Shown here: piece by piece, positions 1 through 64,000 of the stretch
Layout: every line of letters begins with the position of its first letter
Position numbering within the stretch: the stretch's first letter is position 1
DNA from: a virus
Lineage: Duplodnaviria > Caudoviricetes
Direction: 5' to 3' (one strand)
Length of the DNA: 64,000 nt
IMG/VR virus record: IMGVR_UViG_3300033067_002581
Coordinates: 1-64,000 of that record
Made by a program: the position numbers and the translations under genes
Notes under the pieces: model-generated
What the model saw: only the letters and a program-made list of their open reading frames with translations
Database searches by the model: none
Told to the model about the DNA's origin: nothing

Positions 1-1035
1 ATCAAGCGCGTTCTTGTCGTTCACCGTCACGATCGTGAGCTTCGCCGTCTGCTTGAACCACTCAGAGAGCTCCAACAAGCACGCCTGCGAGTCAAACGTG
101 CACCTGTCAAAGTCATCGATGATGATGGCATCGGGCTTGAAGATCTTCACAGACTCCATGATGGACGGGACGAACTTCGGGTCGATGTCCTCGACGCAGA
201 TCCTCAGCGCGCGAAGCTCGAGCTTCTTGATGAGCATCTGAGCCATCGTGCTCTTTCCCGTCCCGGGAGGGCCCTCGAGCATCAGGGAGCGAGAGAGGCC
301 GACGCTGAACGCGCGCGAATAATTTTTCGCGATGAGCTCAGTCCTCGCGCTGCTGCCGAGACTGTGAACGTCATCCTGCTTGAAGCTGAGGTATGACGTG
401 GAGCTCGCGTTGTAGTCATCGTCAGAAGACATGGCCTGCCGGGAGACTCGCTTGACGACGATGACGTTGACGTTCCTGTACTTCTCCCACAGCTGCTCAG
501 AGACGATCCTGCGAACGTCTTCGACGCGATCGGAATCGCAGTAGATCTTCACGGGAACGTGGTAGAAGGCGCTCTTGAACAGAGGCAGGTCCTCCCACCC
601 GATCTCGACGCCAGGAGCGATCTCGACGAAGCTGATCTTCGTCATATCGCTGTTGTCGTTATCAGCGTTCTTCGAACGCTCGTGAATGGTGCGAGGCAGC
701 GAGCGATACATCTCATAGATGAGACCGCTGAAGTCAGAGGTGAACGGCGTGACCCACCCGTGGTTGTCAAAGAAGTTGACATCCACGTCCTCGATGAGGT
801 CAGCGACCTTGTCGAGAAGCCCAAACGCGCTGCTGATCATCGTGACGAGAACGCTCCGATCCTTGCGAGCCGCCTTTCTGATCTGACGTCCAGACTCATA
901 GAGGTGAGTCGTGACGTCAGACGCGAACTTCAGACCCCTGCTGGACCTCAGCGCCTGGTAGTTCTGCCAGAAAGACTTACCGCTGTTCCACTTCAACCCG
1001 ATTGTGAAAGGGCTCTTACTTGTGTTTCTTCCCAT
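1..1035 (-). CDS. AAA+ ATPase, runs off the left edge of the window
   Basis: Translated by hand (absent from ORF track): ATG at 1035, Walker A LMLEGPPGTGKST, Walker B AIIIDDFD, sensor-like IVTVN. Confidence 0.85.
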   Translation of the reverse strand, partial: MGRNTSKSPFTIGLKWNSGKSFWQNYQALRSSRGLKFASDVTTHLYESGRQIRKAARKDRSVLVTMISSAFGLLDKVADLIEDVDVNFFDNHGWVTPFTSDFSGLIYEMYRSLPRTIHERSKNADNDNSDMTKISFVEIAPGVEIGWEDLPLFKSAFYHVPVKIYCDSDRVEDVRRIVSEQLWEKYRNVNVIVVKRVSRQAMSSDDDYNASSTSYLSFKQDDVHSLGSSARTELIAKNYSRAFSVGLSRSLMLEGPPGTGKSTMAQMLIKKLELRALRICVEDIDPKFVPSIMESVKIFKPDAIIIDDFDRCTFDSQACLLELSEWFKQTAKLTIVTVNDKNALD

Positions 1036-1071
1036 CTCGCTCACGCTCCAGATATGTTTTCCGTCATGAAC

Positions 1072-1101
1072 AGAATACAACAGCTCACTCTAGCGTTGCA
1101 C
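1072..1101 (-). promoter_or_regulatory. Putative early/middle promoter GTGCAA-18-TATTCT
   Basis: Same bipartite motif recurs upstream of about 10 transcription units in this window. Confidence 0.55.
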
Positions 1102-1854
1102 TGCTCTGTCCCACGATATGACTAAACCTCTCGCCACACGTTCTCTGATCACGTCATCACCAATGAGCGCTGCGCGGTGTTGTGGCCATGGAACCGCTGG
1201 TAGCAACCGCGTTCGAGGCGCTGTTATCATGACATGCTGCCTTAGCCGCCATTGCGCGCAAGACTCAGCGAGCATGGCTCTAAACTCCCTAGATGTCACG
1301 TCGGTGGCGCGCCTCCACGGTGAGACGCGAGAGGCGTGCAGAGCGCGCTCGATGAGTTCAGGTCCCAGACCGGAGATCGGCTCATCGCGTCGAAGCATCT
1401 CCGCTATCGTCTCACCGTCTCTCGCCTCGTGCGTCAGGCGCGCATTGACGTCAGCGCCTGACTCGAATGACATCGGGATCGTGTCAATAGAAGCCTCAGC
1501 TCTTGCAGCGTCCTTGCCATCAAGGACGATCGCGTAAACGAATTTACGAGCATCGCTGACGCTCAGCGCGACGTCACTCAGCATGATATCGAGCGCCTTG
1601 CGCTGTGACACAGCGCAAGGCGCCTCGCTCATGATCGTTGATTCATTAAAAGAGATGACGAGGATCCTGTCAGCGAATCTCATGTGCAGCCGCCTGCCTC
1701 TAGAGAATACGGCCGACAGATGGGTGCCGTTCAACACAGCGTCAAGCCCTCTACAGGACCTGCACCGCGTGGCCAGCGTCGCGCGAAGCAGCTCAGAGCC
1801 CACAGCTGGTTGCAGGAGCTCCGCCCATGCGGCGACCTCAGGTCCCTCTATCAT
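1090..1854 (-). CDS. Fpg/Nei-like DNA glycosylase homolog, degenerate
   Basis: Start MIEGPEV (cf. MPEGPEV), SRGRRL (cf. RRGKYL), H2TH-like ISGLGPELIERALHASRVSPW; no zinc finger. Confidence 0.65.
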   Translation of the reverse strand: MIEGPEVAAWAELLQPAVGSELLRATLATRCRSCRGLDAVLNGTHLSAVFSRGRRLHMRFADRILVISFNESTIMSEAPCAVSQRKALDIMLSDVALSVSDARKFVYAIVLDGKDAARAEASIDTIPMSFESGADVNARLTHEARDGETIAEMLRRDEPISGLGPELIERALHASRVSPWRRATDVTSREFRAMLAESCAQWRLRQHVMITAPRTRLLPAVPWPQHRAALIGDDVIRERVARGLVISWDRAVQR

Positions 1855-2320
1855 GAGAGACTCGCCATCTCCAGTAGCGTTTGAGGGGTCCGTCATCCGG
1901 CTCATCATCTCCTAGCTCACCATCACAGAAGATCCTATGTGACCTTCTCGCGTACTCGCCGACACCGAACTGCTCAGTGAGCGATTCTCCGGCGGTTGCA
2001 GCGCGAGCGAGGTTCCTGACGACCCTCGCTCGGCGCGACACGAAACCAAGGCACCTCAGTGAGGCCGCTAGCTCTGCCTCATCCGCGTTCGCGAGGCTCG
2101 CGGCGGCAGGCCACTTAGTCATCAGGTCAGAGAGAACCCTCTGCGCGACGGTCCTAGACGCGCAGTTCAAGAGGCAGCACATGATCAGCAGCCACATGGG
2201 CTGCGTCACGAGGTCCTCCTGGATGAGGGAATACGGGCTGCGAGGCGGGACAGTCACGAGCAGATCACTAGTTAGCTTGCGGACTGACCTTCGGTGTAAG
2301 GCGTGCCGACAGCCTTCCAA
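1838..2320 (-). CDS. MBD4-like HhH-GPD mismatch (T/U:G) DNA glycosylase; true start probably near 2255-2275
   Basis: PPRSPYSLIQEDL, LLN, LRCLG, GVGEYARRSHRIFC, EPDDGPLKRYWRW are colinear with the MBD4 glycosylase domain; catalytic Asp appears kept. Confidence 0.8.
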   Translation of the reverse strand: MEGCRHALHRRSVRKLTSDLLVTVPPRSPYSLIQEDLVTQPMWLLIMCCLLNCASRTVAQRVLSDLMTKWPAAASLANADEAELAASLRCLGFVSRRARVVRNLARAATAGESLTEQFGVGEYARRSHRIFCDGELGDDEPDDGPLKRYWRWRVSHDRGT

Positions 2321-3573
2321 TAGATGACGCTCGTGCCACGAGGGATCTTGCGATTCACGCTGGTCGACTGGATGAACACATCGAAGTTTGCGTGGTTGCC
2401 CGGGCGAACTGGGACGTCACCGACGAGAGGCAGGCCGAGCATGGTCCGCGCGTCATCGCCGCCATAGATCTTGCCAGTCGTCTTCTCGCGGATGACGATC
2501 TTCTTATACGCCTGGACGTTCTTCTCTGGCTTCGTGAGTTGGTAGAACGCGCTGCCACGCAGCATCGGCGAGCGAGTCACACGCTCACAGAATTCGCGCA
2601 GCGTCTCCTCGACGCTAGCCGTGAGGACGCGGACCTCTCCATTGATCTCGTTCAGCTTCTTGAGATCGCTCTTCTTGATGTTGGACGCGTCAGTCGAGTA
2701 GAACGACCGAGTCGCCGTCTGCCCAGCCGCTCGCGAGGTGAAGTAGTTGTTAAACCCGGCCTGGGTCTGCGTCGCCGCCACCTGACTGCCGCGCTCGCTC
2801 TGCTCCCATTCCTCGACGTTACCGTCAGGGACGCTGAAAGCCATGCAGAAGTTACGCTTGTGTCCCTTCGGGAGCATGAACGTCATCGTGTAACGATCGG
2901 TCGCCTGGTTGCGCGACATCAGCCTGTTGATGTCATCGCTAGAGTACTGCCGGCTGTCATTCTCACCACCGTCAGTGATGACGTTGAAGATGAAGCTTGC
3001 GCCTGGCTTGACGCGCTCGACGCTGCTGAAATGCGAGATGATCTCGCCGATCGTGTCGAAGAGTCGCGTGTAGCCCTCATTCGGCATGAATCTCTGGACG
3101 CTCGGAGCCAGCGCTGCCTGGCCACAGAACTCGCGAGTCACTCGCTCGCCAAACCACCAGATCGTCAGGTTGACGGTGTGCTCAGGCGTTGACGGGTTGC
3201 TTTTCACGCAGTCGATGACGGTGTTGAACATGCGCTCGGCGGCACTTGCGATGCAGGCCATCGACTGCGAGCGATCGAATGCCAGCGCGATCTCGGTGTG
3301 CTTCGGCTTCACGGGCGCCTTCACCTGCTTCTTTGCTTTTGGCGCGGTCTTCTTCGCTGCTTTCGAGCGAGAGCTGCTAGAGACGTCACCGTCAGCGTCT
3401 ACGTAATAGAGCGTGTTCGGCGCTCGCTTCAGGACGAACGTAGCGAGGACGTTCACCTTGTCACCGCGCTTCTCGCACGCGTCAGACGTGTTACTCGCGC
3501 GGTCAGCGATCCTGACGTAGTATGTCCGGCCCTTGACCTTCTTGATGCCCAGCTTGACGACTTTCTTTTTCAT
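2272..3573 (-). CDS. von Willebrand factor A domain protein with basic N-terminus
   Basis: MIDAS motif DRSQSM, TRLFDTI, VITDGGENDS. Confidence 0.85.
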   Translation of the reverse strand: MKKKVVKLGIKKVKGRTYYVRIADRASNTSDACEKRGDKVNVLATFVLKRAPNTLYYVDADGDVSSSSRSKAAKKTAPKAKKQVKAPVKPKHTEIALAFDRSQSMACIASAAERMFNTVIDCVKSNPSTPEHTVNLTIWWFGERVTREFCGQAALAPSVQRFMPNEGYTRLFDTIGEIISHFSSVERVKPGASFIFNVITDGGENDSRQYSSDDINRLMSRNQATDRYTMTFMLPKGHKRNFCMAFSVPDGNVEEWEQSERGSQVAATQTQAGFNNYFTSRAAGQTATRSFYSTDASNIKKSDLKKLNEINGEVRVLTASVEETLREFCERVTRSPMLRGSAFYQLTKPEKNVQAYKKIVIREKTTGKIYGGDDARTMLGLPLVGDVPVRPGNHANFDVFIQSTSVNRKIPRGTSVIYWKAVGTPYTEGQSAS

Positions 3574-3602
3574 CTTTTTCCATTATGCGGCAGGTTGCCG
3601 CG

Positions 3603-4430
3603 CTATCGCGAGGCCCAAAGCGCCTCAAACGGCGCGATGAACTTCGACATGTCACTTATCATGGACTTGAAGTCCCACATCGAGAACTGCAGCGTGACCG
3701 CGTCCCAATCACGCTTGGGTGCCGACGACTGCAGCCTAATCCAGCCGTCCTCGCCGTCACGTGGTGAGGCGAACCGCAGCAGCGCGACGTTTTTCTCAAA
3801 GCGATCGACGATGCCCCTCTCGCTCAGCTCAGCTAAGAGCAGGCCTGAATCGGCTGAACACGCCGCCGCCTCGGCGTCAGGCATGATGCGTGGGATGCAG
3901 TCTGAGGCGTCCCCACGCAGCGCTCGCCAGATCAGGAACGAGCCGACACCCGGTGGTAGCTCGACAGCACACTTCTGCACCGGATCAAAAAGCTCTACGC
4001 TATCTCCGATATCAGACACGAGCTGCAGGTAGTCCCTGTCAGTCGACACGATCACGCTCTTGACGGCCGTCGATGACAGGGACACCATCCTCGCTATGAC
4101 ATCGTCGGCCTCAAGCTCAGGGTGACGCACCACCGAGACAGGGAAGCTCTCGCTTAACAGCCTCACTGTCTCGTCGACCTGTGAGAAAAAATCTGCGCGC
4201 GTCGGTGCGCGCCTGTTTGATTTATACCGCGGGTCGATCGCGTCTCTGTGAGAGTGTGATCCCTCAAGCGCCATCACGATTCTTGTCGGTGACAGTCGCT
4301 TCACCAGCGAGCACAGCCCTCTAAAAAAGTTGAAAGCTATGAAATGATCGCCCGCTGTAAAACCACTCGCAGCCCTGTGCAACAGACACATCCCATCGAG
4401 GTACAGCGTGACTGGTTTGGTCATCATCAT
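3603..4430 (-). CDS. 5'-3' exonuclease / RNase H (FEN family), copy 1
   Basis: LYLDG, ELEADDVIA, VSTDRDYLQLV, LRGDASDCIP. Confidence 0.9.
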   Translation of the reverse strand: MMMTKPVTLYLDGMCLLHRAASGFTAGDHFIAFNFFRGLCSLVKRLSPTRIVMALEGSHSHRDAIDPRYKSNRRAPTRADFFSQVDETVRLLSESFPVSVVRHPELEADDVIARMVSLSSTAVKSVIVSTDRDYLQLVSDIGDSVELFDPVQKCAVELPPGVGSFLIWRALRGDASDCIPRIMPDAEAAACSADSGLLLAELSERGIVDRFEKNVALLRFASPRDGEDGWIRLQSSAPKRDWDAVTLQFSMWDFKSMISDMSKFIAPFEALWASR

Positions 4431-4510
4431 CTCCTGGATCGTATATCGGTGATGTGATAAACGTCTCTGGGGCTGAGACCCTGTCAGTCAGCGGTACGAC
4501 GTCTGAGACG

Positions 4511-4729
4511 TCAAACTCTTGCATGTCGCTTGCCTGCGTCTATCAGGGACTTCAGAAACGTTGCCTCGTGTGGCGACAGCTGTGGTCTCTGCAGCAGGAC
4601 AGAAGTGGTGTCAGAGATGACACGCAGCTCTGTTGAGAGCTGTGACGTCTTCAATCCACGAGAGTACCCAGACCTGTAGCCAAGCCATGCCGCCGCAGCC
4701 ATCAGCGGCGCCGCGATGAACTCGATCAT
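4511..4729 (-). CDS. Hypothetical protein with N-terminal hydrophobic segment
   Basis: In-operon ORF, hydrophobic N-terminus. Confidence 0.5.
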   Translation of the reverse strand: MIEFIAAPLMAAAAWLGYRSGYSRGLKTSQLSTELRVISDTTSVLLQRPQLSPHEATFLKSLIDAGKRHARV

Positions 4730-4734
4730 GCGTG

Positions 4735-5136
4735 TTACCTTAGGAGGTTTAGGTGTTTGGTGATCGTGTCTATCTTAGACGATAGAGCGGGACCTATCAC
4801 GAGGCACGTCGCGGTCGGAACGTTGTCAAAAACCGTGCGGCCTTCATCGATGACCACGTGAGACTCGAGGCCTGACGCGATGGCCAGCTCACCCAGCGAG
4901 CGCATCTCTTTTTCATCAGCGCAGCTAACGATGATCTTGCTCATCGAGCCGCATAACCAGTCGCGCTCATGATCAGACATGACGACGTCAGCGCCACAGC
5001 GCTTGAAACGATCAGCCAACCAGAGCATCGCAGCGTGCGCGACCTGACCAGCGATCTTTCCGACGGTCACCCTCTTGTTTGAGAGGAGGTCACCGCGAAA
5101 TACAATGACCTGCTTGACATCGTCACCAGCGTTCAT
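4735..5136 (-). CDS. pth2: Peptidyl-tRNA hydrolase, Pth2 family
   Basis: KQVIVFRGDL, GKIAGQVAHAA, VIDEGRT, TCLVIGP, IDTITKHLNLL. Confidence 0.92.
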   Translation of the reverse strand: MNAGDDVKQVIVFRGDLLSNKRVTVGKIAGQVAHAAMLWLADRFKRCGADVVMSDHERDWLCGSMSKIIVSCADEKEMRSLGELAIASGLESHVVIDEGRTVFDNVPTATCLVIGPALSSKIDTITKHLNLLR

Positions 5137-5139
5137 CTG

Positions 5140-5226
5140 AGGAGCGTGAGGGATTCGAACCCCCGGGCCGTTTCCGACCTACTGGTTAGCAACCAGTCGC
5201 GATAGACCTGACTCTGCCAACGCTCC
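5140..5226 (-). tRNA. tRNA-Ser (anticodon GCT), long variable arm, CCA not encoded
   Basis: Acceptor GGAGCGT/ACGCTCC, anticodon stem ACTGG/CCAGT with loop TT-GCT-AA, GGTTCGAATCC T-arm. Confidence 0.92.
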
Positions 5227-5227
5227 G

Positions 5228-5312
5228 AGGAGAGAGCGGGATTCGAACCCGCGGACCTTTTACAATCTCTCGCTTTCGAGGCGAGCGCCTTAGGCCACTC
5301 AGCCATCTCTCC
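5228..5312 (-). tRNA. tRNA-Ser (anticodon CGA), long variable arm, CCA not encoded
   Basis: Acceptor GGAGAGA/TCTCTCC, stem CTCGC/GCGAG with loop CT-CGA-AA, GGTTCGAATCC. Confidence 0.92.
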
Positions 5313-5313
5313 G

Positions 5314-5386
5314 TACTCGCTGCCGGGATCGAACCGGCGACCTCATCCATGTGAGGGATGCGCTCTTCCTGCTGAGCTAAGCGAGT
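5314..5386 (-). tRNA. tRNA-Val (anticodon CAC), CCA not encoded
   Basis: Acceptor ACTCGCT/AGCGAGT, D-arm TAGCTCAG, stem CATCC/GGATG with loop CT-CAC-AT, GGTTCGATCC. Confidence 0.92.
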
Positions 5387-5437
5387 GCATCACCGCTAGG
5401 ATTGAATCCTAAGCACCGCGGTGATGTGTTATAAGCT

Positions 5438-5467
5438 AGTCTAACTCATTCGCTCTAAATATTGCAC
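5438..5467 (-). promoter_or_regulatory. Putative promoter GTGCAA-18-TAGACT for the tRNA cluster
   Basis: Recurrent motif. Confidence 0.55.
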
Positions 5468-5471
5468 AGCT

Positions 5472-5744
5472 CTAGTTGCTCTTCACTTTTGTGACGCGTG
5501 CCTTCTTCTGCTCTCGCTCAGCGATCAGCAGAGCGGCGAGTTTAGCGCGTTGCCTGTGCGCGACGAACCCACCGCGATCCAGCAGCGTGATCTTCTGCTC
5601 AGTCGAGAGCTTGTCATACTCAGCCTGCCGCTCCTTCGCGAGACGAACGCGCCTCGCGCGGAGATCCGGCCGCTTGCCCATGACGCCCTTGTGCACCCTG
5701 ACTCGCTCGTGCCCACCACGCTTCCTCAAGCCATTGAAACTCAT
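5472..5744 (-). CDS. Small basic hypothetical protein
   Basis: GGAGG precedes ATG at 5744; Arg/Lys-rich. Confidence 0.6.
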   Translation of the reverse strand: MSFNGLRKRGGHERVRVHKGVMGKRPDLRARRVRLAKERQAEYDKLSTEQKITLLDRGGFVAHRQRAKLAALLIAEREQKKARVTKVKSN

Positions 5745-5778
5745 GCGCCCTCCACGTATGCAGCGCTGACGCATTGCG

Positions 5779-6675
5779 TCAGCTGGTTGTAGCCGCCTCT
5801 ACCAGCAGCTTTGATATTATGAACTTGTCACGAAATATGAGCGTCGACAGCATGAACGCGTCCTCGAAGCTCATGATACGACCGAGCTCACGCTGCACGC
5901 CCCACGATATCTTACGTGCCTTAAGCGCGTCTTCATCTGACATAAGATCTATCAGAGTCTTCGCATCAGCTTGCGAGATCCGTGGCACAATGCCTAGCGA
6001 CCTCATCCGATGAGAGTATTTGGTGAGTCTCTCAAGAGTCTTGAAAAGCCTGTGCTCACTAGCTCTTGATTCAAGACACTGCCTGTTAACGGACAGCTCA
6101 CCGGCTAGCTCTCGCTTCATGTACCCTTCTGGGCAGATGACATCATTACCATCGATCGCCACCTGCGATGACGTTATGTCAAAATCCCTGAGGACATGCT
6201 CGACAGCGCCACGCTTGAACGTGATGACGTTTATCGTCACAGTCCTTCTAGATTGTTTTACCGTTGGCCCAAGCGCTGCTCGTACAAAGCTTTTCGCTGC
6301 GCCAAACAGCGTCCCATCGTTCTTAGTTTCAATCGCGTAGAAGCGCCTGAACCACGCGCCACCAAGGTGGGACGGCGGCGTGATGTCCTCGTTCAGATAC
6401 GCCGCGGCGTTGCTCGTCCACTCTCCTGGAAGAAGAGAGATATCTGGCGGATCTCCACGAAAGTACACGTCAATGTCATTGAACTGGTCAGAGACCTGAT
6501 CAAACGACAGCCGCATCTTATACGAGAGCAAGACAGCCCTCGCCGCTGAGCCCGCCACAAAGCCACCCATCTTCATGAGAAGCTTCAAGGCGCTGTCGGC
6601 CTCATCGTTAGGCGGGCTCGCGACGATCAGCGGGTCGGCTAGCAGCAGCGCTCCCTCATGTCGCTCAAATATCAT
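5779..6675 (-). CDS. Pol-beta superfamily nucleotidyltransferase (CCA-adding/poly(A) polymerase head-like)
   Basis: GGFVAGSAAR, NDIDVYF (DxD), LRDFDIT. Confidence 0.6.
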   Translation of the reverse strand: MIFERHEGALLLADPLIVASPPNDEADSALKLLMKMGGFVAGSAARAVLLSYKMRLSFDQVSDQFNDIDVYFRGDPPDISLLPGEWTSNAAAYLNEDITPPSHLGGAWFRRFYAIETKNDGTLFGAAKSFVRAALGPTVKQSRRTVTINVITFKRGAVEHVLRDFDITSSQVAIDGNDVICPEGYMKRELAGELSVNRQCLESRASEHRLFKTLERLTKYSHRMRSLGIVPRISQADAKTLIDLMSDEDALKARKISWGVQRELGRIMSFEDAFMLSTLIFRDKFIISKLLVEAATTS

Positions 6676-6761
6676 GAGTTTACGAGCTCGCGGATCTTGA
6701 TGACCCAGAAGATCACGACATACGCCGTGACACCCGCCAGAGCATACTTCACCAACCTCAT
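6672..6761 (-). CDS. 29-aa membrane peptide MRLVKYALAGVTAYVVIFWVIKIRELVNS
   Basis: Translated by hand; begins 7 nt after a -10 box; ATGA overlap with the next gene. Confidence 0.6.
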   Translation of the reverse strand: MRLVKYALAGVTAYVVIFWVIKIRELVNS

Positions 6762-6768
6762 GAGTAAC

Positions 6769-6797
6769 ACTCTACACTAACACGCGCCACGTTGCAC
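6769..6797 (-). promoter_or_regulatory. Putative promoter GTGCAA-17-TAGAGT, leaderless
   Basis: Recurrent motif, ATG 7 nt downstream. Confidence 0.6.
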
Positions 6798-6806
6798 TCC
6801 TCGTGA

Positions 6807-7109
6807 TCACCCGATCTCTGGACTCAGAGCCTCAAGGTACTCGTCAAACGTGTCCTTGTGAGCCACCGCCTCACGGATCTTGACGGTCTTGATGGCTGCT
6901 TGCAGCGTCGGCATATCGACGCGATCCTTGTATTCCTCGATCAGCTCCTTTCGATCCTCTCGCAGGAGCGTGATCTCACTCTCGATGTTCTGAAGCCTCT
7001 TGATGAACTCAGCGACAAGCTCTCTGATCGCGCCAAGCTCAGACGGCGCCGATTCACCGTCAGGTCGCTCACCAGTCAGCTCCTCATCTCTCTTAAGCTC
7101 TCTTGTCAT
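6807..7109 (-). CDS. GapR/DUF2312/DsbA-like dsDNA-binding protein
   Basis: FIKRLQNIESEITLLREDRKELIEEYK...DMPTLQAAIK pattern. Confidence 0.55.
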   Translation of the reverse strand: MTRELKRDEELTGERPDGESAPSELGAIRELVAEFIKRLQNIESEITLLREDRKELIEEYKDRVDMPTLQAAIKTVKIREAVAHKDTFDEYLEALSPEIG

Positions 7110-7870
7110 TTGATCTCCTTCGCCTTAGATCGTATGAATCTTATAGCATCACCATGATCTTTTATCAGCTTCGAATCTGGCGACACTCCATTAGACACAA
7201 GCTCTTTCGCGTCTTTAAAGAGAAGGTTCGCAAGGTGCAGGCACGCGCGCTGCTTGAACTGCCTCACGTCAGACACGTCTTTGACGGCTATTTTTGTCGG
7301 CAATATCTTATTCAGATCTTTCGCTGATTTTGCAGCCGCGATATGCGTAGCCTGATCAGTGACGTGGCGTAGCTTATCATGAACAGCGTCTCTCACCAAT
7401 TCTGACGCCCGCCTGAGACGCGCATCACCAGATCGAACGCCCTCGTCTATGCCAAACGCTCTCCTGAGCTTATGCGCGAGCTTCTCACCGATCGCTGATG
7501 TGATAGTCGTTGACGGAGAGTAGAGCAGAGAGAACATGACAGCGTCAGAGCCCTTCATCACCTTACGAATCTCATCATAGGCATCACCTGCCTCAGCGTG
7601 CGCGCGGCTAAGCCTCTTGTCAAGGTCAGCGTCGATCTTGTCATAGTCTGCGTCTAAGACAGGTATCAGCGTCGCTATCAATGATTCAACTGCTGTCCTC
7701 GCTAGGTGCCTGCCTCTGGCGACGGTCTTCTTGACCTCCGCTCCAGCGACCTTTGATGCATCAACGACTGGTTTCACGAAGATGTCATAGAGGCTGCCGC
7801 TATGACCAAACTGGTAACCGAACTCATCCTCAGACTCGGCTATTATAGAGCGAACGACGCTATCTGTCAT
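7106..7870 (-). CDS. Hypothetical late protein
   Basis: ATG at 7870 follows an ATACGTA motif; N-terminal VVRSIIAE. Confidence 0.6.
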   Translation of the reverse strand: MTDSVVRSIIAESEDEFGYQFGHSGSLYDIFVKPVVDASKVAGAEVKKTVARGRHLARTAVESLIATLIPVLDADYDKIDADLDKRLSRAHAEAGDAYDEIRKVMKGSDAVMFSLLYSPSTTITSAIGEKLAHKLRRAFGIDEGVRSGDARLRRASELVRDAVHDKLRHVTDQATHIAAAKSAKDLNKILPTKIAVKDVSDVRQFKQRACLHLANLLFKDAKELVSNGVSPDSKLIKDHGDAIRFIRSKAKEIK

Positions 7871-7892
7871 ACATGTACGTATGACGCTACCG

Positions 7893-8300
7893 TCACGTTC
7901 GCGATATGACGGAGCCGATAACCCTGTGAAACCACGCCGCCTGAGACGGGATGATGTCCGGTAGCTGCGCCAGCTCAAAGAACCGCGCGTCCGAGTTCTC
8001 AAACCCATCTGCCGCGAGGTCACTCGCGTCAGTGACATCAGCGAGCCACACGCGGACTCGCTTGACGTATGATCGAGTCCTTACGTAGAAGTCCTCGAGC
8101 TCGCTGACCAGCCTGACTCGCACGCGAGTCTCCTCAAACGTCTCTCTGAGAGCCGCGATCTCTGGTTCCTCACCGTCGTTGACGTGTCCCTTTGGGATCG
8201 CCCACATGTCTCTATTTGAAGGCTTTATCAGAAGCACGCGTCGCTTAGCGTCAAGAGCTATGACGCCGCACGACAGCTCCTGTGGCAATGACTCTGTCAT
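7893..8300 (-). CDS. Nudix hydrolase
   Basis: Nudix box PKGHVNDGEEPEIAALRETFEET. Confidence 0.92.
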   Translation of the reverse strand: MTESLPQELSCGVIALDAKRRVLLIKPSNRDMWAIPKGHVNDGEEPEIAALRETFEETRVRVRLVSELEDFYVRTRSYVKRVRVWLADVTDASDLAADGFENSDARFFELAQLPDIIPSQAAWFHRVIGSVISRT

Positions 8301-8824
8301 GATTCAACTCCATAGAACGACGGTGACTCATCGACCTGAGGTGCGCCCCACCTGCCATACACCGCTTCCTTCGCGAGGCACTCTGCGTTATCAAGCGAGC
8401 GCTGCGTTTCACAGCGCTTCCCAGCTGTGCAGACATCACACCCAATCGCGTGCTCAGACGCCACCTCCTCGGCCGCGACATACGCGTCAAGAAGAGCGTT
8501 GGATCTGGCTCTTACAGCAACAGCGTTAGTTATCGGGGCTCGCGCTGATAGCGCGTTCCAGATCGCGACGATCCCGTCAAGCGGATCGTCACACTCTACG
8601 TCGTAGATGACGTCAGCACTCAACTTCAACACGACAGCGAACCACTGGTCGGCATAGACTGAGAAACATCCACCGATCTCTAGTGGGAAAGATAGCATGA
8701 GACACCGCGCCAATTGGCTCTCATCGACCAGACCTAGTGCCTCTAGTGCGTGGATCTTCGCTTCCTCTGCCTCTCGCAGACCGTCAGTGTCGCAGGTGCA
8801 GATCATTTTCATCTTATGGATCAT
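8297..8824 (-). CDS. Hypothetical protein with CxxC
   Basis: ATG 6 nt after a -10 box; ATGA overlap with the Nudix gene. Confidence 0.55.
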   Translation of the reverse strand: MIHKMKMICTCDTDGLREAEEAKIHALEALGLVDESQLARCLMLSFPLEIGGCFSVYADQWFAVVLKLSADVIYDVECDDPLDGIVAIWNALSARAPITNAVAVRARSNALLDAYVAAEEVASEHAIGCDVCTAGKRCETQRSLDNAECLAKEAVYGRWGAPQVDESPSFYGVES

Positions 8825-8830
8825 CATCCA

Positions 8831-8859
8831 ATCATAATTCATGATATGAAAAGATTCAC
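8831..8859 (-). promoter_or_regulatory. Putative promoter GTGAAT-17-TATGAT, overlapping the start of the divergent gene
   Basis: Recurrent motif. Confidence 0.55.
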
Positions 8860-9430
8860 ACTTGGTGTCGTGGCGATGGCAGCGAAGCCGCCTCACGCCG
8901 GCCACATCGCCCTGCTTGAGCTGGCATGCAAGGAATGCGATATCGCGTACGCCTTCGTCAGCACAGCTGACAGGTCAAGGCCTGGAGAGCTGAGCATAAC
9001 GTGGGATGACGTGAGACCGACGTGGGAGTTCGACATCGTCCCAAGCATGCCAGCTAATTTCAGGTTCGTGCCGACGGCGACCGCGCCTGTGAGGATGGCA
9101 TACGAGCTTGTCGAAAGCTCTGATAAGAGCTGGAAGATCGCGATGTACGGCAGGGCCGAGGACGTCAGCGGGCCTCGGTTCGCGAAGATGCCACAGAACG
9201 TCACGATGCGTGACGTCACGCTCGGTCACTTCAGCGGGACAGCGTGCAGGAAGGCGGTGATCGATGATGATTTTGAGGCGTTTGAGTCTATGATGGCGCC
9301 TCAGGTCGACGCGAGATCGTTATGGAAGAGACTGAGGGCGAGAGCGTCTGGTGGCGCGCCATCAGGCGCTGTTGCGCGTAAGCACGTTGTAACTCGAAAG
9401 TCAGCTAAACGCACAGATCTGAACACCTGA
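8846..9430 (+). CDS. HIGH-motif cytidylyl/adenylyltransferase-like protein
   Basis: AKPPHAGH, C-terminal FSGTACRKAV; one of only two credible plus-strand genes. Confidence 0.8.
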   Translation: MKRFTLGVVAMAAKPPHAGHIALLELACKECDIAYAFVSTADRSRPGELSITWDDVRPTWEFDIVPSMPANFRFVPTATAPVRMAYELVESSDKSWKIAMYGRAEDVSGPRFAKMPQNVTMRDVTLGHFSGTACRKAVIDDDFEAFESMMAPQVDARSLWKRLRARASGGAPSGAVARKHVVTRKSAKRTDLNT

Positions 9431-9459
9431 ACGCCTCTCTGGTGATGCCTGATGCGAGG

Positions 9460-10293
9460 CTACAGGACCTTAAACCTCGGCCTGCCCTGTGAGATCCTGG
9501 TGAACACCAGCGCATTGTCAAGCTTGGATCTCGGTATCACGCGGTACCCATCAGGTGAGACGATGACAAGCGCGTCAGCGGCTGGAAACGCTTCGCTCGG
9601 TATCGCTGCCTTGGCCCACACGGCGTCAATGAACCACTCAGGATCCTTGAACGCTCGCGATTTCGCTTTCGCCATCTCCTTCGCTATCGCTGAGACGCCG
9701 ACAGAGTCCTCATCAACGCCCACCGCCGCCGCGGCGCGAGCGAATTTCATATCATCGACGTTCACCTGTTTCTTATCAAGCTTGACGACGTGATCGTCTG
9801 TTGACGCCGTCTTCAGCAGCGAGTTGATGAACTTGATCGCCTGCAGCATGCCAAACTTCTTCTCTGACCCGAGCATGCGTGGCGACGTCATCTCACCTTT
9901 CATGATAAGAGGGACGTCAACAGAGATGAACTCATCGAGGTCTTCTGGATACGCAGACCTCGCGGCCTGACGCAGAACCTTTGGGTCAAAACTGGAGAGC
10001 TCATCGCATATCTTTAAGATAAAACCGATCGACTGCGCCGCGGCTGCCAAACCCTCAGTTCCTGTGCGCAGGGCGCCATCCTTATCAAGCTCCTTCACCT
10101 CGATCTTCTTATGGTTAGGTAGCTCGATGTCATAGGAGACTGAGCCTCCCATGATCTTCCCACCAAGCTCAGCGGCGAGCTTCTCCTCGCCGGGACCGAC
10201 GCCAGGCTGCCTGGGCAGGTAGGGAAACTTTGATGACTTCTTTGTCCACGGTGTCGCGGCTGCGCTCGCGCGCTCTACAAGAATCGCTGTCAC
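9460..10293 (-). CDS. Putative PD-(D/E)xK nuclease-fold protein
   Basis: GPGE...SYDIELPNHKKIEVKE. Confidence 0.45.
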   Translation of the reverse strand: MTAILVERASAAATPWTKKSSKFPYLPRQPGVGPGEEKLAAELGGKIMGGSVSYDIELPNHKKIEVKELDKDGALRTGTEGLAAAAQSIGFILKICDELSSFDPKVLRQAARSAYPEDLDEFISVDVPLIMKGEMTSPRMLGSEKKFGMLQAIKFINSLLKTASTDDHVVKLDKKQVNVDDMKFARAAAAVGVDEDSVGVSAIAKEMAKAKSRAFKDPEWFIDAVWAKAAIPSEAFPAADALVIVSPDGYRVIPRSKLDNALVFTRISQGRPRFKVL

Positions 10294-10841
10294 TTTTTCA
10301 CTTTCACTGGAAGCGGTGGCGCTGTGTCCTCACCAGAGGTGCTTGCGTGGTGCCCTCCGTGCGTCGAGTTCTTTACGATCGTCGGCTTGATCTTCCTGAC
10401 GTTATCGCTCGTCGTCTTTTTCATCTGGACGCTCGGATCCGGGTCTCGCGGCTCCACGGCCTTGTCTGCGACGACCTGTCCGCTGACGATCTGCTCAATA
10501 CCCTTGAGGTACGCTAGGAGCGCGGTCCTCTCAGCTTTGTTCAGATCGCTGACGTACTGGTCGATGTTGCGTTTTATCTCTGGGTCTCTGAGCGACCGAC
10601 CAGCCCTTATCGAGTTGAGCTTGTCAGTGATATCTTCTGAAGAGACGTCACCCTTCTGCAGCGCGACGTTGTCCTTGCTAGGCGACGCGTCGTCCTGCTT
10701 GCCTTTCTCCTCGACCGCTGCTAGCGCATCATCGTGACTCTCAAACAGAGAGATCGGATCGCGGTGAGCTCTCGTCCTGCCGCGCCTGAGCGTCTCAGCG
10801 ATCACGGTTGATATGCGATCTCCTGGTGCGATCCTGTTCAT
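10290..10841 (-). CDS. Hypothetical late protein
   Basis: Coupled ORF in a minus-strand operon. Confidence 0.6.
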   Translation of the reverse strand: MNRIAPGDRISTVIAETLRRGRTRAHRDPISLFESHDDALAAVEEKGKQDDASPSKDNVALQKGDVSSEDITDKLNSIRAGRSLRDPEIKRNIDQYVSDLNKAERTALLAYLKGIEQIVSGQVVADKAVEPRDPDPSVQMKKTTSDNVRKIKPTIVKNSTHGGHHASTSGEDTAPPLPVKVKK

Positions 10842-11047
10842 CTGATCACCGTGACATCTCCGGGAGATCGCCTCTTCACCCGCTCCTGCGCACGGAGAGG
10901 CGAGTCAGTGTCCTGTACCACCTTTCGCTGATGGCGAATGACCTGATCGTCGATGAATTTGCTGTAGTCAGCCACTCGTTCTTGAATAGGTGATGACGTC
11001 TCTGTAGACTCCATCAGCGTATCTCGCAGACTTCTTATCTCTGTCAC
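10838..11047 (-). CDS. Hypothetical protein
   Basis: Coupled ORF; GGAG upstream of GTG. Confidence 0.5.
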   Translation of the reverse strand: MTEIRSLRDTLMESTETSSPIQERVADYSKFIDDQVIRHQRKVVQDTDSPLRAQERVKRRSPGDVTVIR

Positions 11048-11282
11048 CTATAAACTCTCCCTCTGACGCCTCTATGCCGACGGTGACAACGTCACCGTCT
11101 ATCAGAAGCTTGAATCGCTCGCCGGCCTGATCGTTCGTCGCCAAAAGCTGCACGATGAACGACAGGCGAGCGTCTCGCGAGCCGAAATCATACTGTTTTC
11201 GCAGCCGACGCCTGTCTAGCTCGACCCAGTCTCTCTGCGGCACTATCGGCGCGGCGGCGACGATTTTGACCGGTAGCCTCAT
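10968..11282 (-). CDS. Pterin-4a-carbinolamine dehydratase-like fold, degenerate
   Basis: W...LRKQYDF...LSFI...VTV pattern; HHP motif absent. Confidence 0.4.
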   Translation of the reverse strand: MRLPVKIVAAAPIVPQRDWVELDRRRLRKQYDFGSRDARLSFIVQLLATNDQAGERFKLLIDGDVVTVGIEASEGEFIGDRDKKSARYADGVYRDVITYSRTSG

Positions 11283-11285
11283 GCG

Positions 11286-11741
11286 TCAGCTGATCTTTTT
11301 CCCTGACATCTTTGCCATGCGCTTGACATACCTGTGAAGAAAGTCTCGGAAGTTATCAAGCGTGGCGACGATCGTTGGGTTGTCGTACATCAGCTGAATG
11401 TCCTGTGGCGTTGGAGCCTCAGGATCCTCAGGATCGATCGATGACTCGAGCTTCTCGATGTAATCTTTCACGGCTGTGAGAACCATCAGCTCGACATCAG
11501 TGTCATCAAGCGAACTCAGAAACTGAGCCTTCTTCAGCGCCTTGTCGACGGCCTGTTTGGCGCCGCTGACGCTGAACCCGAGCTCGCTAGCGATCTTCTC
11601 CAGATGATCACCATCAACGTCTGTCATCATAGAGTTCTTTTTCGCGCGCTTCTTAGCGTCATCGATCCCCTCAGAGATCGCGCGGCGCACAGCCAGCCGA
11701 ACCAGAAGCTCTTCTTGCGTCTTATCACGTGTGTTTTTCAT
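11286..11741 (-). CDS. HTH-containing protein (sigma-70 region 4-like)
   Basis: HLEKIASELGFSVSGAKQAVDKALKK. Confidence 0.55.
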   Translation of the reverse strand: MKNTRDKTQEELLVRLAVRRAISEGIDDAKKRAKKNSMMTDVDGDHLEKIASELGFSVSGAKQAVDKALKKAQFLSSLDDTDVELMVLTAVKDYIEKLESSIDPEDPEAPTPQDIQLMYDNPTIVATLDNFRDFLHRYVKRMAKMSGKKIS

Positions 11742-11861
11742 GTTTACCTGTGTCGCGAACGCGTTCGCGTGGTTAGTACATATCACTTGAGCGAGATCAC
11801 AAAGAGAAACTTAGCGTCGCGGCTGATAGAAACAGAATGATGCGAACTAGCAAGGCCATGA

Positions 11862-12203
11862 TCAGTTTTCTTCTTTCAATCGCCTGGCAGATTCTATCTG
11901 CTCAAACGGGTCAGAAGCAAGCAGCGACGTGACAGGCGTTCGCCTTACTTCGTCTATTATCATCATACTCATCTGAGATTTCACAGACATTTGTGACAGA
12001 AGCCATTTTACAACGGCGTCTATCTTCAAATCACGTTCTTTAAGTGTCTCTGCGGCGCTGTCCCTGTCTGATTCATCGACGCCACTGATCACTAGCTTCG
12101 TTAGGACTGGGACGCTCTTACACAGACGGGCCCGCTCTTCCGGCGCGAGGCGCTTGAACGTCTGCCTGCGCGTCATGCTCCGACTCATCAGGTGACTCTC
12201 CAA
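11862..12203 (-). CDS. Hypothetical protein
   Basis: ORF on the coding strand; start uncertain. Confidence 0.4.
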   Translation of the reverse strand: MESHLMSRSMTRRQTFKRLAPEERARLCKSVPVLTKLVISGVDESDRDSAAETLKERDLKIDAVVKWLLSQMSVKSQMSMMIIDEVRRTPVTSLLASDPFEQIESARRLKEEN

Positions 12204-12672
12204 AACTTGTCTTGAGGGCTGATCTCACTGACTCGCGCTGGTCATCGGGAAGCCTGGCGATGCCCATCCTCAGTATCGTTCGCTTGACGTCAAGAACGTT
12301 CTGACCTCGCTTCGCGAGACCGAGCAGCTCCTGAGCGTATTTTTCAGCATCAAACTCGCCGCTGAGTAGGTCGTCTAAGTACTTGTTGACTTGCGTATCC
12401 AGCGAGGCTCTTGCCGTATCGTTTCCTTGCTTTGCTGGCTTCTTCTGAGCCTCGTCGTCAGCTTTCTCTACGATCCTCGGTGGACCACCGACCCTGAAGT
12501 CCCACTCAGCCAACGTGATACGCTTACCATCGCTAGATGTGACGATGATGTTATCGCCGCTGCGGCGAACCGCTGACACGGTGATCACCGACTCAGCGAC
12601 GACGCCCCTGCGAGTCACGTCACAGATCTTGACAGTCCTGCCCTTGCGAAGGAGGTTCTCTCCAGGTATCAC
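12118..12672 (-). CDS. Hypothetical late protein
   Basis: GTGA-coupled to the SOD-like gene. Confidence 0.55.
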   Translation of the reverse strand: MIPGENLLRKGRTVKICDVTRRGVVAESVITVSAVRRSGDNIIVTSSDGKRITLAEWDFRVGGPPRIVEKADDEAQKKPAKQGNDTARASLDTQVNKYLDDLLSGEFDAEKYAQELLGLAKRGQNVLDVKRTILRMGIARLPDDQRESVRSALKTSFGESPDESEHDAQADVQAPRAGRAGPSV

Positions 12673-13430
12673 TTCAGCACCTTTGCTATCTCGTCAGCCT
12701 TTGAAACGCGGTCGTTGACGACGTCCCAGTTTATCTCGCCCATCATAGACGTGACGTACCTGTCCCTGTCCTTGCCAAAATCACAGACGTATGAGTGCTC
12801 CCAGCAGTCGATGACGATGACAGGGATCACGCCGCTCATCAGCGAGCCGTCATTCTCAGAGACTGTCATGTTCACATAGCGCCTGAGGTATGTGTCGAAG
12901 CCAGTCACGATCCAACCAGCGCCGCGCGTGTCACGCGACCTTGAAGAGAAATCCCGCTGCCAGTCATCAAAATCACCAAAGTCTCGAGCGAGGCGAGCGT
13001 ATGAGATCGATGATATCGAGATCTGGCTGTTCCTGCAGAAGCAGTTGCTGAAGAACAGCTCATGAAACCAGACGCTGTTCCTCTCTGAGGAGATCGCGCT
13101 GTTCACCTGCTGTGCAATGGCGTAGCTGCCTTTCGCTCCCGCCGCGGCGCTCTCAGACGAGAGACGCGTGTATCTCTCGCAGTGATCCTTGTATATCTCA
13201 ATGTGAAGGGCGCGCGAGTTCTGCGTGAGTGAGTCGCTGTCGAGCTTGTACTGCTTCGGTTCTGACACGAAAGCGAGCGATTCTTTTATCAGATTCTGTT
13301 TACGTTCAGAGACCGGCGTGCGAAGCATCGCGCGGACGTTCAGGACGATGGGTTCAGACTTCATAGTGCTTCTCGAAAGTAGATGAGTCCACCTTGAATT
13401 CCTTGCCTTCTGGCGTGCGAAGCACGACAT
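12669..13430 (-). CDS. Fe/Mn superoxide dismutase-like protein; start probably later than the ORF start
   Basis: ALHIEIY, WFHELFF, GAGW, IDCWEHSY, INWDVVNDR. Confidence 0.85.
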   Translation of the reverse strand: MSCFARQKARNSRWTHLLSRSTMKSEPIVLNVRAMLRTPVSERKQNLIKESLAFVSEPKQYKLDSDSLTQNSRALHIEIYKDHCERYTRLSSESAAAGAKGSYAIAQQVNSAISSERNSVWFHELFFSNCFCRNSQISISSISYARLARDFGDFDDWQRDFSSRSRDTRGAGWIVTGFDTYLRRYVNMTVSENDGSLMSGVIPVIVIDCWEHSYVCDFGKDRDRYVTSMMGEINWDVVNDRVSKADEIAKVLK

Positions 13431-13587
13431 CCTTCTTTGAGACAGAGACCACCGTGTAGAGGAACCCAGTGGCAGTGTGCCTGACCTTCAGATCCTCTGA
13501 CGCATCATCAACGCTGGGCGCGACGCTCTCAAGCAGCGCGCCCAGCGTGAACTCAAACTCTTCTCTAAGTCTCTTGATGTTCTTCAT
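13354..13587 (-). CDS. Small hypothetical late protein
   Basis: CTATTTA motif 7 nt upstream of ATG. Confidence 0.65.
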   Translation of the reverse strand: MKNIKRLREEFEFTLGALLESVAPSVDDASEDLKVRHTATGFLYTVVSVSKKDVVLRTPEGKEFKVDSSTFEKHYEV

Positions 13588-13609
13588 CTGCTAGTAAATA
13601 GCCGCCGCG

Positions 13610-14557
13610 CTAGAGCTTATGCTTTGACACGCTGACACCCGCACGTCTGAGAAGCTCAACGCCAGACGCGTCTCTGTAGTCAGCCTCATAGATCACGCCT
13701 CGGATTCGCGCGTTGATGATGCATTTCGCGCATGACACACACGGACTGTGAGTGACGTACATGACGCGATCATGATGATCATGGTAGTCAAGCTTGATGA
13801 CGGCGTTAAGCTCCGCATGCACGAAACCAGACTTTCCTGGCTCTGGCGACTCGGGATCGTTCGGACCACCTGCGTACCCGCCGTTGTAACCGAGCGAGAG
13901 CACGCTCGTGTTATCGCTAGTCACGATCACAGCACCAACACGCAATCTTGGATCAGTCGATCGCTGCGATATCTGCCGTGCGATTGACATCCACGTATCA
14001 TCCCATGACGGTCTCGTCGCGAGGTTTGATCTAAACTCTGGAAACAGAGCATCAAACCGCTGCAAGAACGCTCTCTCTGCTTCTCTTGGCGTCATCGGCA
14101 CGAGGTCGGCGCCGCTCGGAGGCGTCGGAGGCTGGTGTCCTCGCACAAGCTCGCTGATCTCGTCAGAGCAGCACGCGACGTCAGCCTCATGAAGGTCAGC
14201 TGGCTCGCGCAGCATATCAAGACCAAACTTTTTATAGATCGCGCTTTGCACTGTGCGCTCTACGTCTCTGTACGCTGCCATGACATCGCTGTGCTTGACA
14301 GGTGACGCTATGTCAGCGAGGTACGCCTCTGACGCGTCATGCAGCAACCCATACCTCGGGTCAGAGCACGCGAATGATACGTTCACTGAGTGCTGCGCCA
14401 CGCTGTATGACACCCTGGTGTGTCCAGTGAACCTGCAGATGTTTGACAGCGCATGCGCTATGTCAGCGATGCTGATCGCTGACTCATCGACGTTCATAAC
14501 ATCAAACCTACGTCCAGAGAACGTCGGGATCCACGTCCTGTTGCCTTCCACGATCAC
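13610..14557 (-). CDS. Fusion of an HD 5'-deoxynucleotidase-like domain and a dCMP deaminase
   Basis: N-part DIAHALSNICRFTGH, YSVAQHS, LLHDASEAY; C-part RPSWD, GYNG, HAELNA, SPCVSC. Confidence 0.9.
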   Translation of the reverse strand: MIVEGNRTWIPTFSGRRFDVMNVDESAISIADIAHALSNICRFTGHTRVSYSVAQHSVNVSFACSDPRYGLLHDASEAYLADIASPVKHSDVMAAYRDVERTVQSAIYKKFGLDMLREPADLHEADVACCSDEISELVRGHQPPTPPSGADLVPMTPREAERAFLQRFDALFPEFRSNLATRPSWDDTWMSIARQISQRSTDPRLRVGAVIVTSDNTSVLSLGYNGGYAGGPNDPESPEPGKSGFVHAELNAVIKLDYHDHHDRVMYVTHSPCVSCAKCIINARIRGVIYEADYRDASGVELLRRAGVSVSKHKL

Positions 14558-15204
14558 TCCAATCCTGAGACATGTGATAGGTCACTCACGGTGACCGCCT
14601 TTGAGCTAGGATGGTGTCTCCAACACACTGGCTCATAGATGTCATGACCGCCGATCCTGACGTCTCTTTGGGTCGGCGGTGAACCGGTTTTAGACCTTGT
14701 CGCTCTGGCTGGCGCGGAGCACTCTACGCACGCTGCATACAGCTTGATCACTTCGGTCGCGACTGATAGCAATCGCATCGACTCCTCAAACGGCTCGCCG
14801 CTAGCTGACACGTCTAGCGTTGAGACAGAGGATGACGCTCCGCGGTTGCGAGCTCGCACGAGGACGTCAGCGCAGCCGGGCAGCATGAACGCCTCATCGA
14901 CAGCGATAAAATCAGCGGATGACGTCACAAGCTCTAGCTCGGCCGCGTCAGACACGGCGATGGCCGGCAGCTTCAGACCCATGTGTGTCACGACACACTC
15001 GCTGTCATACCTCGTGTCGACTCGCGGTTTCGCGACGACGATCCTTTCTCGCCTGAATCGCGCTCGCTCAACGTCGATGAACAGCCTCGTCGTCTTTGAG
15101 GCCATCATCGGTCCACAGTACACGACTATCGACGGTTCCACTGTATCAGACCTCGATAAGCCATCTAGTGAACTCATACTCTGTTGGGATCGACGACAGG
15201 TCAA
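14554..15204 (-). CDS. tdk: Thymidine kinase
   Basis: GPMMASKTT, KPRVDTRY, VDEAFM, CVEC, IGGHDIYEPVC. Confidence 0.9.
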   Translation of the reverse strand: MTCRRSQQSMSSLDGLSRSDTVEPSIVVYCGPMMASKTTRLFIDVERARFRRERIVVAKPRVDTRYDSECVVTHMGLKLPAIAVSDAAELELVTSSADFIAVDEAFMLPGCADVLVRARNRGASSSVSTLDVSASGEPFEESMRLLSVATEVIKLYAACVECSAPARATRSKTGSPPTQRDVRIGGHDIYEPVCWRHHPSSKAVTVSDLSHVSGLE

Positions 15205-15988
15205 GCTTACGTAAGAACGTGACTTCAGCTGGCCCAGAGATCCTCGGGCAGTTCACCTCGCTGTATGAGTCTCCGGCGCACAGCCTGTCAAGCATCGAGA
15301 AGTGTCTTTCGTACACGTGAAATGAATCAGCTACGTGGTGATACGATCCCATCTGAAGCGTCGGATACGTCTCACGTAACGCGTTGAGAAGCATCTCCTG
15401 GATGAACGAGAACGCTGGAGCGTCATTGCCCATCCCAAAGATCGCGTCCTGTGAGCGCATGTGCACTGACATGTTGAGGAGACCGCGCCTGATGCGAAAG
15501 TTCAATGCGTACGTACACGGAACATCCTTCGTGTCAGACAACAGGTGCGCTGAACCGAGGATCATGATGCTGGCCCTGCGTGAATCAGGATCTGTCGTCA
15601 GCGTCCTCACGGCGGCGTCAAACTGGTTCGTCTCTCCGAAGACATACTGCCCATAGTTCGAGTTTATCGAACCATCACTGTTCATTATCTGCCGCCACAA
15701 CTTAGCGTGATCGCATATGCTCGCATCAAACCTATCACCTCTGAGATACCAGAGCGTCTCACGCTTGATATACGAAAGGCTCAGCTTACGACAGGAGAAA
15801 TTCTGGAACCTGGCGAACGGAGGCAGCTCGTATGCATAATTCTCTATCTCCCTGACGAGCTGGCCGCGTGGCGAGACGAGCTCTCCCTCCGCGACGTCTC
15901 GATATATCTTCAGAAACGCGTCTCTTGCTTCGCTCACGACTGTCTCCTTGACTCGTGCCACTCGGCGGTCATTCGCAGGCCTTCCCAC
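15146..15988 (-). CDS. Thymidylate synthase-family enzyme, dCMP-specific type (dCMP hydroxymethylase-like)
   Basis: INSNYG, DSRRA, DVPCT, MRSQDAIFGMGND (Asp at the TS Asn177 position), SFHVYERHF. Confidence 0.85.
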   Translation of the reverse strand: MGRPANDRRVARVKETVVSEARDAFLKIYRDVAEGELVSPRGQLVREIENYAYELPPFARFQNFSCRKLSLSYIKRETLWYLRGDRFDASICDHAKLWRQIMNSDGSINSNYGQYVFGETNQFDAAVRTLTTDPDSRRASIMILGSAHLLSDTKDVPCTYALNFRIRRGLLNMSVHMRSQDAIFGMGNDAPAFSFIQEMLLNALRETYPTLQMGSYHHVADSFHVYERHFSMLDRLCAGDSYSEVNCPRISGPAEVTFLRKLDLSSIPTEYEFTRWLIEV

Positions 15989-16890
15989 AGGTCGACTTTT
16001 GGCTCGTACCCGAGCGCTGACCTCGTCAAGCTTATATCTGCATGCGTATGCATGACGTCTCCGGGACGCCAGGGTGCGCCATCGACTGACACCAGATCAC
16101 CATATCTCTCACGAAACCAGTCAAGGATCGCGGCGTTTGAGTTCCTCTCTCCACACCCAACGTTGAGACTCTCACCAGAGAATTTTGCTTCTCTGGCACC
16201 CGCTAGGACGCACGCGTCAACCACGTTAGACACGTAGCACATGTCCCTAGTCTGTGATCCGTCTCCATCGCACCTCAGCGATCGTCCCTCACTCACCGCT
16301 GACATCCAGGCGGCGATCGCGGTCGCATATGCTGAGTCTCCAAGCTGTCGTGGACCGAACACGTTAAAGAACCGCAGTGACACGCAATCAACATCATATA
16401 GCTTCGCGTACATCCTCAGAGCCATCTCACACTGCGCCTTCTGCATCGCATATGGTGACGCCTGCGAGAAGAGCGTCGCGTCCTCAGGCTTCGACGGTAA
16501 ATTCAGGGCGCCGCCATAGACAGAGCTAGATGATGCGAAGACGATCCTTGGTCTGCACTCTCGCTTGAGAAACCTAATAGCGTCGAGCAGTGTCACTGTC
16601 TTATGAAGGTTTGTTACGTGAGTCTCGAGAGGTCGCTCTACAGAGAAGCTGACGCGAGGAAGCGCGGCGAGGTGAAAGATCACGTCAGCGTGTTGTAAAG
16701 CATCGATCGCGTTTGCTGATGTGAAGTCGCAGGTGACGATCCTGTCTTTAACGTGCGCGGGCAGCAGCTCTGGATGCGCACCAGACATATCATCGACACC
16801 TGCTGCATCAATACCCATTGAGAGAAGTCGTTCAAGCAGATGGCCACCGATGAATCCAGCCGCTCCTGTGACGATCGCAGTCTTTATCAT
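15934..16890 (-). CDS. NAD-dependent nucleotide-sugar epimerase/dehydratase
   Basis: TGAAGFIG, ASSSSVYG, SPYAMQK, RFFNVFGP, GDGSQTRD; ATG 16890 lies 7 nt after a -10 box. Confidence 0.92.
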   Translation of the reverse strand: MIKTAIVTGAAGFIGGHLLERLLSMGIDAAGVDDMSGAHPELLPAHVKDRIVTCDFTSANAIDALQHADVIFHLAALPRVSFSVERPLETHVTNLHKTVTLLDAIRFLKRECRPRIVFASSSSVYGGALNLPSKPEDATLFSQASPYAMQKAQCEMALRMYAKLYDVDCVSLRFFNVFGPRQLGDSAYATAIAAWMSAVSEGRSLRCDGDGSQTRDMCYVSNVVDACVLAGAREAKFSGESLNVGCGERNSNAAILDWFRERYGDLVSVDGAPWRPGDVMHTHADISLTRSALGYEPKVDLWEGLRMTAEWHESRRQS

Positions 16891-16897
16891 GTGGCTG

Positions 16898-16927
16898 ACT
16901 GTACCGTCGGCCAGCCGCTCTTGACAA
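16898..16927 (-). promoter_or_regulatory. Putative promoter TTGTCA-18-TACAGT for the epimerase/TS/TK/deaminase operon
   Basis: Same -10 and leaderless spacing as the other promoters. Confidence 0.6.
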
Positions 16928-17557
16928 CTAGAACTTGAGCGAGGCCCTGACGAAGTCCCAATCAAAAGTCGCTCCTGGATCCCACGATCCAGAGGAATTG
17001 AACCTGCTGATCGGATCGGCATCAGAGTGACCAAAGATCGACCTCTGTGATGGAGATATCATAAGCCGACCGCAGACATCACTGAGAAGCTCTACGAGTG
17101 CTACATACTGCTCATCACTGAAGACTCTTGGCGTCGGCTTGTGAAGCGCCATGAGCTCGATGCCAACAGACGAATAGTTTGGCCTGGGTCCGACTAGCTC
17201 TCTTGGATCCGACACACCGGGCCAGCGCTCGACCCATGACTGATAGTAACCATCGTTCGCGGTTCGCTCTAGCTCACCGTCTCGCTTACGCCATTTCTGC
17301 CACTCACTCTGACCTTTATCATACAAGGCGTTTATAGCCTTGCTGTAGGCGATGTGCCATGCTACTTTATCATCCGCGACTATCTTGTGCACTGTGCCAT
17401 CATGGTCAATGACATAGTTTGGACACGCTGAGCCAACGAGGTAGTACCTTAACACTCGCTCGGAGTCAGTCTGACCGGTGTTGTGGATGATGGCGCACTT
17501 GGGCGCGACGGCGCGAGCCTGCATCTTACGTTTTTGAGAGTGATCTATGATGTTCAT
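16928..17557 (-). CDS. N-acetylmuramoyl-L-alanine amidase (Amidase_2), probable endolysin
   Basis: IIHNT, YVIDHDG, VAWH, SVGIEL, IFGHSD, WDPG. Confidence 0.85.
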   Translation of the reverse strand: MNIIDHSQKRKMQARAVAPKCAIIHNTGQTDSERVLRYYLVGSACPNYVIDHDGTVHKIVADDKVAWHIAYSKAINALYDKGQSEWQKWRKRDGELERTANDGYYQSWVERWPGVSDPRELVGPRPNYSSVGIELMALHKPTPRVFSDEQYVALVELLSDVCGRLMISPSQRSIFGHSDADPISRFNSSGSWDPGATFDWDFVRASLKF

Positions 17558-17574
17558 ACAGTCTATGTATGAAC
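17552..17574 (-). promoter_or_regulatory. Hairpin covering the amidase start codon, with a late-type motif ATACATA in its 5' arm
   Basis: GTTCATACA-TAGAC-TGTATGAAC, perfect 9-bp inverted repeat. Confidence 0.65.
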
Positions 17575-17581
17575 CATCGCG

Positions 17582-19189
17582 TCACATCACGAGCGCTTCT
17601 TTAAACGATTCGCTGAACAGAGCGTGATTGTCTGAGTAAAATCGCTCCCAGCACCCGTCGAGTATGTACGTGTGCGCCCAGTCAGTCTCATGTCTGACGC
17701 TACGCCCGACAGCCTGCGATATCTTAGACGCGGTCATCCATGCATACCAGCGACTGTCACGAGACATCCGCTTCTTGACCCAAGAGTCATTGGCGTTTGG
17801 AAACGGCAGCTTACATATTACCTGAAACCTGCTTAGCTCATCATGAAGATCGACGCCATCAGTCATCGATGGCGAGAAAAGCACTGTGGGACCCGGGTCG
17901 CTGAGATGCTGCGCGAGCGCAGCATCTCTGTTAGTCTCGTCGTGAAAGATTGCACGAGAGTTAGGCAACGCGGCCTGTAATGCACGTGAGATCTTGTAGT
18001 TTCCTGTATGCACGATGCCTTTGCTGTCAGGATGCTCGTCGATGAGCGCTCTAACAGTCTCGATCATGATCGGCATCGTCTGAGAGACGTTCGCAAAAGA
18101 CATCTTTCCAGCGGGTGCGTATATCACTGGTCGCAGCGCTGGGTCAAATGGTGACGGCATCGATAGAAACCTCACGTTTGACTGTGAGATGCCCAACGCA
18201 GAACACATCACACGCGGATCACAGATCGTCGCCGACATCATCATGACTCTAGTCGCAAATTTGAAAAGATACGTGTCAGCGACACTAGATACGTCAGTCG
18301 GACGCAGCATCAGCCGAGCGGTTCCGTCGACATCTGACACGTCTCTAGAGATGCACCATGTATCATCAAGTAATCGAGATATGCGCGCGGCTTTTGACGC
18401 TAGTTTTGACAGCTTGTCAAGCTTCCTCGCCTCCTCTGCTGCCTGTGGTGATGAGAGCGAGGACTTAGCGAGCATCTTTATCATAAGCTGCGACGCCTTA
18501 ACAGCGTTTGATATCGGGCCAGCTAGAGACACAAGCCAATCTCTGACAGACTCTACGCTAACGTCATCTGGGATCGAGGCATTCACTAGCTTGCCAATCC
18601 CTCTCTCAGACATCTGCAACTCGGCCATAGAGCAAAGAGCGGATTCAAGCGTATGACACTCATCTATCACCATCAGAGATCGCTTATGTAGGTCCTTCGC
18701 GTACGCGACATCATTCATGAAGAACGCATAATTTGTGAGACTGATGTCAGAGTCAATGAACGCCTGCTTCGCGACCCTGTAAGCGCAGGTGTCCCGACAT
18801 GACATGTTTAACGGAGATCCAGCAGCTGACGCTATCTGCGATAGTTTTTTGGCTTCTGAGCACGTCGCTGCTAACGCTGAACACTGATATGATGATGCGC
18901 TCTTTATCGAGTGAACATGATGTCCAAAGTCTCTGACGTACTGGTCCTGTAATATCTTCTGTGATGTCAGGATATAAGCGCCAGCCTGAACATCGTCCAT
19001 CGACACCGTGTTGACAGCCATCCAGTGTGCGAGCGTCGCAGCGACAGCTGACTTGCCACAGCCGACACCCATCTCTAACATCTCAAACTTGCGCCCTGCG
19101 TCGAACGTCTCGATCGCGTGATCGATCGCTATCACCTGCTGCTCGCGTGGCGCAGAAAACGGAAACGAACCGATCCACTCGCTCTTCAT
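17582..19189 (-). CDS. DinG/XPD-family SF2 helicase
   Basis: PREQQ, GVGCGKS, DECH, Fe-S cluster Cys residues, KLPFP, QAVGRSVR. Confidence 0.92.
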   Translation of the reverse strand: MKSEWIGSFPFSAPREQQVIAIDHAIETFDAGRKFEMLEMGVGCGKSAVAATLAHWMAVNTVSMDDVQAGAYILTSQKILQDQYVRDFGHHVHSIKSASSYQCSALAATCSEAKKLSQIASAAGSPLNMSCRDTCAYRVAKQAFIDSDISLTNYAFFMNDVAYAKDLHKRSLMVIDECHTLESALCSMAELQMSERGIGKLVNASIPDDVSVESVRDWLVSLAGPISNAVKASQLMIKMLAKSSLSSPQAAEEARKLDKLSKLASKAARISRLLDDTWCISRDVSDVDGTARLMLRPTDVSSVADTYLFKFATRVMMMSATICDPRVMCSALGISQSNVRFLSMPSPFDPALRPVIYAPAGKMSFANVSQTMPIMIETVRALIDEHPDSKGIVHTGNYKISRALQAALPNSRAIFHDETNRDAALAQHLSDPGPTVLFSPSMTDGVDLHDELSRFQVICKLPFPNANDSWVKKRMSRDSRWYAWMTASKISQAVGRSVRHETDWAHTYILDGCWERFYSDNHALFSESFKEALVM

Positions 19190-20484
19190 AGCGCGTGACC
19201 AAACAGTCGCTCAGCAGCGCGCGACGTCGTCGCCTCGTACGAGCACTGCTCACGAACGATTCTGGCGAGGCGCTCTCGCTCGAGACGCAACGCCTCATCG
19301 CGCGCAGCGACAGATCTGATCAGAGACACAGCAAAATCAGTCATGTCAGAAAAATCAGGACGCGCCAGCCTGCTGAACCCAGACGCGAGCGCGAGGCGAC
19401 TGTATTCATAATTCCTGATCCAGAGCGGGACACACCCAAGCTCTATCGCTTCTCTGGAAGCTGTGCCACCGTATGAGTCCTGATCATATAGTCCAACGGC
19501 GATATGTGACAGCGACATGACAGCCTTCAGCTCGTCTCTGTTCAGGGCGTCAGGCACGAGCGTCATCGTGCCGCAAGAAGCAGCAAGCTCAGCGTTGCTG
19601 ATCTTCTGCGAAGGATTCCCAGCGATGATGGTGATATTCGGCGAGGCACTCACAAGAGAAGCGCGGATCGTTGGGAGGATCTCAAACAGGAATCGCCCGC
19701 AGTTTGTGTAGTCAGAGCTCCTACCTTTCACGCCAACGCGATTCGGCACAAACAGCACGACTGACGAATCATGAGCTGCTCTCAGCTTGCCGAGATCGAA
19801 ACGTATGTTTCGCTCATCAAACGGCGCCCTTATCTCAGAGGCGGAATACCCGTCATCCCAAGGCTCTGATTTCTTGCGTATGAGCGTCAGCTGATCTCTC
19901 GTCAGGAATCTTTGAGCTGACCCAAGAAAAACGTTTAACGCCGATGCGCACTGCCAGAAATTATAGTCAGCGCGTGCCGCTGCCTCAAGCTGACCGTACC
20001 ACAGAGACGCATCAGCAGGAAATTTTGGAGACTCTGGGTTATCGATGAAGTGCGAATGAACGACAAACCTTGGGCGGCGCTTCCCGTACAGCATGAACAA
20101 CGCCATGTAATTCCTTAGGTGCATCGGATCATTGATATACGCGACGTCATAAGGCTCATCGATCCCAACCTTCTGCTCATCCAGCCTCAGCGCCCGCGCC
20201 ATGTCTAGCATATCAAAATCATATCTCGTAGCGAGTGCGTTAGGTATGAGCCTCTGTTCAACGTATGAGACCCGAACATCACCGAACACGTCCTGTGAAA
20301 CATCCTCTGGCTGCGTTCGCAACCTGTCTCGTTTCGGACCTAACACCGTCACGCGTAAATCGCGACTCAGCTTCAGGAGCTCGCGAACGCGTCCTATGCA
20401 CATCTGCCATCCGCTGTCACACTCGAGCAACCACGTGCCAGATGCATCATAGTTGCTTAGCTGCGTCTGCACTAGTAGTCTCAC
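19186..20484 (-). CDS. GT-B glycosyltransferase
   Basis: VVHSHF, VLFVPNR, DSYGGTASREAIELGCVP. Confidence 0.7.
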   Translation of the reverse strand: MRLLVQTQLSNYDASGTWLLECDSGWQMCIGRVRELLKLSRDLRVTVLGPKRDRLRTQPEDVSQDVFGDVRVSYVEQRLIPNALATRYDFDMLDMARALRLDEQKVGIDEPYDVAYINDPMHLRNYMALFMLYGKRRPRFVVHSHFIDNPESPKFPADASLWYGQLEAAARADYNFWQCASALNVFLGSAQRFLTRDQLTLIRKKSEPWDDGYSASEIRAPFDERNIRFDLGKLRAAHDSSVVLFVPNRVGVKGRSSDYTNCGRFLFEILPTIRASLVSASPNITIIAGNPSQKISNAELAASCGTMTLVPDALNRDELKAVMSLSHIAVGLYDQDSYGGTASREAIELGCVPLWIRNYEYSRLALASGFSRLARPDFSDMTDFAVSLIRSVAARDEALRLERERLARIVREQCSYEATTSRAAERLFGHAL

Positions 20485-20843
20485 AGCATCTCCTTCATCA
20501 CCCTGCTGATCTCACGAGCAATGACATCAGCGTGACACGCAGGTGGGTCAAGCGGCGCTCGAAGCTGGTGAGAGCACCAGCAAAGCAGTGTCAAATCCTC
20601 GTCATTATCGTAACAAACGCGTGCCAACCTTAGCACTTCCGCTCTTTGAGGTGACGAGGCGTCTGACATCCATGAGCGCATGAGCGCATCATACATCATA
20701 ACCGCCTCGCGAACGGTGTCGACTCTGATGCTCGCGGTACCCGCCTTATGAGATGCTGGGTTACCTAACACGCTCGGCCTGCCGACGTAGTGACCGCTGT
20801 GTTTTTTCACGTGTCCGATCAGGATACCCAACACGTCCTCCAT
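20481..20843 (-). CDS. DUF4326 family protein
   Basis: YVGRPSVLGNP, LLCWC, CHADVI. Confidence 0.85.
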   Translation of the reverse strand: MEDVLGILIGHVKKHSGHYVGRPSVLGNPASHKAGTASIRVDTVREAVMMYDALMRSWMSDASSPQRAEVLRLARVCYDNDEDLTLLCWCSHQLRAPLDPPACHADVIAREISRVMKEML

Positions 20844-21040
20844 TTATACCACCGCTCATCAGCTGCGCTGATGTCAAAGATCGCAAACGGATGTGACGCA
20901 TCTCCAGTGGCTGACGCAGCGACATATATGTCACGATCAATGCTGATGATGATCACGGGAAACTTGATGTACTCAGACGTGATCATGGATCCGACTGACG
21001 CATCAGCGAGAAACGCCTCGTGCACTAACGTCCGCATCAT
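20819..21040 (-). CDS. Hypothetical protein
   Basis: Fills the gap in a coupled operon. Confidence 0.4.
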   Translation of the reverse strand: MMRTLVHEAFLADASVGSMITSEYIKFPVIIISIDRDIYVAASATGDASHPFAIFDISAADERWYKWRTCWVS

Positions 21041-21663
21041 AAGTCAATGACGATCGGCGCGTTGATTGGTTCGTAACCGCCATTACACGATGCGGCGTTC
21101 ACAAACATCGTCTCTCCGATAACCTTCGTGCCATAGCACTCGTGTATGTGACCGAAGATATGAAGTCGTGGTCTGATCTCACTGACAACAACAGCTAGAT
21201 CAGCGCACCCAACGTGCACCTCGCCAGGCGCTGTGTCCATGATACTATCAGGCGGGCTGTGAGTCACGAGCACGTCTGTGTCAGCAGGGATCTTTGCCCA
21301 CACATCAGCGAGTGGCTTGCCTCTTGGCAGGTTAAAGGCCCAGCTGTGAAACTCGGGTTGCCATGGAGAACCATAGACCTTGAACCCGTCGACGATCACG
21401 TAGCTGTCCTGCAAGTACGTCACGCCGGCTGATTCAACGAGATCCTGAAACTGCTCTCTGTGATCCTGGAACCCGAAATCGTGATTTCCGGCGACAAAGA
21501 TCTTCACCCTGTGCGGCAGGCGTGACATGTCTCGCGCGAACTCATACACCTGCCTGTGAGTCCCTCTGTTTGTAGCATCACCAGCGTGGATCAGGACGTC
21601 GCCGTCTGGAATTGCGATCTTATTCAGCATGCCATGCGTATCAGAGATGCATACGACTCTCAT
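21037..21663 (-). CDS. Calcineurin-like metallophosphoesterase
   Basis: SDTHG, HAGD, GNHD, THSPP, FGHIHE. Confidence 0.92.
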   Translation of the reverse strand: MRVVCISDTHGMLNKIAIPDGDVLIHAGDATNRGTHRQVYEFARDMSRLPHRVKIFVAGNHDFGFQDHREQFQDLVESAGVTYLQDSYVIVDGFKVYGSPWQPEFHSWAFNLPRGKPLADVWAKIPADTDVLVTHSPPDSIMDTAPGEVHVGCADLAVVVSEIRPRLHIFGHIHECYGTKVIGETMFVNAASCNGGYEPINAPIVIDL

Positions 21664-22224
21664 CTATCGCTCCTGTCTCATCGCCGCTGAGATGACCTCG
21701 CGCAGCGCGATCGCTCTTGGTGATATCCTGTCCTTCAGAGCTGAAGGCATCTGAGCGATCGTCTGGTTCTGAAACCCATCTGGGCAGAAGATGCAGTCAT
21801 GCCCAAAACCCTCACCGCCTCGCGGCGTCATCGATATTTTGCCGTGTAGCCTGCTCTCATGCTCATAGACGTGACCGTCTTTTGTCGCGATCATGGCTGC
21901 GCATGTCATAATGGCTGAGCGATCGCTGAACCCATCGAGCGCGCGACAGATCGATTCATAGCCTCCAAGCTCATTCCAGAATTTGATGAGCGCGCCCGGG
22001 AAGCGCCCGAGAGCGATGAGCTCAAGGCCACAGTCCTCGACGAGGACGTCGTCATGCGTGATCGCGAGCGCAGATAGCGCCTTGCAGCGAGCGACATCAG
22101 CGCAGCTATGTGACTGGATCTCTGGGATCTCCATCCTCGCGTGTCTCAGATCAACACCAGTGATCCTGCGAGCCTCACGCAATTTCTGAATGTTACTCGT
22201 CACAAATGCAAGATTTGCTGTCAC
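21664..22224 (-). CDS. HAM1/ITPase-family non-canonical NTP pyrophosphatase
   Basis: FVTSNIQKLRE, PEIQ, VEDCGL, PGALIK, GFGHDCIF, ISPR; GGAGG upstream of GTG 22224. Confidence 0.88.
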   Translation of the reverse strand: MTANLAFVTSNIQKLREARRITGVDLRHARMEIPEIQSHSCADVARCKALSALAITHDDVLVEDCGLELIALGRFPGALIKFWNELGGYESICRALDGFSDRSAIMTCAAMIATKDGHVYEHESRLHGKISMTPRGGEGFGHDCIFCPDGFQNQTIAQMPSALKDRISPRAIALREVISAAMRQER

Positions 22225-22570
22225 AGCGCGCCTCCAGCCCACGAGAGCGAATGTCGTCAACATAGCGTTTAACATCAGATCTTTTGCTCTCACTCAGGTC
22301 TGATAAATCTATCATCACTTCAGGATCGTTCATGATCGCCAACTCGACGCTAAGCGTCCTGATGTTAACCTTTTGACCGGCTGTGGTGATCCTCACGCCA
22401 ATGACGTTATAATCATCACGTTTCTCATCTCGAACGAGCACCTGTAGCGCGCCATCATAATACGCTGGCACGGCGTCAACGCTTATGATATCCTCGTTCG
22501 AGACGCAGCAGTTCATCTCACCGCTAGGATCTGCAGCCTGAAGCGCGGCGACCAGCCGCGCGGTCTTCAT
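22193..22570 (-). CDS. Hypothetical protein
   Basis: ATGA-coupled ORF. Confidence 0.6.
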   Translation of the reverse strand: MKTARLVAALQAADPSGEMNCCVSNEDIISVDAVPAYYDGALQVLVRDEKRDDYNVIGVRITTAGQKVNIRTLSVELAIMNDPEVMIDLSDLSESKRSDVKRYVDDIRSRGLEARCDSKSCICDE

Positions 22571-23187
22571 GAAGAGCTCCTTTTTGGAGATGACGTGACC
22601 TGGATGCGATCAGATCGCTCTTCCGTCGATCTGGCACGCTTCGCAAGCGTGATGAACGTTTTCACGTCGCTGACCTGTCGCTCTATGTCCTCATCATCAA
22701 CGTACAGCGTCAGGGTGCTACACTTCGTGAAATCACGAGCAAAAGCTGCATACAGTGCGTCGAGCTCGGCTAGCCTCTCAGAGTCTATCGACTCATCGAT
22801 GTCATCAGCGAGACCTGCGTACGTCTCACGACGACACAGCACTATGACCGCGCCGATTGCTGCATATGAATCATCCTCAGCGCGAAGTATCTCGTGATCT
22901 GTCTCTCTACCAGTCATCGAGGAGTAGACAAGCTCACATGGATAGCCTCTGTCAAAGATGACGGACACTCCTGTCTGCGTGATGAAATCAGCGACGCGCA
23001 TGTCAGCGTATCGTAACTGGTTTATGAACCTGCTACGATCCGATCTGAACGTGTCTCGCTCGCTTGACGCCTTGAAGTATGGAACACTTAGCGCCGCTGC
23101 GGTCGCGCGAGCTATGTTCGTCTTACCTGTCCTGTCAGGACCCACAAAGAAAACGACCGTCTGTTCCAACTGTCCTCCGTTACGCAA
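22567..23187 (-). CDS. dNMP kinase (thymidylate-kinase fold)
   Basis: GPDRTGKT, IFDRGYPCELVY. Confidence 0.85.
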   Translation of the reverse strand: MRNGGQLEQTVVFFVGPDRTGKTNIARATAAALSVPYFKASSERDTFRSDRSRFINQLRYADMRVADFITQTGVSVIFDRGYPCELVYSSMTGRETDHEILRAEDDSYAAIGAVIVLCRRETYAGLADDIDESIDSERLAELDALYAAFARDFTKCSTLTLYVDDEDIERQVSDVKTFITLAKRARSTEERSDRIQVTSSPKRSSS

Positions 23188-24706
23188 GGTACACGAGCCT
23201 GTTCGTCGAGTATCCGAACGTCGACCTCTCTAAAGGAGCCATGGCGATCGCCAGCTTCTTAGGAGGTGCTGACGCGTTCCACACATAAAGCTTGTGTGCG
23301 CGACCTACAGGTCCGGTGGCGTCGATCAGGAAGTACGGCTTGCCCTTCTTAGATTTCTTGAGAGTGAAGTTGCTGACGCAAAACCACGCGACGTCTCCCT
23401 CCTCGTCCTCAACGTCATCTATTGATGGGACATTACGCTCGACAAGCTTCTGCATGACTCGCTCAGGGACGAGCAGAGAGACATCAGCTGCGCCGACCAC
23501 GCTCATCACGTTCTTTAGTCGCTCCTCTCGCGTCCACGTCTCAGAATCGAGCGTCTCGATCGCCAAGGCTCTCATCCTGTCGCGACCCTGCCACGGGTTT
23601 TTCTTCGTGTGCTTCTTCATCTCTTCCCAGTGACCGATGATCACCGAGTGCATATGCTTGTAACTAGAGAATATTCGCCCATCACCGACACATTTCAGAG
23701 AGTCGAGGCCCTCGACGAGGATCAGCGCCTCGAGCGATTTTTTGTTAAACTTTGATGGGCGCCACGACCCGTCTGGGTTCCAGAGCATCTCCTCTATCGA
23801 GGAGAACGGTCGCCTCTCGAGGATCTCGTCTATCGCTGTGTCTCCGATCCCCTTATAGGATCCGAACGACGGCACCAATACCCTGTTGCCCAGCGATGAC
23901 CAGCACCTGTTCGCATAGTTGACGTCAACGTTGCTGAGCTTGTATCCAAGGGAGCGCACCTCAGCGAAAGCCTTTGCGCGATCCTTTGGATTGTTCGACA
24001 TTGATTGGAGGTACGCGCAGGCCCACTCGTCCTCGTGGTATGTCATGAGCCATGCGCAGAAATAGCTGTCAATGGCATACGATACTGCGTGCGCCTTATT
24101 GAACCCGTAGCCAGCGAACCACAGGATCCTGTCATACAGGTTCTCTGCGACGGACTTGTCATATGAGTTCGCGACTGCGCCGATCACGAAGTTGTCACGC
24201 ATTGACTGCGCCTTCTTCTTTGACTCTTCACCACCACCGATCGTGCGCTTCATGATCGCTTTTCGCAGCTTGTCACACTCCTCAAGAGGCATGCCAGCTA
24301 CCTCGTGAGCTAGCTGCATGACCTGCTCCTGAAAGATGATGAGGCCATCTGTCTTTTTTAGAATCCTGTTGATGCGCAGGTCGCCCCAGTCGTACTGCTT
24401 ACCCTGCCTTGCGTCGACATACAAGTCGTCGACTTTCGCAGCGAGAGGCCCAGGTCGATAGATCGACGTCAGGGTCGCTATGTCAATGATCGATTTCGGC
24501 TTAGCTCTCTTGAAGAAGCGCTGCGCGCCCTGCTGCGTGCATTGGAAGACGCCTGCCCACTTACCCTGGTGATAGACGTTTTCATAGACGTGCTGATCGT
24601 CTAAATCAACGACGTCTGGCGCGAGGTTGTTTAAATACCAGTCCTTAGTGTCTTGGAACGCGACAGGATCGCGAGACGCATCTCTTAGCTTTGTGACAAC
24701 CGCCAT
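23180..24706 (-). CDS. dnaE: DNA polymerase III alpha, C-terminal half (fingers, HhH, OB-like)
   Basis: GVFQ, SIYRPGPL, GLIIFQEQVM, FAGYGFNKAHAVSYA, KGIG. Confidence 0.95.
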   Translation of the reverse strand: MAVVTKLRDASRDPVAFQDTKDWYLNNLAPDVVDLDDQHVYENVYHQGKWAGVFQCTQQGAQRFFKRAKPKSIIDIATLTSIYRPGPLAAKVDDLYVDARQGKQYDWGDLRINRILKKTDGLIIFQEQVMQLAHEVAGMPLEECDKLRKAIMKRTIGGGEESKKKAQSMRDNFVIGAVANSYDKSVAENLYDRILWFAGYGFNKAHAVSYAIDSYFCAWLMTYHEDEWACAYLQSMSNNPKDRAKAFAEVRSLGYKLSNVDVNYANRCWSSLGNRVLVPSFGSYKGIGDTAIDEILERRPFSSIEEMLWNPDGSWRPSKFNKKSLEALILVEGLDSLKCVGDGRIFSSYKHMHSVIIGHWEEMKKHTKKNPWQGRDRMRALAIETLDSETWTREERLKNVMSVVGAADVSLLVPERVMQKLVERNVPSIDDVEDEEGDVAWFCVSNFTLKKSKKGKPYFLIDATGPVGRAHKLYVWNASAPPKKLAIAMAPLERSTFGYSTNRLVYLA

Positions 24707-24715
24707 GATTCATAT

Positions 24716-24744
24716 ACTGTACCACAGTCGCGCGCGGGATGCAT
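24716..24744 (-). promoter_or_regulatory. Putative promoter ATGCAT-17-TACAGT for the dnaE C-half
   Basis: Recurrent motif with TG extension; ATG 9 nt downstream. Confidence 0.55.
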
Positions 24745-24777
24745 TATGTTACGTGTCAGCCTCCTATTTAGGAGATC

Positions 24778-25203
24778 ATGATGATGAAGACGCAACGACA
24801 CAAAGACGCCCCACTCCTTCTTACGCTCATCCGTGAGGCCGCGAGAGCCAACAGCTCTCTGCCACCAGAACTTTTACAGCTGATTGGTAGCGCGCCGTTA
24901 AAGGTCACAAAGGACAAGGACAGAGACAGATGGATCGCTGAGGCAAGATTCAGTGAAAAGAAGAGAGCTGAGCAGGGTAAGATGACTCGCGCCTGGGAAA
25001 GGATCACAGCGACCGTCAAAAAGAAACCATGGAAGCGTGTGGAGGCTAGCTCAAGCGGGTGGAACGGTCAGACTGACACGGGCGGAAACTTCTCAAGAGA
25101 TGAGATAGCGTTCAAACACAAGGACGGGTTGAGCGTAAAACTGTCTCACCACGTCTCGTTCTCGACAGGGATGAAGAGCTGGACGATCGTCGCGTGGCGC
25201 TAG
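24778..25203 (+). CDS. Basic hypothetical late protein
   Basis: CTATTTA and AGGAG upstream; LLTLIRE motif. Confidence 0.7.
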   Translation: MMMKTQRHKDAPLLLTLIREAARANSSLPPELLQLIGSAPLKVTKDKDRDRWIAEARFSEKKRAEQGKMTRAWERITATVKKKPWKRVEASSSGWNGQTDTGGNFSRDEIAFKHKDGLSVKLSHHVSFSTGMKSWTIVAWR

Positions 25204-26180
25204 GCGACGTCATTAAACATGTCAGCGATCTCTTTTCGCGACATGCCTGTAGCGATCGACCATGACCTCCACATCGGGTTCTCTAAGAAGAACCCGGCGC
25301 TGTCTGCTCTTCCGCTGCTTCGATACGCAACGATCGCTTCCGTCATATCTTTGAACGCCTGATCAGCTGACGTAACATCTGAAGGCATCTCAGAAGAGGC
25401 GCCTGCGTCATCAGCTAGCATCGCGCTGAGCCTCGCGTCAGCCTTGCCCGGGTGAGATGCGTTATCGCGATATCTCTGCCCGGCTGACGCGTGAACCTCT
25501 CCAGTCTCATCGTCTATGACATCCTCAGCTGAGATCTCGTCTGGGTCGCGAGATCGAACGAACGCTCTCGCGCTAGCAGCGGTCGGGTATGACGCCTCTT
25601 TTAGCAGCGACTTCAGCGTGATGACCGACTCACGAGTGAGCTTCATCGCCTCGTACGCGAGGTCAGCGATAGCGTCCTTCATCTCAACTCGCGTCATGCC
25701 GAGATCAAACGCCCACCTGCGCCAATCTGGATAAACGGCGAAGAACCCCTCGGCTCCGTCCGCGGCAGCGTCAGCCGCGACGTCAGTGCTCTCTGAGTCA
25801 TACGAGTCGCCAGCGTCATCAGCGAATCCAGTGAACCCATCGCAGAATTCCTTGACGGCTGCTTCATACTCTGCTCGAGACGTCTCCTTTTCGTCGACAT
25901 CATCGTCATCGTCGATGTCATCACCGTATATCTCATCCCACATACCCACGCGACGAGCGTACTGTTCATCGTGAATCGCTCGTTTGTCATCTGGCACGTG
26001 CTCAGGCGAGAGTGGCGAGGTGTGAAACGGCTGACCTTCCTCTAGGAAGACCTCGTTCGTCTCTTCGTCAATGATATCATATGACGCGACATCGTCTCCG
26101 TCATGAGACGCGATCAGCTCCTTAGCGTCTGCCTCTGACATGTACCGCTCATGTGAGCGTGACTCTCTCATCTTTTTCAT
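25200..26180 (-). CDS. Acidic protein with two tandem repeat modules
   Basis: DIIDEETNEV / DVIDDETGEV and GFF...WRRW...GMTR / GFF...WRSW...GMSR; ATAGATA upstream. Confidence 0.75.
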   Translation of the reverse strand: MKKMRESRSHERYMSEADAKELIASHDGDDVASYDIIDEETNEVFLEEGQPFHTSPLSPEHVPDDKRAIHDEQYARRVGMWDEIYGDDIDDDDDVDEKETSRAEYEAAVKEFCDGFTGFADDAGDSYDSESTDVAADAAADGAEGFFAVYPDWRRWAFDLGMTRVEMKDAIADLAYEAMKLTRESVITLKSLLKEASYPTAASARAFVRSRDPDEISAEDVIDDETGEVHASAGQRYRDNASHPGKADARLSAMLADDAGASSEMPSDVTSADQAFKDMTEAIVAYRSSGRADSAGFFLENPMWRSWSIATGMSRKEIADMFNDVA

Positions 26181-26202
26181 GAGAGATATCTATGCTGATC
26201 AC

Positions 26203-26442
26203 CTAACGCCCGTTGCCACGAAGCGGGCACCATGACGGAGGAGGCGTCGTCTCTCTTTTCGTGTTATACGGGCGGCAGGCGTTTGTCACAGTCCTACGGT
26301 TGAGCGAGTCATGAGCGCACATGACAGCTACGTCATCAGAGCAGAACCAGTCATGCGGGTCTGGGTCGCTTGACACCCGATGATGTGGGCAGTCAACGCA
26401 ACTATCGATCTTGACGTTTAGCGTAACGCTGTGATCTCTCAT
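26203..26442 (-). CDS. Small Cys-rich hypothetical protein
   Basis: CVDCPH...WFC...C...WCPL; leaderless promoter upstream. Confidence 0.7.
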   Translation of the reverse strand: MRDHSVTLNVKIDSCVDCPHHRVSSDPDPHDWFCSDDVAVMCAHDSLNRRTVTNACRPYNTKRETTPPPSWCPLRGNGR

Positions 26443-26448
26443 ACATGG

Positions 26449-26477
26449 ATCGTATCACGCACGCCAGAGTGTTACAC
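26449..26477 (-). promoter_or_regulatory. Putative promoter GTGTAA-17-TACGAT, leaderless
   Basis: Recurrent motif, ATG 6 nt downstream. Confidence 0.6.
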
Positions 26478-26580
26478 AGTGTGCACGAGCATGGTTCCAG
26501 GCGGCCGGCGTAGAATCTGTGAAGTTGCTTATAGGCTCAAGTCAACAGGTGAACTGGTGACACGAGGTCACACATCACCG

Positions 26581-27231
26581 TTAGAAAAACGTTCGAAGGA
26601 TGAGTTCAACGACAAACGCGACCATCGCGACTGATAGCGCCCTAGTCAGCCATTTGGCTCTGGTGTCAGACTTACTCAGTCTCTCAGAGAGACCTGAGAG
26701 CTTTTCCTTCAGCGCTCTGGACTCGACGAGCGCGTCGAATCTATCATGCGTCCACTTATCAGCGTGATCCGCTGGAAGCTCGCCAGCATGGCGCTGCGCC
26801 CACCAGTCACACAACCTCGTGAGCTGCTTCGCTGCCTCACGCACCAGATCGTCTGATGGCTCACCAGGCGTCCACCTGTGGACGATCGCTGGGCAGGCGC
26901 CGTCGCACCATACGAAGTGCATCGCATCGAGCTGCAAGTCCTTCTGCTTTACGAGGTCGCTAGCAGCTGCGGCGGCGAGCTTGAGCTCGCGCACTTCATG
27001 CTGAAGTCTGGTCATCAGCGCTAGCTTCTCAGGTGACTCAAGCCTGCTTCGCTGACCATACACTGAGCTCGTTGGAAGCGTCGTCGAGCTCAGCGGCTCA
27101 CCACCCGCTAGGCGCAGGTCATCTTCTGTCGTAAAGACTCGATTGACGCGCCAGGCGCCGTTAGCATACTCTAACAGAGGGTACACATCGTGCTGTTCAG
27201 CGTTCTGCATTTGATCACCCTGACGCGTCAT
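26581..27231 (-). CDS. Coiled-coil protein with C-terminal membrane anchor
   Basis: Heptad stretches; C-terminal ALSVAMVAFVVELILRTFF. Confidence 0.65.
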   Translation of the reverse strand: MTRQGDQMQNAEQHDVYPLLEYANGAWRVNRVFTTEDDLRLAGGEPLSSTTLPTSSVYGQRSRLESPEKLALMTRLQHEVRELKLAAAAASDLVKQKDLQLDAMHFVWCDGACPAIVHRWTPGEPSDDLVREAAKQLTRLCDWWAQRHAGELPADHADKWTHDRFDALVESRALKEKLSGLSERLSKSDTRAKWLTRALSVAMVAFVVELILRTFF

Positions 27232-27233
27232 AC

Positions 27234-29468
27234 TTATCTGACGCTTTTGACGTCATCACCAGGCGCGAGGTCTCTGACGAGCACGTCGCCGCGATTCGCT
27301 GTCACGGCTATCGCGTCTCCGAAGCAGAAAAACGAACCCGCGTCAGTCTCGACCTCGAACCAGCCTCGCGCCTTGCGCTGCGCCTCTATCACTAGCTCGA
27401 TCGTCTTCTCGACGATGCGCAGCGTGTCAAGTCCAAGCAGGTCAAACTTGACCCACCCAAACTGATCGAGCTCCTTCACGTTGACGCCCTCGGTCCACGG
27501 CGTCTGCTGCTCACCCTTTGAAGCGATCAGCGGCATGCGCTCCGCTATGCGATCGCAGACTATGACGCCACCCGCGTGTCGGCCCAGCGATCTTGGCTGC
27601 TTGAACAGCGTCGCGATCGGTTCAGCTATCTGAGGATGTTTGTCGATGAAGCTCTTAAACGATGGACTGTGTTTCAGAGCGTCATCAAGCTTCAGCACGA
27701 AAAGATTCTTGTCATCACCGTGCTTGAGCGTAGCCTTTCGAACCTCGTCCTCAACGGTTCGCGTCGCGGCGTTCGCTTCCTCAAAAGGGACGCCGTAAAA
27801 CTTCGCGACGTCTTTGATCAGCGTCTTAAGCTTGAATGTGTTGTAGTTTGAGATGGGAACGACGTTCTCATAGCCAAACTTCTCACGCAGCAGCTCTATC
27901 AGCCTCGCCCTGTCAGACACGTCAGTGTCAACATCTGGCGCCTCCTCGCGATACTTGTTCAAGAATCTCGCGAACAGCAGGTCGTATTTGATCGGATCGA
28001 CATCCGTGATGTGCAAAAGGTACGTCACCAGCGATCCCGCGCCTGAGCCGCGGCCAGGCCCGACGAGCATAGACTGCTGCGCGACATCAACGATCTCTCT
28101 AAGCGTCAGGAAATACTCAGCGAACTTTTTGGCGCTGATGACCTCGAGCTCAGTCTCGAGCCTCTCGACGTACTCTCTCGACGAATCAAAGCCACGCTCC
28201 CTCATCCCGATCTGACACAACTCAGCCAATCGCTGGTCGGCGGTCACACCGGGCGGCACCACGATCGATGTTGGCAGCTTCATCGACCTGTCTGGTTGGA
28301 CGTCTCCGACGACGCTGTGCGCGATGTCATACGATCTCTCGATCGCGTCACAGATCTCATCATCAGCGTAGAAGTCTGCGTCGCCCTTTGACTCCTGATA
28401 CGCCGCCCACACCTGAGCCGCATTCTTTGGATAGAGCTCCGATTTCAGCTGCGATACGTCAGACGGCAGCTTAGACGCATCAATCTCAGCGTAATTAAGC
28501 CATCCAAGCTTCTTGTATATCTCTCGCTCCTTCCACAGCTCTGGGCGAGGATAGTGACTATCAGCTGCCACGACTAGCTGCTTCGTGAGACTGTTTGCGC
28601 GAGCGAACTCTAACATCGCCCTGTTGACATAGTTCTGAGCGGCGAGCCTGTTAAACTGCAGCTCGAGGAACACGTTCTCGCGCCCGAACGCCCACTCCAG
28701 CCTATCAAACGTCGCTGCCATCTTGCGTTGCACGTCACGCATGAGAGAACCATCACTAAGCAAATGATGATTGAGGTCATCAAACTTCACTCGCTGCGCC
28801 GAGCTCAAGGCGTCATACGCCATCGTCCCGCCGATGCAAGCCGTGAGAGCTATCAGGTGATCGCCTTGAGCTGCCTCCTTAAGCATCGCGTAATCGACTC
28901 TAGGAAACCTGTAAAAGCCTTCCGCGTAACCGCGTGACACGAGGTGAAACAGTCGCTGCAGCCCGACGCTCGTCTTTGGTATGACGACGAGGTGATGACG
29001 CCTCTTTATAGGATCGTAATACTTCGTTGACTTTGACTCATCCTCTCGCTCGATGGTCAGCGCGTTGCTCATCTCAACGTCAACAGTCTCATCGTCCTCG
29101 TCAACTGTTGCGACGATGGGTGTGATCACCTGCTCCTCCTGAGCGAGGACACGAGCAACGGCCTCAGTATCACCGTCAGCGGCGTTTCGCTTTAGCTCAT
29201 ACTCTCTGCGCCATTCATTGAGGTCTGGGTGAACGTACATCTCGCACCCAGCGATGAATTTGAACCTCTTATCCTGCTTCTTAAGCTTCTCAGCGAACAG
29301 AAAAGCAGACGCATATGAGTTGCAGTGACCGTGCTCCGTAAGAGCCCAGGCGTCCATGCCGTTCTCTAGAACGTATTTGATGTGATCCTCGGCGGCGCCG
29401 AGGCCATCATAGACGCTTGCGCCTGTGTGAGCGTGGAGACCTACGAACTTCGATGGAACTTTTATCAT
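27234..29468 (-). CDS. dnaE: DNA polymerase III alpha, N-terminal half (PHP, palm, thumb) with an intein-like 42-aa tail
   Basis: LHAHT, ALTEHG, GRGSGAGSL, PDVDTD, HAGGV, KFDLLGL. Confidence 0.95.
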   Translation of the reverse strand: MIKVPSKFVGLHAHTGASVYDGLGAAEDHIKYVLENGMDAWALTEHGHCNSYASAFLFAEKLKKQDKRFKFIAGCEMYVHPDLNEWRREYELKRNAADGDTEAVARVLAQEEQVITPIVATVDEDDETVDVEMSNALTIEREDESKSTKYYDPIKRRHHLVVIPKTSVGLQRLFHLVSRGYAEGFYRFPRVDYAMLKEAAQGDHLIALTACIGGTMAYDALSSAQRVKFDDLNHHLLSDGSLMRDVQRKMAATFDRLEWAFGRENVFLELQFNRLAAQNYVNRAMLEFARANSLTKQLVVAADSHYPRPELWKEREIYKKLGWLNYAEIDASKLPSDVSQLKSELYPKNAAQVWAAYQESKGDADFYADDEICDAIERSYDIAHSVVGDVQPDRSMKLPTSIVVPPGVTADQRLAELCQIGMRERGFDSSREYVERLETELEVISAKKFAEYFLTLREIVDVAQQSMLVGPGRGSGAGSLVTYLLHITDVDPIKYDLLFARFLNKYREEAPDVDTDVSDRARLIELLREKFGYENVVPISNYNTFKLKTLIKDVAKFYGVPFEEANAATRTVEDEVRKATLKHGDDKNLFVLKLDDALKHSPSFKSFIDKHPQIAEPIATLFKQPRSLGRHAGGVIVCDRIAERMPLIASKGEQQTPWTEGVNVKELDQFGWVKFDLLGLDTLRIVEKTIELVIEAQRKARGWFEVETDAGSFFCFGDAIAVTANRGDVLVRDLAPGDDVKSVR

Positions 29469-29483
29469 GATCCCTCAGATCTG

Positions 29484-29512
29484 ATCATAACACATCCACA
29501 GATCAGGTTCAC
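29484..29512 (-). promoter_or_regulatory. Putative promoter GTGAAC-17-TATGAT for the dnaE N-half
   Basis: Recurrent motif; GAGG SD downstream. Confidence 0.6.
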
Positions 29513-29692
29513 TCATGATTCTATATCGATGACGTGCTGGATGGCTAACAAGTGACCGCGCTCCCACTCAGCTAGATCGACTCCGGTTGGAGGCTCATCT
29601 GGCACCTGCGACCCAGGTAACATCGCAAGCATATATGAGGCATATCCCTTGTCATGATCTGACAGGCGATTGAATTCATCTAGCGTCATCAT
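29513..29692 (-). CDS. 59-aa hypothetical protein
   Basis: Translated by hand: MMTLDEFNRLSDHDKGYASYMLAMLPGSQVPDEPPTGVDLAEWERGHLLAIQHVIDIES; fills the gap. Confidence 0.55.
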   Translation of the reverse strand: MMTLDEFNRLSDHDKGYASYMLAMLPGSQVPDEPPTGVDLAEWERGHLLAIQHVIDIES

Positions 29693-29706
29693 TCGCTTGG
29701 ACGTGT

Positions 29707-30576
29707 TTATGTCCTCCGTCCGGAAGCAAACGCGCGGTCGGTGATCGCTGACATCAGTAGGACGTCTTCAAATGACACGCCGCGACCTGAGTTACGAACG
29801 TAGCCACGAACGGCTGAGATCACGTCGGCACACTCCTGTAATGACATCAGTGTGACTCCCTGCTCGTCAGCGTCAGCTAGCTCGAGCGCCTCCTCAACGA
29901 CTTTCCCGGCGGTTCCGTGCGCGCTTCGCGGTATCGCGTGTATGTGATATCCTGGTGTCTCGCACCTGGGAAACGTCGCCAGCGTCTGTGAAGACGCTGG
30001 CGTATCACTCATGATGCGCCTCTCTCGCTCACACACATCATCAAACGTCAGGTTTGCAGCGTTAAGCGCCAGCTGAAGCGACATCTCAAGCAGGCGCGGT
30101 GGTGGAGAGACGAACGGATCGCGTGATACGTCGGCTCTGATTCGAGAGAAGACACGCGAGTGTTCTGGCGTCTGGTTCTTCTTCCTGAAGAGCGTCATCG
30201 CGAAGACAGCGTCTGTCCGGTGAATCACTCCCGCTTGCATCGCGTATCTCTCTCCACGTCGCACAACAGTTGCTCGCCGCTCGCGAAGGTGAAACCGTCT
30301 GACAGTCTCGACTAGCGGCTTCTGATGATCAAAGCTGCTGACACATTCAGCTGTCATTTCGCGCCAGTCACCGTCATTCGCTTCGATGGCGTCCAATTCA
30401 ACGTTGATCATCTCTCCCGCTATGCACTCGCTCTCTATATCAAATGGATGATCATGCTCATTCCCATAGCTTTTGACTGGTGGGTTCCATGGCGACCAGA
30501 CGTGTAGCCTTGAACCTAACGGCAACTTGACCTTCAAAAAACCGTTCTGATGCTGAGCGATCTCGATGTCTTTCAT
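29707..30576 (-). CDS. Cupin-like domain fused to a MazG-like all-alpha NTP pyrophosphatase domain
   Basis: RLHVW...HDHPF...IHRT; KVVEEALELADA...QECADV. Confidence 0.6.
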   Translation of the reverse strand: MKDIEIAQHQNGFLKVKLPLGSRLHVWSPWNPPVKSYGNEHDHPFDIESECIAGEMINVELDAIEANDGDWREMTAECVSSFDHQKPLVETVRRFHLRERRATVVRRGERYAMQAGVIHRTDAVFAMTLFRKKNQTPEHSRVFSRIRADVSRDPFVSPPPRLLEMSLQLALNAANLTFDDVCERERRIMSDTPASSQTLATFPRCETPGYHIHAIPRSAHGTAGKVVEEALELADADEQGVTLMSLQECADVISAVRGYVRNSGRGVSFEDVLLMSAITDRAFASGRRT

Positions 30577-30581
30577 GACAG

Positions 30582-31172
30582 TTAACTCTTTCTGCTCGCT
30601 TTCATCGCCTGAGAGAACCTGGGCTCCGCCAGACCTGTACCGTATGCCCAGGCGTGACCGATGACTTGTGATTCACGATGCCCATACGAGCCGATCTCAA
30701 TCCCGTTTACAGTCAGATCTGAACCGATGTCAGTCAATGTCATATCGACTTCATCACACCCCTCTAACAGCGCGAACGTCTTGGCGAAGTTACGAAGCCT
30801 TGTCACCTCGCGCTGGATGTCGCCGCACCCGAATGAGAACAGCTCGACTTTGAAGAAGTCCCTGAAATGTATGTCGTCCTCCTCACCATCCCTGAAGCAG
30901 GGTGAGGCTGCGACATAGGCTCCCTTGTCAAGGAGGCTGTTAGACACGCTGATGAATCCCTGCTCTGCAGAGCCGACCAACACTGACGCTCTTTCAGAGC
31001 CGACGTCACACCTAAACGGCACGGCGTCATATGGCATAGTGACGTCGGCTATAGACGGGAACACGCGCCAAGGGACCTCAACATATTTGAACCCGACGCT
31101 CTCATAAAACGCTATCGCCCTGCTAACTCTTGCGTATGAGATGGGTGATCGTAATGACTCCATAGCACTCAC
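30582..31172 (-). CDS. Minimal class II aminoacyl-tRNA synthetase paralog (SerRS-like core)
   Basis: GFKYVEVP, GSAEQ, SPCFRD, FFKVELF, EIGSYG, GTGLAEPR. Confidence 0.75.
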   Translation of the reverse strand: MSAMESLRSPISYARVSRAIAFYESVGFKYVEVPWRVFPSIADVTMPYDAVPFRCDVGSERASVLVGSAEQGFISVSNSLLDKGAYVAASPCFRDGEEDDIHFRDFFKVELFSFGCGDIQREVTRLRNFAKTFALLEGCDEVDMTLTDIGSDLTVNGIEIGSYGHRESQVIGHAWAYGTGLAEPRFSQAMKASRKS

Positions 31173-31744
31173 CTCGCCTTCAGCTTCTTAGCGCGATCGC
31201 ATTGTGTGCTCGTTGACAGCGTATAGAATGGGCTTCTCACAGCCGAGCAATGCGCTTGAGCGGCGCGAAGCGCGACCTCGACCCTACGCTCGACACTCTC
31301 ACCTTCAGTTGAGAACAGCGATCCCTCAGCGATCTGATCGCCACAGCCGACAGCTGCGTAGTCACACGCTGGAGACGCTATCTGAAAATCAGAATACACG
31401 CAAAAGATCTTGCTTCGTATCGCGACAATGAACGTCCCTCCACTCTCAACGTTGTTCTCAACGCTAGAGAAACCTGCGTCACGCAGCGATGACCTGATCG
31501 CGGGTATGAACTCAGCGACCATGTAACGCATCAAGTCGCGATCGTCACTTGGAGCTTTCGGAACCTGAGTCAGGTGCTGCAGCACCTGACCCATACGAAA
31601 CGATGAGGTGAAACCGATGATCAGCTCTCCGAGCTTGAAGATCTTCTGATCCGCCCTGATCATCAGGGATTCATCAGCCACTGATGCGCTGTCAGCACCG
31701 ACAGTCACACGCGATCCGTCAGACACGGCGACTATGCAGGTCAT
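31169..31744 (-). CDS. Ntn-hydrolase (HslV/proteasome beta-like) peptidase
   Basis: M-T-CIVAV, GADS, KIF, AVGCG. Confidence 0.8.
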   Translation of the reverse strand: MTCIVAVSDGSRVTVGADSASVADESLMIRADQKIFKLGELIIGFTSSFRMGQVLQHLTQVPKAPSDDRDLMRYMVAEFIPAIRSSLRDAGFSSVENNVESGGTFIVAIRSKIFCVYSDFQIASPACDYAAVGCGDQIAEGSLFSTEGESVERRVEVALRAAQAHCSAVRSPFYTLSTSTQCDRAKKLKAR

Positions 31745-32073
31745 CGCCCTGCGACTCCAGTTGAGCTTTGATCACTTTCCTCATATCGTGAGAGTCGACG
31801 ACGGAGTTCCTCTATCTCACGAGCCATCGCCTGTTTTTCCTCATCGATGCAATCTGGCTGACCAGTCAGGTCATCCACGACCCTCGCGGCCGCGTTAGCC
31901 TTCTTATAATCATCAAGGATCTTCCTAATGGTGCGCAACTCATCAGGAGACAGGTCGATCTCAGGCGCCAGGCGCTGTGGGTGAAACGGCTCTGGGCTCA
32001 TCGGAACGACACGCTCGACCCACGGCCTGATCCTCGGATGAAAGCTGTCATGGACCATAGACACTACGCACAT
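31741..32073 (-). CDS. Hypothetical protein
   Basis: Coupled ORF beginning MCVVSMV. Confidence 0.65.
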   Translation of the reverse strand: MCVVSMVHDSFHPRIRPWVERVVPMSPEPFHPQRLAPEIDLSPDELRTIRKILDDYKKANAAARVVDDLTGQPDCIDEEKQAMAREIEELRRRLSRYEESDQSSTGVAGR

Positions 32074-33081
32074 CTATCTCACCTCACGATAAAAATTTTC
32101 GATCGCTGCATCACACCCCCACTTGCTAGGAAGGCAGAACCTGTCAAGAGGCGCAGCGCTTGCGCTCTTGTATCTCTGTTTTATGTTTGTCCTGCCAGAG
32201 ACACCAGCTATCGTGGGGTGCGCAAGCCTTGCATACTTGCTTAGCTCGCAGAACAGGTTCTGACAGTCTATCAGCTTAAGCCGGCGCCCGAACAGCGACT
32301 GAAAATTCATGCCGCGCTGCGCAAACTCATCATCCGCCCTCGCTGCCATCTCTCTTATGGCGCTAGCAGGATCGACTCTGGACGCAAAGCATTTTGACAC
32401 GCCATCGTCCGCGCCCGGGCCTGCGACCACGAACTCGTCCTCGTCAAATGACGTCAGTCGCGAGTAGTTTATGTCGATCGCCATCTGAAACGACAGGAAC
32501 CTTCCCATCGAGGGATATGACATGATAACGTTATAAAGATCCTGAAGCGACGCTGATGATAGCACCTTCGTAGTCATGTCATCAACCATCATATACTCGA
32601 TCAGCTTCAGGTGATCAGCGTGTTTCGTGACCTCTCCGAGGCGTGGCGAAGGCATCATATAGGCGGCGCTGTATATCGCAGCACCGGAATTCTTAATATC
32701 ATCCAGAGCGTCGACATAGACATCGCGATCGAAATCACGCCATGACACGACGCCGACCCTCATCACCAGCTCACGCCACGTGTCGATCTTGTTGAACAGC
32801 TTGAAGATCAGGATCCTGAACAGCGTCTCACTCGGAGACTGATCGCCGTCGTTGATGACGTGACGTATCAGGTACTGACTGACCCTGTCAGAGACGCGGT
32901 ATGGGTTTGTGAACCTGTGATCGCGTATGATCTCATCCGTCGTCCATGGAGCTGGCAGGTCGCGCAGGCGCCTGAAGAACACCGCCTGTCGCTCGCATGC
33001 AAACGACCAGTATGAGTCATACGCCGGCGTGACATCGACGTCGCTGCCATCAATTCGAATCGATCTGGTCATCCAGCACAC
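32074..33081 (-). CDS. aGPT-Pplase1 / 5-hmdU DNA kinase helical-domain protein
   Basis: YWSFACERQ, PWTTDEI, FTNPYRVSDRVSQ, FKLFNK, YSAAY, GPGA, QNLFCELSKY. Confidence 0.8.
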   Translation of the reverse strand: MCWMTRSIRIDGSDVDVTPAYDSYWSFACERQAVFFRRLRDLPAPWTTDEIIRDHRFTNPYRVSDRVSQYLIRHVINDGDQSPSETLFRILIFKLFNKIDTWRELVMRVGVVSWRDFDRDVYVDALDDIKNSGAAIYSAAYMMPSPRLGEVTKHADHLKLIEYMMVDDMTTKVLSSASLQDLYNVIMSYPSMGRFLSFQMAIDINYSRLTSFDEDEFVVAGPGADDGVSKCFASRVDPASAIREMAARADDEFAQRGMNFQSLFGRRLKLIDCQNLFCELSKYARLAHPTIAGVSGRTNIKQRYKSASAAPLDRFCLPSKWGCDAAIENFYREVR

Positions 33082-33647
33082 GTTATCATGAACGGGTGTC
33101 GCCAGTCAGCACCATCACTAGCGTCGCTGATCGCCCTGATCGCCATCGCCGTGAGCCATGACAGGTTTGGCATCATGCTAAGCGACACGCGCTCGCCATC
33201 CCGTGAATAGCTGATGACATCACCACGAATCACATCAGCTACGTGACAGACAAACACGCTCTCTGACTCGCGGGTCGTGACAGAGTACACATCAGGCGTG
33301 ACTGCACAATACATCGCTGTCTCAGAGAGAGTCAGACCGTCAGCAACGCGTGACACGGTCGCAAAATGCGTCAGATGCTCGATACGCACGCCTGATTCCT
33401 CAAGCGTCTCTCTCCTCGCGCAGCAGGCGTGCGCGCCATCTCTCCACACCTTTCTGCGTTGTCCAGTGAGCAGCGCAGAATCAACGTCAAGACACAGCGC
33501 TACGCGAGCGCTCTCCCAATCACTGTCATCGACCTTGCCACCGATAAAGTTCGCCAATCCAGCGAGTCGCTCTGGGCGAAGCTTGTGAATCAACGCGATG
33601 TCAGTCAGCTGCGGGCTAAGCAGCACGACTGAGCTGTGTCTATCCAT
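33069..33647 (-). CDS. Nudix hydrolase with an insertion inside the Nudix box
   Basis: NFIGGKVD, about 30 extra residues, CARRETLEESG. Confidence 0.7.
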   Translation of the reverse strand: MDRHSSVVLLSPQLTDIALIHKLRPERLAGLANFIGGKVDDSDWESARVALCLDVDSALLTGQRRKVWRDGAHACCARRETLEESGVRIEHLTHFATVSRVADGLTLSETAMYCAVTPDVYSVTTRESESVFVCHVADVIRGDVISYSRDGERVSLSMMPNLSWLTAMAIRAISDASDGADWRHPFMITCAG

Positions 33648-33857
33648 TTATTGCCTCCTCTGTCCTGATTCGACATAGGTGAATGATTTCACATCACCTT
33701 CAACGGTGATTGATATGCATTCCCTGCGCAATCGCGGCACCCACCTGAATATCACGTCATCACATACGCCCGCCTCAGCGGCGCGGCGCCTGACGATGCC
33801 TTCATCCCGAGCAGCGATTATGACGCCTCGCACAGGATGGTGCGCGACGAATATCAA
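33648..33857 (-). CDS. Hypothetical protein
   Basis: Coupled ORF. Confidence 0.5.
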   Translation of the reverse strand: MIFVAHHPVRGVIIAARDEGIVRRRAAEAGVCDDVIFRWVPRLRRECISITVEGDVKSFTYVESGQRRQ

Positions 33858-34399
33858 GAGCTGACCATCATAGATGGAAACAGCTCGATCACCCTATCAC
33901 AGCACGTGTCTAACGAGTCATACACTCGTATGCCAGCGCAGTGCGCGTGATACCTGATGTGACCCGTGGTGTCAGCTCTTGGAGGGATTCCGTATATCAA
34001 GAGACCCCTGCTGACACCGGCCTCATGTAGCGCCGACGCTCTGCCCACCTCACTCCTGGTCGTCTTTCCCGGAGTCTCGTCACACATGTCGCACCAAGCG
34101 AGCGTGACGGTTGCTCCATCGATCCATGAGGTCTCCCAGTCAAGCACACGCTGCGTCGAGCGTCTCATGCCTGGGATGATCGACTGCTTGCCGTCATCCC
34201 ACCTCTGCTGAAACGAGCGACCTGACGGATCAGGACCCAGAAACTCTGGGATGATGATTGAGACATCAGCGTTTGCGAACCTGTCTATGACACGCTGCCT
34301 CCACGGCGTTCGAACGCCATTTCGCGCGGTCGGACCGAGCAGAAAAACGCTGAGCCGATCATCAGCGACAAACGGATCATCATACGTTACGAGTCTCAT
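33854..34399 (-). CDS. Nucleoside 2-deoxyribosyltransferase-like / nucleotide N-glycosidase fold
   Basis: VFLLGPT, WRQ, IIPE, WE, TTRSEVG. Confidence 0.65.
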   Translation of the reverse strand: MRLVTYDDPFVADDRLSVFLLGPTARNGVRTPWRQRVIDRFANADVSIIIPEFLGPDPSGRSFQQRWDDGKQSIIPGMRRSTQRVLDWETSWIDGATVTLAWCDMCDETPGKTTRSEVGRASALHEAGVSRGLLIYGIPPRADTTGHIRYHAHCAGIRVYDSLDTCCDRVIELFPSMMVSS

Positions 34400-35358
34400 C
34401 TAACGTCCCTATATGACTGATACGTCATCCTCAGACCATCATCTAGCTCTACGAGAGGCGACCACCCAAGATCGTTTGAGGCGATGGTGATATCTGGTCG
34501 CCGATTTGTTGGATCGTCAATGAGGCGAGGACCAAACGTGATATTGAGGTGACGACCAGTGACACGCTGGACGGTCTCCGCGAGCTCAAGGATGGATACC
34601 TCATGTGGGTTACCCAGGTTCACTGGGTGATCTGGGGTGCATGGTGCATGGTGCAGCGCGAGCAAGCCAGATATCAGATCTGACACATAACACAGCGATC
34701 TTGTCTGCGACCCATCTCCGTGGATCGCGACTGGGGATCCTGATAACGCAGATCGCATCAGCTCTGTGACGATCCTTCCATCGCCGAGCATCATCCTCGG
34801 ACCATACGTGTTAAAGATTCTAGCGAGGCGAACGTCATGTCCCTCTGAGCGAGCGATCCACAGCATCGCCTCGGCGGCGCGCTTGCCTTCGTCATAGCAA
34901 GCTCGCGGCCCCCAGGTGTTCACCCTACCTACGTATGACTCATCCTGAGGAGAGACCGTCGGATCACCGTATACCTCAGACGTTGAGGCGTGAACCAGAA
35001 CGCAATCAGCTCTTTTGGCGATATGCAAGCAGCTAGCGACTCCGATGACAGACGTCATCAGCGTATGCATGGGAAGACGCTGGTATGCTGGAGGAGACGC
35101 TGGACACGCCATGTTAAAGACTGCGTGAAAGCGAGAGCCCACGGCCGCTAGCAGCGCGCCCGGCTCAGCGATGTTGACCTCTCTGAACGAGAATCTAGGA
35201 CGGCTAATCAGATCGATGTGATGCTTGGAGCCTGGGTCAGATGTCGAGAAATCATCAGCTCCAACGACCTCGCAGCCTCGATCGAGGAGAGCGTCAGCTA
35301 GGTGTGATCCCAAAAAACCTGCGGCGCCGGTGACAAGTACTCGTCTCTTGTGTGTCAT
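34396..35358 (-). CDS. UDP-glucuronate decarboxylase (UDP-xylose synthase) family
   Basis: TGAAGFLGSH, ACPASPPAYQ, STSEVYGDP, GPRACYDEGKR, RIFNTYGPRM, NLGNP. Confidence 0.9.
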   Translation of the reverse strand: MTHKRRVLVTGAAGFLGSHLADALLDRGCEVVGADDFSTSDPGSKHHIDLISRPRFSFREVNIAEPGALLAAVGSRFHAVFNMACPASPPAYQRLPMHTLMTSVIGVASCLHIAKRADCVLVHASTSEVYGDPTVSPQDESYVGRVNTWGPRACYDEGKRAAEAMLWIARSEGHDVRLARIFNTYGPRMMLGDGRIVTELMRSALSGSPVAIHGDGSQTRSLCYVSDLISGLLALHHAPCTPDHPVNLGNPHEVSILELAETVQRVTGRHLNITFGPRLIDDPTNRRPDITIASNDLGWSPLVELDDGLRMTYQSYRDVR

Positions 35359-35365
35359 CAATGAG

Positions 35366-35395
35366 ACTGTACACCACGCGCAGGACTGATTTCAC
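35366..35395 (-). promoter_or_regulatory. Putative promoter GTGAAA-18-TACAGT, leaderless
   Basis: Recurrent motif, ATG 7 nt downstream. Confidence 0.6.
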
Positions 35396-35405
35396 ACATT
35401 CACCG

Positions 35406-35966
35406 TCAACTGGTGGTGCGACGGCGAAGGTGGAAAATAGCTTCTTCTCTGGAGTCGCAAAATTGCTGTAGCATGTTCTCAACGCCAGGAGTTGCTGACC
35501 CTAATTCCTTCATGGAGCGAATCGCTAGCGCAGCTATTCGCAGCAGAAAGAACTCAGCCGCCAGTGACCGTTCCGCTAGCACGCTGACGGAACCAACTGT
35601 ATGAGGCGCGTACATCTCGCTGAGGATCTGCGCCATTCCATTAATCCTGTCGTGCACATCGACGCCGGCATCTGATCCAAGACCTACGATCTTCTCAGCG
35701 AGTGTGTCTATGTCCTCATTAAGCCCATCGTACAGCGTCTCAAAGAGCTTATGATCCGAGTAGTATGACTGGCTGCTCGCCGTCCAGTGATTCGTCCTGT
35801 GTAGCATTGCTACAGCCTCAGCGACCGTTAGCAGCACCGTCAGCTCAGCGTTCACGACGCCTGACCTGTCAGCCAGCATCTTCGCGAACGTCTCGCTTGG
35901 GTCCCTGCCGGCCAGTACTGCGTCAGCCGTCAGGCTCTCTCTGAGAGCTATTCTTCGTCTAATCAT
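35406..35966 (-). CDS. Dps/ferritin-like protein
   Basis: HRTNHW, DHKLFETLY, IDTLAEK. Confidence 0.8.
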   Translation of the reverse strand: MIRRRIALRESLTADAVLAGRDPSETFAKMLADRSGVVNAELTVLLTVAEAVAMLHRTNHWTASSQSYYSDHKLFETLYDGLNEDIDTLAEKIVGLGSDAGVDVHDRINGMAQILSEMYAPHTVGSVSVLAERSLAAEFFLLRIAALAIRSMKELGSATPGVENMLQQFCDSREEAIFHLRRRTTS

Positions 35967-35968
35967 GT

Positions 35969-36898
35969 TTAGTACTCATAGGATAGAAGCACGGTATCGG
36001 GCGATTCTACGCACCATTTCACTCTTGACGTCCCACGCAGGCTGGTCTCGACCTGCCTAGCGATCCTTCCAGCGATCGCTCTCTCGCTGTGACCGATTCT
36101 ATGCGTAAATGTTATTCGGCGCGGAGCGTCAATGACGACGCTGGCGTGCTCAGACAACATCCTCTGCTGGATCAGCTTTGGTAACCTCGCTGACTCGATG
36201 ACATAGTCATCCTCCTCAGGTGGTTCCGTGACCTCGTCATTTCGCGGTTCACACTCCTCATCCTCTAGCTCTCGCATAGCGGCGATTGATTCCTCGAGGC
36301 ATGAGAAGTCAGTGCAGTCCTGCATCTCAGCGAGGCGATGCTTCACAGCAGCTTTAAGTTTCTTGGCGTCTAGCGCGACGCCTGACGTGGCCCTGTACGA
36401 CCTGACGACGTCAGCGACAGCGACGCTGACCCAGTCACCGGATCTATCAGGGAAATCATTCACAAGGCGCTGAGCGATGCTATCATAATACTCGTCAGAG
36501 AGATCGACCAATGGTGCCGTGTCTGGCATTGTCTCTCCAACCTCTCTTAGGCGAGAGAGCGCTGCGGCTCGAACATTCTTTGATGGGTCATTCAGAGACT
36601 CTTGCAACTGTCTCCCGCGCGACAGGCGCGCGCACACGGCGCGCACCGCAGAGCTGTCGTGCTCCATCAGCGACTTTGGTACTGATTCTTTAAAGGAGAT
36701 GACCGCTTTAGGATCAGCTAGTTTGAACAGCTGAGACGCGTGCTCAGCGATGACGGTCGCTGGCAGCGAGATGTCAAGCTTTGGGATTAGTCTCTCAAGA
36801 GAGATGAAGAACTTAGCTTCAGATAGCGCCTGTTGTGCTTTCTTGATCACAGCACTAACTATTGACTTCCCACATACGCCTCCCACGAGGCGTGCCAC
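35969..36898 (-). CDS. Hypothetical protein (HEAT-like segment, several L/I-x-E motifs)
   Basis: LNDPSKNVRAAA. Confidence 0.55.
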   Translation of the reverse strand: MARLVGGVCGKSIVSAVIKKAQQALSEAKFFISLERLIPKLDISLPATVIAEHASQLFKLADPKAVISFKESVPKSLMEHDSSAVRAVCARLSRGRQLQESLNDPSKNVRAAALSRLREVGETMPDTAPLVDLSDEYYDSIAQRLVNDFPDRSGDWVSVAVADVVRSYRATSGVALDAKKLKAAVKHRLAEMQDCTDFSCLEESIAAMRELEDEECEPRNDEVTEPPEEDDYVIESARLPKLIQQRMLSEHASVVIDAPRRITFTHRIGHSERAIAGRIARQVETSLRGTSRVKWCVESPDTVLLSYEY

Positions 36899-37377
36899 CT
36901 GCCGTGAGCGTCCGCGCGCCAGACGTTAACGACTGACGGGTTCGCGGGTCTCTTTGCAAGCTGCATCCCTGCCTCAGCGAGCGACTTATGACCCTTGTTC
37001 TTATTGCAGCGAAGGCATGCTGTGACGCAGTTTGACCATGACGTCTTTCCTCCCTTGCACCTTGGGACGAGATGATCGACGGTAGCAGCGCGGCGCGTCA
37101 GCGTATCACCACAGTACTGACATCGCCACTCATCACGCTCAAACAGCGTCTTTCGCTGAAACTTTGGTGGTCTTGTTGCACGTGGAGCGCGAGCGAGCAA
37201 CCTGACCACGGCTGGCATTGCGATCTTGTTTCCACCGCCGTGACCGACGTGAACGTCATCCCACGTCGCCAGGGTCTCAACCTTGCTCTTTATCAAGAGA
37301 CGCATCACGCGCTTCTTACTCAAGAAGCAGAGTGGCTCATATGTACTGTTCACAAGAAGCGCGTGACTGTCATTCAT
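36859..37377 (-). CDS. HNH endonuclease (McrA-like)
   Basis: NSTYEPL, RDEWRCQYCG, TVDHLVP, GG, NCVTACLRCN. Confidence 0.92.
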   Translation of the reverse strand: MNDSHALLVNSTYEPLCFLSKKRVMRLLIKSKVETLATWDDVHVGHGGGNKIAMPAVVRLLARAPRATRPPKFQRKTLFERDEWRCQYCGDTLTRRAATVDHLVPRCKGGKTSWSNCVTACLRCNKNKGHKSLAEAGMQLAKRPANPSVVNVWRADAHGRWHASWEAYVGSQ

Positions 37378-37379
37378 GG

Positions 37380-38279
37380 TTAGAACTCTCTATCGTCTAA
37401 CTGCATCACAGTGAGACCGACCGAACGCCAGAAACGCACGACGTTCGGTCTGTCGTCTAACACAACAAGCACGTTAAACTTTTCGAAGATGTGTTTCTCA
37501 TATATGTCAGCCTTGACTGCGTCGTCAGAGCGCGAGTCGCCGACCGCGCGCATGAGAAGAACTCGATCTGTCGAAAACGGGTGCGCCGCTGCGAGGAACC
37601 TCTCTGTCGGCTCACGATACTCATCTGACCTGCCGCTGACGTACAGCGGTCTGACACCCTGAGAGACCAGCCCGGCGACGACAGCTCTGACAGCAGGACA
37701 CACGATATCGACTGTATCGCACGCGCTAGCGTTGTATGGACTCCTATCACCAATGACAGCAGCCGTCCCATCAAGATCTATTACAACAGCGTCAGGCAGC
37801 TTTGCATCGCTGAGCGCAACGCGTCTCTCAAACCTTGGATAATAGATCGTTGTCGTGTCATCTGGCCAGCCGCTCGCCCAGCCAGAGCGCTTCCACATCC
37901 TGCGAATGACACCCTCGCCAACCTGGTCACGCGGCGGGCGCTGCGAGTCCCTAATGACACACTCAGCGGGCCCCACACGCATGACTCGCGTGTGAAGCTT
38001 GACGTTTCCACACCGCTGAGCGATCTGCCTGTATACGTCTACGTCTCGCTCCTGAACGTGCGTGCAGTCAGCGACGACGCTGTTACCTCGCATGATCGCG
38101 TCTTTGACCAGCGAAACATGCATGGCGTGAACAGTGCCCTCGCTGTCACCAGACCTGACACCGAGCATCGTCCTGATGTCATCCTTGCACACGCGAACCA
38201 CTCCACCTGACGCTATCTCTCGCGAGAGCGTGGACTTACCGCTGCCAGGTAGGCCACGAAGCACAAACAGGTCCATCAT
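37380..38279 (-). CDS. pseT: Polynucleotide kinase/3'-phosphatase (T4 PseT-like)
   Basis: GLPGSGKST kinase; DLDGT, SGR, DDRPNVV HAD phosphatase. Confidence 0.92.
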   Translation of the reverse strand: MMDLFVLRGLPGSGKSTLSREIASGGVVRVCKDDIRTMLGVRSGDSEGTVHAMHVSLVKDAIMRGNSVVADCTHVQERDVDVYRQIAQRCGNVKLHTRVMRVGPAECVIRDSQRPPRDQVGEGVIRRMWKRSGWASGWPDDTTTIYYPRFERRVALSDAKLPDAVVIDLDGTAAVIGDRSPYNASACDTVDIVCPAVRAVVAGLVSQGVRPLYVSGRSDEYREPTERFLAAAHPFSTDRVLLMRAVGDSRSDDAVKADIYEKHIFEKFNVLVVLDDRPNVVRFWRSVGLTVMQLDDREF

Positions 38280-38974
38280 CAGCGAACCTCCAGAGGTTCT
38301 GAACAGCCGCTCCTCCAGACCCACGCATCACAGTTTGATGGGTTCTGGACTTTTACGCACTCGCTCGGAGTCATCGAACCCAGCAGGGCTCGCAGCGCTC
38401 GCATCGCGCCTCCGTGTGTGAATAGGAGTATCGCATCAGTGCCCGGCATCTGATTAGAGACATCAGACAGGAAGTGAGCGAGTCTCGCTGACACGTCAGC
38501 CAGCGACTCGCCGCCAGGCGGTCTGAAAAAGAAATCTCCCTGCATGAGGGTCCTGTTCCTGTCAGCGAACGGATAGTGACGCTCTAGCTCACTATGACGC
38601 ATGTCATAGACGTACCCAGCGTCACGCTCCCTGACCCTTATATCAACGTGCCGCTCTAGCATGAAGAGATCATTCACACTGCGTGTCGATATGTCACATG
38701 TCTGCACGCAGCGCTTATACCCGCTAGAGAAGACGGTGAATCGCTTGCTCACCGTTCTGTCAAGCGCCGCGGCGTCCGCTATGTCAGACCACCTGTCTCT
38801 GAGACGTATCGACTGCTTCTCACCGAGTGGCGAGAGCTGCATCTCCCAGTCTGGGACCGCGGCGGCGCCATCCCTGACGTTCTCCTCAGAGAGGGCCGCG
38901 CCGCCACGTTTTATTGAGTTTCTATGTGATTCGCCGTGCCTGACGGCGACGATGGTTGGGTGCCTGAGCCACAT
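38279..38974 (-). CDS. Histidine phosphatase (phosphoglycerate mutase family)
   Basis: VRHGES, RCVQT, PGGES, THGG. Confidence 0.92.
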   Translation of the reverse strand: MWLRHPTIVAVRHGESHRNSIKRGGAALSEENVRDGAAAVPDWEMQLSPLGEKQSIRLRDRWSDIADAAALDRTVSKRFTVFSSGYKRCVQTCDISTRSVNDLFMLERHVDIRVRERDAGYVYDMRHSELERHYPFADRNRTLMQGDFFFRPPGGESLADVSARLAHFLSDVSNQMPGTDAILLFTHGGAMRALRALLGSMTPSECVKVQNPSNCDAWVWRSGCSEPLEVR

Positions 38975-38980
38975 GCGACT

Positions 38981-39009
38981 ATCATAAACTAAGCCGCATG
39001 AATTTACTC
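38981..39009 (-). promoter_or_regulatory. Putative promoter GAGTAA-17-TATGAT, leaderless
   Basis: ATG 6 nt downstream. Confidence 0.5.
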
Positions 39010-39343
39010 AGCTGATAGCGATATCAAAACTCTCGATCGCTTTGAGCGGGATCTTGACAGTCAGGACGCCATCAGCGAGAGCCGCTGATGTTTTTTCTGC
39101 GATAAGATTCGACGCAAGTTTGAATTCGATCGACCTAGACTTACCAGCTCTTGTCGCAACAAGTTTCATGTTTCTGTCGACGACCTGAAGCTTGATGTCC
39201 TCGCGCCTGACGCCAGGTAAATCAAACTCAATAGACAACGCATCATCAGTCTGTGATACATGATGAGTGATCGACTGAGGACTCGATCGCATGATATCAG
39301 CGAAGAGCGAGTCAATAGGTGACATGTTAGCAGACGTCCACAT
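39008..39343 (-). CDS. Small heat shock protein (Hsp20)
   Basis: DLPGVRREDI, ALADGVLTVKIP; AAGGAGG SD. Confidence 0.9.
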   Translation of the reverse strand: MWTSANMSPIDSLFADIMRSSPQSITHHVSQTDDALSIEFDLPGVRREDIKLQVVDRNMKLVATRAGKSRSIEFKLASNLIAEKTSAALADGVLTVKIPLKAIESFDIAIS

Positions 39344-39407
39344 TACGTAGCCTCCTTTGCTTGATCGTCAATATAAACACATCTTGACGTGTGTAAAGGC
39401 CTAACGA

Positions 39408-39782
39408 TCAATAACCGCTATTGATGCGTCTCTCGTTTATGAGACCTTTTTCGATGTAAACGTCATAGAGCTCATCATCTGTGACGCCTGACACGATACA
39501 CAGTTCAAAGAAGAAGTGCAACACGTCTACGAGCTCCTCGAGGTATTGACGCCTGTCAAACTCGCGAACCTCAGTCGCTCTGTGCTGTTTAGAGTTTTTC
39601 AGGTGCTGCAGCGCCTCGTGCAACTCGTCCATCGCATCATGAGCGATGTCCTTACATAGCTTCTGACCAGGCTTTGACAGGATGTCTACAGGAAACTCTG
39701 GAAAATTCCTGCGATCGCGCAGGAGATTCATGAAGTCTCTCTGCTGCGCGAACATCGCTCTCAGATCACGCGCTTCACTCAT
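39408..39782 (-). CDS. All-alpha (MazG/dUTPase_2-like) dNTP pyrophosphatase, possible dCTPase
   Basis: DELHEA, LEELVDVLHFF, YIEKGLINERR. Confidence 0.8.
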   Translation of the reverse strand: MSEARDLRAMFAQQRDFMNLLRDRRNFPEFPVDILSKPGQKLCKDIAHDAMDELHEALQHLKNSKQHRATEVREFDRRQYLEELVDVLHFFFELCIVSGVTDDELYDVYIEKGLINERRINSGY

Positions 39783-40008
39783 TATTCATCTTCTCTAGAT
39801 CAGCGAGCATCTTATCGTGATGCGCCTTCACGACGTCAAGGTACCCATCCGCCAGAGCTACGAACTGGCCGTCAACCTTCAAGTCGATCGCTCTCAGCAC
39901 GTCCGTCACATCCGTTCCGGATAGCAGTGCCTCCTGCAACGCCTGCGCGATCCGCGCGATCACAGAATCATGTAACCTAAGTGCCGTCTTTTCACTTGTC
40001 ATAAACAC
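39775..40008 (-). CDS. Hypothetical protein
   Basis: GAGGAG upstream; coupled. Confidence 0.6.
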   Translation of the reverse strand: MFMTSEKTALRLHDSVIARIAQALQEALLSGTDVTDVLRAIDLKVDGQFVALADGYLDVVKAHHDKMLADLEKMNNE

Positions 40009-40017
40009 TCCTCTCGT

Positions 40018-40614
40018 TCAAAGCCTTATGTTTCTTTTTCTTGCAGCGATCGCGATGGCCTGCCTCACTCGATCGCTGACCTGCTCAACGCTGCCATTGG
40101 CGTCAACGTTGATCACGCTGATCCCGTCACACGCTTCGCGATACAGCTGCGATGCACGTCGCTGGAGGCTTTCGTCTGACTCGTATGCATCGCGAGACTC
40201 GTCTCTCTGATGCTGCGAGTCTCGCGAGAGAACGACAGTGACGTCCGGTTTGATCAGCAGGGATCCTAACCACTCGCAGAACGACTTTGACAGGCCGCTG
40301 GCCTGCCCATAGACGACACTCGAGAGGTGCCACCGATCGAATATCACGACGCAGTCAGGCATCGTCGTCATGATCGCTATCTGACAAGATAACTTGTTTA
40401 GCATGTGAATGAGCTGAAACAGCCTGGGCCAGCGTTTCGCCGAGCCAGACTCTAGCATCGAGTATATCACGCGATATGTGAACGTCATCTCCCACGGGAC
40501 TTCTACGACGATCGCTGGGATGCCCCGCATCAGCAACTCGCGACGCAAAGCCTCTGACTGAGTCGCCTTGCCTGTCATGTCACAACCTTCGATCGCTACC
40601 CAGAACTTCTCCAT
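40018..40614 (-). CDS. tmk: Thymidylate kinase
   Basis: IEGCDMTGKATQ, FDRWHLSSVVYG, KPD. Confidence 0.88.
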   Translation of the reverse strand: MEKFWVAIEGCDMTGKATQSEALRRELLMRGIPAIVVEVPWEMTFTYRVIYSMLESGSAKRWPRLFQLIHMLNKLSCQIAIMTTMPDCVVIFDRWHLSSVVYGQASGLSKSFCEWLGSLLIKPDVTVVLSRDSQHQRDESRDAYESDESLQRRASQLYREACDGISVINVDANGSVEQVSDRVRQAIAIAARKRNIRL

Positions 40615-40637
40615 AAGAGGTCTCCTTGTGTGGCGTG

Positions 40638-41213
40638 TTAAGCAGCTGCAAGCGCGACAAGCGCGTCTCGTATGTCACAAGCGTCCAGCTCGTCACCAGT
40701 GCACACCCAGTCGGGCCTGTCACGCCTGGCGAACATCTCGAGCTTTGGCGAGCCTGGGAACATCAGGTCTAGCGAGTCCTGCAGGCCCTCAGGCTTCCTC
40801 GAGTGACCCTCGTTGACAGCCAGACATACAGACCTCTGACCGTGATCCATGACGGCGCTCGAGACCTTCCCGATGACTCCTGTGATCGCTATCTCGTGAG
40901 ACTGCCTAAACGTGTGACCCATCCCTATCGCTGGTCTCTGCATGTCCTTTCGCATCTTGACCCACACATACGTGCCCTTGAAATCAAAACCCCAACACCG
41001 CATGACGCGGAGGCCGTCCTCTAGCATCGTGCTCGGCACCCACATCACAAGCATGCATGACTCCGCGTCAGCTACGTCTCTGACAGGCAGCGCACATATG
41101 TCATCAAGCGATAGCGTCCTGTAGTTGTCGTCAGCTGACCTTGGCGTCGAACTCATCTGAAGCTTATCAGAGAAACTCCATGGTGGATCAGCGACTATCA
41201 CCCTAAATCTCAT
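40638..41213 (-). CDS. MT-A70 family N6-adenine methyltransferase
   Basis: ADPPW, WGF, WVK, GMGH, HSRKP, LEMFAR. Confidence 0.92.
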   Translation of the reverse strand: MRFRVIVADPPWSFSDKLQMSSTPRSADDNYRTLSLDDICALPVRDVADAESCMLVMWVPSTMLEDGLRVMRCWGFDFKGTYVWVKMRKDMQRPAIGMGHTFRQSHEIAITGVIGKVSSAVMDHGQRSVCLAVNEGHSRKPEGLQDSLDLMFPGSPKLEMFARRDRPDWVCTGDELDACDIRDALVALAAA

Positions 41214-41368
41214 CTAGCGTCTCCGATCGCGATCGCTGTCATCGCTGCGGCGATCGCCGCAGCGATGAATCCCCACGCGATGATAAAGCGTTTGAACGGC
41301 GAGTGAAGCCCATCATCGCAATCGCACTCGCACATCGTCTCTATTTGCGGTCCTTTAGGTTTCATCAT
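41210..41368 (-). CDS. 52-aa membrane peptide
   Basis: Translated by hand; ATGA overlaps at both ends; hydrophobic FIIAWGFIAAAIAAAMTAIAI. Confidence 0.6.
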   Translation of the reverse strand: MMKPKGPQIETMCECDCDDGLHSPFKRFIIAWGFIAAAIAAAMTAIAIGDAR

Positions 41369-43812
41369 CCACACTTAGACGCACCGCAGTTTGAGCAGGT
41401 GACGCAGCCGCCCTGGTACACGAGTGACTTCATCTTGCACTCATCACACTCAGAGTCAACCTTCGTGCCGTCTGAGACATATGACTTTATTGTCCTCGCG
41501 ACGCAGGATGCAAACGATCCTATATCACTCCTCTTGTCCTTTTTCAACTGCTCAGCGAGCTCAGCAAGAGAGCATCCCTGGCGAAGCAGCAGTGACGCGA
41601 GGCGAGTTAACGCGCCATGGCTCGGATTCTCAAACAGCGCCACGATATCTCTAAAGATCAGCGGCTCGTCATCTGGGTGGCGTCGCAGCTCCACGTCATA
41701 TGTCGCCACACCATTCACTCGCTTGCTCTTGATGATCTCACCATGCTTGTACGAGCGTGGGATGTCGATCTTGTCTAACGAGCCAGCGAAGATCTCGTAT
41801 GGCTTGTTCTCTAGCTTCCCGACAAGGACGATGTGAGGCTCGCCACGCACAGACACTCTGTGAACGTCACATGGCAGAGATTTTGGTCTGTCGCGTGAAG
41901 CCTTGTGACGCGCGGCGTCACCGTCGCTGACCATCACACCTGCTCGCGAACCATCACGATAGACAGTCACGCCCTTGCATCCAAGCTTCCACGCCTCAAG
42001 GTAGACGAGCTCGACGTCTTCGATCGTAGCGTTTGAAGGCATGTTGACAGTCTTCGAGATCCCGTGACATATCCAGCGCTGCGCAGCTGCTTGCATCTTG
42101 ACAGACGCGAAGCAATCGACCTCAGCCGCAGCAGAACCCCAGTATGGTGATTCCCTGACGTCAGACTTACCTGTGACGGCTCTCCACCTGACGATGCCTG
42201 GGTGCTCTATCTTGTATTCTTTCCACTTGTCTCCAAGCTCATCGACGAAGTCAGCTGGGACGTCTCCGTCCTCAGACGTGAGCTTCCGTCGCCTGACGTA
42301 ATCATAGAGATACATCGGATCGACGCCGTTAGTGCACCGGGCCTCGATCGACGTAGATCCTGCTGGTGAATTCATCGTCATCGCGATGTTGCGCCTGCCG
42401 GTCGCGGCGTGCATGACCCTGTGCTTCTCATCGCACATGCTGAGCATCATCGAGATGAATGGGTGATCTCGCTCGACGACTGGATCCCACGCTGGGAACG
42501 CGCCTCTCTCAGCCGCCAGCTCACATGACGATTCCCACGCAGCCACGCATAGCGTCCTGTATAGATCGGACGTCGAGTTGACAGCCTCGTCTGACCCGTA
42601 CTTCTGACCGAGCATCGCGATCGCGTCAGCGAGCGCCGTGGCGCCGAGACCGGTCCTGCGCCCCCTGACTGCCTTGTCCCTGATCTTCTCCCACAGGAGT
42701 CGCTCTCTGCGTTTTACGTCATCAGCTTCAGGATCTGACGCGATCTTTTTCAGGATCTTGTCGATCGTCTCTATCTCGAGGTCGATCAGATCGTCCATCA
42801 GGCGCTGCGCGAGACGAACGTCTCTTTTTAGAGACTCATGATCGATGCGCGCGTCAGACGTGAAAGCATTCACGATATACGCGATAAAGTTCATGAGCAT
42901 CAGCCTACACGAGTCATACGGAGGCATCGGCAGCTCAGAGCACGGATTGGTGCTCACTGACACGAATTCAACGTACGCATCAGCTGGAGACATCCTCCTG
43001 ATCGTGTCCCAGAACAGCATACCTGGCTCAGCACACTTATGCGCTGATGACACTATCTCGCGCCAGACCTTTCTAGCGCTTGTCATGACGGAGATCGCTG
43101 GTGTTGCTGAATCGATTGGCCATCTCTGCTCGTAATCAGAATCGCTGACGACGGCGTTCATGAACGCGTCTGTCAGGCGAACTGACACGTTGGCACCTGT
43201 CACTCGCTTCAGGTCCTGCTTGACGCGTATGAACGTCATGATCTCTGGGTGATGCACGGAGCATGTCAGCATAAGCGCGCCGCGGCGGCCGTCCTGCGCG
43301 ACCTCGCGACAGGTGTTCGAATACCGCTCCATGAAGACAGCGATGCCGTCAGTCGTCCTGGCTGCGTTTTTCGTCACCGTTCCTTTCGGTCTGATCGTCG
43401 AGACATCGAGCCCGACGCCGCCGCGGCGTTTCATGATCTGCGCTATCTCTTCATCAGCTCTGAAGATGCCACCGTATGAATCCTCAGGAGATGAGACGAC
43501 AAAACAATTTGACAGGCTCTGCACCTGCGTCTCATTGCCGATTGCGGCCTGCGGTGACCCTTGCGGGATGACGCGCTCAAAGTTTTTCAGCAGATCGTAT
43601 ATGACCTGCTCTGACATCGGATTAACGTATTTCGCCTCAATCCTTGCGAACTCTCTCGCTAACCGGCGATGCATGTCATCAGGCGTCAGCTCCAGCAGCT
43701 GACCATTCTCAGTTGAGAGAGCGTATTTCGTGACAAAGACGTCAGCCGCCAGATGATCACCCGTAAAATATGCATTTGAGGCTTCAAGCGCCTGCTGCTG
43801 CGTGTAGCTCAC
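41365..43812 (-). CDS. nrdJ: Class II (B12-dependent) ribonucleotide reductase
   Basis: SLSNCFV, RRGALML, TNPCSE, RRTGLG, ISKTVN, TVYRDGSR, C-terminal Cys ribbon. Confidence 0.93.
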   Translation of the reverse strand: MSYTQQQALEASNAYFTGDHLAADVFVTKYALSTENGQLLELTPDDMHRRLAREFARIEAKYVNPMSEQVIYDLLKNFERVIPQGSPQAAIGNETQVQSLSNCFVVSSPEDSYGGIFRADEEIAQIMKRRGGVGLDVSTIRPKGTVTKNAARTTDGIAVFMERYSNTCREVAQDGRRGALMLTCSVHHPEIMTFIRVKQDLKRVTGANVSVRLTDAFMNAVVSDSDYEQRWPIDSATPAISVMTSARKVWREIVSSAHKCAEPGMLFWDTIRRMSPADAYVEFVSVSTNPCSELPMPPYDSCRLMLMNFIAYIVNAFTSDARIDHESLKRDVRLAQRLMDDLIDLEIETIDKILKKIASDPEADDVKRRERLLWEKIRDKAVRGRRTGLGATALADAIAMLGQKYGSDEAVNSTSDLYRTLCVAAWESSCELAAERGAFPAWDPVVERDHPFISMMLSMCDEKHRVMHAATGRRNIAMTMNSPAGSTSIEARCTNGVDPMYLYDYVRRRKLTSEDGDVPADFVDELGDKWKEYKIEHPGIVRWRAVTGKSDVRESPYWGSAAAEVDCFASVKMQAAAQRWICHGISKTVNMPSNATIEDVELVYLEAWKLGCKGVTVYRDGSRAGVMVSDGDAARHKASRDRPKSLPCDVHRVSVRGEPHIVLVGKLENKPYEIFAGSLDKIDIPRSYKHGEIIKSKRVNGVATYDVELRRHPDDEPLIFRDIVALFENPSHGALTRLASLLLRQGCSLAELAEQLKKDKRSDIGSFASCVARTIKSYVSDGTKVDSECDECKMKSLVYQGGCVTCSNCGASKCG

Positions 43813-45229
43813 CGTTCACACCCCTCAGCTCCTCTTCATCGCGGAGCTCTTTCATTCTTGTTCTGAGCCTGCTGCGAAGCGATTCATCATCGTCATCACC
43901 ATGAAACCTATTCGATGGTGTAGAGCGCGCCTCCTCAGCAGGAGTGTCAAGCAACACAAACGTTGATCGCGCCGTATTGACGCGCAACCCATATAACATG
44001 CCATCTCTACCTGCGCGATTCTTTGCAACAAAGAGGCGCCCAACCCCTAGAGATTTCTCATGTGACTTACGAGACAGTGACAAGACAACGTCAGCCTCCA
44101 TCGCCTTGCTATATGCCTCAGACATATTGCTCAGGTCTACGACTTCAGCAGACGCGCCTTCCTTATTGCTCTGACTCGCTGTCCATATCGGGACGTCTAT
44201 CTCAGACGCATAGGCCCTGAGCTCTTGATATATCAACTGAAGCTCAAAGCGCTTAGCATCATACTGACGTGTGGAGCGCATGATGTCAGCGTAGTCGACG
44301 ACTATCAGATCCGGTTTGAACCCACGAGCGTTTAGCTTCTCAACGTGAGACCTGATGTTGTTGATCGTAGCCCAGCACGTCGGAAACTCCTTGATGAAGA
44401 GCCTTCCGAGTCTCATCTCTTTGTATTTCGCTAAGACGTCCGCTTTTCGCTCATGAACGTCATCACTGTCTATGTCACACAGGTTCGAGTCATATCTCAG
44501 ACCGACGAGCGACTCAGACATCTCAAGCGTGTAATGTATGACATTCTTTCCCTCACGCATTGCGTTAGAGCCAAGCATCGTAAGGAAATGTGACTTACCG
44601 ACACCAGTCGGCGCGACGATGACACCTAGCTCGCCACGACCCAGACCACCATTAAGCACGCCCTTTCCGTCAATCTTTGGCAACCCAGTGATCACTGGGT
44701 TCCTGTTTCGCTTGACGAACCTTGCGTCTGGCTCATTCAGAAAGTCGTGCCCAATCGTCGACGTAGCGCCGAGCGCGACAGCCTTCTTTATGATCTCAGA
44801 GACTGACTCGTATGAGTCAGTGGCCATCAGATCGATTGACTGCTCTATGGCGACCTTCAGCGCCTGTTTTCTGCAGAATTCGAGCGATTTGTCCTTGACG
44901 TACGGGAGATCACCAAGCTCATCATCTGAACGAATCTTTGTCAGAAACTCGACTATCTGTCCCTGGAGCGTCTCATCAGCGGAGTGCCTCAGCTCGTCCT
45001 TTACGATCGCCACGAGTATCTGGAACGTCGGAAACGCTCGGTATTTTTTCGCGTAATCAAAGCATAGCTGCGTCAGCAGCGCGAGGTACTTCAGATCAAA
45101 GTATGACGGTTGCAACACCTCAGCGATCTGCTCAGCCCACTTGTGATCTAGCAGAAGAGCTTGGACGACGCGCTCCTGAAACGTCTTTCCATACCTTGAC
45201 AGAGAATCAGGCATCACGTTATCATGCAT
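43784..45229 (-). CDS. Replicative helicase (DnaB/gp41-like)
   Basis: APTGVGKS, YTLEM, VDYAD, TASQ, KNRAG. Confidence 0.93.
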   Translation of the reverse strand: MHDNVMPDSLSRYGKTFQERVVQALLLDHKWAEQIAEVLQPSYFDLKYLALLTQLCFDYAKKYRAFPTFQILVAIVKDELRHSADETLQGQIVEFLTKIRSDDELGDLPYVKDKSLEFCRKQALKVAIEQSIDLMATDSYESVSEIIKKAVALGATSTIGHDFLNEPDARFVKRNRNPVITGLPKIDGKGVLNGGLGRGELGVIVAPTGVGKSHFLTMLGSNAMREGKNVIHYTLEMSESLVGLRYDSNLCDIDSDDVHERKADVLAKYKEMRLGRLFIKEFPTCWATINNIRSHVEKLNARGFKPDLIVVDYADIMRSTRQYDAKRFELQLIYQELRAYASEIDVPIWTASQSNKEGASAEVVDLSNMSEAYSKAMEADVVLSLSRKSHEKSLGVGRLFVAKNRAGRDGMLYGLRVNTARSTFVLLDTPAEEARSTPSNRFHGDDDDESLRSRLRTRMKELRDEEELRGVNGELHAAAGA

Positions 45230-46197
45230 CCCTTGTACCTCCCAAAAGCAGTAACGATGTCATCAACATTAAGGCTTGATGTGCCCTCCTGCACCAATAC
45301 AGCGTACATCGAGACAACGTCAACCGGTGATCGAGGCGTCTGAAGAAGAGCGCAGATCTGAGACGCTTTCGCAGGCGACAGGCTGGTGATGTCAAGCTTG
45401 ACCAGCTCCCAATTCCTGCGAATCAGCTTCTCAGCGTTTGCTATCCTCTCGCAAGAGTGTGACTCGTGCCTGTGAGATGACGCAAAATTGATGACATCAT
45501 CCAGTATGACACCGCGCTCACGCACCAAGCTTACGCTCTTCACTAGCGTCTTAAAACCGATCCTAGACACGCCAGGGATGTTGTCGCTCGGATCGCCACA
45601 GACAGCCTTCGCTATGCCAAAATTCTCAGCAAGTATCCCATACTCATCATAGACATCAGACGCTGTGAGGACTCGCTTCTTATGAAACGAAAACTGCGTC
45701 ACCCTGTCAGACAGGAGCTGATGCATGTCCTTATCAGATGACGCGATCATCACTGGTCTCTTGATAAGAGGTCCACACGTCAGGTACGCTATCACATCAT
45801 CGCCCTCAACATCTTCAGCATATAGCTGCCAAACAGGGAGGCAGCGAAGCAGTTTCACGAGAGCTATCGTCTGGTGGACTCTGTTCTCATCAGAATCTGG
45901 GATGTCATCTGCGTAAAACCTGTTTAGCTTCTCTGGCCTGCGATTCATCTTGTAATCAGCGTATATGTTCCTCCTCCTAGAGGAGCCTCCACCTTCCCAC
46001 ACGATGATCACACCGCTTGGCGCATAATCGTTAACCAACTTTGTCAGCGTCTTCATGAACCCAACGAAGCCACCGAGCTGGTAGCCATGAGAGCTGACTG
46101 ACGGATAAGCGCAATACGCTCTCACAAAAGCGTTACTACCATCTACGATCAAAACTGGCGCAGCGCTAGACTCAGAATTCAGAACGTCTGCACTCAT
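45214..46197 (-). CDS. 5'-3' exonuclease (FEN family), copy 2
   Basis: VDGSN, YKMNR, EGDDVIAY, SSDKD, GDPSDNIPG. Confidence 0.92.
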   Translation of the reverse strand: MSADVLNSESSAAPVLIVDGSNAFVRAYCAYPSVSSHGYQLGGFVGFMKTLTKLVNDYAPSGVIIVWEGGGSSRRRNIYADYKMNRRPEKLNRFYADDIPDSDENRVHQTIALVKLLRCLPVWQLYAEDVEGDDVIAYLTCGPLIKRPVMIASSDKDMHQLLSDRVTQFSFHKKRVLTASDVYDEYGILAENFGIAKAVCGDPSDNIPGVSRIGFKTLVKSVSLVRERGVILDDVINFASSHRHESHSCERIANAEKLIRRNWELVKLDITSLSPAKASQICALLQTPRSPVDVVSMYAVLVQEGTSSLNVDDIVTAFGRYKGCMIT

Positions 46198-46321
46198 GTG
46201 ATCTCCTGATGTCGCCTGACAACGCTCGAATCGAACCGATCATGTCAATCATTGATCCACCTAATCCAGCAACCGCGCGTGTCGATCTGAGACTGATACA
46301 GCGATTCTTAGATCGACAATA

Positions 46322-46837
46322 TCACCTGGTAGAAGATCTAATGTTGCTGTCATCAGTCGATCCGAACCCAGCACCTTTTCTGTCAGTTGACAGAACGATG
46401 TTTTTTGGAGCTGGGTGCGCGTGTCTATAGAAGACGATCTGCGCTATCTTCTGCTTCGCACCGATAAAGAGCGCAGCACCAGAGACGTTACACATCACGA
46501 CTTTTATTTCGCCACCAAGATAAATCGGATCTATGATCCCGCCGATAGGGAACGCTGCTTGGATAGCTATTGATGACCTTCCCTCTATCTTTGGAAAGCA
46601 TCTTCGAGAGCAATGAGCGAGGCCGACACCGGTCTTGACGATCGAGACGCCTGGCGCTAGAATCACATCATCAAGCGCATAGACATCATATCCGACATCA
46701 CCATCATGCGCCACAGCTGGCAGTGTCGCTCTATCATCAAGTCGCTTGAACTCAGCGCTTAAAAACAGCGCTCGTTTTATTCTAAGCGCTATGTTTCGAA
46801 GCGTCGTGACGTCGATAAAGACTGGTGTCACGATCAC
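46322..46837 (-). CDS. dut: Trimeric dUTPase
   Basis: GYDV, GRSS, GIID..Y.G, IAQ, RKGAGFGST. Confidence 0.9.
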   Translation of the reverse strand: MIVTPVFIDVTTLRNIALRIKRALFLSAEFKRLDDRATLPAVAHDGDVGYDVYALDDVILAPGVSIVKTGVGLAHCSRRCFPKIEGRSSIAIQAAFPIGGIIDPIYLGGEIKVVMCNVSGAALFIGAKQKIAQIVFYRHAHPAPKNIVLSTDRKGAGFGSTDDSNIRSSTR

Positions 46838-48036
46838 TCCTTGATCTCGTCTAGTGACATGACTGACTGCGCATCATCCTGCGTATCAGACGATACGTCA
46901 TTTGGATTCACGTTAGCCGTGATATAGACAGCGTCCATCATCTGGTTGACGTGCTCCGCGAACTCTAGATCGCTCATCAGCTCACGCAGCTGTGATTTCT
47001 GAAACCTTTTCTGATAGACGATCTCGTCACCACGTACCACAGCGAGCGTGCGCCATGATCCACTAGGTGGAGCGTCATATACGTACTGACACCCGTTCGC
47101 GCCTGTCAGTGGCCCACTCTTCATAGACTCAGCGAACTGTTTAAAGATGTGATCGTGCTCTATGATCCCATATCCGAACAGTATGTTAAACGTCGCCTTC
47201 CTAAACGGACGAGACACCTTGTTCTTGACGATCGTGGCCGTCACCTCGATGCCGACGACCTCTTCATCAACCTTTATCGCCTTGCCCGCGCTAAGCTTCA
47301 CTCTGACTGACGCATGAAACGGGATCGCCGCGCCGCCAGGCGTGAACTCTGGATTACCAAAGATCACTCCGACCTTGCTCTTGATCTGGTTTAGGCACAG
47401 GAATGTCACGTTGTTTGACGCGATCAGGCCGGTGATCTTCCTCAGCGCCTTTGCGATCATCCTTGCCTGGAGTCCCATCTGCATCTTGTCGTAATCGCCC
47501 TCGAGCTCTTCTTTTGGAGCGGTGGCCGCGACTGAGTCCCAGACTATCAGTATCGGAACGTTCAGCTTGGCGTTTGCCGCGTGAATGATCGCTGACTCAG
47601 CGATCTTAAAGACCTCCTCAGTACAGTGTGTGTCACAGTATAGGAAGCGCTTGCTCACGTCAACGCCCATCTCTGACAGCTTCTCTAATGGGACGGCGTT
47701 CTCAGAATCGATGTAGACGACCATTCCACCCAGCTGCTGCACGGTGCGAGCCATGTGAAACGCGATATGTGACTTCCCACTAGACGGCGGGCCAGCGATC
47801 TCGATGATCCTGCCTTCTGGCATGCCTCCGTTGCGCCTGTTAGAGACGATGTAATCAAGCTGACGTGAACCAGTGTGAATCCATCTCTTGATATGAGTGG
47901 GCGACTCGTCAGAGCTGAGGTTGTACGCGACTCTCGTCCCGAACTCCTTGTTCAGGCTCTGGATCATAGAGCGAGAGATATCCTCCGCCTCACAGGCCTG
48001 ACCGACCTGAGGCTCTTGCTTCTTCTGTTTTGCCAA
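46834..48036 (-). CDS. recA: RecA/UvsX recombinase
   Basis: GRIIEIAGPPSSGKS, YIDSE, DSVAA, LNQ, TPGG, KNKV. Confidence 0.95.
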   Translation of the reverse strand: MAKQKKQEPQVGQACEAEDISRSMIQSLNKEFGTRVAYNLSSDESPTHIKRWIHTGSRQLDYIVSNRRNGGMPEGRIIEIAGPPSSGKSHIAFHMARTVQQLGGMVVYIDSENAVPLEKLSEMGVDVSKRFLYCDTHCTEEVFKIAESAIIHAANAKLNVPILIVWDSVAATAPKEELEGDYDKMQMGLQARMIAKALRKITGLIASNNVTFLCLNQIKSKVGVIFGNPEFTPGGAAIPFHASVRVKLSAGKAIKVDEEVVGIEVTATIVKNKVSRPFRKATFNILFGYGIIEHDHIFKQFAESMKSGPLTGANGCQYVYDAPPSGSWRTLAVVRGDEIVYQKRFQKSQLRELMSDLEFAEHVNQMMDAVYITANVNPNDVSSDTQDDAQSVMSLDEIKE

Positions 48037-48048
48037 TGTTACACCTGT

Positions 48049-48077
48049 TGGCGCAAGCGCTTAAAGCGCTTGCGCCA
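48049..48077. terminator. Strong hairpin between the SSB and recA genes (terminator, attenuator or processing site)
   Basis: TGGCGCAAGCGC-TTAAA-GCGCTTGCGCCA; no U-tract on the coding strand. Confidence 0.5.
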
Positions 48078-48089
48078 CTATTTGAGCGT

Positions 48090-48902
48090 TTAGCGCTGTG
48101 AGTCTTTGAACATGTTCTCTAGCTCATCCAGCGTCTTCTGTGACTTGTTAGCTGGCTTCGCTTCTGAGGCAGACTTGTCTGACTTTGTCGCCTCATCATC
48201 CTGCTTCTCGCCGCGCTCAGTGCCATATCCCTGATCGCCAGGTGCGCCATCATTGATCCACTGATCAAGCATGCGCTTGCACTCATCATAAGGCTTCTGC
48301 TTATAGATGTCATCAAGGCGAGGGATCTGCTTAAGCAGATCGTCGATCTCCTTCTTAGAGGACATCGCGACTGACGGCTTTCGACTAGCGTCAACAGACG
48401 TATCGTTAAACTTCTTGCCAGGCGCGCGAGAGATCGTGACCTTTAGGTCATAACCGTCTTGAAGGTCAAGGAAATCTCCGATGTCAGAATCGCAGAAGAA
48501 TCCGAGCAGCCTAGCGTGGATCTCCTTGCCGACGCTCCAGATCTTGACGCCCTCGGACTCCTTGCCACGAACGATGACAGGGATATACGCTCGAACCTTT
48601 GGTAGCAATCGCTTCGCGAGCGTCTTGTCATCTTCCTTTTTCGTGCTGAAGAGCTTGTCGCGCATCTCCTTCACTGGGTCTCTCGCGCTGAACTGAAACG
48701 GCGCCAGCAACCTGTTGTCACCAAAGTAGTAGAATGCGCGCTCGTGAAAAGGCTGGCCTGCTTCAGCGTCCGGCCATGGAAGGCAGCGGATCTTGTACTC
48801 GCCGATCTCCGGGCGCCAGGCGTTCATTCCGCCACCTGACTTTGAGCGACCTTCAGAGATCATCTTCAGTTTTTCACGAATCGCTGCGATATCGACTGCC
48901 AT
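48090..48902 (-). CDS. gp32-like single-stranded DNA-binding protein
   Basis: W.P...IRCLP, DPV, VIVRG.E.EGVKIW, GYDL, acidic tail; adjacent to recA. Confidence 0.8.
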   Translation of the reverse strand: MAVDIAAIREKLKMISEGRSKSGGGMNAWRPEIGEYKIRCLPWPDAEAGQPFHERAFYYFGDNRLLAPFQFSARDPVKEMRDKLFSTKKEDDKTLAKRLLPKVRAYIPVIVRGKESEGVKIWSVGKEIHARLLGFFCDSDIGDFLDLQDGYDLKVTISRAPGKKFNDTSVDASRKPSVAMSSKKEIDDLLKQIPRLDDIYKQKPYDECKRMLDQWINDGAPGDQGYGTERGEKQDDEATKSDKSASEAKPANKSQKTLDELENMFKDSQR

Positions 48903-48952
48903 CTGTCACTTCTCCCTTTTAAGAAGCGCTACCGTTAGGTGCGCTGTACTCG

Positions 48953-49573
48953 TCACTTGCCAAGCGAGAGATCATCTCCACGCTTCTCTTGCAAAGTAGC
49001 GAGATAGTCTGCTGTCTGCACGACATGGACCAGAGGTGGCTCCTTCAGACAGTACGTCTTGTTCTCCTGAACGACCCACCCATCATTTAGATAGATAGAC
49101 AGCCACTCGTCCTCCTTCAATGTGACACCAAAGGAGTTTAGGATGAACAACCCTCTGAGGGGCACGGACATGTACGTCAATTTGTCGTTATGAGCATACA
49201 TCTCACCGCGGTGTTCCCTACGCCATTTGTCAGGCTGCGGGACGTAATACGGGCGTTTTCCATCACCGATCTTACCCAGATCATGAAATAACGTTGCTAT
49301 GATCAGCGACTCACGATCGACTGGTATGAGCATGCTAGAGCTGTACTTGACAGCGTTGCGAAGAACGCGGAGCGAGTGCTCAACGAGCCCACCAGAAAAC
49401 GCGTTATGAAAATCAACCCTCGCCGACGCCGGAGTGACCGCCAGCTCGCTGCCTATCGCCTCTAGCATCTTAGAGATCGCGCTGCAACGCGGTTCAGACA
49501 CGCTGTGGCAGAACTTTTCATACACGTTCCAGTTTTTGACGATCTGCTCTTCGCTCAATTCTGTCAGCGGCAC
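48953..49573 (-). CDS. HD-domain phosphohydrolase
   Basis: HNAFSGGLVEHSLRV, FHDLGK, TAD. Confidence 0.88.
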   Translation of the reverse strand: MPLTELSEEQIVKNWNVYEKFCHSVSEPRCSAISKMLEAIGSELAVTPASARVDFHNAFSGGLVEHSLRVLRNAVKYSSSMLIPVDRESLIIATLFHDLGKIGDGKRPYYVPQPDKWRREHRGEMYAHNDKLTYMSVPLRGLFILNSFGVTLKEDEWLSIYLNDGWVVQENKTYCLKEPPLVHVVQTADYLATLQEKRGDDLSLGK

Positions 49574-50641
49574 TTATTTGATCCTCGAGACCTTATAGTA
49601 AAGCCTACCGACGGTATCGACATCCACGTGACCTATCTCTCCGTCACTGAGGACGCCGTGTTGATCTTGGACGATAACCGCGTCATGGATGATCGCTAGC
49701 GGTCTGACGTCTCGCGATCTGCAGATCATATCAAACCCAAGCACCGCGGCGTCAACGGCAGTTGATTGCGCAAAATCATTGATCACACAACCGTCATCAT
49801 CAAAATCATCTGACATGATCAGCCTGCCGTACGCGTTCGTGACCCGGCGTTGATCGATCGACATCGCTCTTATCGTCGTCGCGAGATCATCAAGCCTGAA
49901 CCATTCCGCTAATGCCTTAGCGTCTCTAGTCCTCGCAGACGGCGTGTTGTATAGAGCGATCACGACAGCTCGCTTAGCCGCGGCTCGATCGCTGACTGTG
50001 AGCACGTTACTCGCTAGCCACTCATACAGATCGGATCCTGAGAATTTCGCTCCAACGGTGTTAGCGATGATCGTCGGTTCAAGCGCTCGAAAATCGACAT
50101 AAAACAGAGGAGAGTCAACATCGGTTCGCAGCGTTGAGCGCAGCTCACTTCTCATGGTGAGCACAGGAGCGCCTGACGTCACGATCATCCTACCGGTGCG
50201 CGTCGATAGCCGACTGTATGAGATCCTCTTGAGTTCTCCATCTCCAGCAGAGCATGGCACAAGCGTCTCAAGAAAATCACTCACGTGACGCCAGGTGCCA
50301 TCGTAGTAAGGCCTGATGATGTCAGCCTTGGCCTCTACTGCCTGCGCTACGAATGACACCACGCAGCTCTTGAACACACGAGTCGGGAGCATCATGCTCC
50401 ACATAGGATCCGTGTCACCAAAGACCTGCTTGCTCACGATCTTGTACTCATCTGGAAACGATAGGTGAGCGTCGCTCGCCGCCAATCGAAGCATCGTGTC
50501 AAAGCAGTCGCTGGTCTTAAACTTACCTGTGTACACTGGGACGCCAACTGGCGTGTCACTGACCCACGTTCCGTCCGCGCCAGTGTCATCAAAGACGAGG
50601 TGCTTCTTAGCGCCGAGCGCGGACGCATGGATGCAGAACAT
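49574..50641 (-). CDS. Short family-A DNA polymerase-like protein (palm and fingers only)
   Basis: TRTGRM, VDFRALE, RAAAK...LY, NAYGR, AQSTAVD, IHDA. Confidence 0.75.
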   Translation of the reverse strand: MFCIHASALGAKKHLVFDDTGADGTWVSDTPVGVPVYTGKFKTSDCFDTMLRLAASDAHLSFPDEYKIVSKQVFGDTDPMWSMMLPTRVFKSCVVSFVAQAVEAKADIIRPYYDGTWRHVSDFLETLVPCSAGDGELKRISYSRLSTRTGRMIVTSGAPVLTMRSELRSTLRTDVDSPLFYVDFRALEPTIIANTVGAKFSGSDLYEWLASNVLTVSDRAAAKRAVVIALYNTPSARTRDAKALAEWFRLDDLATTIRAMSIDQRRVTNAYGRLIMSDDFDDDGCVINDFAQSTAVDAAVLGFDMICRSRDVRPLAIIHDAVIVQDQHGVLSDGEIGHVDVDTVGRLYYKVSRIK

Positions 50642-50675
50642 GAACGTGATGATTCTTCATGAGATCATGATATTA

Positions 50676-53411
50676 TCACAGCGCCAGGCCTCTGTTATCA
50701 CGCAGCTTGATAGCAACCTTCTTATCAGCGGATGAGACGTCTGCGTTGCGTGACATCGATTGGATGGCGCTTGCGACCGACGGTGCACCTTCAAGGGCGC
50801 CGTATGCATCAGCGAAACCAAACGTGACCTGCGATTCAAACTTTCCTGGTGCGATAGAGTGCGTCAGCTGCGTCACGATATACAGATTGTCAGCCGTCGT
50901 CCCAGTCATGAAATCGATGAACCACACCTGAGCGAGTTGAAGCAGAGCGCAGCCGAGTGTCGTCATCTGCAACGTTGAAGGTATGACCCTCAGCGGCAAC
51001 CCACCAGTCCCAGCACCGTTCGGCTGCGTGTTGTTCTTCTTACCAGCGCGCAGCATCTGCACTGTGGACAGAAGCGCCTCGTGCTGCGATGACAGGTTAG
51101 CGCTTATTATTGACGTCGCTGACGTACCATAAACGAGCGTTGGGACGAGAGCGGCGACGGCCGTCTTAAGCGAGGCGTTCGTGGCACCATCAATCTTCCT
51201 GACACCAGAAGAATCGCTGACTATCTGTTGAGCCAGCTGTTTGATAAGCGACACGTTGTTGGCGTCGGCTGTCTCTGCGGCTCGTCGCAGCGAGTCGCGA
51301 GACACCTCATAGAACGTTGACGACCCGTCATTAGCCCTAAGAAACGAGCCCGCGGCGCGATATGGGTGACACTGCTTGTCGTAAACGTGGATACGCATGA
51401 CCCGGCCGCCGTCTGTTGATGGCGCTGATTCAACGTATATCTCGATGACTGGTTTCCTGAAGACGCCGTGCTTGCCGAGAAGCTCTGCTGTCCTTGACTC
51501 TCGCTTAGCGTTCTGCGTCGGATCCTCAACGAATCCCGCTTTAGAATCGTACGTATAAAACGAGCGAAGTCCGTAGCCAACGGATCGCGGATCGCTGATC
51601 GTCGCGTCAGACAGCACGGACGTGAACTCCTCTATCGTGACATTCTCAGTCCCGCCGCGCTCCGCGTGCTCCCTCCACTGATCCAGAAACACCTGCATCT
51701 CTACTGGAAACTCGCCTATGTTCGTGCTGCTTACAGGACCCGCCTGCGGGTTAAGCGTGTAGAAGAACACCTGGACGTCTAGGTTGCCATCAGCTGACAG
51801 CAGCGCTGGCACGATAAACGAGCAGAAAACTTTTGCGAATGACGCGATCTTTTTCTCTGATCTCTTCACACCGCTAGTTGGCGCGGCGTTCCTGACTGAG
51901 ACAAAACCAGCGACTGGATGCTCTGGGTATTTGTCAGCGTCTGGAAGGAACGGGTCGATCCCGTCTCTCGCCTTGGAGAACTTATCTGACATCTCAGTTG
52001 AGACAGTCCTTTTAAAGGAGACCAAATCAGAAGGTAGCTGCCTCAGCTGAGCTATCAGGCGCTTCTGTTGCTGCGAGCTTACTTTTGGATCTGGTTGCTC
52101 GATCGTCTTGAGCAGGCGCGCCACTGAATCGCGCAGGTCTTGTGACGAGAAGTTGGTCAGTGAGCCTCTCTCCACACCGTCAAGCAGCTGTAGGGGTCGT
52201 ATCTCAGTCAGCGCTCCTGATTCCTGGTCCAGTCCCTTGGCGCGCCTGTACGCCGCCAGGTCATCCCTGAGCTGCGTAAGCTTGCGTAACAACGCGACAC
52301 TTGACGTTGACGACTCAGACACTTTAGTGCTCTTGATCTCAGACGCGCCCCTGGTGAACAGCTCGAGGTCAACCTTGACTGAGCCTCCGCTCTCGAACGA
52401 GTACGAGGCGTTAACGATACCATAACTCTCTCTCACTGACGACTGAGAGTTTATCAGCTCCGCGTATGGGTTTCCCGGCTCGTCTGGATGACGCCACCCA
52501 TAGGTCATATTGACCGTCGTCTTTGGATAGACTTCTGGTTTCAGAAAATCGCTGAGCTCAGTCATGCGACTGCGATCGTGCAGAACAAAGCTAAGTTTTG
52601 CACGCTTGTATGAAAACATGCCGACAGTCGGCGTGACCGATATCTCAGCGCCGAGCAGCGACGCCATCGGTCTTGTTGGATCAATCACACTGACGTATCG
52701 AGCGCCAGCTGATAGCTGCGTCGCCGACATCATTGACTGAGGCGCCGTGAAGACCTCCATCCCAGCCGTCACCGTCTCCCTGTCGCTGTTAACGCTTCTG
52801 GCGCTGTCAAGCATGACCCTGTCAGCACCAGAGGTTACGTCACTCGCTCCAAGCAGAAATTTTATAAGCCCGGGAGCCTGAGCGCCAGAATCAAACCTGG
52901 GTCTGTCAAAGACGAACTCTATGTCTAGCCTTGGCACGCAGCGAGACATGACATGCGTAGGAACCGCCGACAGAAACATCTGAGCTTGTCGCGCTCCTCT
53001 AACAGCAGGATGCACATATGGAGCGTCAATAAGCGCTATCGTCAGATCCCTGTCGTTCGCATCTGGCATGATCTGCTGCATGCTAGCCTCGAACTGCGAG
53101 CCATCGGAAGCCTTGCATAACTTCTGAGACCTACTGGTGTGTGTAGGGTATCCAGCCGTCGTGAACATTTTCAACACGTCTGCTAGCTGTTCTCTATCAG
53201 ACCTAGAGCCTTTTACAGAGACGCTATCAACTCTAGCTTTTAGCGCAGGCGTTGACAGGATCCCAGTCACTGGTGTCATCAAGAACGCGTCAAGAAGCAG
53301 TTGCGCGACGGAGTCTGACTGTCTGCCTGTCCTGAAGTCAACTGCGCCTGACAGATCAGACGGCGATAGCGCTCTGAAGATATCTTCTAACTTTGATCCG
53401 ATCGGCATCAC
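50676..53411 (-). CDS. Large baseplate hub-like structural protein
   Basis: TYGW and C-terminal NLYIVTQLTHSIAPGKFES; follows the LysM-like gene. Confidence 0.6.
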   Translation of the reverse strand: MMPIGSKLEDIFRALSPSDLSGAVDFRTGRQSDSVAQLLLDAFLMTPVTGILSTPALKARVDSVSVKGSRSDREQLADVLKMFTTAGYPTHTSRSQKLCKASDGSQFEASMQQIMPDANDRDLTIALIDAPYVHPAVRGARQAQMFLSAVPTHVMSRCVPRLDIEFVFDRPRFDSGAQAPGLIKFLLGASDVTSGADRVMLDSARSVNSDRETVTAGMEVFTAPQSMMSATQLSAGARYVSVIDPTRPMASLLGAEISVTPTVGMFSYKRAKLSFVLHDRSRMTELSDFLKPEVYPKTTVNMTYGWRHPDEPGNPYAELINSQSSVRESYGIVNASYSFESGGSVKVDLELFTRGASEIKSTKVSESSTSSVALLRKLTQLRDDLAAYRRAKGLDQESGALTEIRPLQLLDGVERGSLTNFSSQDLRDSVARLLKTIEQPDPKVSSQQQKRLIAQLRQLPSDLVSFKRTVSTEMSDKFSKARDGIDPFLPDADKYPEHPVAGFVSVRNAAPTSGVKRSEKKIASFAKVFCSFIVPALLSADGNLDVQVFFYTLNPQAGPVSSTNIGEFPVEMQVFLDQWREHAERGGTENVTIEEFTSVLSDATISDPRSVGYGLRSFYTYDSKAGFVEDPTQNAKRESRTAELLGKHGVFRKPVIEIYVESAPSTDGGRVMRIHVYDKQCHPYRAAGSFLRANDGSSTFYEVSRDSLRRAAETADANNVSLIKQLAQQIVSDSSGVRKIDGATNASLKTAVAALVPTLVYGTSATSIISANLSSQHEALLSTVQMLRAGKKNNTQPNGAGTGGLPLRVIPSTLQMTTLGCALLQLAQVWFIDFMTGTTADNLYIVTQLTHSIAPGKFESQVTFGFADAYGALEGAPSVASAIQSMSRNADVSSADKKVAIKLRDNRGLAL

Positions 53412-53710
53412 CCAGCCCTCGCGACGATGTCTAACGCTGACGCGAGATCAGGTATCTTGATCACCGTCCCGGGCGGACACTGCAACATCCATCCTATATC
53501 AGACGCGGCGGCTATCACCCACCAGTACCTTCCATCGCCATACACATCTCCAGCGATCGTATCAAGCCGCTCTGAACCCTTGACGTAGCTCTGCTTGTAG
53601 CTAATGGCGCCTGACGTCATCGCGTTCCTGATCGCTGATATCGCATCGCTCGTTCCTGTCTGCGTCGCGCCAGCGATGCGTGGCGCGCTGGCGTATCTGC
53701 TGATAGCCAT
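53408..53710 (-). CDS. LysM/tail-X-like baseplate wedge protein
   Basis: RLDTIAGDVYGDGRYWWVIA...PGTVIKIP. Confidence 0.85.
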   Translation of the reverse strand: MAISRYASAPRIAGATQTGTSDAISAIRNAMTSGAISYKQSYVKGSERLDTIAGDVYGDGRYWWVIAAASDIGWMLQCPPGTVIKIPDLASALDIVARAG

Positions 53711-56199
53711 CAGCCGCTCCTACCAGCGCTATACGTTGGCGCTCGAGAGAAACCGAACCTGTCAAGTCCTGGAGCGATGTCGTGTATGACGCTAAAAACC
53801 ATGCTGATGGTTACGCTCATCGGAGCTCTCCTGTTTACGTCTGTCTCCCACATAGCCTTATCAAGCATGTTTATGCTAAGAGAGTCGATCTTTCCAGCGA
53901 GACCCACACCGCCTGCCTCGCGAAACGATTTGACGATAGCGTTACTATCATCAGCGAAAAACGCGTCAACCTCAGCTGAGCCACCAGCGGGCTGCCCAGA
54001 GACGCGCTTCTCGATGCTCCTGAGCGTCGCCTGCGTCGGTCGAAGCGCTGACACCTCTATGACATAAGACCCACCAGCGTAACGCTGGCCGTATTTTGTG
54101 ACGTCCACCTGTGACACGTCTGACTGCTCTGTGCTCTGTGAGATCGAGCATATAACGGCAGCGTCGCCTATAGATGATAGGACGGTGACAACAAACGTCC
54201 TCTGCGACGATAGCACGGTCGTGTCAAACACCGCCGCAGCGGATGGCGATTTGAGTGGCGCCGCGGCGTAAACACCCGGCGCGACGTAAAACGTATAGCC
54301 AGAACCTGGCTGCGTGGCCGTGGATCGGACGAGCGACGACAGAGCACCAGGATCGATCGCCGATGCATAATTGACCTGTGAGCCACCGAACTTCAGCCCG
54401 TCCTCACCATAGCCGAAGACGCGCTGAAGCGCAAACTTGCTATAATTCGATGTTATGACGTCTCCAACGCGAAGCCTGATCAGCGGCGACGCCGCGAACG
54501 TCTGACTGAAAGGTTGAACGAACCTATCCGTTCCTGAGGCGTCACTCTGCACCCACCTGCCACCATCAAACTGAGGGTATACGAGCGTCACAAGCTTGTT
54601 TATTTTTAACCACATCTCATCAAAATCAGCAGGAGACGTTGCGACAGCTATGAAATCAAGGGCGATCGAGCGAGAGGTGCTCTTATATGTCTGCACGGCG
54701 TCAACGCGCCCAAAGCCCTCAGACGACTCCCACTGAGGTGAGAACGAGTCCTGCAGGTGTGACAGGAACGCATTAAACGCGACGATCTCGTTCGTTCGCA
54801 GGTCGTGAAAGTAAAACGGGACGTACTCAGCGTTCAGCTGTCGCTCGATGCTCTCTCTGTCATCAGTTGAGATGCGAGCGCCACGAGACCGCCTGTCAAC
54901 TGATGACACGATGACGCTCTTCGTTGACGATATCGGTGATGTGAACCCAAGGCCCGGGACTCGTGACAGCTCACGTGACAGCGTGTCTGGTATGAGATAC
55001 GATGTCGGCGGAGCTGACGCTGCCGGGAATGAGACGCGGGCGTCATCACCCGCCGCAGCTGACAGCGCAAGATCACCGAGCGTGGCAAAGGCGCTCACGA
55101 TAGAGACTAGCTGTCTCCCTCTTGTTATCAGCGAGCTGATGTCAGCTGACGTCACATCATTTGGCGTGGCGCTAGCAGCGGACGCAGCTGACCTTATTAT
55201 GAACCGCGCTATCGTCAGCTTGAAACCTGCGTCGCCACCGACGATGTTTGTGAACGCTGAGAGGAACGCTCTCGATGTCTGAACGCCAAAGAACGCTGAC
55301 ACACCGGCGGCGATGCATAGCGAGAACGCGTTTTTAGTATTTGGGATGCCGACGAAGCGAGCGATAGACGAGAGCTGAGACGTGCTCGCGCTCGTTCCAA
55401 GCGGCCTGCGACCTGACGTCTCCAGCGCCGTGGGCGCTGCTGCCGCCGCGGCCGCGCGTGCTGTCGCGGCCGCGGCAGATAGCGCTAATGACACAGCTGA
55501 TATCACGCCAGCTGCGATAGTGATCGCCGCGGCTGACGTGATGCTGTCGTAAGGTGAAGCAGGTGACGACACCTGCCCCCACGTCACCTCAGTTGGTGAC
55601 GTTGTCGCCACACCAGTCGCGGCGACGCGTCTCAGCACATCTATCGCGCTTGATTGTGTGACAGCCCTGCGGACGGAGAAGAGCTGCTCGACGCTAAACG
55701 CGCTCATGCGACGTGGGTCAAACCCTTGCTGTGTCGCCGACGGATCGCCAGCAGCCTCAGCGGCGATGGCTGCGCCGACGTTAAACAGTCTAGCGTCATC
55801 TACCTTCGCGGATCCGCTGTTGATCGACGTAAGCTGCGACACATACGCTGACGTAGACCCTGGAGCTCTTTGCAGCGTATCGCCGCTGAGCATCACCAGC
55901 GATTCGGCGCCTGACGTTGACTTTGGGACGCGCTGACTGAACGAATCGTTCTTGACGACGATCGGCTGCGACCTGAGCGTCGTCTCGACTATCGCCTCAT
56001 CCGTCACACCGCGAACTGACGCTTTAGATGTGCCGCGGCCGAGCGACAGGTCACTCATATAGTGAGCGAGCGCAACTCTAGTGTTTTTTGGTATGTCGCG
56101 CGCGGCAGGCGCGGGCGTGACGTCAACCTCTGGCTCTATCTCTCCGTCTGAGAGACCGGCTGTCGGCGTGTACTGTCTGTTTCTGACCGTGATTGGCAT
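53710..56199 (-). CDS. Tail tube-like / baseplate junction protein
   Basis: PFYFHDLRTNE, FSPQW, GRVDAVQTYKSTSRSI, PLIRLRVGD. Confidence 0.6.
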   Translation of the reverse strand: MPITVRNRQYTPTAGLSDGEIEPEVDVTPAPAARDIPKNTRVALAHYMSDLSLGRGTSKASVRGVTDEAIVETTLRSQPIVVKNDSFSQRVPKSTSGAESLVMLSGDTLQRAPGSTSAYVSQLTSINSGSAKVDDARLFNVGAAIAAEAAGDPSATQQGFDPRRMSAFSVEQLFSVRRAVTQSSAIDVLRRVAATGVATTSPTEVTWGQVSSPASPYDSITSAAAITIAAGVISAVSLALSAAAATARAAAAAAAPTALETSGRRPLGTSASTSQLSSIARFVGIPNTKNAFSLCIAAGVSAFFGVQTSRAFLSAFTNIVGGDAGFKLTIARFIIRSAASAASATPNDVTSADISSLITRGRQLVSIVSAFATLGDLALSAAAGDDARVSFPAASAPPTSYLIPDTLSRELSRVPGLGFTSPISSTKSVIVSSVDRRSRGARISTDDRESIERQLNAEYVPFYFHDLRTNEIVAFNAFLSHLQDSFSPQWESSEGFGRVDAVQTYKSTSRSIALDFIAVATSPADFDEMWLKINKLVTLVYPQFDGGRWVQSDASGTDRFVQPFSQTFAASPLIRLRVGDVITSNYSKFALQRVFGYGEDGLKFGGSQVNYASAIDPGALSSLVRSTATQPGSGYTFYVAPGVYAAAPLKSPSAAAVFDTTVLSSQRTFVVTVLSSIGDAAVICSISQSTEQSDVSQVDVTKYGQRYAGGSYVIEVSALRPTQATLRSIEKRVSGQPAGGSAEVDAFFADDSNAIVKSFREAGGVGLAGKIDSLSINMLDKAMWETDVNRRAPMSVTISMVFSVIHDIAPGLDRFGFSRAPTYSAGRSG

Positions 56200-56345
56200 A
56201 TTGACGCGCTCACAAAGACGTTAGTCACTCGCACCGCGCTAAGCAATATAGCGCTCGCGCTAGCGTCTATCGAATAATCTCGTAAAACGCTAGCAACTAT
56301 CTCATCTTCTGAGAGATCATCCGCGAAGGTGCTAAGATCAATCAT
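56136..56345 (-). CDS. Hypothetical protein
   Basis: Fills the gap after the tape measure gene; start uncertain. Confidence 0.35.
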   Translation of the reverse strand: MIDLSTFADDLSEDEIVASVLRDYSIDASASAILLSAVRVTNVFVSASICQSRSETDSTRRQPVSQTER

Positions 56346-56358
56346 ACGTATAACGCTA

Positions 56359-59300
56359 TCACTTCCTAGCAGAGATTGGTAACGGAGATGGCGATGATGG
56401 CGACTGAGGTATCTCTGGGACGGCCGCGGTGCCCCTGTACTGGACGTTGTTGAGCCTGTCACGGATCACAGACTCTTTTCTCTGAACAATCACCTTCTCA
56501 ACATCATCAGCTCTCATCGAGACTGACAGGTTCACGGTCAGCACGACGTCACGAGATCTGACGGTGTATTGCCCAGCGGAGCCCATACCTGGCAGCGCTG
56601 TGGCTATCTGCTGAAGCTTCGTCGCGATGTTTATCTTATTCGCGGCGACGTTGCCGAGCGCCGTGTCAAGGTCGTTAACGACCTTGACCATGTCAGCGAC
56701 GCCAGCAGCCGTCGATTCGACGACGCCAGACCTGACTGATTTCGCCAGGCTCTGCAGCGCGGTGAGCTTGACCTCACTGACCTTGTTGAGAGACCACACC
56801 ACTGACGACAGCTTGGAGGGTAGCGTGTCAGAGACTGGCCTGAGGTTCGCCTCAAGCTCGGCGAGCTTCACGCCGAGCTCCTTAAACGCTGAGACATCGA
56901 TCCTTCGCGCCTTGTCCCTCATCATCGCGAGCTCGTCGGTCATCGCTGAGAGCTGGTGAACCCTTGTGACCGGGTCGTCACCGCCACGAAGCTGAGCGTG
57001 TAATCGATTCGCGATGTCTGACGCCTCCTTGTCACGACTCTTCATATCAGCGAGTCGCTGTGACTGAGCCTCAGCGAGCGGCGACTGAGCCTTCACCATC
57101 TCACGTGCCGCCTTCTCAGCCAGCGCTTTCTCAGAGATTATCGCGTCCTGAGCCTTGTCCTGAGCGTCGCGCTTGCGCTTCTCTGCGAACTGCCTCTCTA
57201 GGAACTCGTACTTGTCAGAGATCTCTTTCTCTTTCTTTGCACGAGCGTCAAGCAGCTCCTCCTCGATGTCAAGCTCGTGACCGCTAGTCTCCCTACCCGA
57301 CAGAGAGCTCTTATACGTCTTGTTTCGCGAAGGTCTGATGTACAGGGCGCTGCTCCTGCGAACCGTCTCGAAGCTGCGAGTCACACTTTCCTTGACGTCA
57401 AGGAATAGCTCCTCCAGCCGCCGTCCGACCTTCACCTTGAGCACAGTCATGATGTCGTCGATGGCGTCCAGCAGACCACCGGTTGCTCGCTTGTCAGTGA
57501 GAGCGGCGACGATAGGCTGGAACAGCTGCGTGGCAAACGAGCCACCAGACCTCGCGCCTGATGATAGCGAGCGCAGGGCTGATGATGGATCATACAGGAA
57601 GTCAGCGAGGAACTTCAGCCCACGCTCAAGCGAGCCGATCGCCCACGTTATGCCCTCCCCAACGACTTTTGACACAGTCAGCAGGAACGTCTTCAGTCCC
57701 GAGATGATCTTCTGTCCGCCTGGCGCCTCTGAGCTCAGGAAATCAAAGAACGAGCTCCTCAGCCTCGTCATCAGGTCGCCGAAGCTCATCCTCCCGGTCG
57801 TCACGTCTCTGAAGAACTGCTCCAGAGATCTCCTGAAGCTAGCCGCGAACTTCCTGAACCTGTCAGGCTTGAAGAGGTCGCTGAACCCTTCAAGCAGCGT
57901 CCTGACGCCAGGAAACAGGTCGACGAACGAGCGACCCAACTTCGCGCCCTCGCGCCACACTGACATCAGCGCGTTGCGAAGGTTAAAGACGCTCCTCGTG
58001 AACGGGCCTGACGTCATCACGCCACGAGAGAAACCTTTCAACATCGCGTCAAAGAACCCAGTGAACTCCGGGCCCTGCCTGACGAGTCGCTCGATCGACG
58101 CTGACAGCTTGGCAAGCGCCTCGGCCTGCGTCAGCTGCTTCTTCTCAGCCTGCTCAGACTTCTTCTTAAGCATGTCAAGAGACAGTCCCTGGTTCTGCAT
58201 CGAGAAGGCGAGCCGCGCCGTGGCCTCATCAAGGCCAGTCGTCTGCGAAAGGAGCTTGAGCTCCTGCCTGGTCATCCCTTCAGTCGTCCTACCAGCAGCG
58301 AAGAACGACTTTCGAAGCGCGTCTATCTGCTCGTCAGGTGACTGCGCCTCCATCAGAGAGAACGCGTCGACGAGGACACCAAATGACTGCGACAGCTTCG
58401 CGGCGTTCTCGGCCGCTGAATCAAACGTCTCAAACGCTGACAACGTACCGACGATGCGATCGAGCTCAAGACCAAGTTTCCTGGCATAGACTGAGGCTGT
58501 CGATATCTGCTTGACAGTCGCGCCACCAAAGTGGGCGACGTCACCCAGAGCCTTTCCGACGTCACGAGATATGACCTTTGAGTCGACCCCGAACGCCTTA
58601 CCCAGAGCTATCGCCTGCGACGTCATGGTCACGAGGACGTTCCTACCAGACCTACCCGCCGAGATCGCGACCTCGCCGACTGCCTTTAGCTCCTCATTCG
58701 CGAGCCCCAGCCCCTTCTGGAACGCTATTATCGCCCCGCCGTCAGCCTCAAACTCAGACCGAAGCTTGCCGAACACAGGGCCCATAGTCGTCGCGAGCTC
58801 TCTGACGTACTCTAATCTTTGCGCAAAATTACCGATGACACCCCACGCTGACAGCCCTGTCGCGCTGAAGCCTTTCATGTCTGAAGAGATGCTCACGACC
58901 GCTGACGACACTGGACCAGCGAGGTCACCGAACTGCCTCCTCACGCCCTCGACCTGCGTCTGTATCTCGACTAGTATGCCCGCAACATCGTTTGACAGCC
59001 TCACGAAGCCCTCAAACACGTTAAACGGGATCGCTATGATAGCCTTGCCGACCTCTAAGAGACTTGACGCTATGCCTGTGACGAAGCCGACAGCGCTGGA
59101 TGCGACCGACGCTAGACCGCTGACAGCGTTCGCTAGCGCTTTGACAGCTATGATCGCAAGCGCAGCGCCACCTCCTGTTGTCGCCATAGCTGTCAAAGCC
59201 TTGTCAGCCTTTAGCGACTCGTTGAGTAGCTTAGTGACTGAGTCGTCTGTTGCGTCTCCTACGCTCTTCAGCGATTTTGACACTTTCTTTGACGTGTCAG

Positions 59301-59562
59301 ACAGCGACGTCGCTGAATCTATCAGGTCGTCAAAATCCGTGTCTCTGACAGCGTCTCGCATGTCAGAGATCAGATCTCGCTGCGACTCCTGCTGGCGCAG
59401 CATCTTCTCAAGCAGCTTGCTCTGCTTCTGAAGCTCAGCCGTTATGTCTCTAGAGATGTCTAGGTTGTCTCGCTTAGCGCGAGCTGACTTTGGATCGGTC
59501 GATGCGTCAGTCGACGCTGAATCGCCAGACTTTGACCCGATGCTTACCTTGATGTCAGCCAT
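56359..59562 (-). CDS. Tape measure protein
   Basis: 1067 aa, Ala/Leu/Ser-rich and helical, between chaperone and baseplate genes. Confidence 0.8.
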   Translation of the reverse strand: MADIKVSIGSKSGDSASTDASTDPKSARAKRDNLDISRDITAELQKQSKLLEKMLRQQESQRDLISDMRDAVRDTDFDDLIDSATSLSDTSKKVSKSLKSVGDATDDSVTKLLNESLKADKALTAMATTGGGAALAIIAVKALANAVSGLASVASSAVGFVTGIASSLLEVGKAIIAIPFNVFEGFVRLSNDVAGILVEIQTQVEGVRRQFGDLAGPVSSAVVSISSDMKGFSATGLSAWGVIGNFAQRLEYVRELATTMGPVFGKLRSEFEADGGAIIAFQKGLGLANEELKAVGEVAISAGRSGRNVLVTMTSQAIALGKAFGVDSKVISRDVGKALGDVAHFGGATVKQISTASVYARKLGLELDRIVGTLSAFETFDSAAENAAKLSQSFGVLVDAFSLMEAQSPDEQIDALRKSFFAAGRTTEGMTRQELKLLSQTTGLDEATARLAFSMQNQGLSLDMLKKKSEQAEKKQLTQAEALAKLSASIERLVRQGPEFTGFFDAMLKGFSRGVMTSGPFTRSVFNLRNALMSVWREGAKLGRSFVDLFPGVRTLLEGFSDLFKPDRFRKFAASFRRSLEQFFRDVTTGRMSFGDLMTRLRSSFFDFLSSEAPGGQKIISGLKTFLLTVSKVVGEGITWAIGSLERGLKFLADFLYDPSSALRSLSSGARSGGSFATQLFQPIVAALTDKRATGGLLDAIDDIMTVLKVKVGRRLEELFLDVKESVTRSFETVRRSSALYIRPSRNKTYKSSLSGRETSGHELDIEEELLDARAKKEKEISDKYEFLERQFAEKRKRDAQDKAQDAIISEKALAEKAAREMVKAQSPLAEAQSQRLADMKSRDKEASDIANRLHAQLRGGDDPVTRVHQLSAMTDELAMMRDKARRIDVSAFKELGVKLAELEANLRPVSDTLPSKLSSVVWSLNKVSEVKLTALQSLAKSVRSGVVESTAAGVADMVKVVNDLDTALGNVAANKINIATKLQQIATALPGMGSAGQYTVRSRDVVLTVNLSVSMRADDVEKVIVQRKESVIRDRLNNVQYRGTAAVPEIPQSPSSPSPLPISARK

Positions 59563-59575
59563 TAGCGATCACACC

Positions 59576-59863
59576 TCACAGAGGCCAGCGAACGCCAAAG
59601 CATCTCTCAAACTCAGCCGCTGATCTGGTCTTCGCGTTTAGTGCCGTCATGACTGACTCGACGTCAGCGCCAGGTTTCGAGATCTCCTGCTGAAACTTCT
59701 TTGATGATACCATCGCGCGCGCCAGAGCAAGCGCCTCAAGCTTAGACGCGCGCACCCTAAGAGAGATCGCCTTACCAGCTAACCACGCAGCGACGGCGAC
59801 AAACAGGAGTTTACCGACGCCGTTTATGTGTAGCTCGTTTAATCGTCTGTCTTGGTTCATCAC
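59576..59863 (-). CDS. Hypothetical protein
   Basis: ORF ending FGVRWPL directly before the tape measure gene. Confidence 0.6.
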   Translation of the reverse strand: MMNQDRRLNELHINGVGKLLFVAVAAWLAGKAISLRVRASKLEALALARAMVSSKKFQQEISKPGADVESVMTALNAKTRSAAEFERCFGVRWPL

Positions 59864-60227
59864 CAGCTCTCAATCTATGATCATCTGCAACGCTTTTGAT
59901 CTCATCAGCTTTCATGCGAAATTCTTCAGCTGTCGCAGCGTCAAGTGGAATCTCATCTCCACGAACATGATCATAGCAGTTTGCTGCATAGCATAAATCG
60001 TCATGCGCACGTATGCACGCATTGAATGCTTCATAGTGAGAAGACGGAGCGTTGTTGCTCTTTGCGACGGCGCTTAAAGCAAGCGCATTCTTTAGCGCAA
60101 CAGATGCACTAGCCGCTGATTCACTCGCCTCTAATTCTCTACTACGATGTATGACCGGCGCATCAAACATGCGATAGAGATCGCTGTTTGAGATCACTTC
60201 TTTTATCAGAGACTTGAGCAATTTCAT
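59811..60227 (-). CDS. Hypothetical late protein
   Basis: Starts MKLLKSLIKEVI. Confidence 0.6.
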   Translation of the reverse strand: MKLLKSLIKEVISNSDLYRMFDAPVIHRSRELEASESAASASVALKNALALSAVAKSNNAPSSHYEAFNACIRAHDDLCYAANCYDHVRGDEIPLDAATAEEFRMKADEIKSVADDHRLRAGDEPRQTIKRATHKRRR

Positions 60228-60228
60228 C

Positions 60229-60585
60229 TTACAACCACTGTTCGGTCGCGCGAACCAAGACGCTGATGTCATCAGGCATCAAACCGTCTGTCAGTTCATC
60301 AAACGACATCTTCTGAAACCTGTCACGAACGTCTCTGTCGTACCCGTCAAACTCTTGATTGAGCAGCACTCTACGTTGACGCTCATCAGCAGCATCCCAC
60401 TTCAACTTCGCCGTAGCTTTTCTCTCAGCCTCTCGACGAGCCACAGCGGATCTTGATGACGAGCCACGCTTCTTTGGCTCGTGACGGTGAAAGATCGGGG
60501 CGTCTGTTCCCAGACCCGTCCACGTGCCCTTCACTTCACACACGCGAATCGATTCGCGCACCAATTCTTTTAACGAATGATTCAC
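60229..60585 (-). CDS. Hypothetical late protein
   Basis: Starts MNHSLKELVRES. Confidence 0.6.
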   Translation of the reverse strand: MNHSLKELVRESIRVCEVKGTWTGLGTDAPIFHRHEPKKRGSSSRSAVARREAERKATAKLKWDAADERQRRVLLNQEFDGYDRDVRDRFQKMSFDELTDGLMPDDISVLVRATEQWL

Positions 60586-63306
60586 TTAGTAACCAAGCGC
60601 TTTGGCGTGACGCCCAGTTCTCGGCCGCGGGCTGACCCTTGAACGTTTCACAGCTGCTTTGATAGCGTTGATCATCGCTTGACCGTCGCTACCAGGCTTC
60701 ACAAGGATCTGCGCGTCCTCAGCATCGGGAAGGTGTTTCCGCACATACCCACTTGACGTGACTGAGTATTTTGCGTCTGTCTGCTTGTCTAACATGACAA
60801 GCGTACCGTTTACGCTCTGCTTGCTAGTGCTGACGTCAACCAAGCCGATATCGCTAAAATCACTCGCTGAAACCTGCTCAGGCTGAGCGGCTACTGACGC
60901 TACAGGTAACAGAACCTGAACAAACGAACTCTCCGCTCCACCTTTAACAGAAGCGTCAAACTTTGCAGCTTTCAGTAACTGTTCAATCTTACTAGCGATT
61001 TTTTTATGAGACGCTATCATATCTGCGTACTCATACGCATCTTTGACGTGCCTATCATCCTCAGATTCAGTGTGCAGTTCAATTCTGTCTGGTTTGTTGC
61101 CACGACCTGAAAACGACATCCACACGCAGAAGCCGTTCGACCCATAGGATTCAGCGCCATCTTCTGGCGGCTCACGTTCGAATCCAAAGCCAGCAGACGA
61201 CAGCAATTTCTCTATCTTCGCAATATTTTTTTCCTGTGCTGCCTCTCGCTGAGCAACAACTGTCGTCCCCGCGGGAGCCTCAGTGAGCTGATTACGCATA
61301 CGACTCCTGATCTCACGAAGCGCCAGCCTCACATCCTGACTCGTGACACCCTCGCCAAAGACAGCCTTACGATCCTTCGTGATCGCGTTGACAACCTTCT
61401 GAACCATCTCCTCTGGCGTCCCGCCTCCCGGGAGCATGAGGTTTGAGTCGAGCGTAGCGCCAGGACGCCGCTTTCGCACGTATCCGCTAGACTGCAGGAA
61501 GTACTTGATGTCTGTCTCCTTGTCGAGGAGGACGACCGTACCGTTAGCCCGCTGCTTCTCTGTCGAGATGTCCTCAACGCCGTTTATCTGCGGGACGTTG
61601 AACGAGAGGTTCTGCTGGATCGCGTCCTCGGCCTTTGGGATCGAGATGGTTACACGCCAGTCGTTTGACTCGCTCATGCCGTAGTTGCGTTTGGGTGTCA
61701 GTTTGACGCTGCCGTACCTCTTGCAGTCACCTGCAAAGTCACGAACTTCCTGTTCAGAGAGAGCGTGACTGTTTCTAAACTCAACAGACACGACGTAGTT
61801 TTTCGCGCTTGATGAAAGGTTTACGAACGCGTTGCTTCTACTGACGTTCAGGTTGTCACGAACCTCTCGTTGTATCTCATCGAACGCGCGCCTGACATCT
61901 GATGGGTACTGCCTGGTCATGTGCAGTGGCTTGCCTTTGATCTCAGCGAGCCTGCGCTCACGACCTTCACCGAATCTCTTCATACGAGACTTCTTAATCC
62001 TTGAGACAACGATGTCGACCATCTGCTCTGGTGTGCCCCCGCCTGGCTTCATGATGACCTGGCCCTCCTCACGACCAGCGGTGTATGGGTTCGTCGACAC
62101 AACGATCTTGCGAACATAACCGTTTGAATACAGCGCGTACTTGTCGTCGGTCTCTTTATCCTTGATGACGAGCGTACCATTCGCTCTCTGCTTCTCAGTC
62201 GAGACGTCAGCGATGCCCGGGATTTCAGGCATGACAAACTGCTTCGGCGTCACAAGCCTGTCTTCGCTCTTGGGTATCGTGAAAATATACTGAGTTCGAT
62301 CGTCGCTGTAAGGCCTGACGATTTTCACAGGACCTAGCTTTTTGAGTATCGAAAGAAACTTCGCTTCAACTGATTTTCGGCGTTCTGATTCATAGATCTC
62401 GACAGTGATGAGGTAGTTTTTCGCACCAGAGCTCTTGTGGACCCACCCCTCTCCACGTTTAATACCGACGGATCTAAGAGCGTCTTCAGCGCGCGCCGCT
62501 AGCAGATCGATTTCTGGTGGGTACGTCTCTGATTGATGAAGCGAACGACCTCTGATCGCCTCGTTCACGATGTTCGTTAAAGCGGACAGCGACACGTTGT
62601 TTACTGATCTCAGTACTCTCTTTACCGATCTGACCTCACCAAAAGTTTTTTTACGCGCTTTCGTGATCCTGTCAGACACGAAGCTGACCATCTCATCAGC
62701 TGACTTTCCATCTGGTTTAAGCATCACGGATGCGCTATCTCCGTTCCCACGAAGATACGGACTCGCTGACGTTGTAATTCTTCTGACGTAGCCGTTTGAG
62801 TGAAGCGAGTATCTGGTCCCTGTCTCCTTGTCAAGGATGACCATGGTGCCGTTCTCGCGCTGCTTCGTGGTCGTTATGTCTTCGATCCCAGGAATCTTTG
62901 GTGGCTCGAACGATTTTACATCGATCTCTCCTGTGTCACTCTTCGGAAGAGTCACGATGTATATCGCGCCGCTATCGGCCTCGCTGTGTACTTTCAGCGT
63001 TGGCGATCCACCAGACCATGACGCGCATAGGCTGTTGATGATGCGCTTGCAGGTGTTTCGTCTTGCGCGATCGACGCCGATCGAGTTGCTATCAGGTATG
63101 ATAGACGCGCGTAACATGAACCCACTGTTGTCATCTGACATCCACGCGATGACATAGACATTGATCTTCTCACCTTTAAAGATCTCGCTTAGTCCGCGTT
63201 TCACATTTCTGACAAGGGCTGCAGCCTCAGGTGATATCGCGGTTGATTTGATCTTGCCAACTGCTTCAGTGACGATGTCACGTAGGTCTGTCATGGTCAT
63301 TTTCAT
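60586..63306 (-). CDS. 906-aa protein with four tandem repeat modules
   Basis: Four copies of D(I/V)(S/T)T.KQ..NGT....DK.T...Y....(N/S)GYVR; ATACGTA upstream. Confidence 0.85.
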   Translation of the reverse strand: MKMTMTDLRDIVTEAVGKIKSTAISPEAAALVRNVKRGLSEIFKGEKINVYVIAWMSDDNSGFMLRASIIPDSNSIGVDRARRNTCKRIINSLCASWSGGSPTLKVHSEADSGAIYIVTLPKSDTGEIDVKSFEPPKIPGIEDITTTKQRENGTMVILDKETGTRYSLHSNGYVRRITTSASPYLRGNGDSASVMLKPDGKSADEMVSFVSDRITKARKKTFGEVRSVKRVLRSVNNVSLSALTNIVNEAIRGRSLHQSETYPPEIDLLAARAEDALRSVGIKRGEGWVHKSSGAKNYLITVEIYESERRKSVEAKFLSILKKLGPVKIVRPYSDDRTQYIFTIPKSEDRLVTPKQFVMPEIPGIADVSTEKQRANGTLVIKDKETDDKYALYSNGYVRKIVVSTNPYTAGREEGQVIMKPGGGTPEQMVDIVVSRIKKSRMKRFGEGRERRLAEIKGKPLHMTRQYPSDVRRAFDEIQREVRDNLNVSRSNAFVNLSSSAKNYVVSVEFRNSHALSEQEVRDFAGDCKRYGSVKLTPKRNYGMSESNDWRVTISIPKAEDAIQQNLSFNVPQINGVEDISTEKQRANGTVVLLDKETDIKYFLQSSGYVRKRRPGATLDSNLMLPGGGTPEEMVQKVVNAITKDRKAVFGEGVTSQDVRLALREIRSRMRNQLTEAPAGTTVVAQREAAQEKNIAKIEKLLSSAGFGFEREPPEDGAESYGSNGFCVWMSFSGRGNKPDRIELHTESEDDRHVKDAYEYADMIASHKKIASKIEQLLKAAKFDASVKGGAESSFVQVLLPVASVAAQPEQVSASDFSDIGLVDVSTSKQSVNGTLVMLDKQTDAKYSVTSSGYVRKHLPDAEDAQILVKPGSDGQAMINAIKAAVKRSRVSPRPRTGRHAKALGY

Positions 63307-63324
63307 ATATGATACGTATTGCGC

Positions 63325-63597
63325 TCAGCTCGTGTGTCGGAGCCTCGCTGGGACTACGTGACGTGAGCTACCACGCGCGGCACGCAGATCAGGCGTGTTT
63401 GCTTCAAACGACCTGGTGTCTGTCGAACCCTGCGCGGCGCTGTCTGAGAGCTGCTTGTTTATCCTCTCAACAAACCAACGCCTTATCGGTATCTGTAGAT
63501 CTCTGGCATCAGAGTACGTGAAGCCGAGATGATGCATCAGTATGAAGATCGGTTCGAGCTGACAACGTTGCTTATCGCTTGGCTCGAGGCCAAAGAA
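63325..63597 (-). CDS. Tail/baseplate assembly chaperone C-terminal extension, probably reached by frameshift
   Basis: FFGLEPSDK...IFILMHHLGFTYSDARDLQIPIRRWFVERI. Confidence 0.65.
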   Translation of the reverse strand, partial: FFGLEPSDKQRCQLEPIFILMHHLGFTYSDARDLQIPIRRWFVERINKQLSDSAAQGSTDTRSFEANTPDLRAARGSSRHVVPARLRHTS

Positions 63598-64000
63598 ACG
63601 AGACTCCCAGCGGGATGCTCACCTCTTCGACGAAACCACACGACTTGCACTCTGAATCCTGCTTCGTGCTGATGTCTGGCGAGTGCTGCGCGATATACGA
63701 GCGGAGCGCCAGTGAGTCACGAGCTAGCATGTTTCTCGCGAAATCAGCGATCTTCTGACGATCATCGACGCCATCGATCGACACGATCGCGTCTCTCAGG
63801 CTATCAGTGACAGACTGCTCGACCTGGACGGATCCCATCGCCCTCTTACGAGCCACCTGCGTCTTAGCCGACGACTCCTCGGACCTACCAGTCAGGAACC
63901 TGAAGTTGACGACCTTGCCTGACTGCGGCAGCTTGAACTCGAAGCGATTCTCGTAGTCTCTGACGGGCTTGATGTCAAGGAAGTTGATCGGGATCGTCGA
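63572..64000 (-). CDS. Tail/baseplate hub assembly chaperone (gp26-like), starts beyond the right edge
   Basis: FKLPQSGKVVNFRFLTG, IVSIDG, DSLALR, CKSC, FLWP. Confidence 0.75.
   Translation of the reverse strand, partial: STIPINFLDIKPVRDYENRFEFKLPQSGKVVNFRFLTGRSEESSAKTQVARKRAMGSVQVEQSVTDSLRDAIVSIDGVDDRQKIADFARNMLARDSLALRSYIAQHSPDISTKQDSECKSCGFVEEVSIPLGVSFLWPRAKR

Follow-up and report, generated by a model that had tools for sequence, protein, structure and literature searches.

Dassa et al. (2009, PMC2677866) described 'fractured genes', phage-like loci where a split intein divides a replication gene and a free-standing homing endonuclease gene lies between the pieces; three DnaE loci are in their set, as are the NrdJ-1 and gp41-1 inteins. 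The NrdA-a/NrdA-b 'genes in pieces' of phage Aeh1 carry essential terminal tails that arose from the insertion of mobE (Crona et al. 2010, PMC3045599). By experiment these tails are needed for higher-order assembly and dispensable for heterodimer formation, and the authors raised, as a speculation, that such tails are what a degenerate split intein leaves behind (PMC3045599). The cyanobacterial Ssp/Npu DnaE split intein is described as assembling by 'capture and collapse' (Shah et al. 2013, as summarised in PMC11766414). Two family-B polymerases are also made in pieces, without inteins: gp43 of a T4-related phage, where a GIY-YIG endonuclease gene makes the split (as cited in PMC2677866), and Methanothermobacter PolB (as cited in PMC3045599).

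The window analysed here, a 64-kb stretch of a 155-kb phage record, carries dnaE as two genes, and we consider it probable that they encode a two-part DnaE whose halves are held together by a non-splicing half-Hint clasp derived from a split intein. As in the fractured genes of Dassa et al., the halves of a replication gene lie adjacent on the same strand, the break falls at the endonuclease/split site of an intein, an acidic N piece goes with a basic C piece, the top sequence match of the N-half tail belongs to that intein class (NrdJ-1), and two relatives hold an endonuclease between the halves. Unlike those genes, the window lacks all five catalytic residues and about half the fold, its pieces measure 42 + 11 aa against an N part of 88-105 aa, unrelated cargo genes replace the endonuclease, and splicing is not expected. 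With Aeh1 NrdA the locus shares an essential enzyme fractured by mobile DNA and oppositely charged, unique terminal extensions, proposed in Aeh1 to be interaction domains, but the Aeh1 tails have no detectable homology and the reverse charge polarity, whereas the module here shows Hint homology by sequence and by predicted fold. The Ssp/Npu intein interrupts the same host protein, and the surviving parts, as modelled, match Npu 54-115 (the N2 lobe and early IntC), overlapping regions where, in the summary cited above (PMC11766414), electrostatic pairing is said to initiate the association of split-intein fragments; the insertion site is different, however, and the N1 lobe, the catalytic residues and, we expect, trans-splicing are missing. 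Like gp43 and Methanothermobacter PolB, this is a replicative polymerase of two polypeptides from separate genes, but of a different polymerase family, and intein-derived ends are not known from those two.

A polymerase gene in two pieces

The N-half (27234..29468, minus strand; 744 aa) was called as an ORF with PHP and Pol III alpha palm domains (PF02811, PF07733) followed by the tail, and the C-half (23180..24706, minus strand; 508 aa) as an ORF with the fingers, the HhH region (HHH_6) and the C-terminal region (PF17657, PF14579). They are separated by 2,527 bp, in line with the original prediction of two genes about 2.5 kb apart. PHP, palm, fingers and HhH keep their full-length order across the two ORFs, which are colinear with contiguous homologs of 1,150-1,250 aa and are both full length when compared with homologs. 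Unsplit relatives (L001-L056, ~1,200 aa) can be aligned across both halves in a single frame. Over residues 1 to ~700 the N-half is 53-59% identical to contiguous phage DnaE, and the C-half is 45-51% identical to contiguous homologs. The two ORFs together are a bacterial-type DNA polymerase III alpha subunit (DnaE), and neither an alternative polymerase (PolA, PolB) nor a further Hint domain was matched in the 155-kb record.

Judged by the contiguous relatives, polymerase sequence ends near ...ELVIEAQRKAR(G) and restarts near (S)RDPVAFQDTKDWY. This alignment, proposed as a way to delimit the insert, leaves both the end of the N-half and the start of the C-half as extra sequence. The break had been said to differ from the cyanobacterial one, and GYGFNKAH is indeed whole within the C-half.

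Hint homology of the tail and the head

About 42 extra residues close the N-half (G702/W703-R744, 27237..27365, minus strand; W703-R744 occupies 27237-27362). As foreseen, they are missing from the contiguous homologs L001-L056, and a tail is kept in 41 N-halves of 710-780 aa among the best 120 cluster representatives. When a 44-position tail profile (A1) was searched against 177,635 PDB sequences, three matches were obtained at E<=10, every one of them a Hint fold: the NrdJ-1 split intein (E=7.9e-5; residues 75-106, CTPDH...NRGYVRADELTDDDELVV, comprising the block-B lobe and the end of IntN), the Shh Hint domain (E=0.023) and 8r2c (E=0.24). Against 1.84 billion representatives the profile gave 22 matches at E<=1e-3, some of them DnaE tails and others block-B lobes from genuine inteins, the latter at E 4e-5 to 7e-4. 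The Hint similarity that was to be checked is present, and the best match agrees with the claim that the tail resembles the second lobe of a split IntN, although the lobe of origin is not fully settled by sequence. Searched alone, the window's own tail matches Pfam Hint_2 only at E=0.05-0.08, in an alignment to block A, where its single Cys, not conserved across the family, falls, and hhalign against the family's own GYGFNK-site IntN finds both lobes similar (P ~1e-3). The tail is under purifying selection (pN 0.28-0.38 vs pS 0.67-0.88) and, with an identity of 0.56-0.58 against 0.74-0.76 for the core, changes about twice as quickly.

The C-half opens with ~11 extra residues (MAVVTKLRDAS; 24674..24706, minus strand), again judged by contiguous homologs and close to the 12 or so first claimed. 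This head is net positive and resembles the first β strand of an IntC. Among cluster representatives, 54 C-halves start M-[AKP]-[KIV]-[IV]-x-[SK]-[IV], 9-20 residues ahead of F.DVK.WY. Ser or Thr is often the next residue after the head.

In one relative, the singleton P0077, the tail, a linker and the head all lie on one chain, and the fold evidence comes from a predicted model of this protein rather than of the window's two chains. In the AF2 model of its contiguous insert, pLDDT is 83-87 over the tail and ~73 over the head strand, and the linker is predicted to be disordered. Nearly all of the best ~48 Foldseek matches of the model are inteins or other Hint domains; in a scan of 48,161 PDB chains that did not use Foldseek the first 27 are all Hint (Z 8.7-3.7), with the first non-Hint chain at Z 3.6. 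The model aligns to Npu DnaE 54-115/53-117, NrdJ-1 62-129 and gp41-1 45-104, and its strand 59-68, which is the head, overlays the first IntC strand of solved inteins, the resemblance expected from the start. Tail and head in P0077 would thus form the second half of the intein fold, the N2 lobe plus the first IntC strand. Sequence and fold both place the module in the Hint superfamily, as a partial domain. The original prediction had counted the same residues in an unsplit homolog as evidence against it, and formally one protein, P0077, has them; it does not overturn the half-Hint reading, because it is a singleton and its insert is itself Hint-like.

Loss of the splicing blocks

Block A, the block-B His and the terminal HN had all been described as lost, and each is missing in the window. 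Block A is absent together with its N-terminal Cys/Ser nucleophile: polymerase sequence passes directly into the tail, and the alignment of the P0077 model to solved inteins begins only at about their residue 45-62. The block-B TxxH is absent, CTPDH of NrdJ-1 corresponding to [FY]-G-D-x in the family and to CFGDA in the window. Blocks F/G and the terminal Asn are absent as well, the heads being 9-20 aa long and without HN; an IntC of 35-40 aa was found in 0 of the 54 C-halves, in contrast to L058 and L062, where a genuine IntC is present. The locus is not a trans-splicing split intein by block A, block-B TxxH or blocks F/G, and splicing is therefore not expected. At the RNA level, no Rfam intron match was found at E<=1 in 22500-30000.

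Genuine split inteins sit at other sites within the same DnaE family. The suggested search for relatives with a complete split intein at this break found none among the 54 C-halves, and intein ancestry at the exact break site is for that reason read from homology alone.

The DNA between the halves

Four ORFs intervene, and none of them matches a nuclease family. ORF216 (26581..27231, minus strand) has no Pfam or PHROG match, and its position holds different genes in relatives. ORF79 (26203..26442, minus strand) is small and Cys-rich, and ORF326 (25200..26180, minus strand) is acidic with an internally repeat-like second half; for neither was a family found. ORF141 (24778..25203, plus strand), encoded opposite to the others, sits immediately upstream of the C-half, with AGGAG ahead of its ATG; it gave no informative match, and homologs occupy the same place and orientation in L059 (13249-13677) and L060 (13110-13334). 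Across four relatives the distance between the DnaE halves is 0.3-3.5 kb, and the genes that fill it differ. The gene is an I-HmuI/NUMOD-like endonuclease in L062, and L063 has an HNH endonuclease.

A promoter motif of its own had been ascribed to each half. Sigma-70-type matches in the window are not above chance, but a shared motif, TATA(N)GAATCA, does lie just upstream of each half: TATATGAATCA (24706..24716, minus strand) adjoins the C-half ATG, and TATAGAATCA (29516..29525, minus strand) is 48 nt upstream of the N-half ATG. These are the only two occurrences in the 64 kb, against 0.11 expected; two were reached in 1 of 100 shuffles.

Probable pairing of tail and head

Tails are net negative in 37 of 41 N-halves (mean -3.5; -4 in the window) and heads net positive in 45 of 54 C-halves (mean +1.5). 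Natural split inteins have been described with this same polarity (PMC2677866; PMC11766414). Prediction of the complex had been proposed as a check on pairing. Run on tail (A1) plus head (A2) with purpose-made alignments, it lends weak support, scoring 0.32 against 0.01 for the best of three controls, with runs agreeing in at least 67% of contacts and a partner pLDDT of at least 46. Of 80 solved complexes 58 reach the mark, as do 2 of 110 mismatched pairs, but only 7 of the 80 do so with a score of 0.60 or under, where both passing mismatches also fall; the head chain is low-confidence, and the model may remember solved split inteins. Conservation, opposite charges and this weak prediction suggest that tail and head most likely bind each other.

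Discussion

How might such a polymerase work? This family-C replicative polymerase is encoded as two polypeptides, cut in a palm-fingers surface loop, and we propose that the break lies within a small inserted module derived from a phage-type split intein. The second IntN lobe (the 42-aa tail) and the first IntC β strand (the ~11-aa head) would be the survivors. The block-A lobe and its nucleophile are missing, as are Thr and His of block B and, with the terminal Asn, blocks F/G; with the catalytic blocks gone, no peptide bond should be able to form. Acidic tail and basic head would most likely come together in the manner of the split-intein 'capture' step and complete a half-Hint β module, which would join the halves non-covalently into a two-subunit polymerase, and the space between them, the classical homing-endonuclease site, would have become a landing pad for variable cargo genes. 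That the halves stay unspliced in vivo is our inference, as is the path by which the module arose, which may have been the trimming of a split intein or the decay of a contiguous one before it was split. On the earlier claim of a split intein trimmed to its association module and kept as a heterodimerisation tag, the parts open to computation (Hint homology, half fold, lost catalytic blocks) agree.

The module might instead be an insertion domain with a role of its own, such as docking a replisome component or DNA, that was cut later by mobile DNA and is not a joint. Insertion domains are common in polymerases, a contiguous form exists in P0077, and the linker predicted to be disordered there would be a natural place for an insertion. 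We nevertheless think this unlikely: the contiguous form is a singleton against dozens of split forms, and the cut falls at the canonical intein split/endonuclease site. Furthermore, a fractured UvsW helicase bears the same trimmed tail and head, and similar tails end a fragment of PolA and a piece of ribonucleotide reductase (RNR), proteins unrelated to DnaE, which favours a joint-specific rather than a DnaE-specific role.

The half-Hint insert could also be a neutral relic of a decayed intein in a surface loop, the halves assembling through the native palm-fingers interface. That interface might be enough, as the Aeh1 NrdA heterodimer forms without its tails (PMC3045599), and both the weak complex prediction and the faster evolution of the tail would fit. 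Yet tail and head are retained in dozens of lineages whose cores are only ~50% identical, and even when fused, as in P0077; tail pN stays well below pS, opposite net charges are maintained, and C-halves begin exactly at the strand. A neutral relic is on this evidence improbable.

We give very little credence to covalent joining of the halves, whether by non-canonical protein splicing or by an intron at the RNA level. Non-canonical intein classes (class 2/3 mechanisms) have been described (PMC11766414), and the residue after the head is often Ser or Thr. Against this stand the absence of a conserved nucleophile at the tail start, of blocks F/G and of the terminal Asn, the survival of only about half a Hint fold, the lack of an Rfam intron match in 22500-30000, and intervening DNA that consists of differing complete genes among relatives, one of them on the opposite strand. 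An assembly artefact or pseudogene, with nothing specific in its favour, is scarcely conceivable given two full-length ORFs and the same architecture on many independent contigs from different samples.

Beyond the non-splicing clasp in DnaE itself, we entertain, at somewhat less than an even chance, the idea that tail, endonuclease slot and head form one mobile cassette that fractures essential phage genes and brings its own non-covalent half-Hint clasp. It would recur in DnaE and UvsW, and possibly in PolA and ribonucleotide reductase, and would be a third way to neutralise gene fracture, besides RNA and protein splicing. If real, such cassettes would supply a natural collection of heterodimerisation tags that are small (~42 + 11 aa) and leave no scar, and short, naturally evolved, non-splicing pairs of this kind have a possible use in protein engineering.

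If the clasp works as inferred, the decay of an intein need not mean its loss, since its association half would live on as a permanent contact between the subunits of an essential enzyme. Crona et al. speculated that degenerate split inteins make up the terminal tails in fragmented phage genes, and this idea would then gain support from sequence and fold; the clasp would also explain how large phages tolerate polymerase genes in two to four pieces, with a landing pad for cargo between the halves.

Two dnaE genes with added residues at the break

The phage dnaE is divided into an N-half of 744 aa (27234..29468, minus strand), with Pfam PHP and Pol III alpha palm domains, and a C-half of 508 aa (23180..24706, minus strand), with finger and HHH_6 domains. 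The ORFs and this domain distribution confirm the two separate genes of the original prediction, which was also right that GYGFNKAH, the cyanobacterial split-intein site, is intact in the window. What was added at the break? We compared 56 IMG/VR relatives with 37-59% identity to the N-half; most encode a contiguous DnaE of ~1,150-1,250 aa to which both halves align in one frame, and because the junction in these homologues carries no insert (...ELILKRKEGITNPTFINIKAWY...), G/W702/703-R744 of the N-half (the tail) and about M1-S11 of the C-half (the head) are additions. BLAST overlaps hinted at a duplicated junction of ~28 aa, an explanation we rejected, as the overlaps come from weak extension at the alignment ends. 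Plain read-through into inserted DNA is ruled out as the source of the tail, which dozens of diverged N-halves keep.

The phage GenBank collection and IMG/VR yielded distant or contiguous DnaEs only, with no tail-bearing member. N-half residues 560-744, searched against 5.8 billion proteins, retrieved many N-halves 710-780 aa long that end in the same tail type (50-81% identity over that region); 41 of these are among the 120 matches listed. The commonest tail form is RGW[FY]E.x.DG....[FY]GD..[IV].T.NRG.[IV].[VA][KR][DE]L...DD[IV], and several sub-variants exist. Among the matches listed in the C-half search, 54 C-pieces share a short initial strand of the form M-[AKP]-[KIV]-[IV]-x-[SK]-[IV]... 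that precedes the native F.DVK.WY by 9-20 residues; a full IntC, the C piece of a split intein, is absent from all 54, and the relative with a complete split intein at this site for which the original prediction proposed to look does not occur among the 120 C-halves listed. The prediction had named tail residues in unsplit homologues as a point that would count against it. One relative, P0077 (contig L058), does join the tail-like and head-like parts in one chain through a 20-aa linker, and the search found no further contiguous form; this insert is itself Hint-like and does not overturn the reading. P0077 may be either a re-fusion or the ancestral state.

Hint homology of the tail

Single short tails lie below the sensitivity of HMMER: the window tail alone matches only Hint_2 in Pfam, weakly (E=0.05-0.08), and is the only one of six tails that reaches it singly. 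The resemblance to the intein (Hint) fold emerges with A1, a 44-position profile of the six tails. Against all PDB sequences, A1 gives three matches at E<=10, every one a Hint fold: the NrdJ-1 split intein (E=7.9e-5, residues 75-106, the block-B lobe, whose end is the terminus of IntN, the N piece), the Sonic hedgehog Hint domain (E=0.023) and 8r2c (E=0.24). Its 22 matches at E<=1e-3 among 1.84 billion representatives comprise DnaE tails, block-B lobes of genuine inteins in ribonucleotide reductase (RNR), helicase and other hosts, and a few evidently unrelated repeat proteins. An AF2 model of the contiguous P0077 insert (pLDDT 83-87 in the tail part, ~73 in the head strand, linker disordered) points the same way. 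Inteins and other Hint domains make up nearly all of its top ~48 Foldseek matches (E 0.07-3), and when 48,161 chains were scanned independently of Foldseek the top 27 rows were all Hint (Z 8.7-3.7), the first unrelated chain following at Z 3.6. The model aligns to NrdJ-1 62-129, gp41-1 45-104 and Npu DnaE 54-115, mutually consistent ranges that correspond, on this predicted structure, to the second IntN lobe together with the first IntC strand(s).

The Hint fold has internal pseudo-symmetry, and the block-A lobe too gives weak matches to the tail (Pfam; hhalign); hhalign of the tails against the family's own IntN from the GYGFNK site does not distinguish the lobes. Descent from the second lobe is favoured by two extra upstream strands, by the NrdJ-1 scores (19.9 bits for the second lobe vs 2.7) and by the fold alignments.

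A module without splicing chemistry

Judged from sequence by known chemistry, the module cannot splice, because the junction nucleophile, the block-B motif TxxH, blocks F/G and the terminal Asn are all missing and about half of the Hint fold is left. CTPDH has become [FY]GDx in the trimmed tails; genuine split inteins of the same gene family retain all these features. We rejected an atypical split intein whose short N piece would begin at the window Cys (CFGD...): the family does not conserve this Cys, and a long IntC is absent from the C-half. An intron joining the halves was likewise rejected, as no Rfam intron model matches at the locus. The reading of the module as intein-derived and non-splicing is supported by sequence, predicted fold and comparative data.

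Do the tail and head hold the halves together? The data bearing on this are indirect. Synonymous sites are saturated, so dN/dS proper is not calculable and we used pN vs pS; with pN of 0.28-0.38 vs pS of 0.67-0.88 (core pN 0.17-0.19), the substitution pattern indicates that the tail is under purifying selection. Net charge is negative in 37 of 41 tails and positive in 45 of 54 heads, the polarity of natural split inteins (PMC2677866; capture-and-collapse, PMC11766414). The predicted complex of tail (A1) and head (alignment A2) scored 0.32, against 0.01 for the best of three controls. Of 80 solved complexes 58 pass the mark, as do 2 of 110 mismatched pairs; at scores <=0.60 it was reached by only 7 of the 80 and by both passing mismatches. 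Since structures of split inteins have been solved, part of the score may come from the predictor's memory of them. In these runs, made with user-supplied alignments, at least 67% of contacts agree and partner pLDDT is at least 46. The prediction lends weak support to a tail-head pairing, and a clasp between the DnaE halves is the likeliest role of the two additions.

Genomic setting and mobile elements

The 2,527 bp between the halves hold three ORFs on the dnaE strand (216, 79 and 326 aa) and one of 141 aa on the opposite strand, preceded by AGGAG; no Pfam or PHROG family was found for any of the four. The opposite-strand gene (24778-25203, plus strand), directly upstream of the C-half, is conserved in two relatives (L059:13249-13677 and L060:13110-13334, both minus) with the core ...KKPWKRV...GWNGQTDTGGN[FY]S...SF.TG.K.W.I.A; it belongs to no family found, Atlas gave no informative neighbour, and in L061 its position is taken by an unrelated reverse ORF of 77 aa. 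The 64 kb contain just two copies of TATA(N)GAATCA (0.11 expected), on the minus strand shortly 5' of each half: at 24706-24716, adjoining the C-half ATG, and at 29516-29525, overlapping the stop codon of the gene upstream of the N-half. The motif may serve as a phage promoter or as a signal for translation. Elsewhere in the 154,907-bp source record PolA, PolB and intein families have no match, PF00476 finds nothing in the whole record, and Pfam returns nothing at E<=0.01 for a 355-aa ORF (49574-50641, minus).

The space between the halves behaves as an insertion hot spot whose cargo differs by relative. The halves are ~290 bp apart in L061; the gap holds HD hydrolase, ThyX and other genes in L059 (10242-13246); six small ORFs in L060 (10249-13103), whose C-half also holds a real mini-intein; and an I-HmuI/NUMOD-like endonuclease gene in L062. 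The DnaE family itself is a mobile-element hot spot, with inteins or other interruptions in many relatives near N-half residues 211, 474 and 513 and C-half residues 123 and 205. Insertions of ~1.3-1.4 kb lie at five DnaE positions away from the split in the contiguous-type L020-L025, L044, L014, L019, L024, L038, L046 and L050; some are in frame (inteins), and others, out of frame, may be introns or free-standing genes.

Many relatives have a second DnaE split at the cyanobacterial site GYGFNK|S/C, seen in L062 (11293-14344) and in about 20 C-pieces of ~300 aa. In L062 the C part is re-split at GYGFNK|S by a genuine split intein. The split intein of this site has its full catalytic set (CT.DH...; IntC ending ...N|SH), a 272-aa ORF lies between the pieces, and several IntN pieces begin with Ser or Thr in place of Cys. 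Another genuine split intein divides DnaE at FQ|C in L058 (6001-10996, P0077 and the next gene); its N piece has a long additional C-terminal region, possibly nuclease-like.

Recurrence beyond DnaE and relation to known systems

The A1 profile also finds non-DnaE proteins in which host sequence runs directly into a terminal tail lacking TxxH. At one such locus (L063:5001-7537) a UvsW-type helicase is broken in the same manner: its N-fragment (P0130) has a half-Hint tail lacking TxxH, the next gene encodes an HNH endonuclease, and then comes a C-fragment starting MKIRSIKKID... without block F/G. Similar trimmed tails end a family-A DNA polymerase fragment (P0135, L064:125-490, on a 1,963-bp contig) and a ribonucleotide reductase piece (P0138), whose partner pieces were not recovered. 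With the UvsW locus, at least one further replication gene has the complete architecture, and two more have similar tails.

Fractured genes, including DnaE, were described by Dassa et al. (2009, PMC2677866): an endonuclease lies between the pieces, and the split inteins are catalytically complete, whereas the window DnaE lacks the catalytic blocks. In the split NrdA of Aeh1, unique tails were shown to be essential, and Crona et al. (2010, PMC3045599) speculated that they might be degenerate split-intein remnants, but found no homology. The minimal split Pol III of jumbo phages (PMC7824862) is arranged differently from the window DnaE. A full-text literature search found no published account of a natural non-splicing half-Hint joint or of degenerate split inteins as dimerisers. 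We regard the system as a variant related to split inteins and fractured genes and to tail-assisted genes-in-pieces, relevant to specialists in inteins, phage replication and protein engineering.
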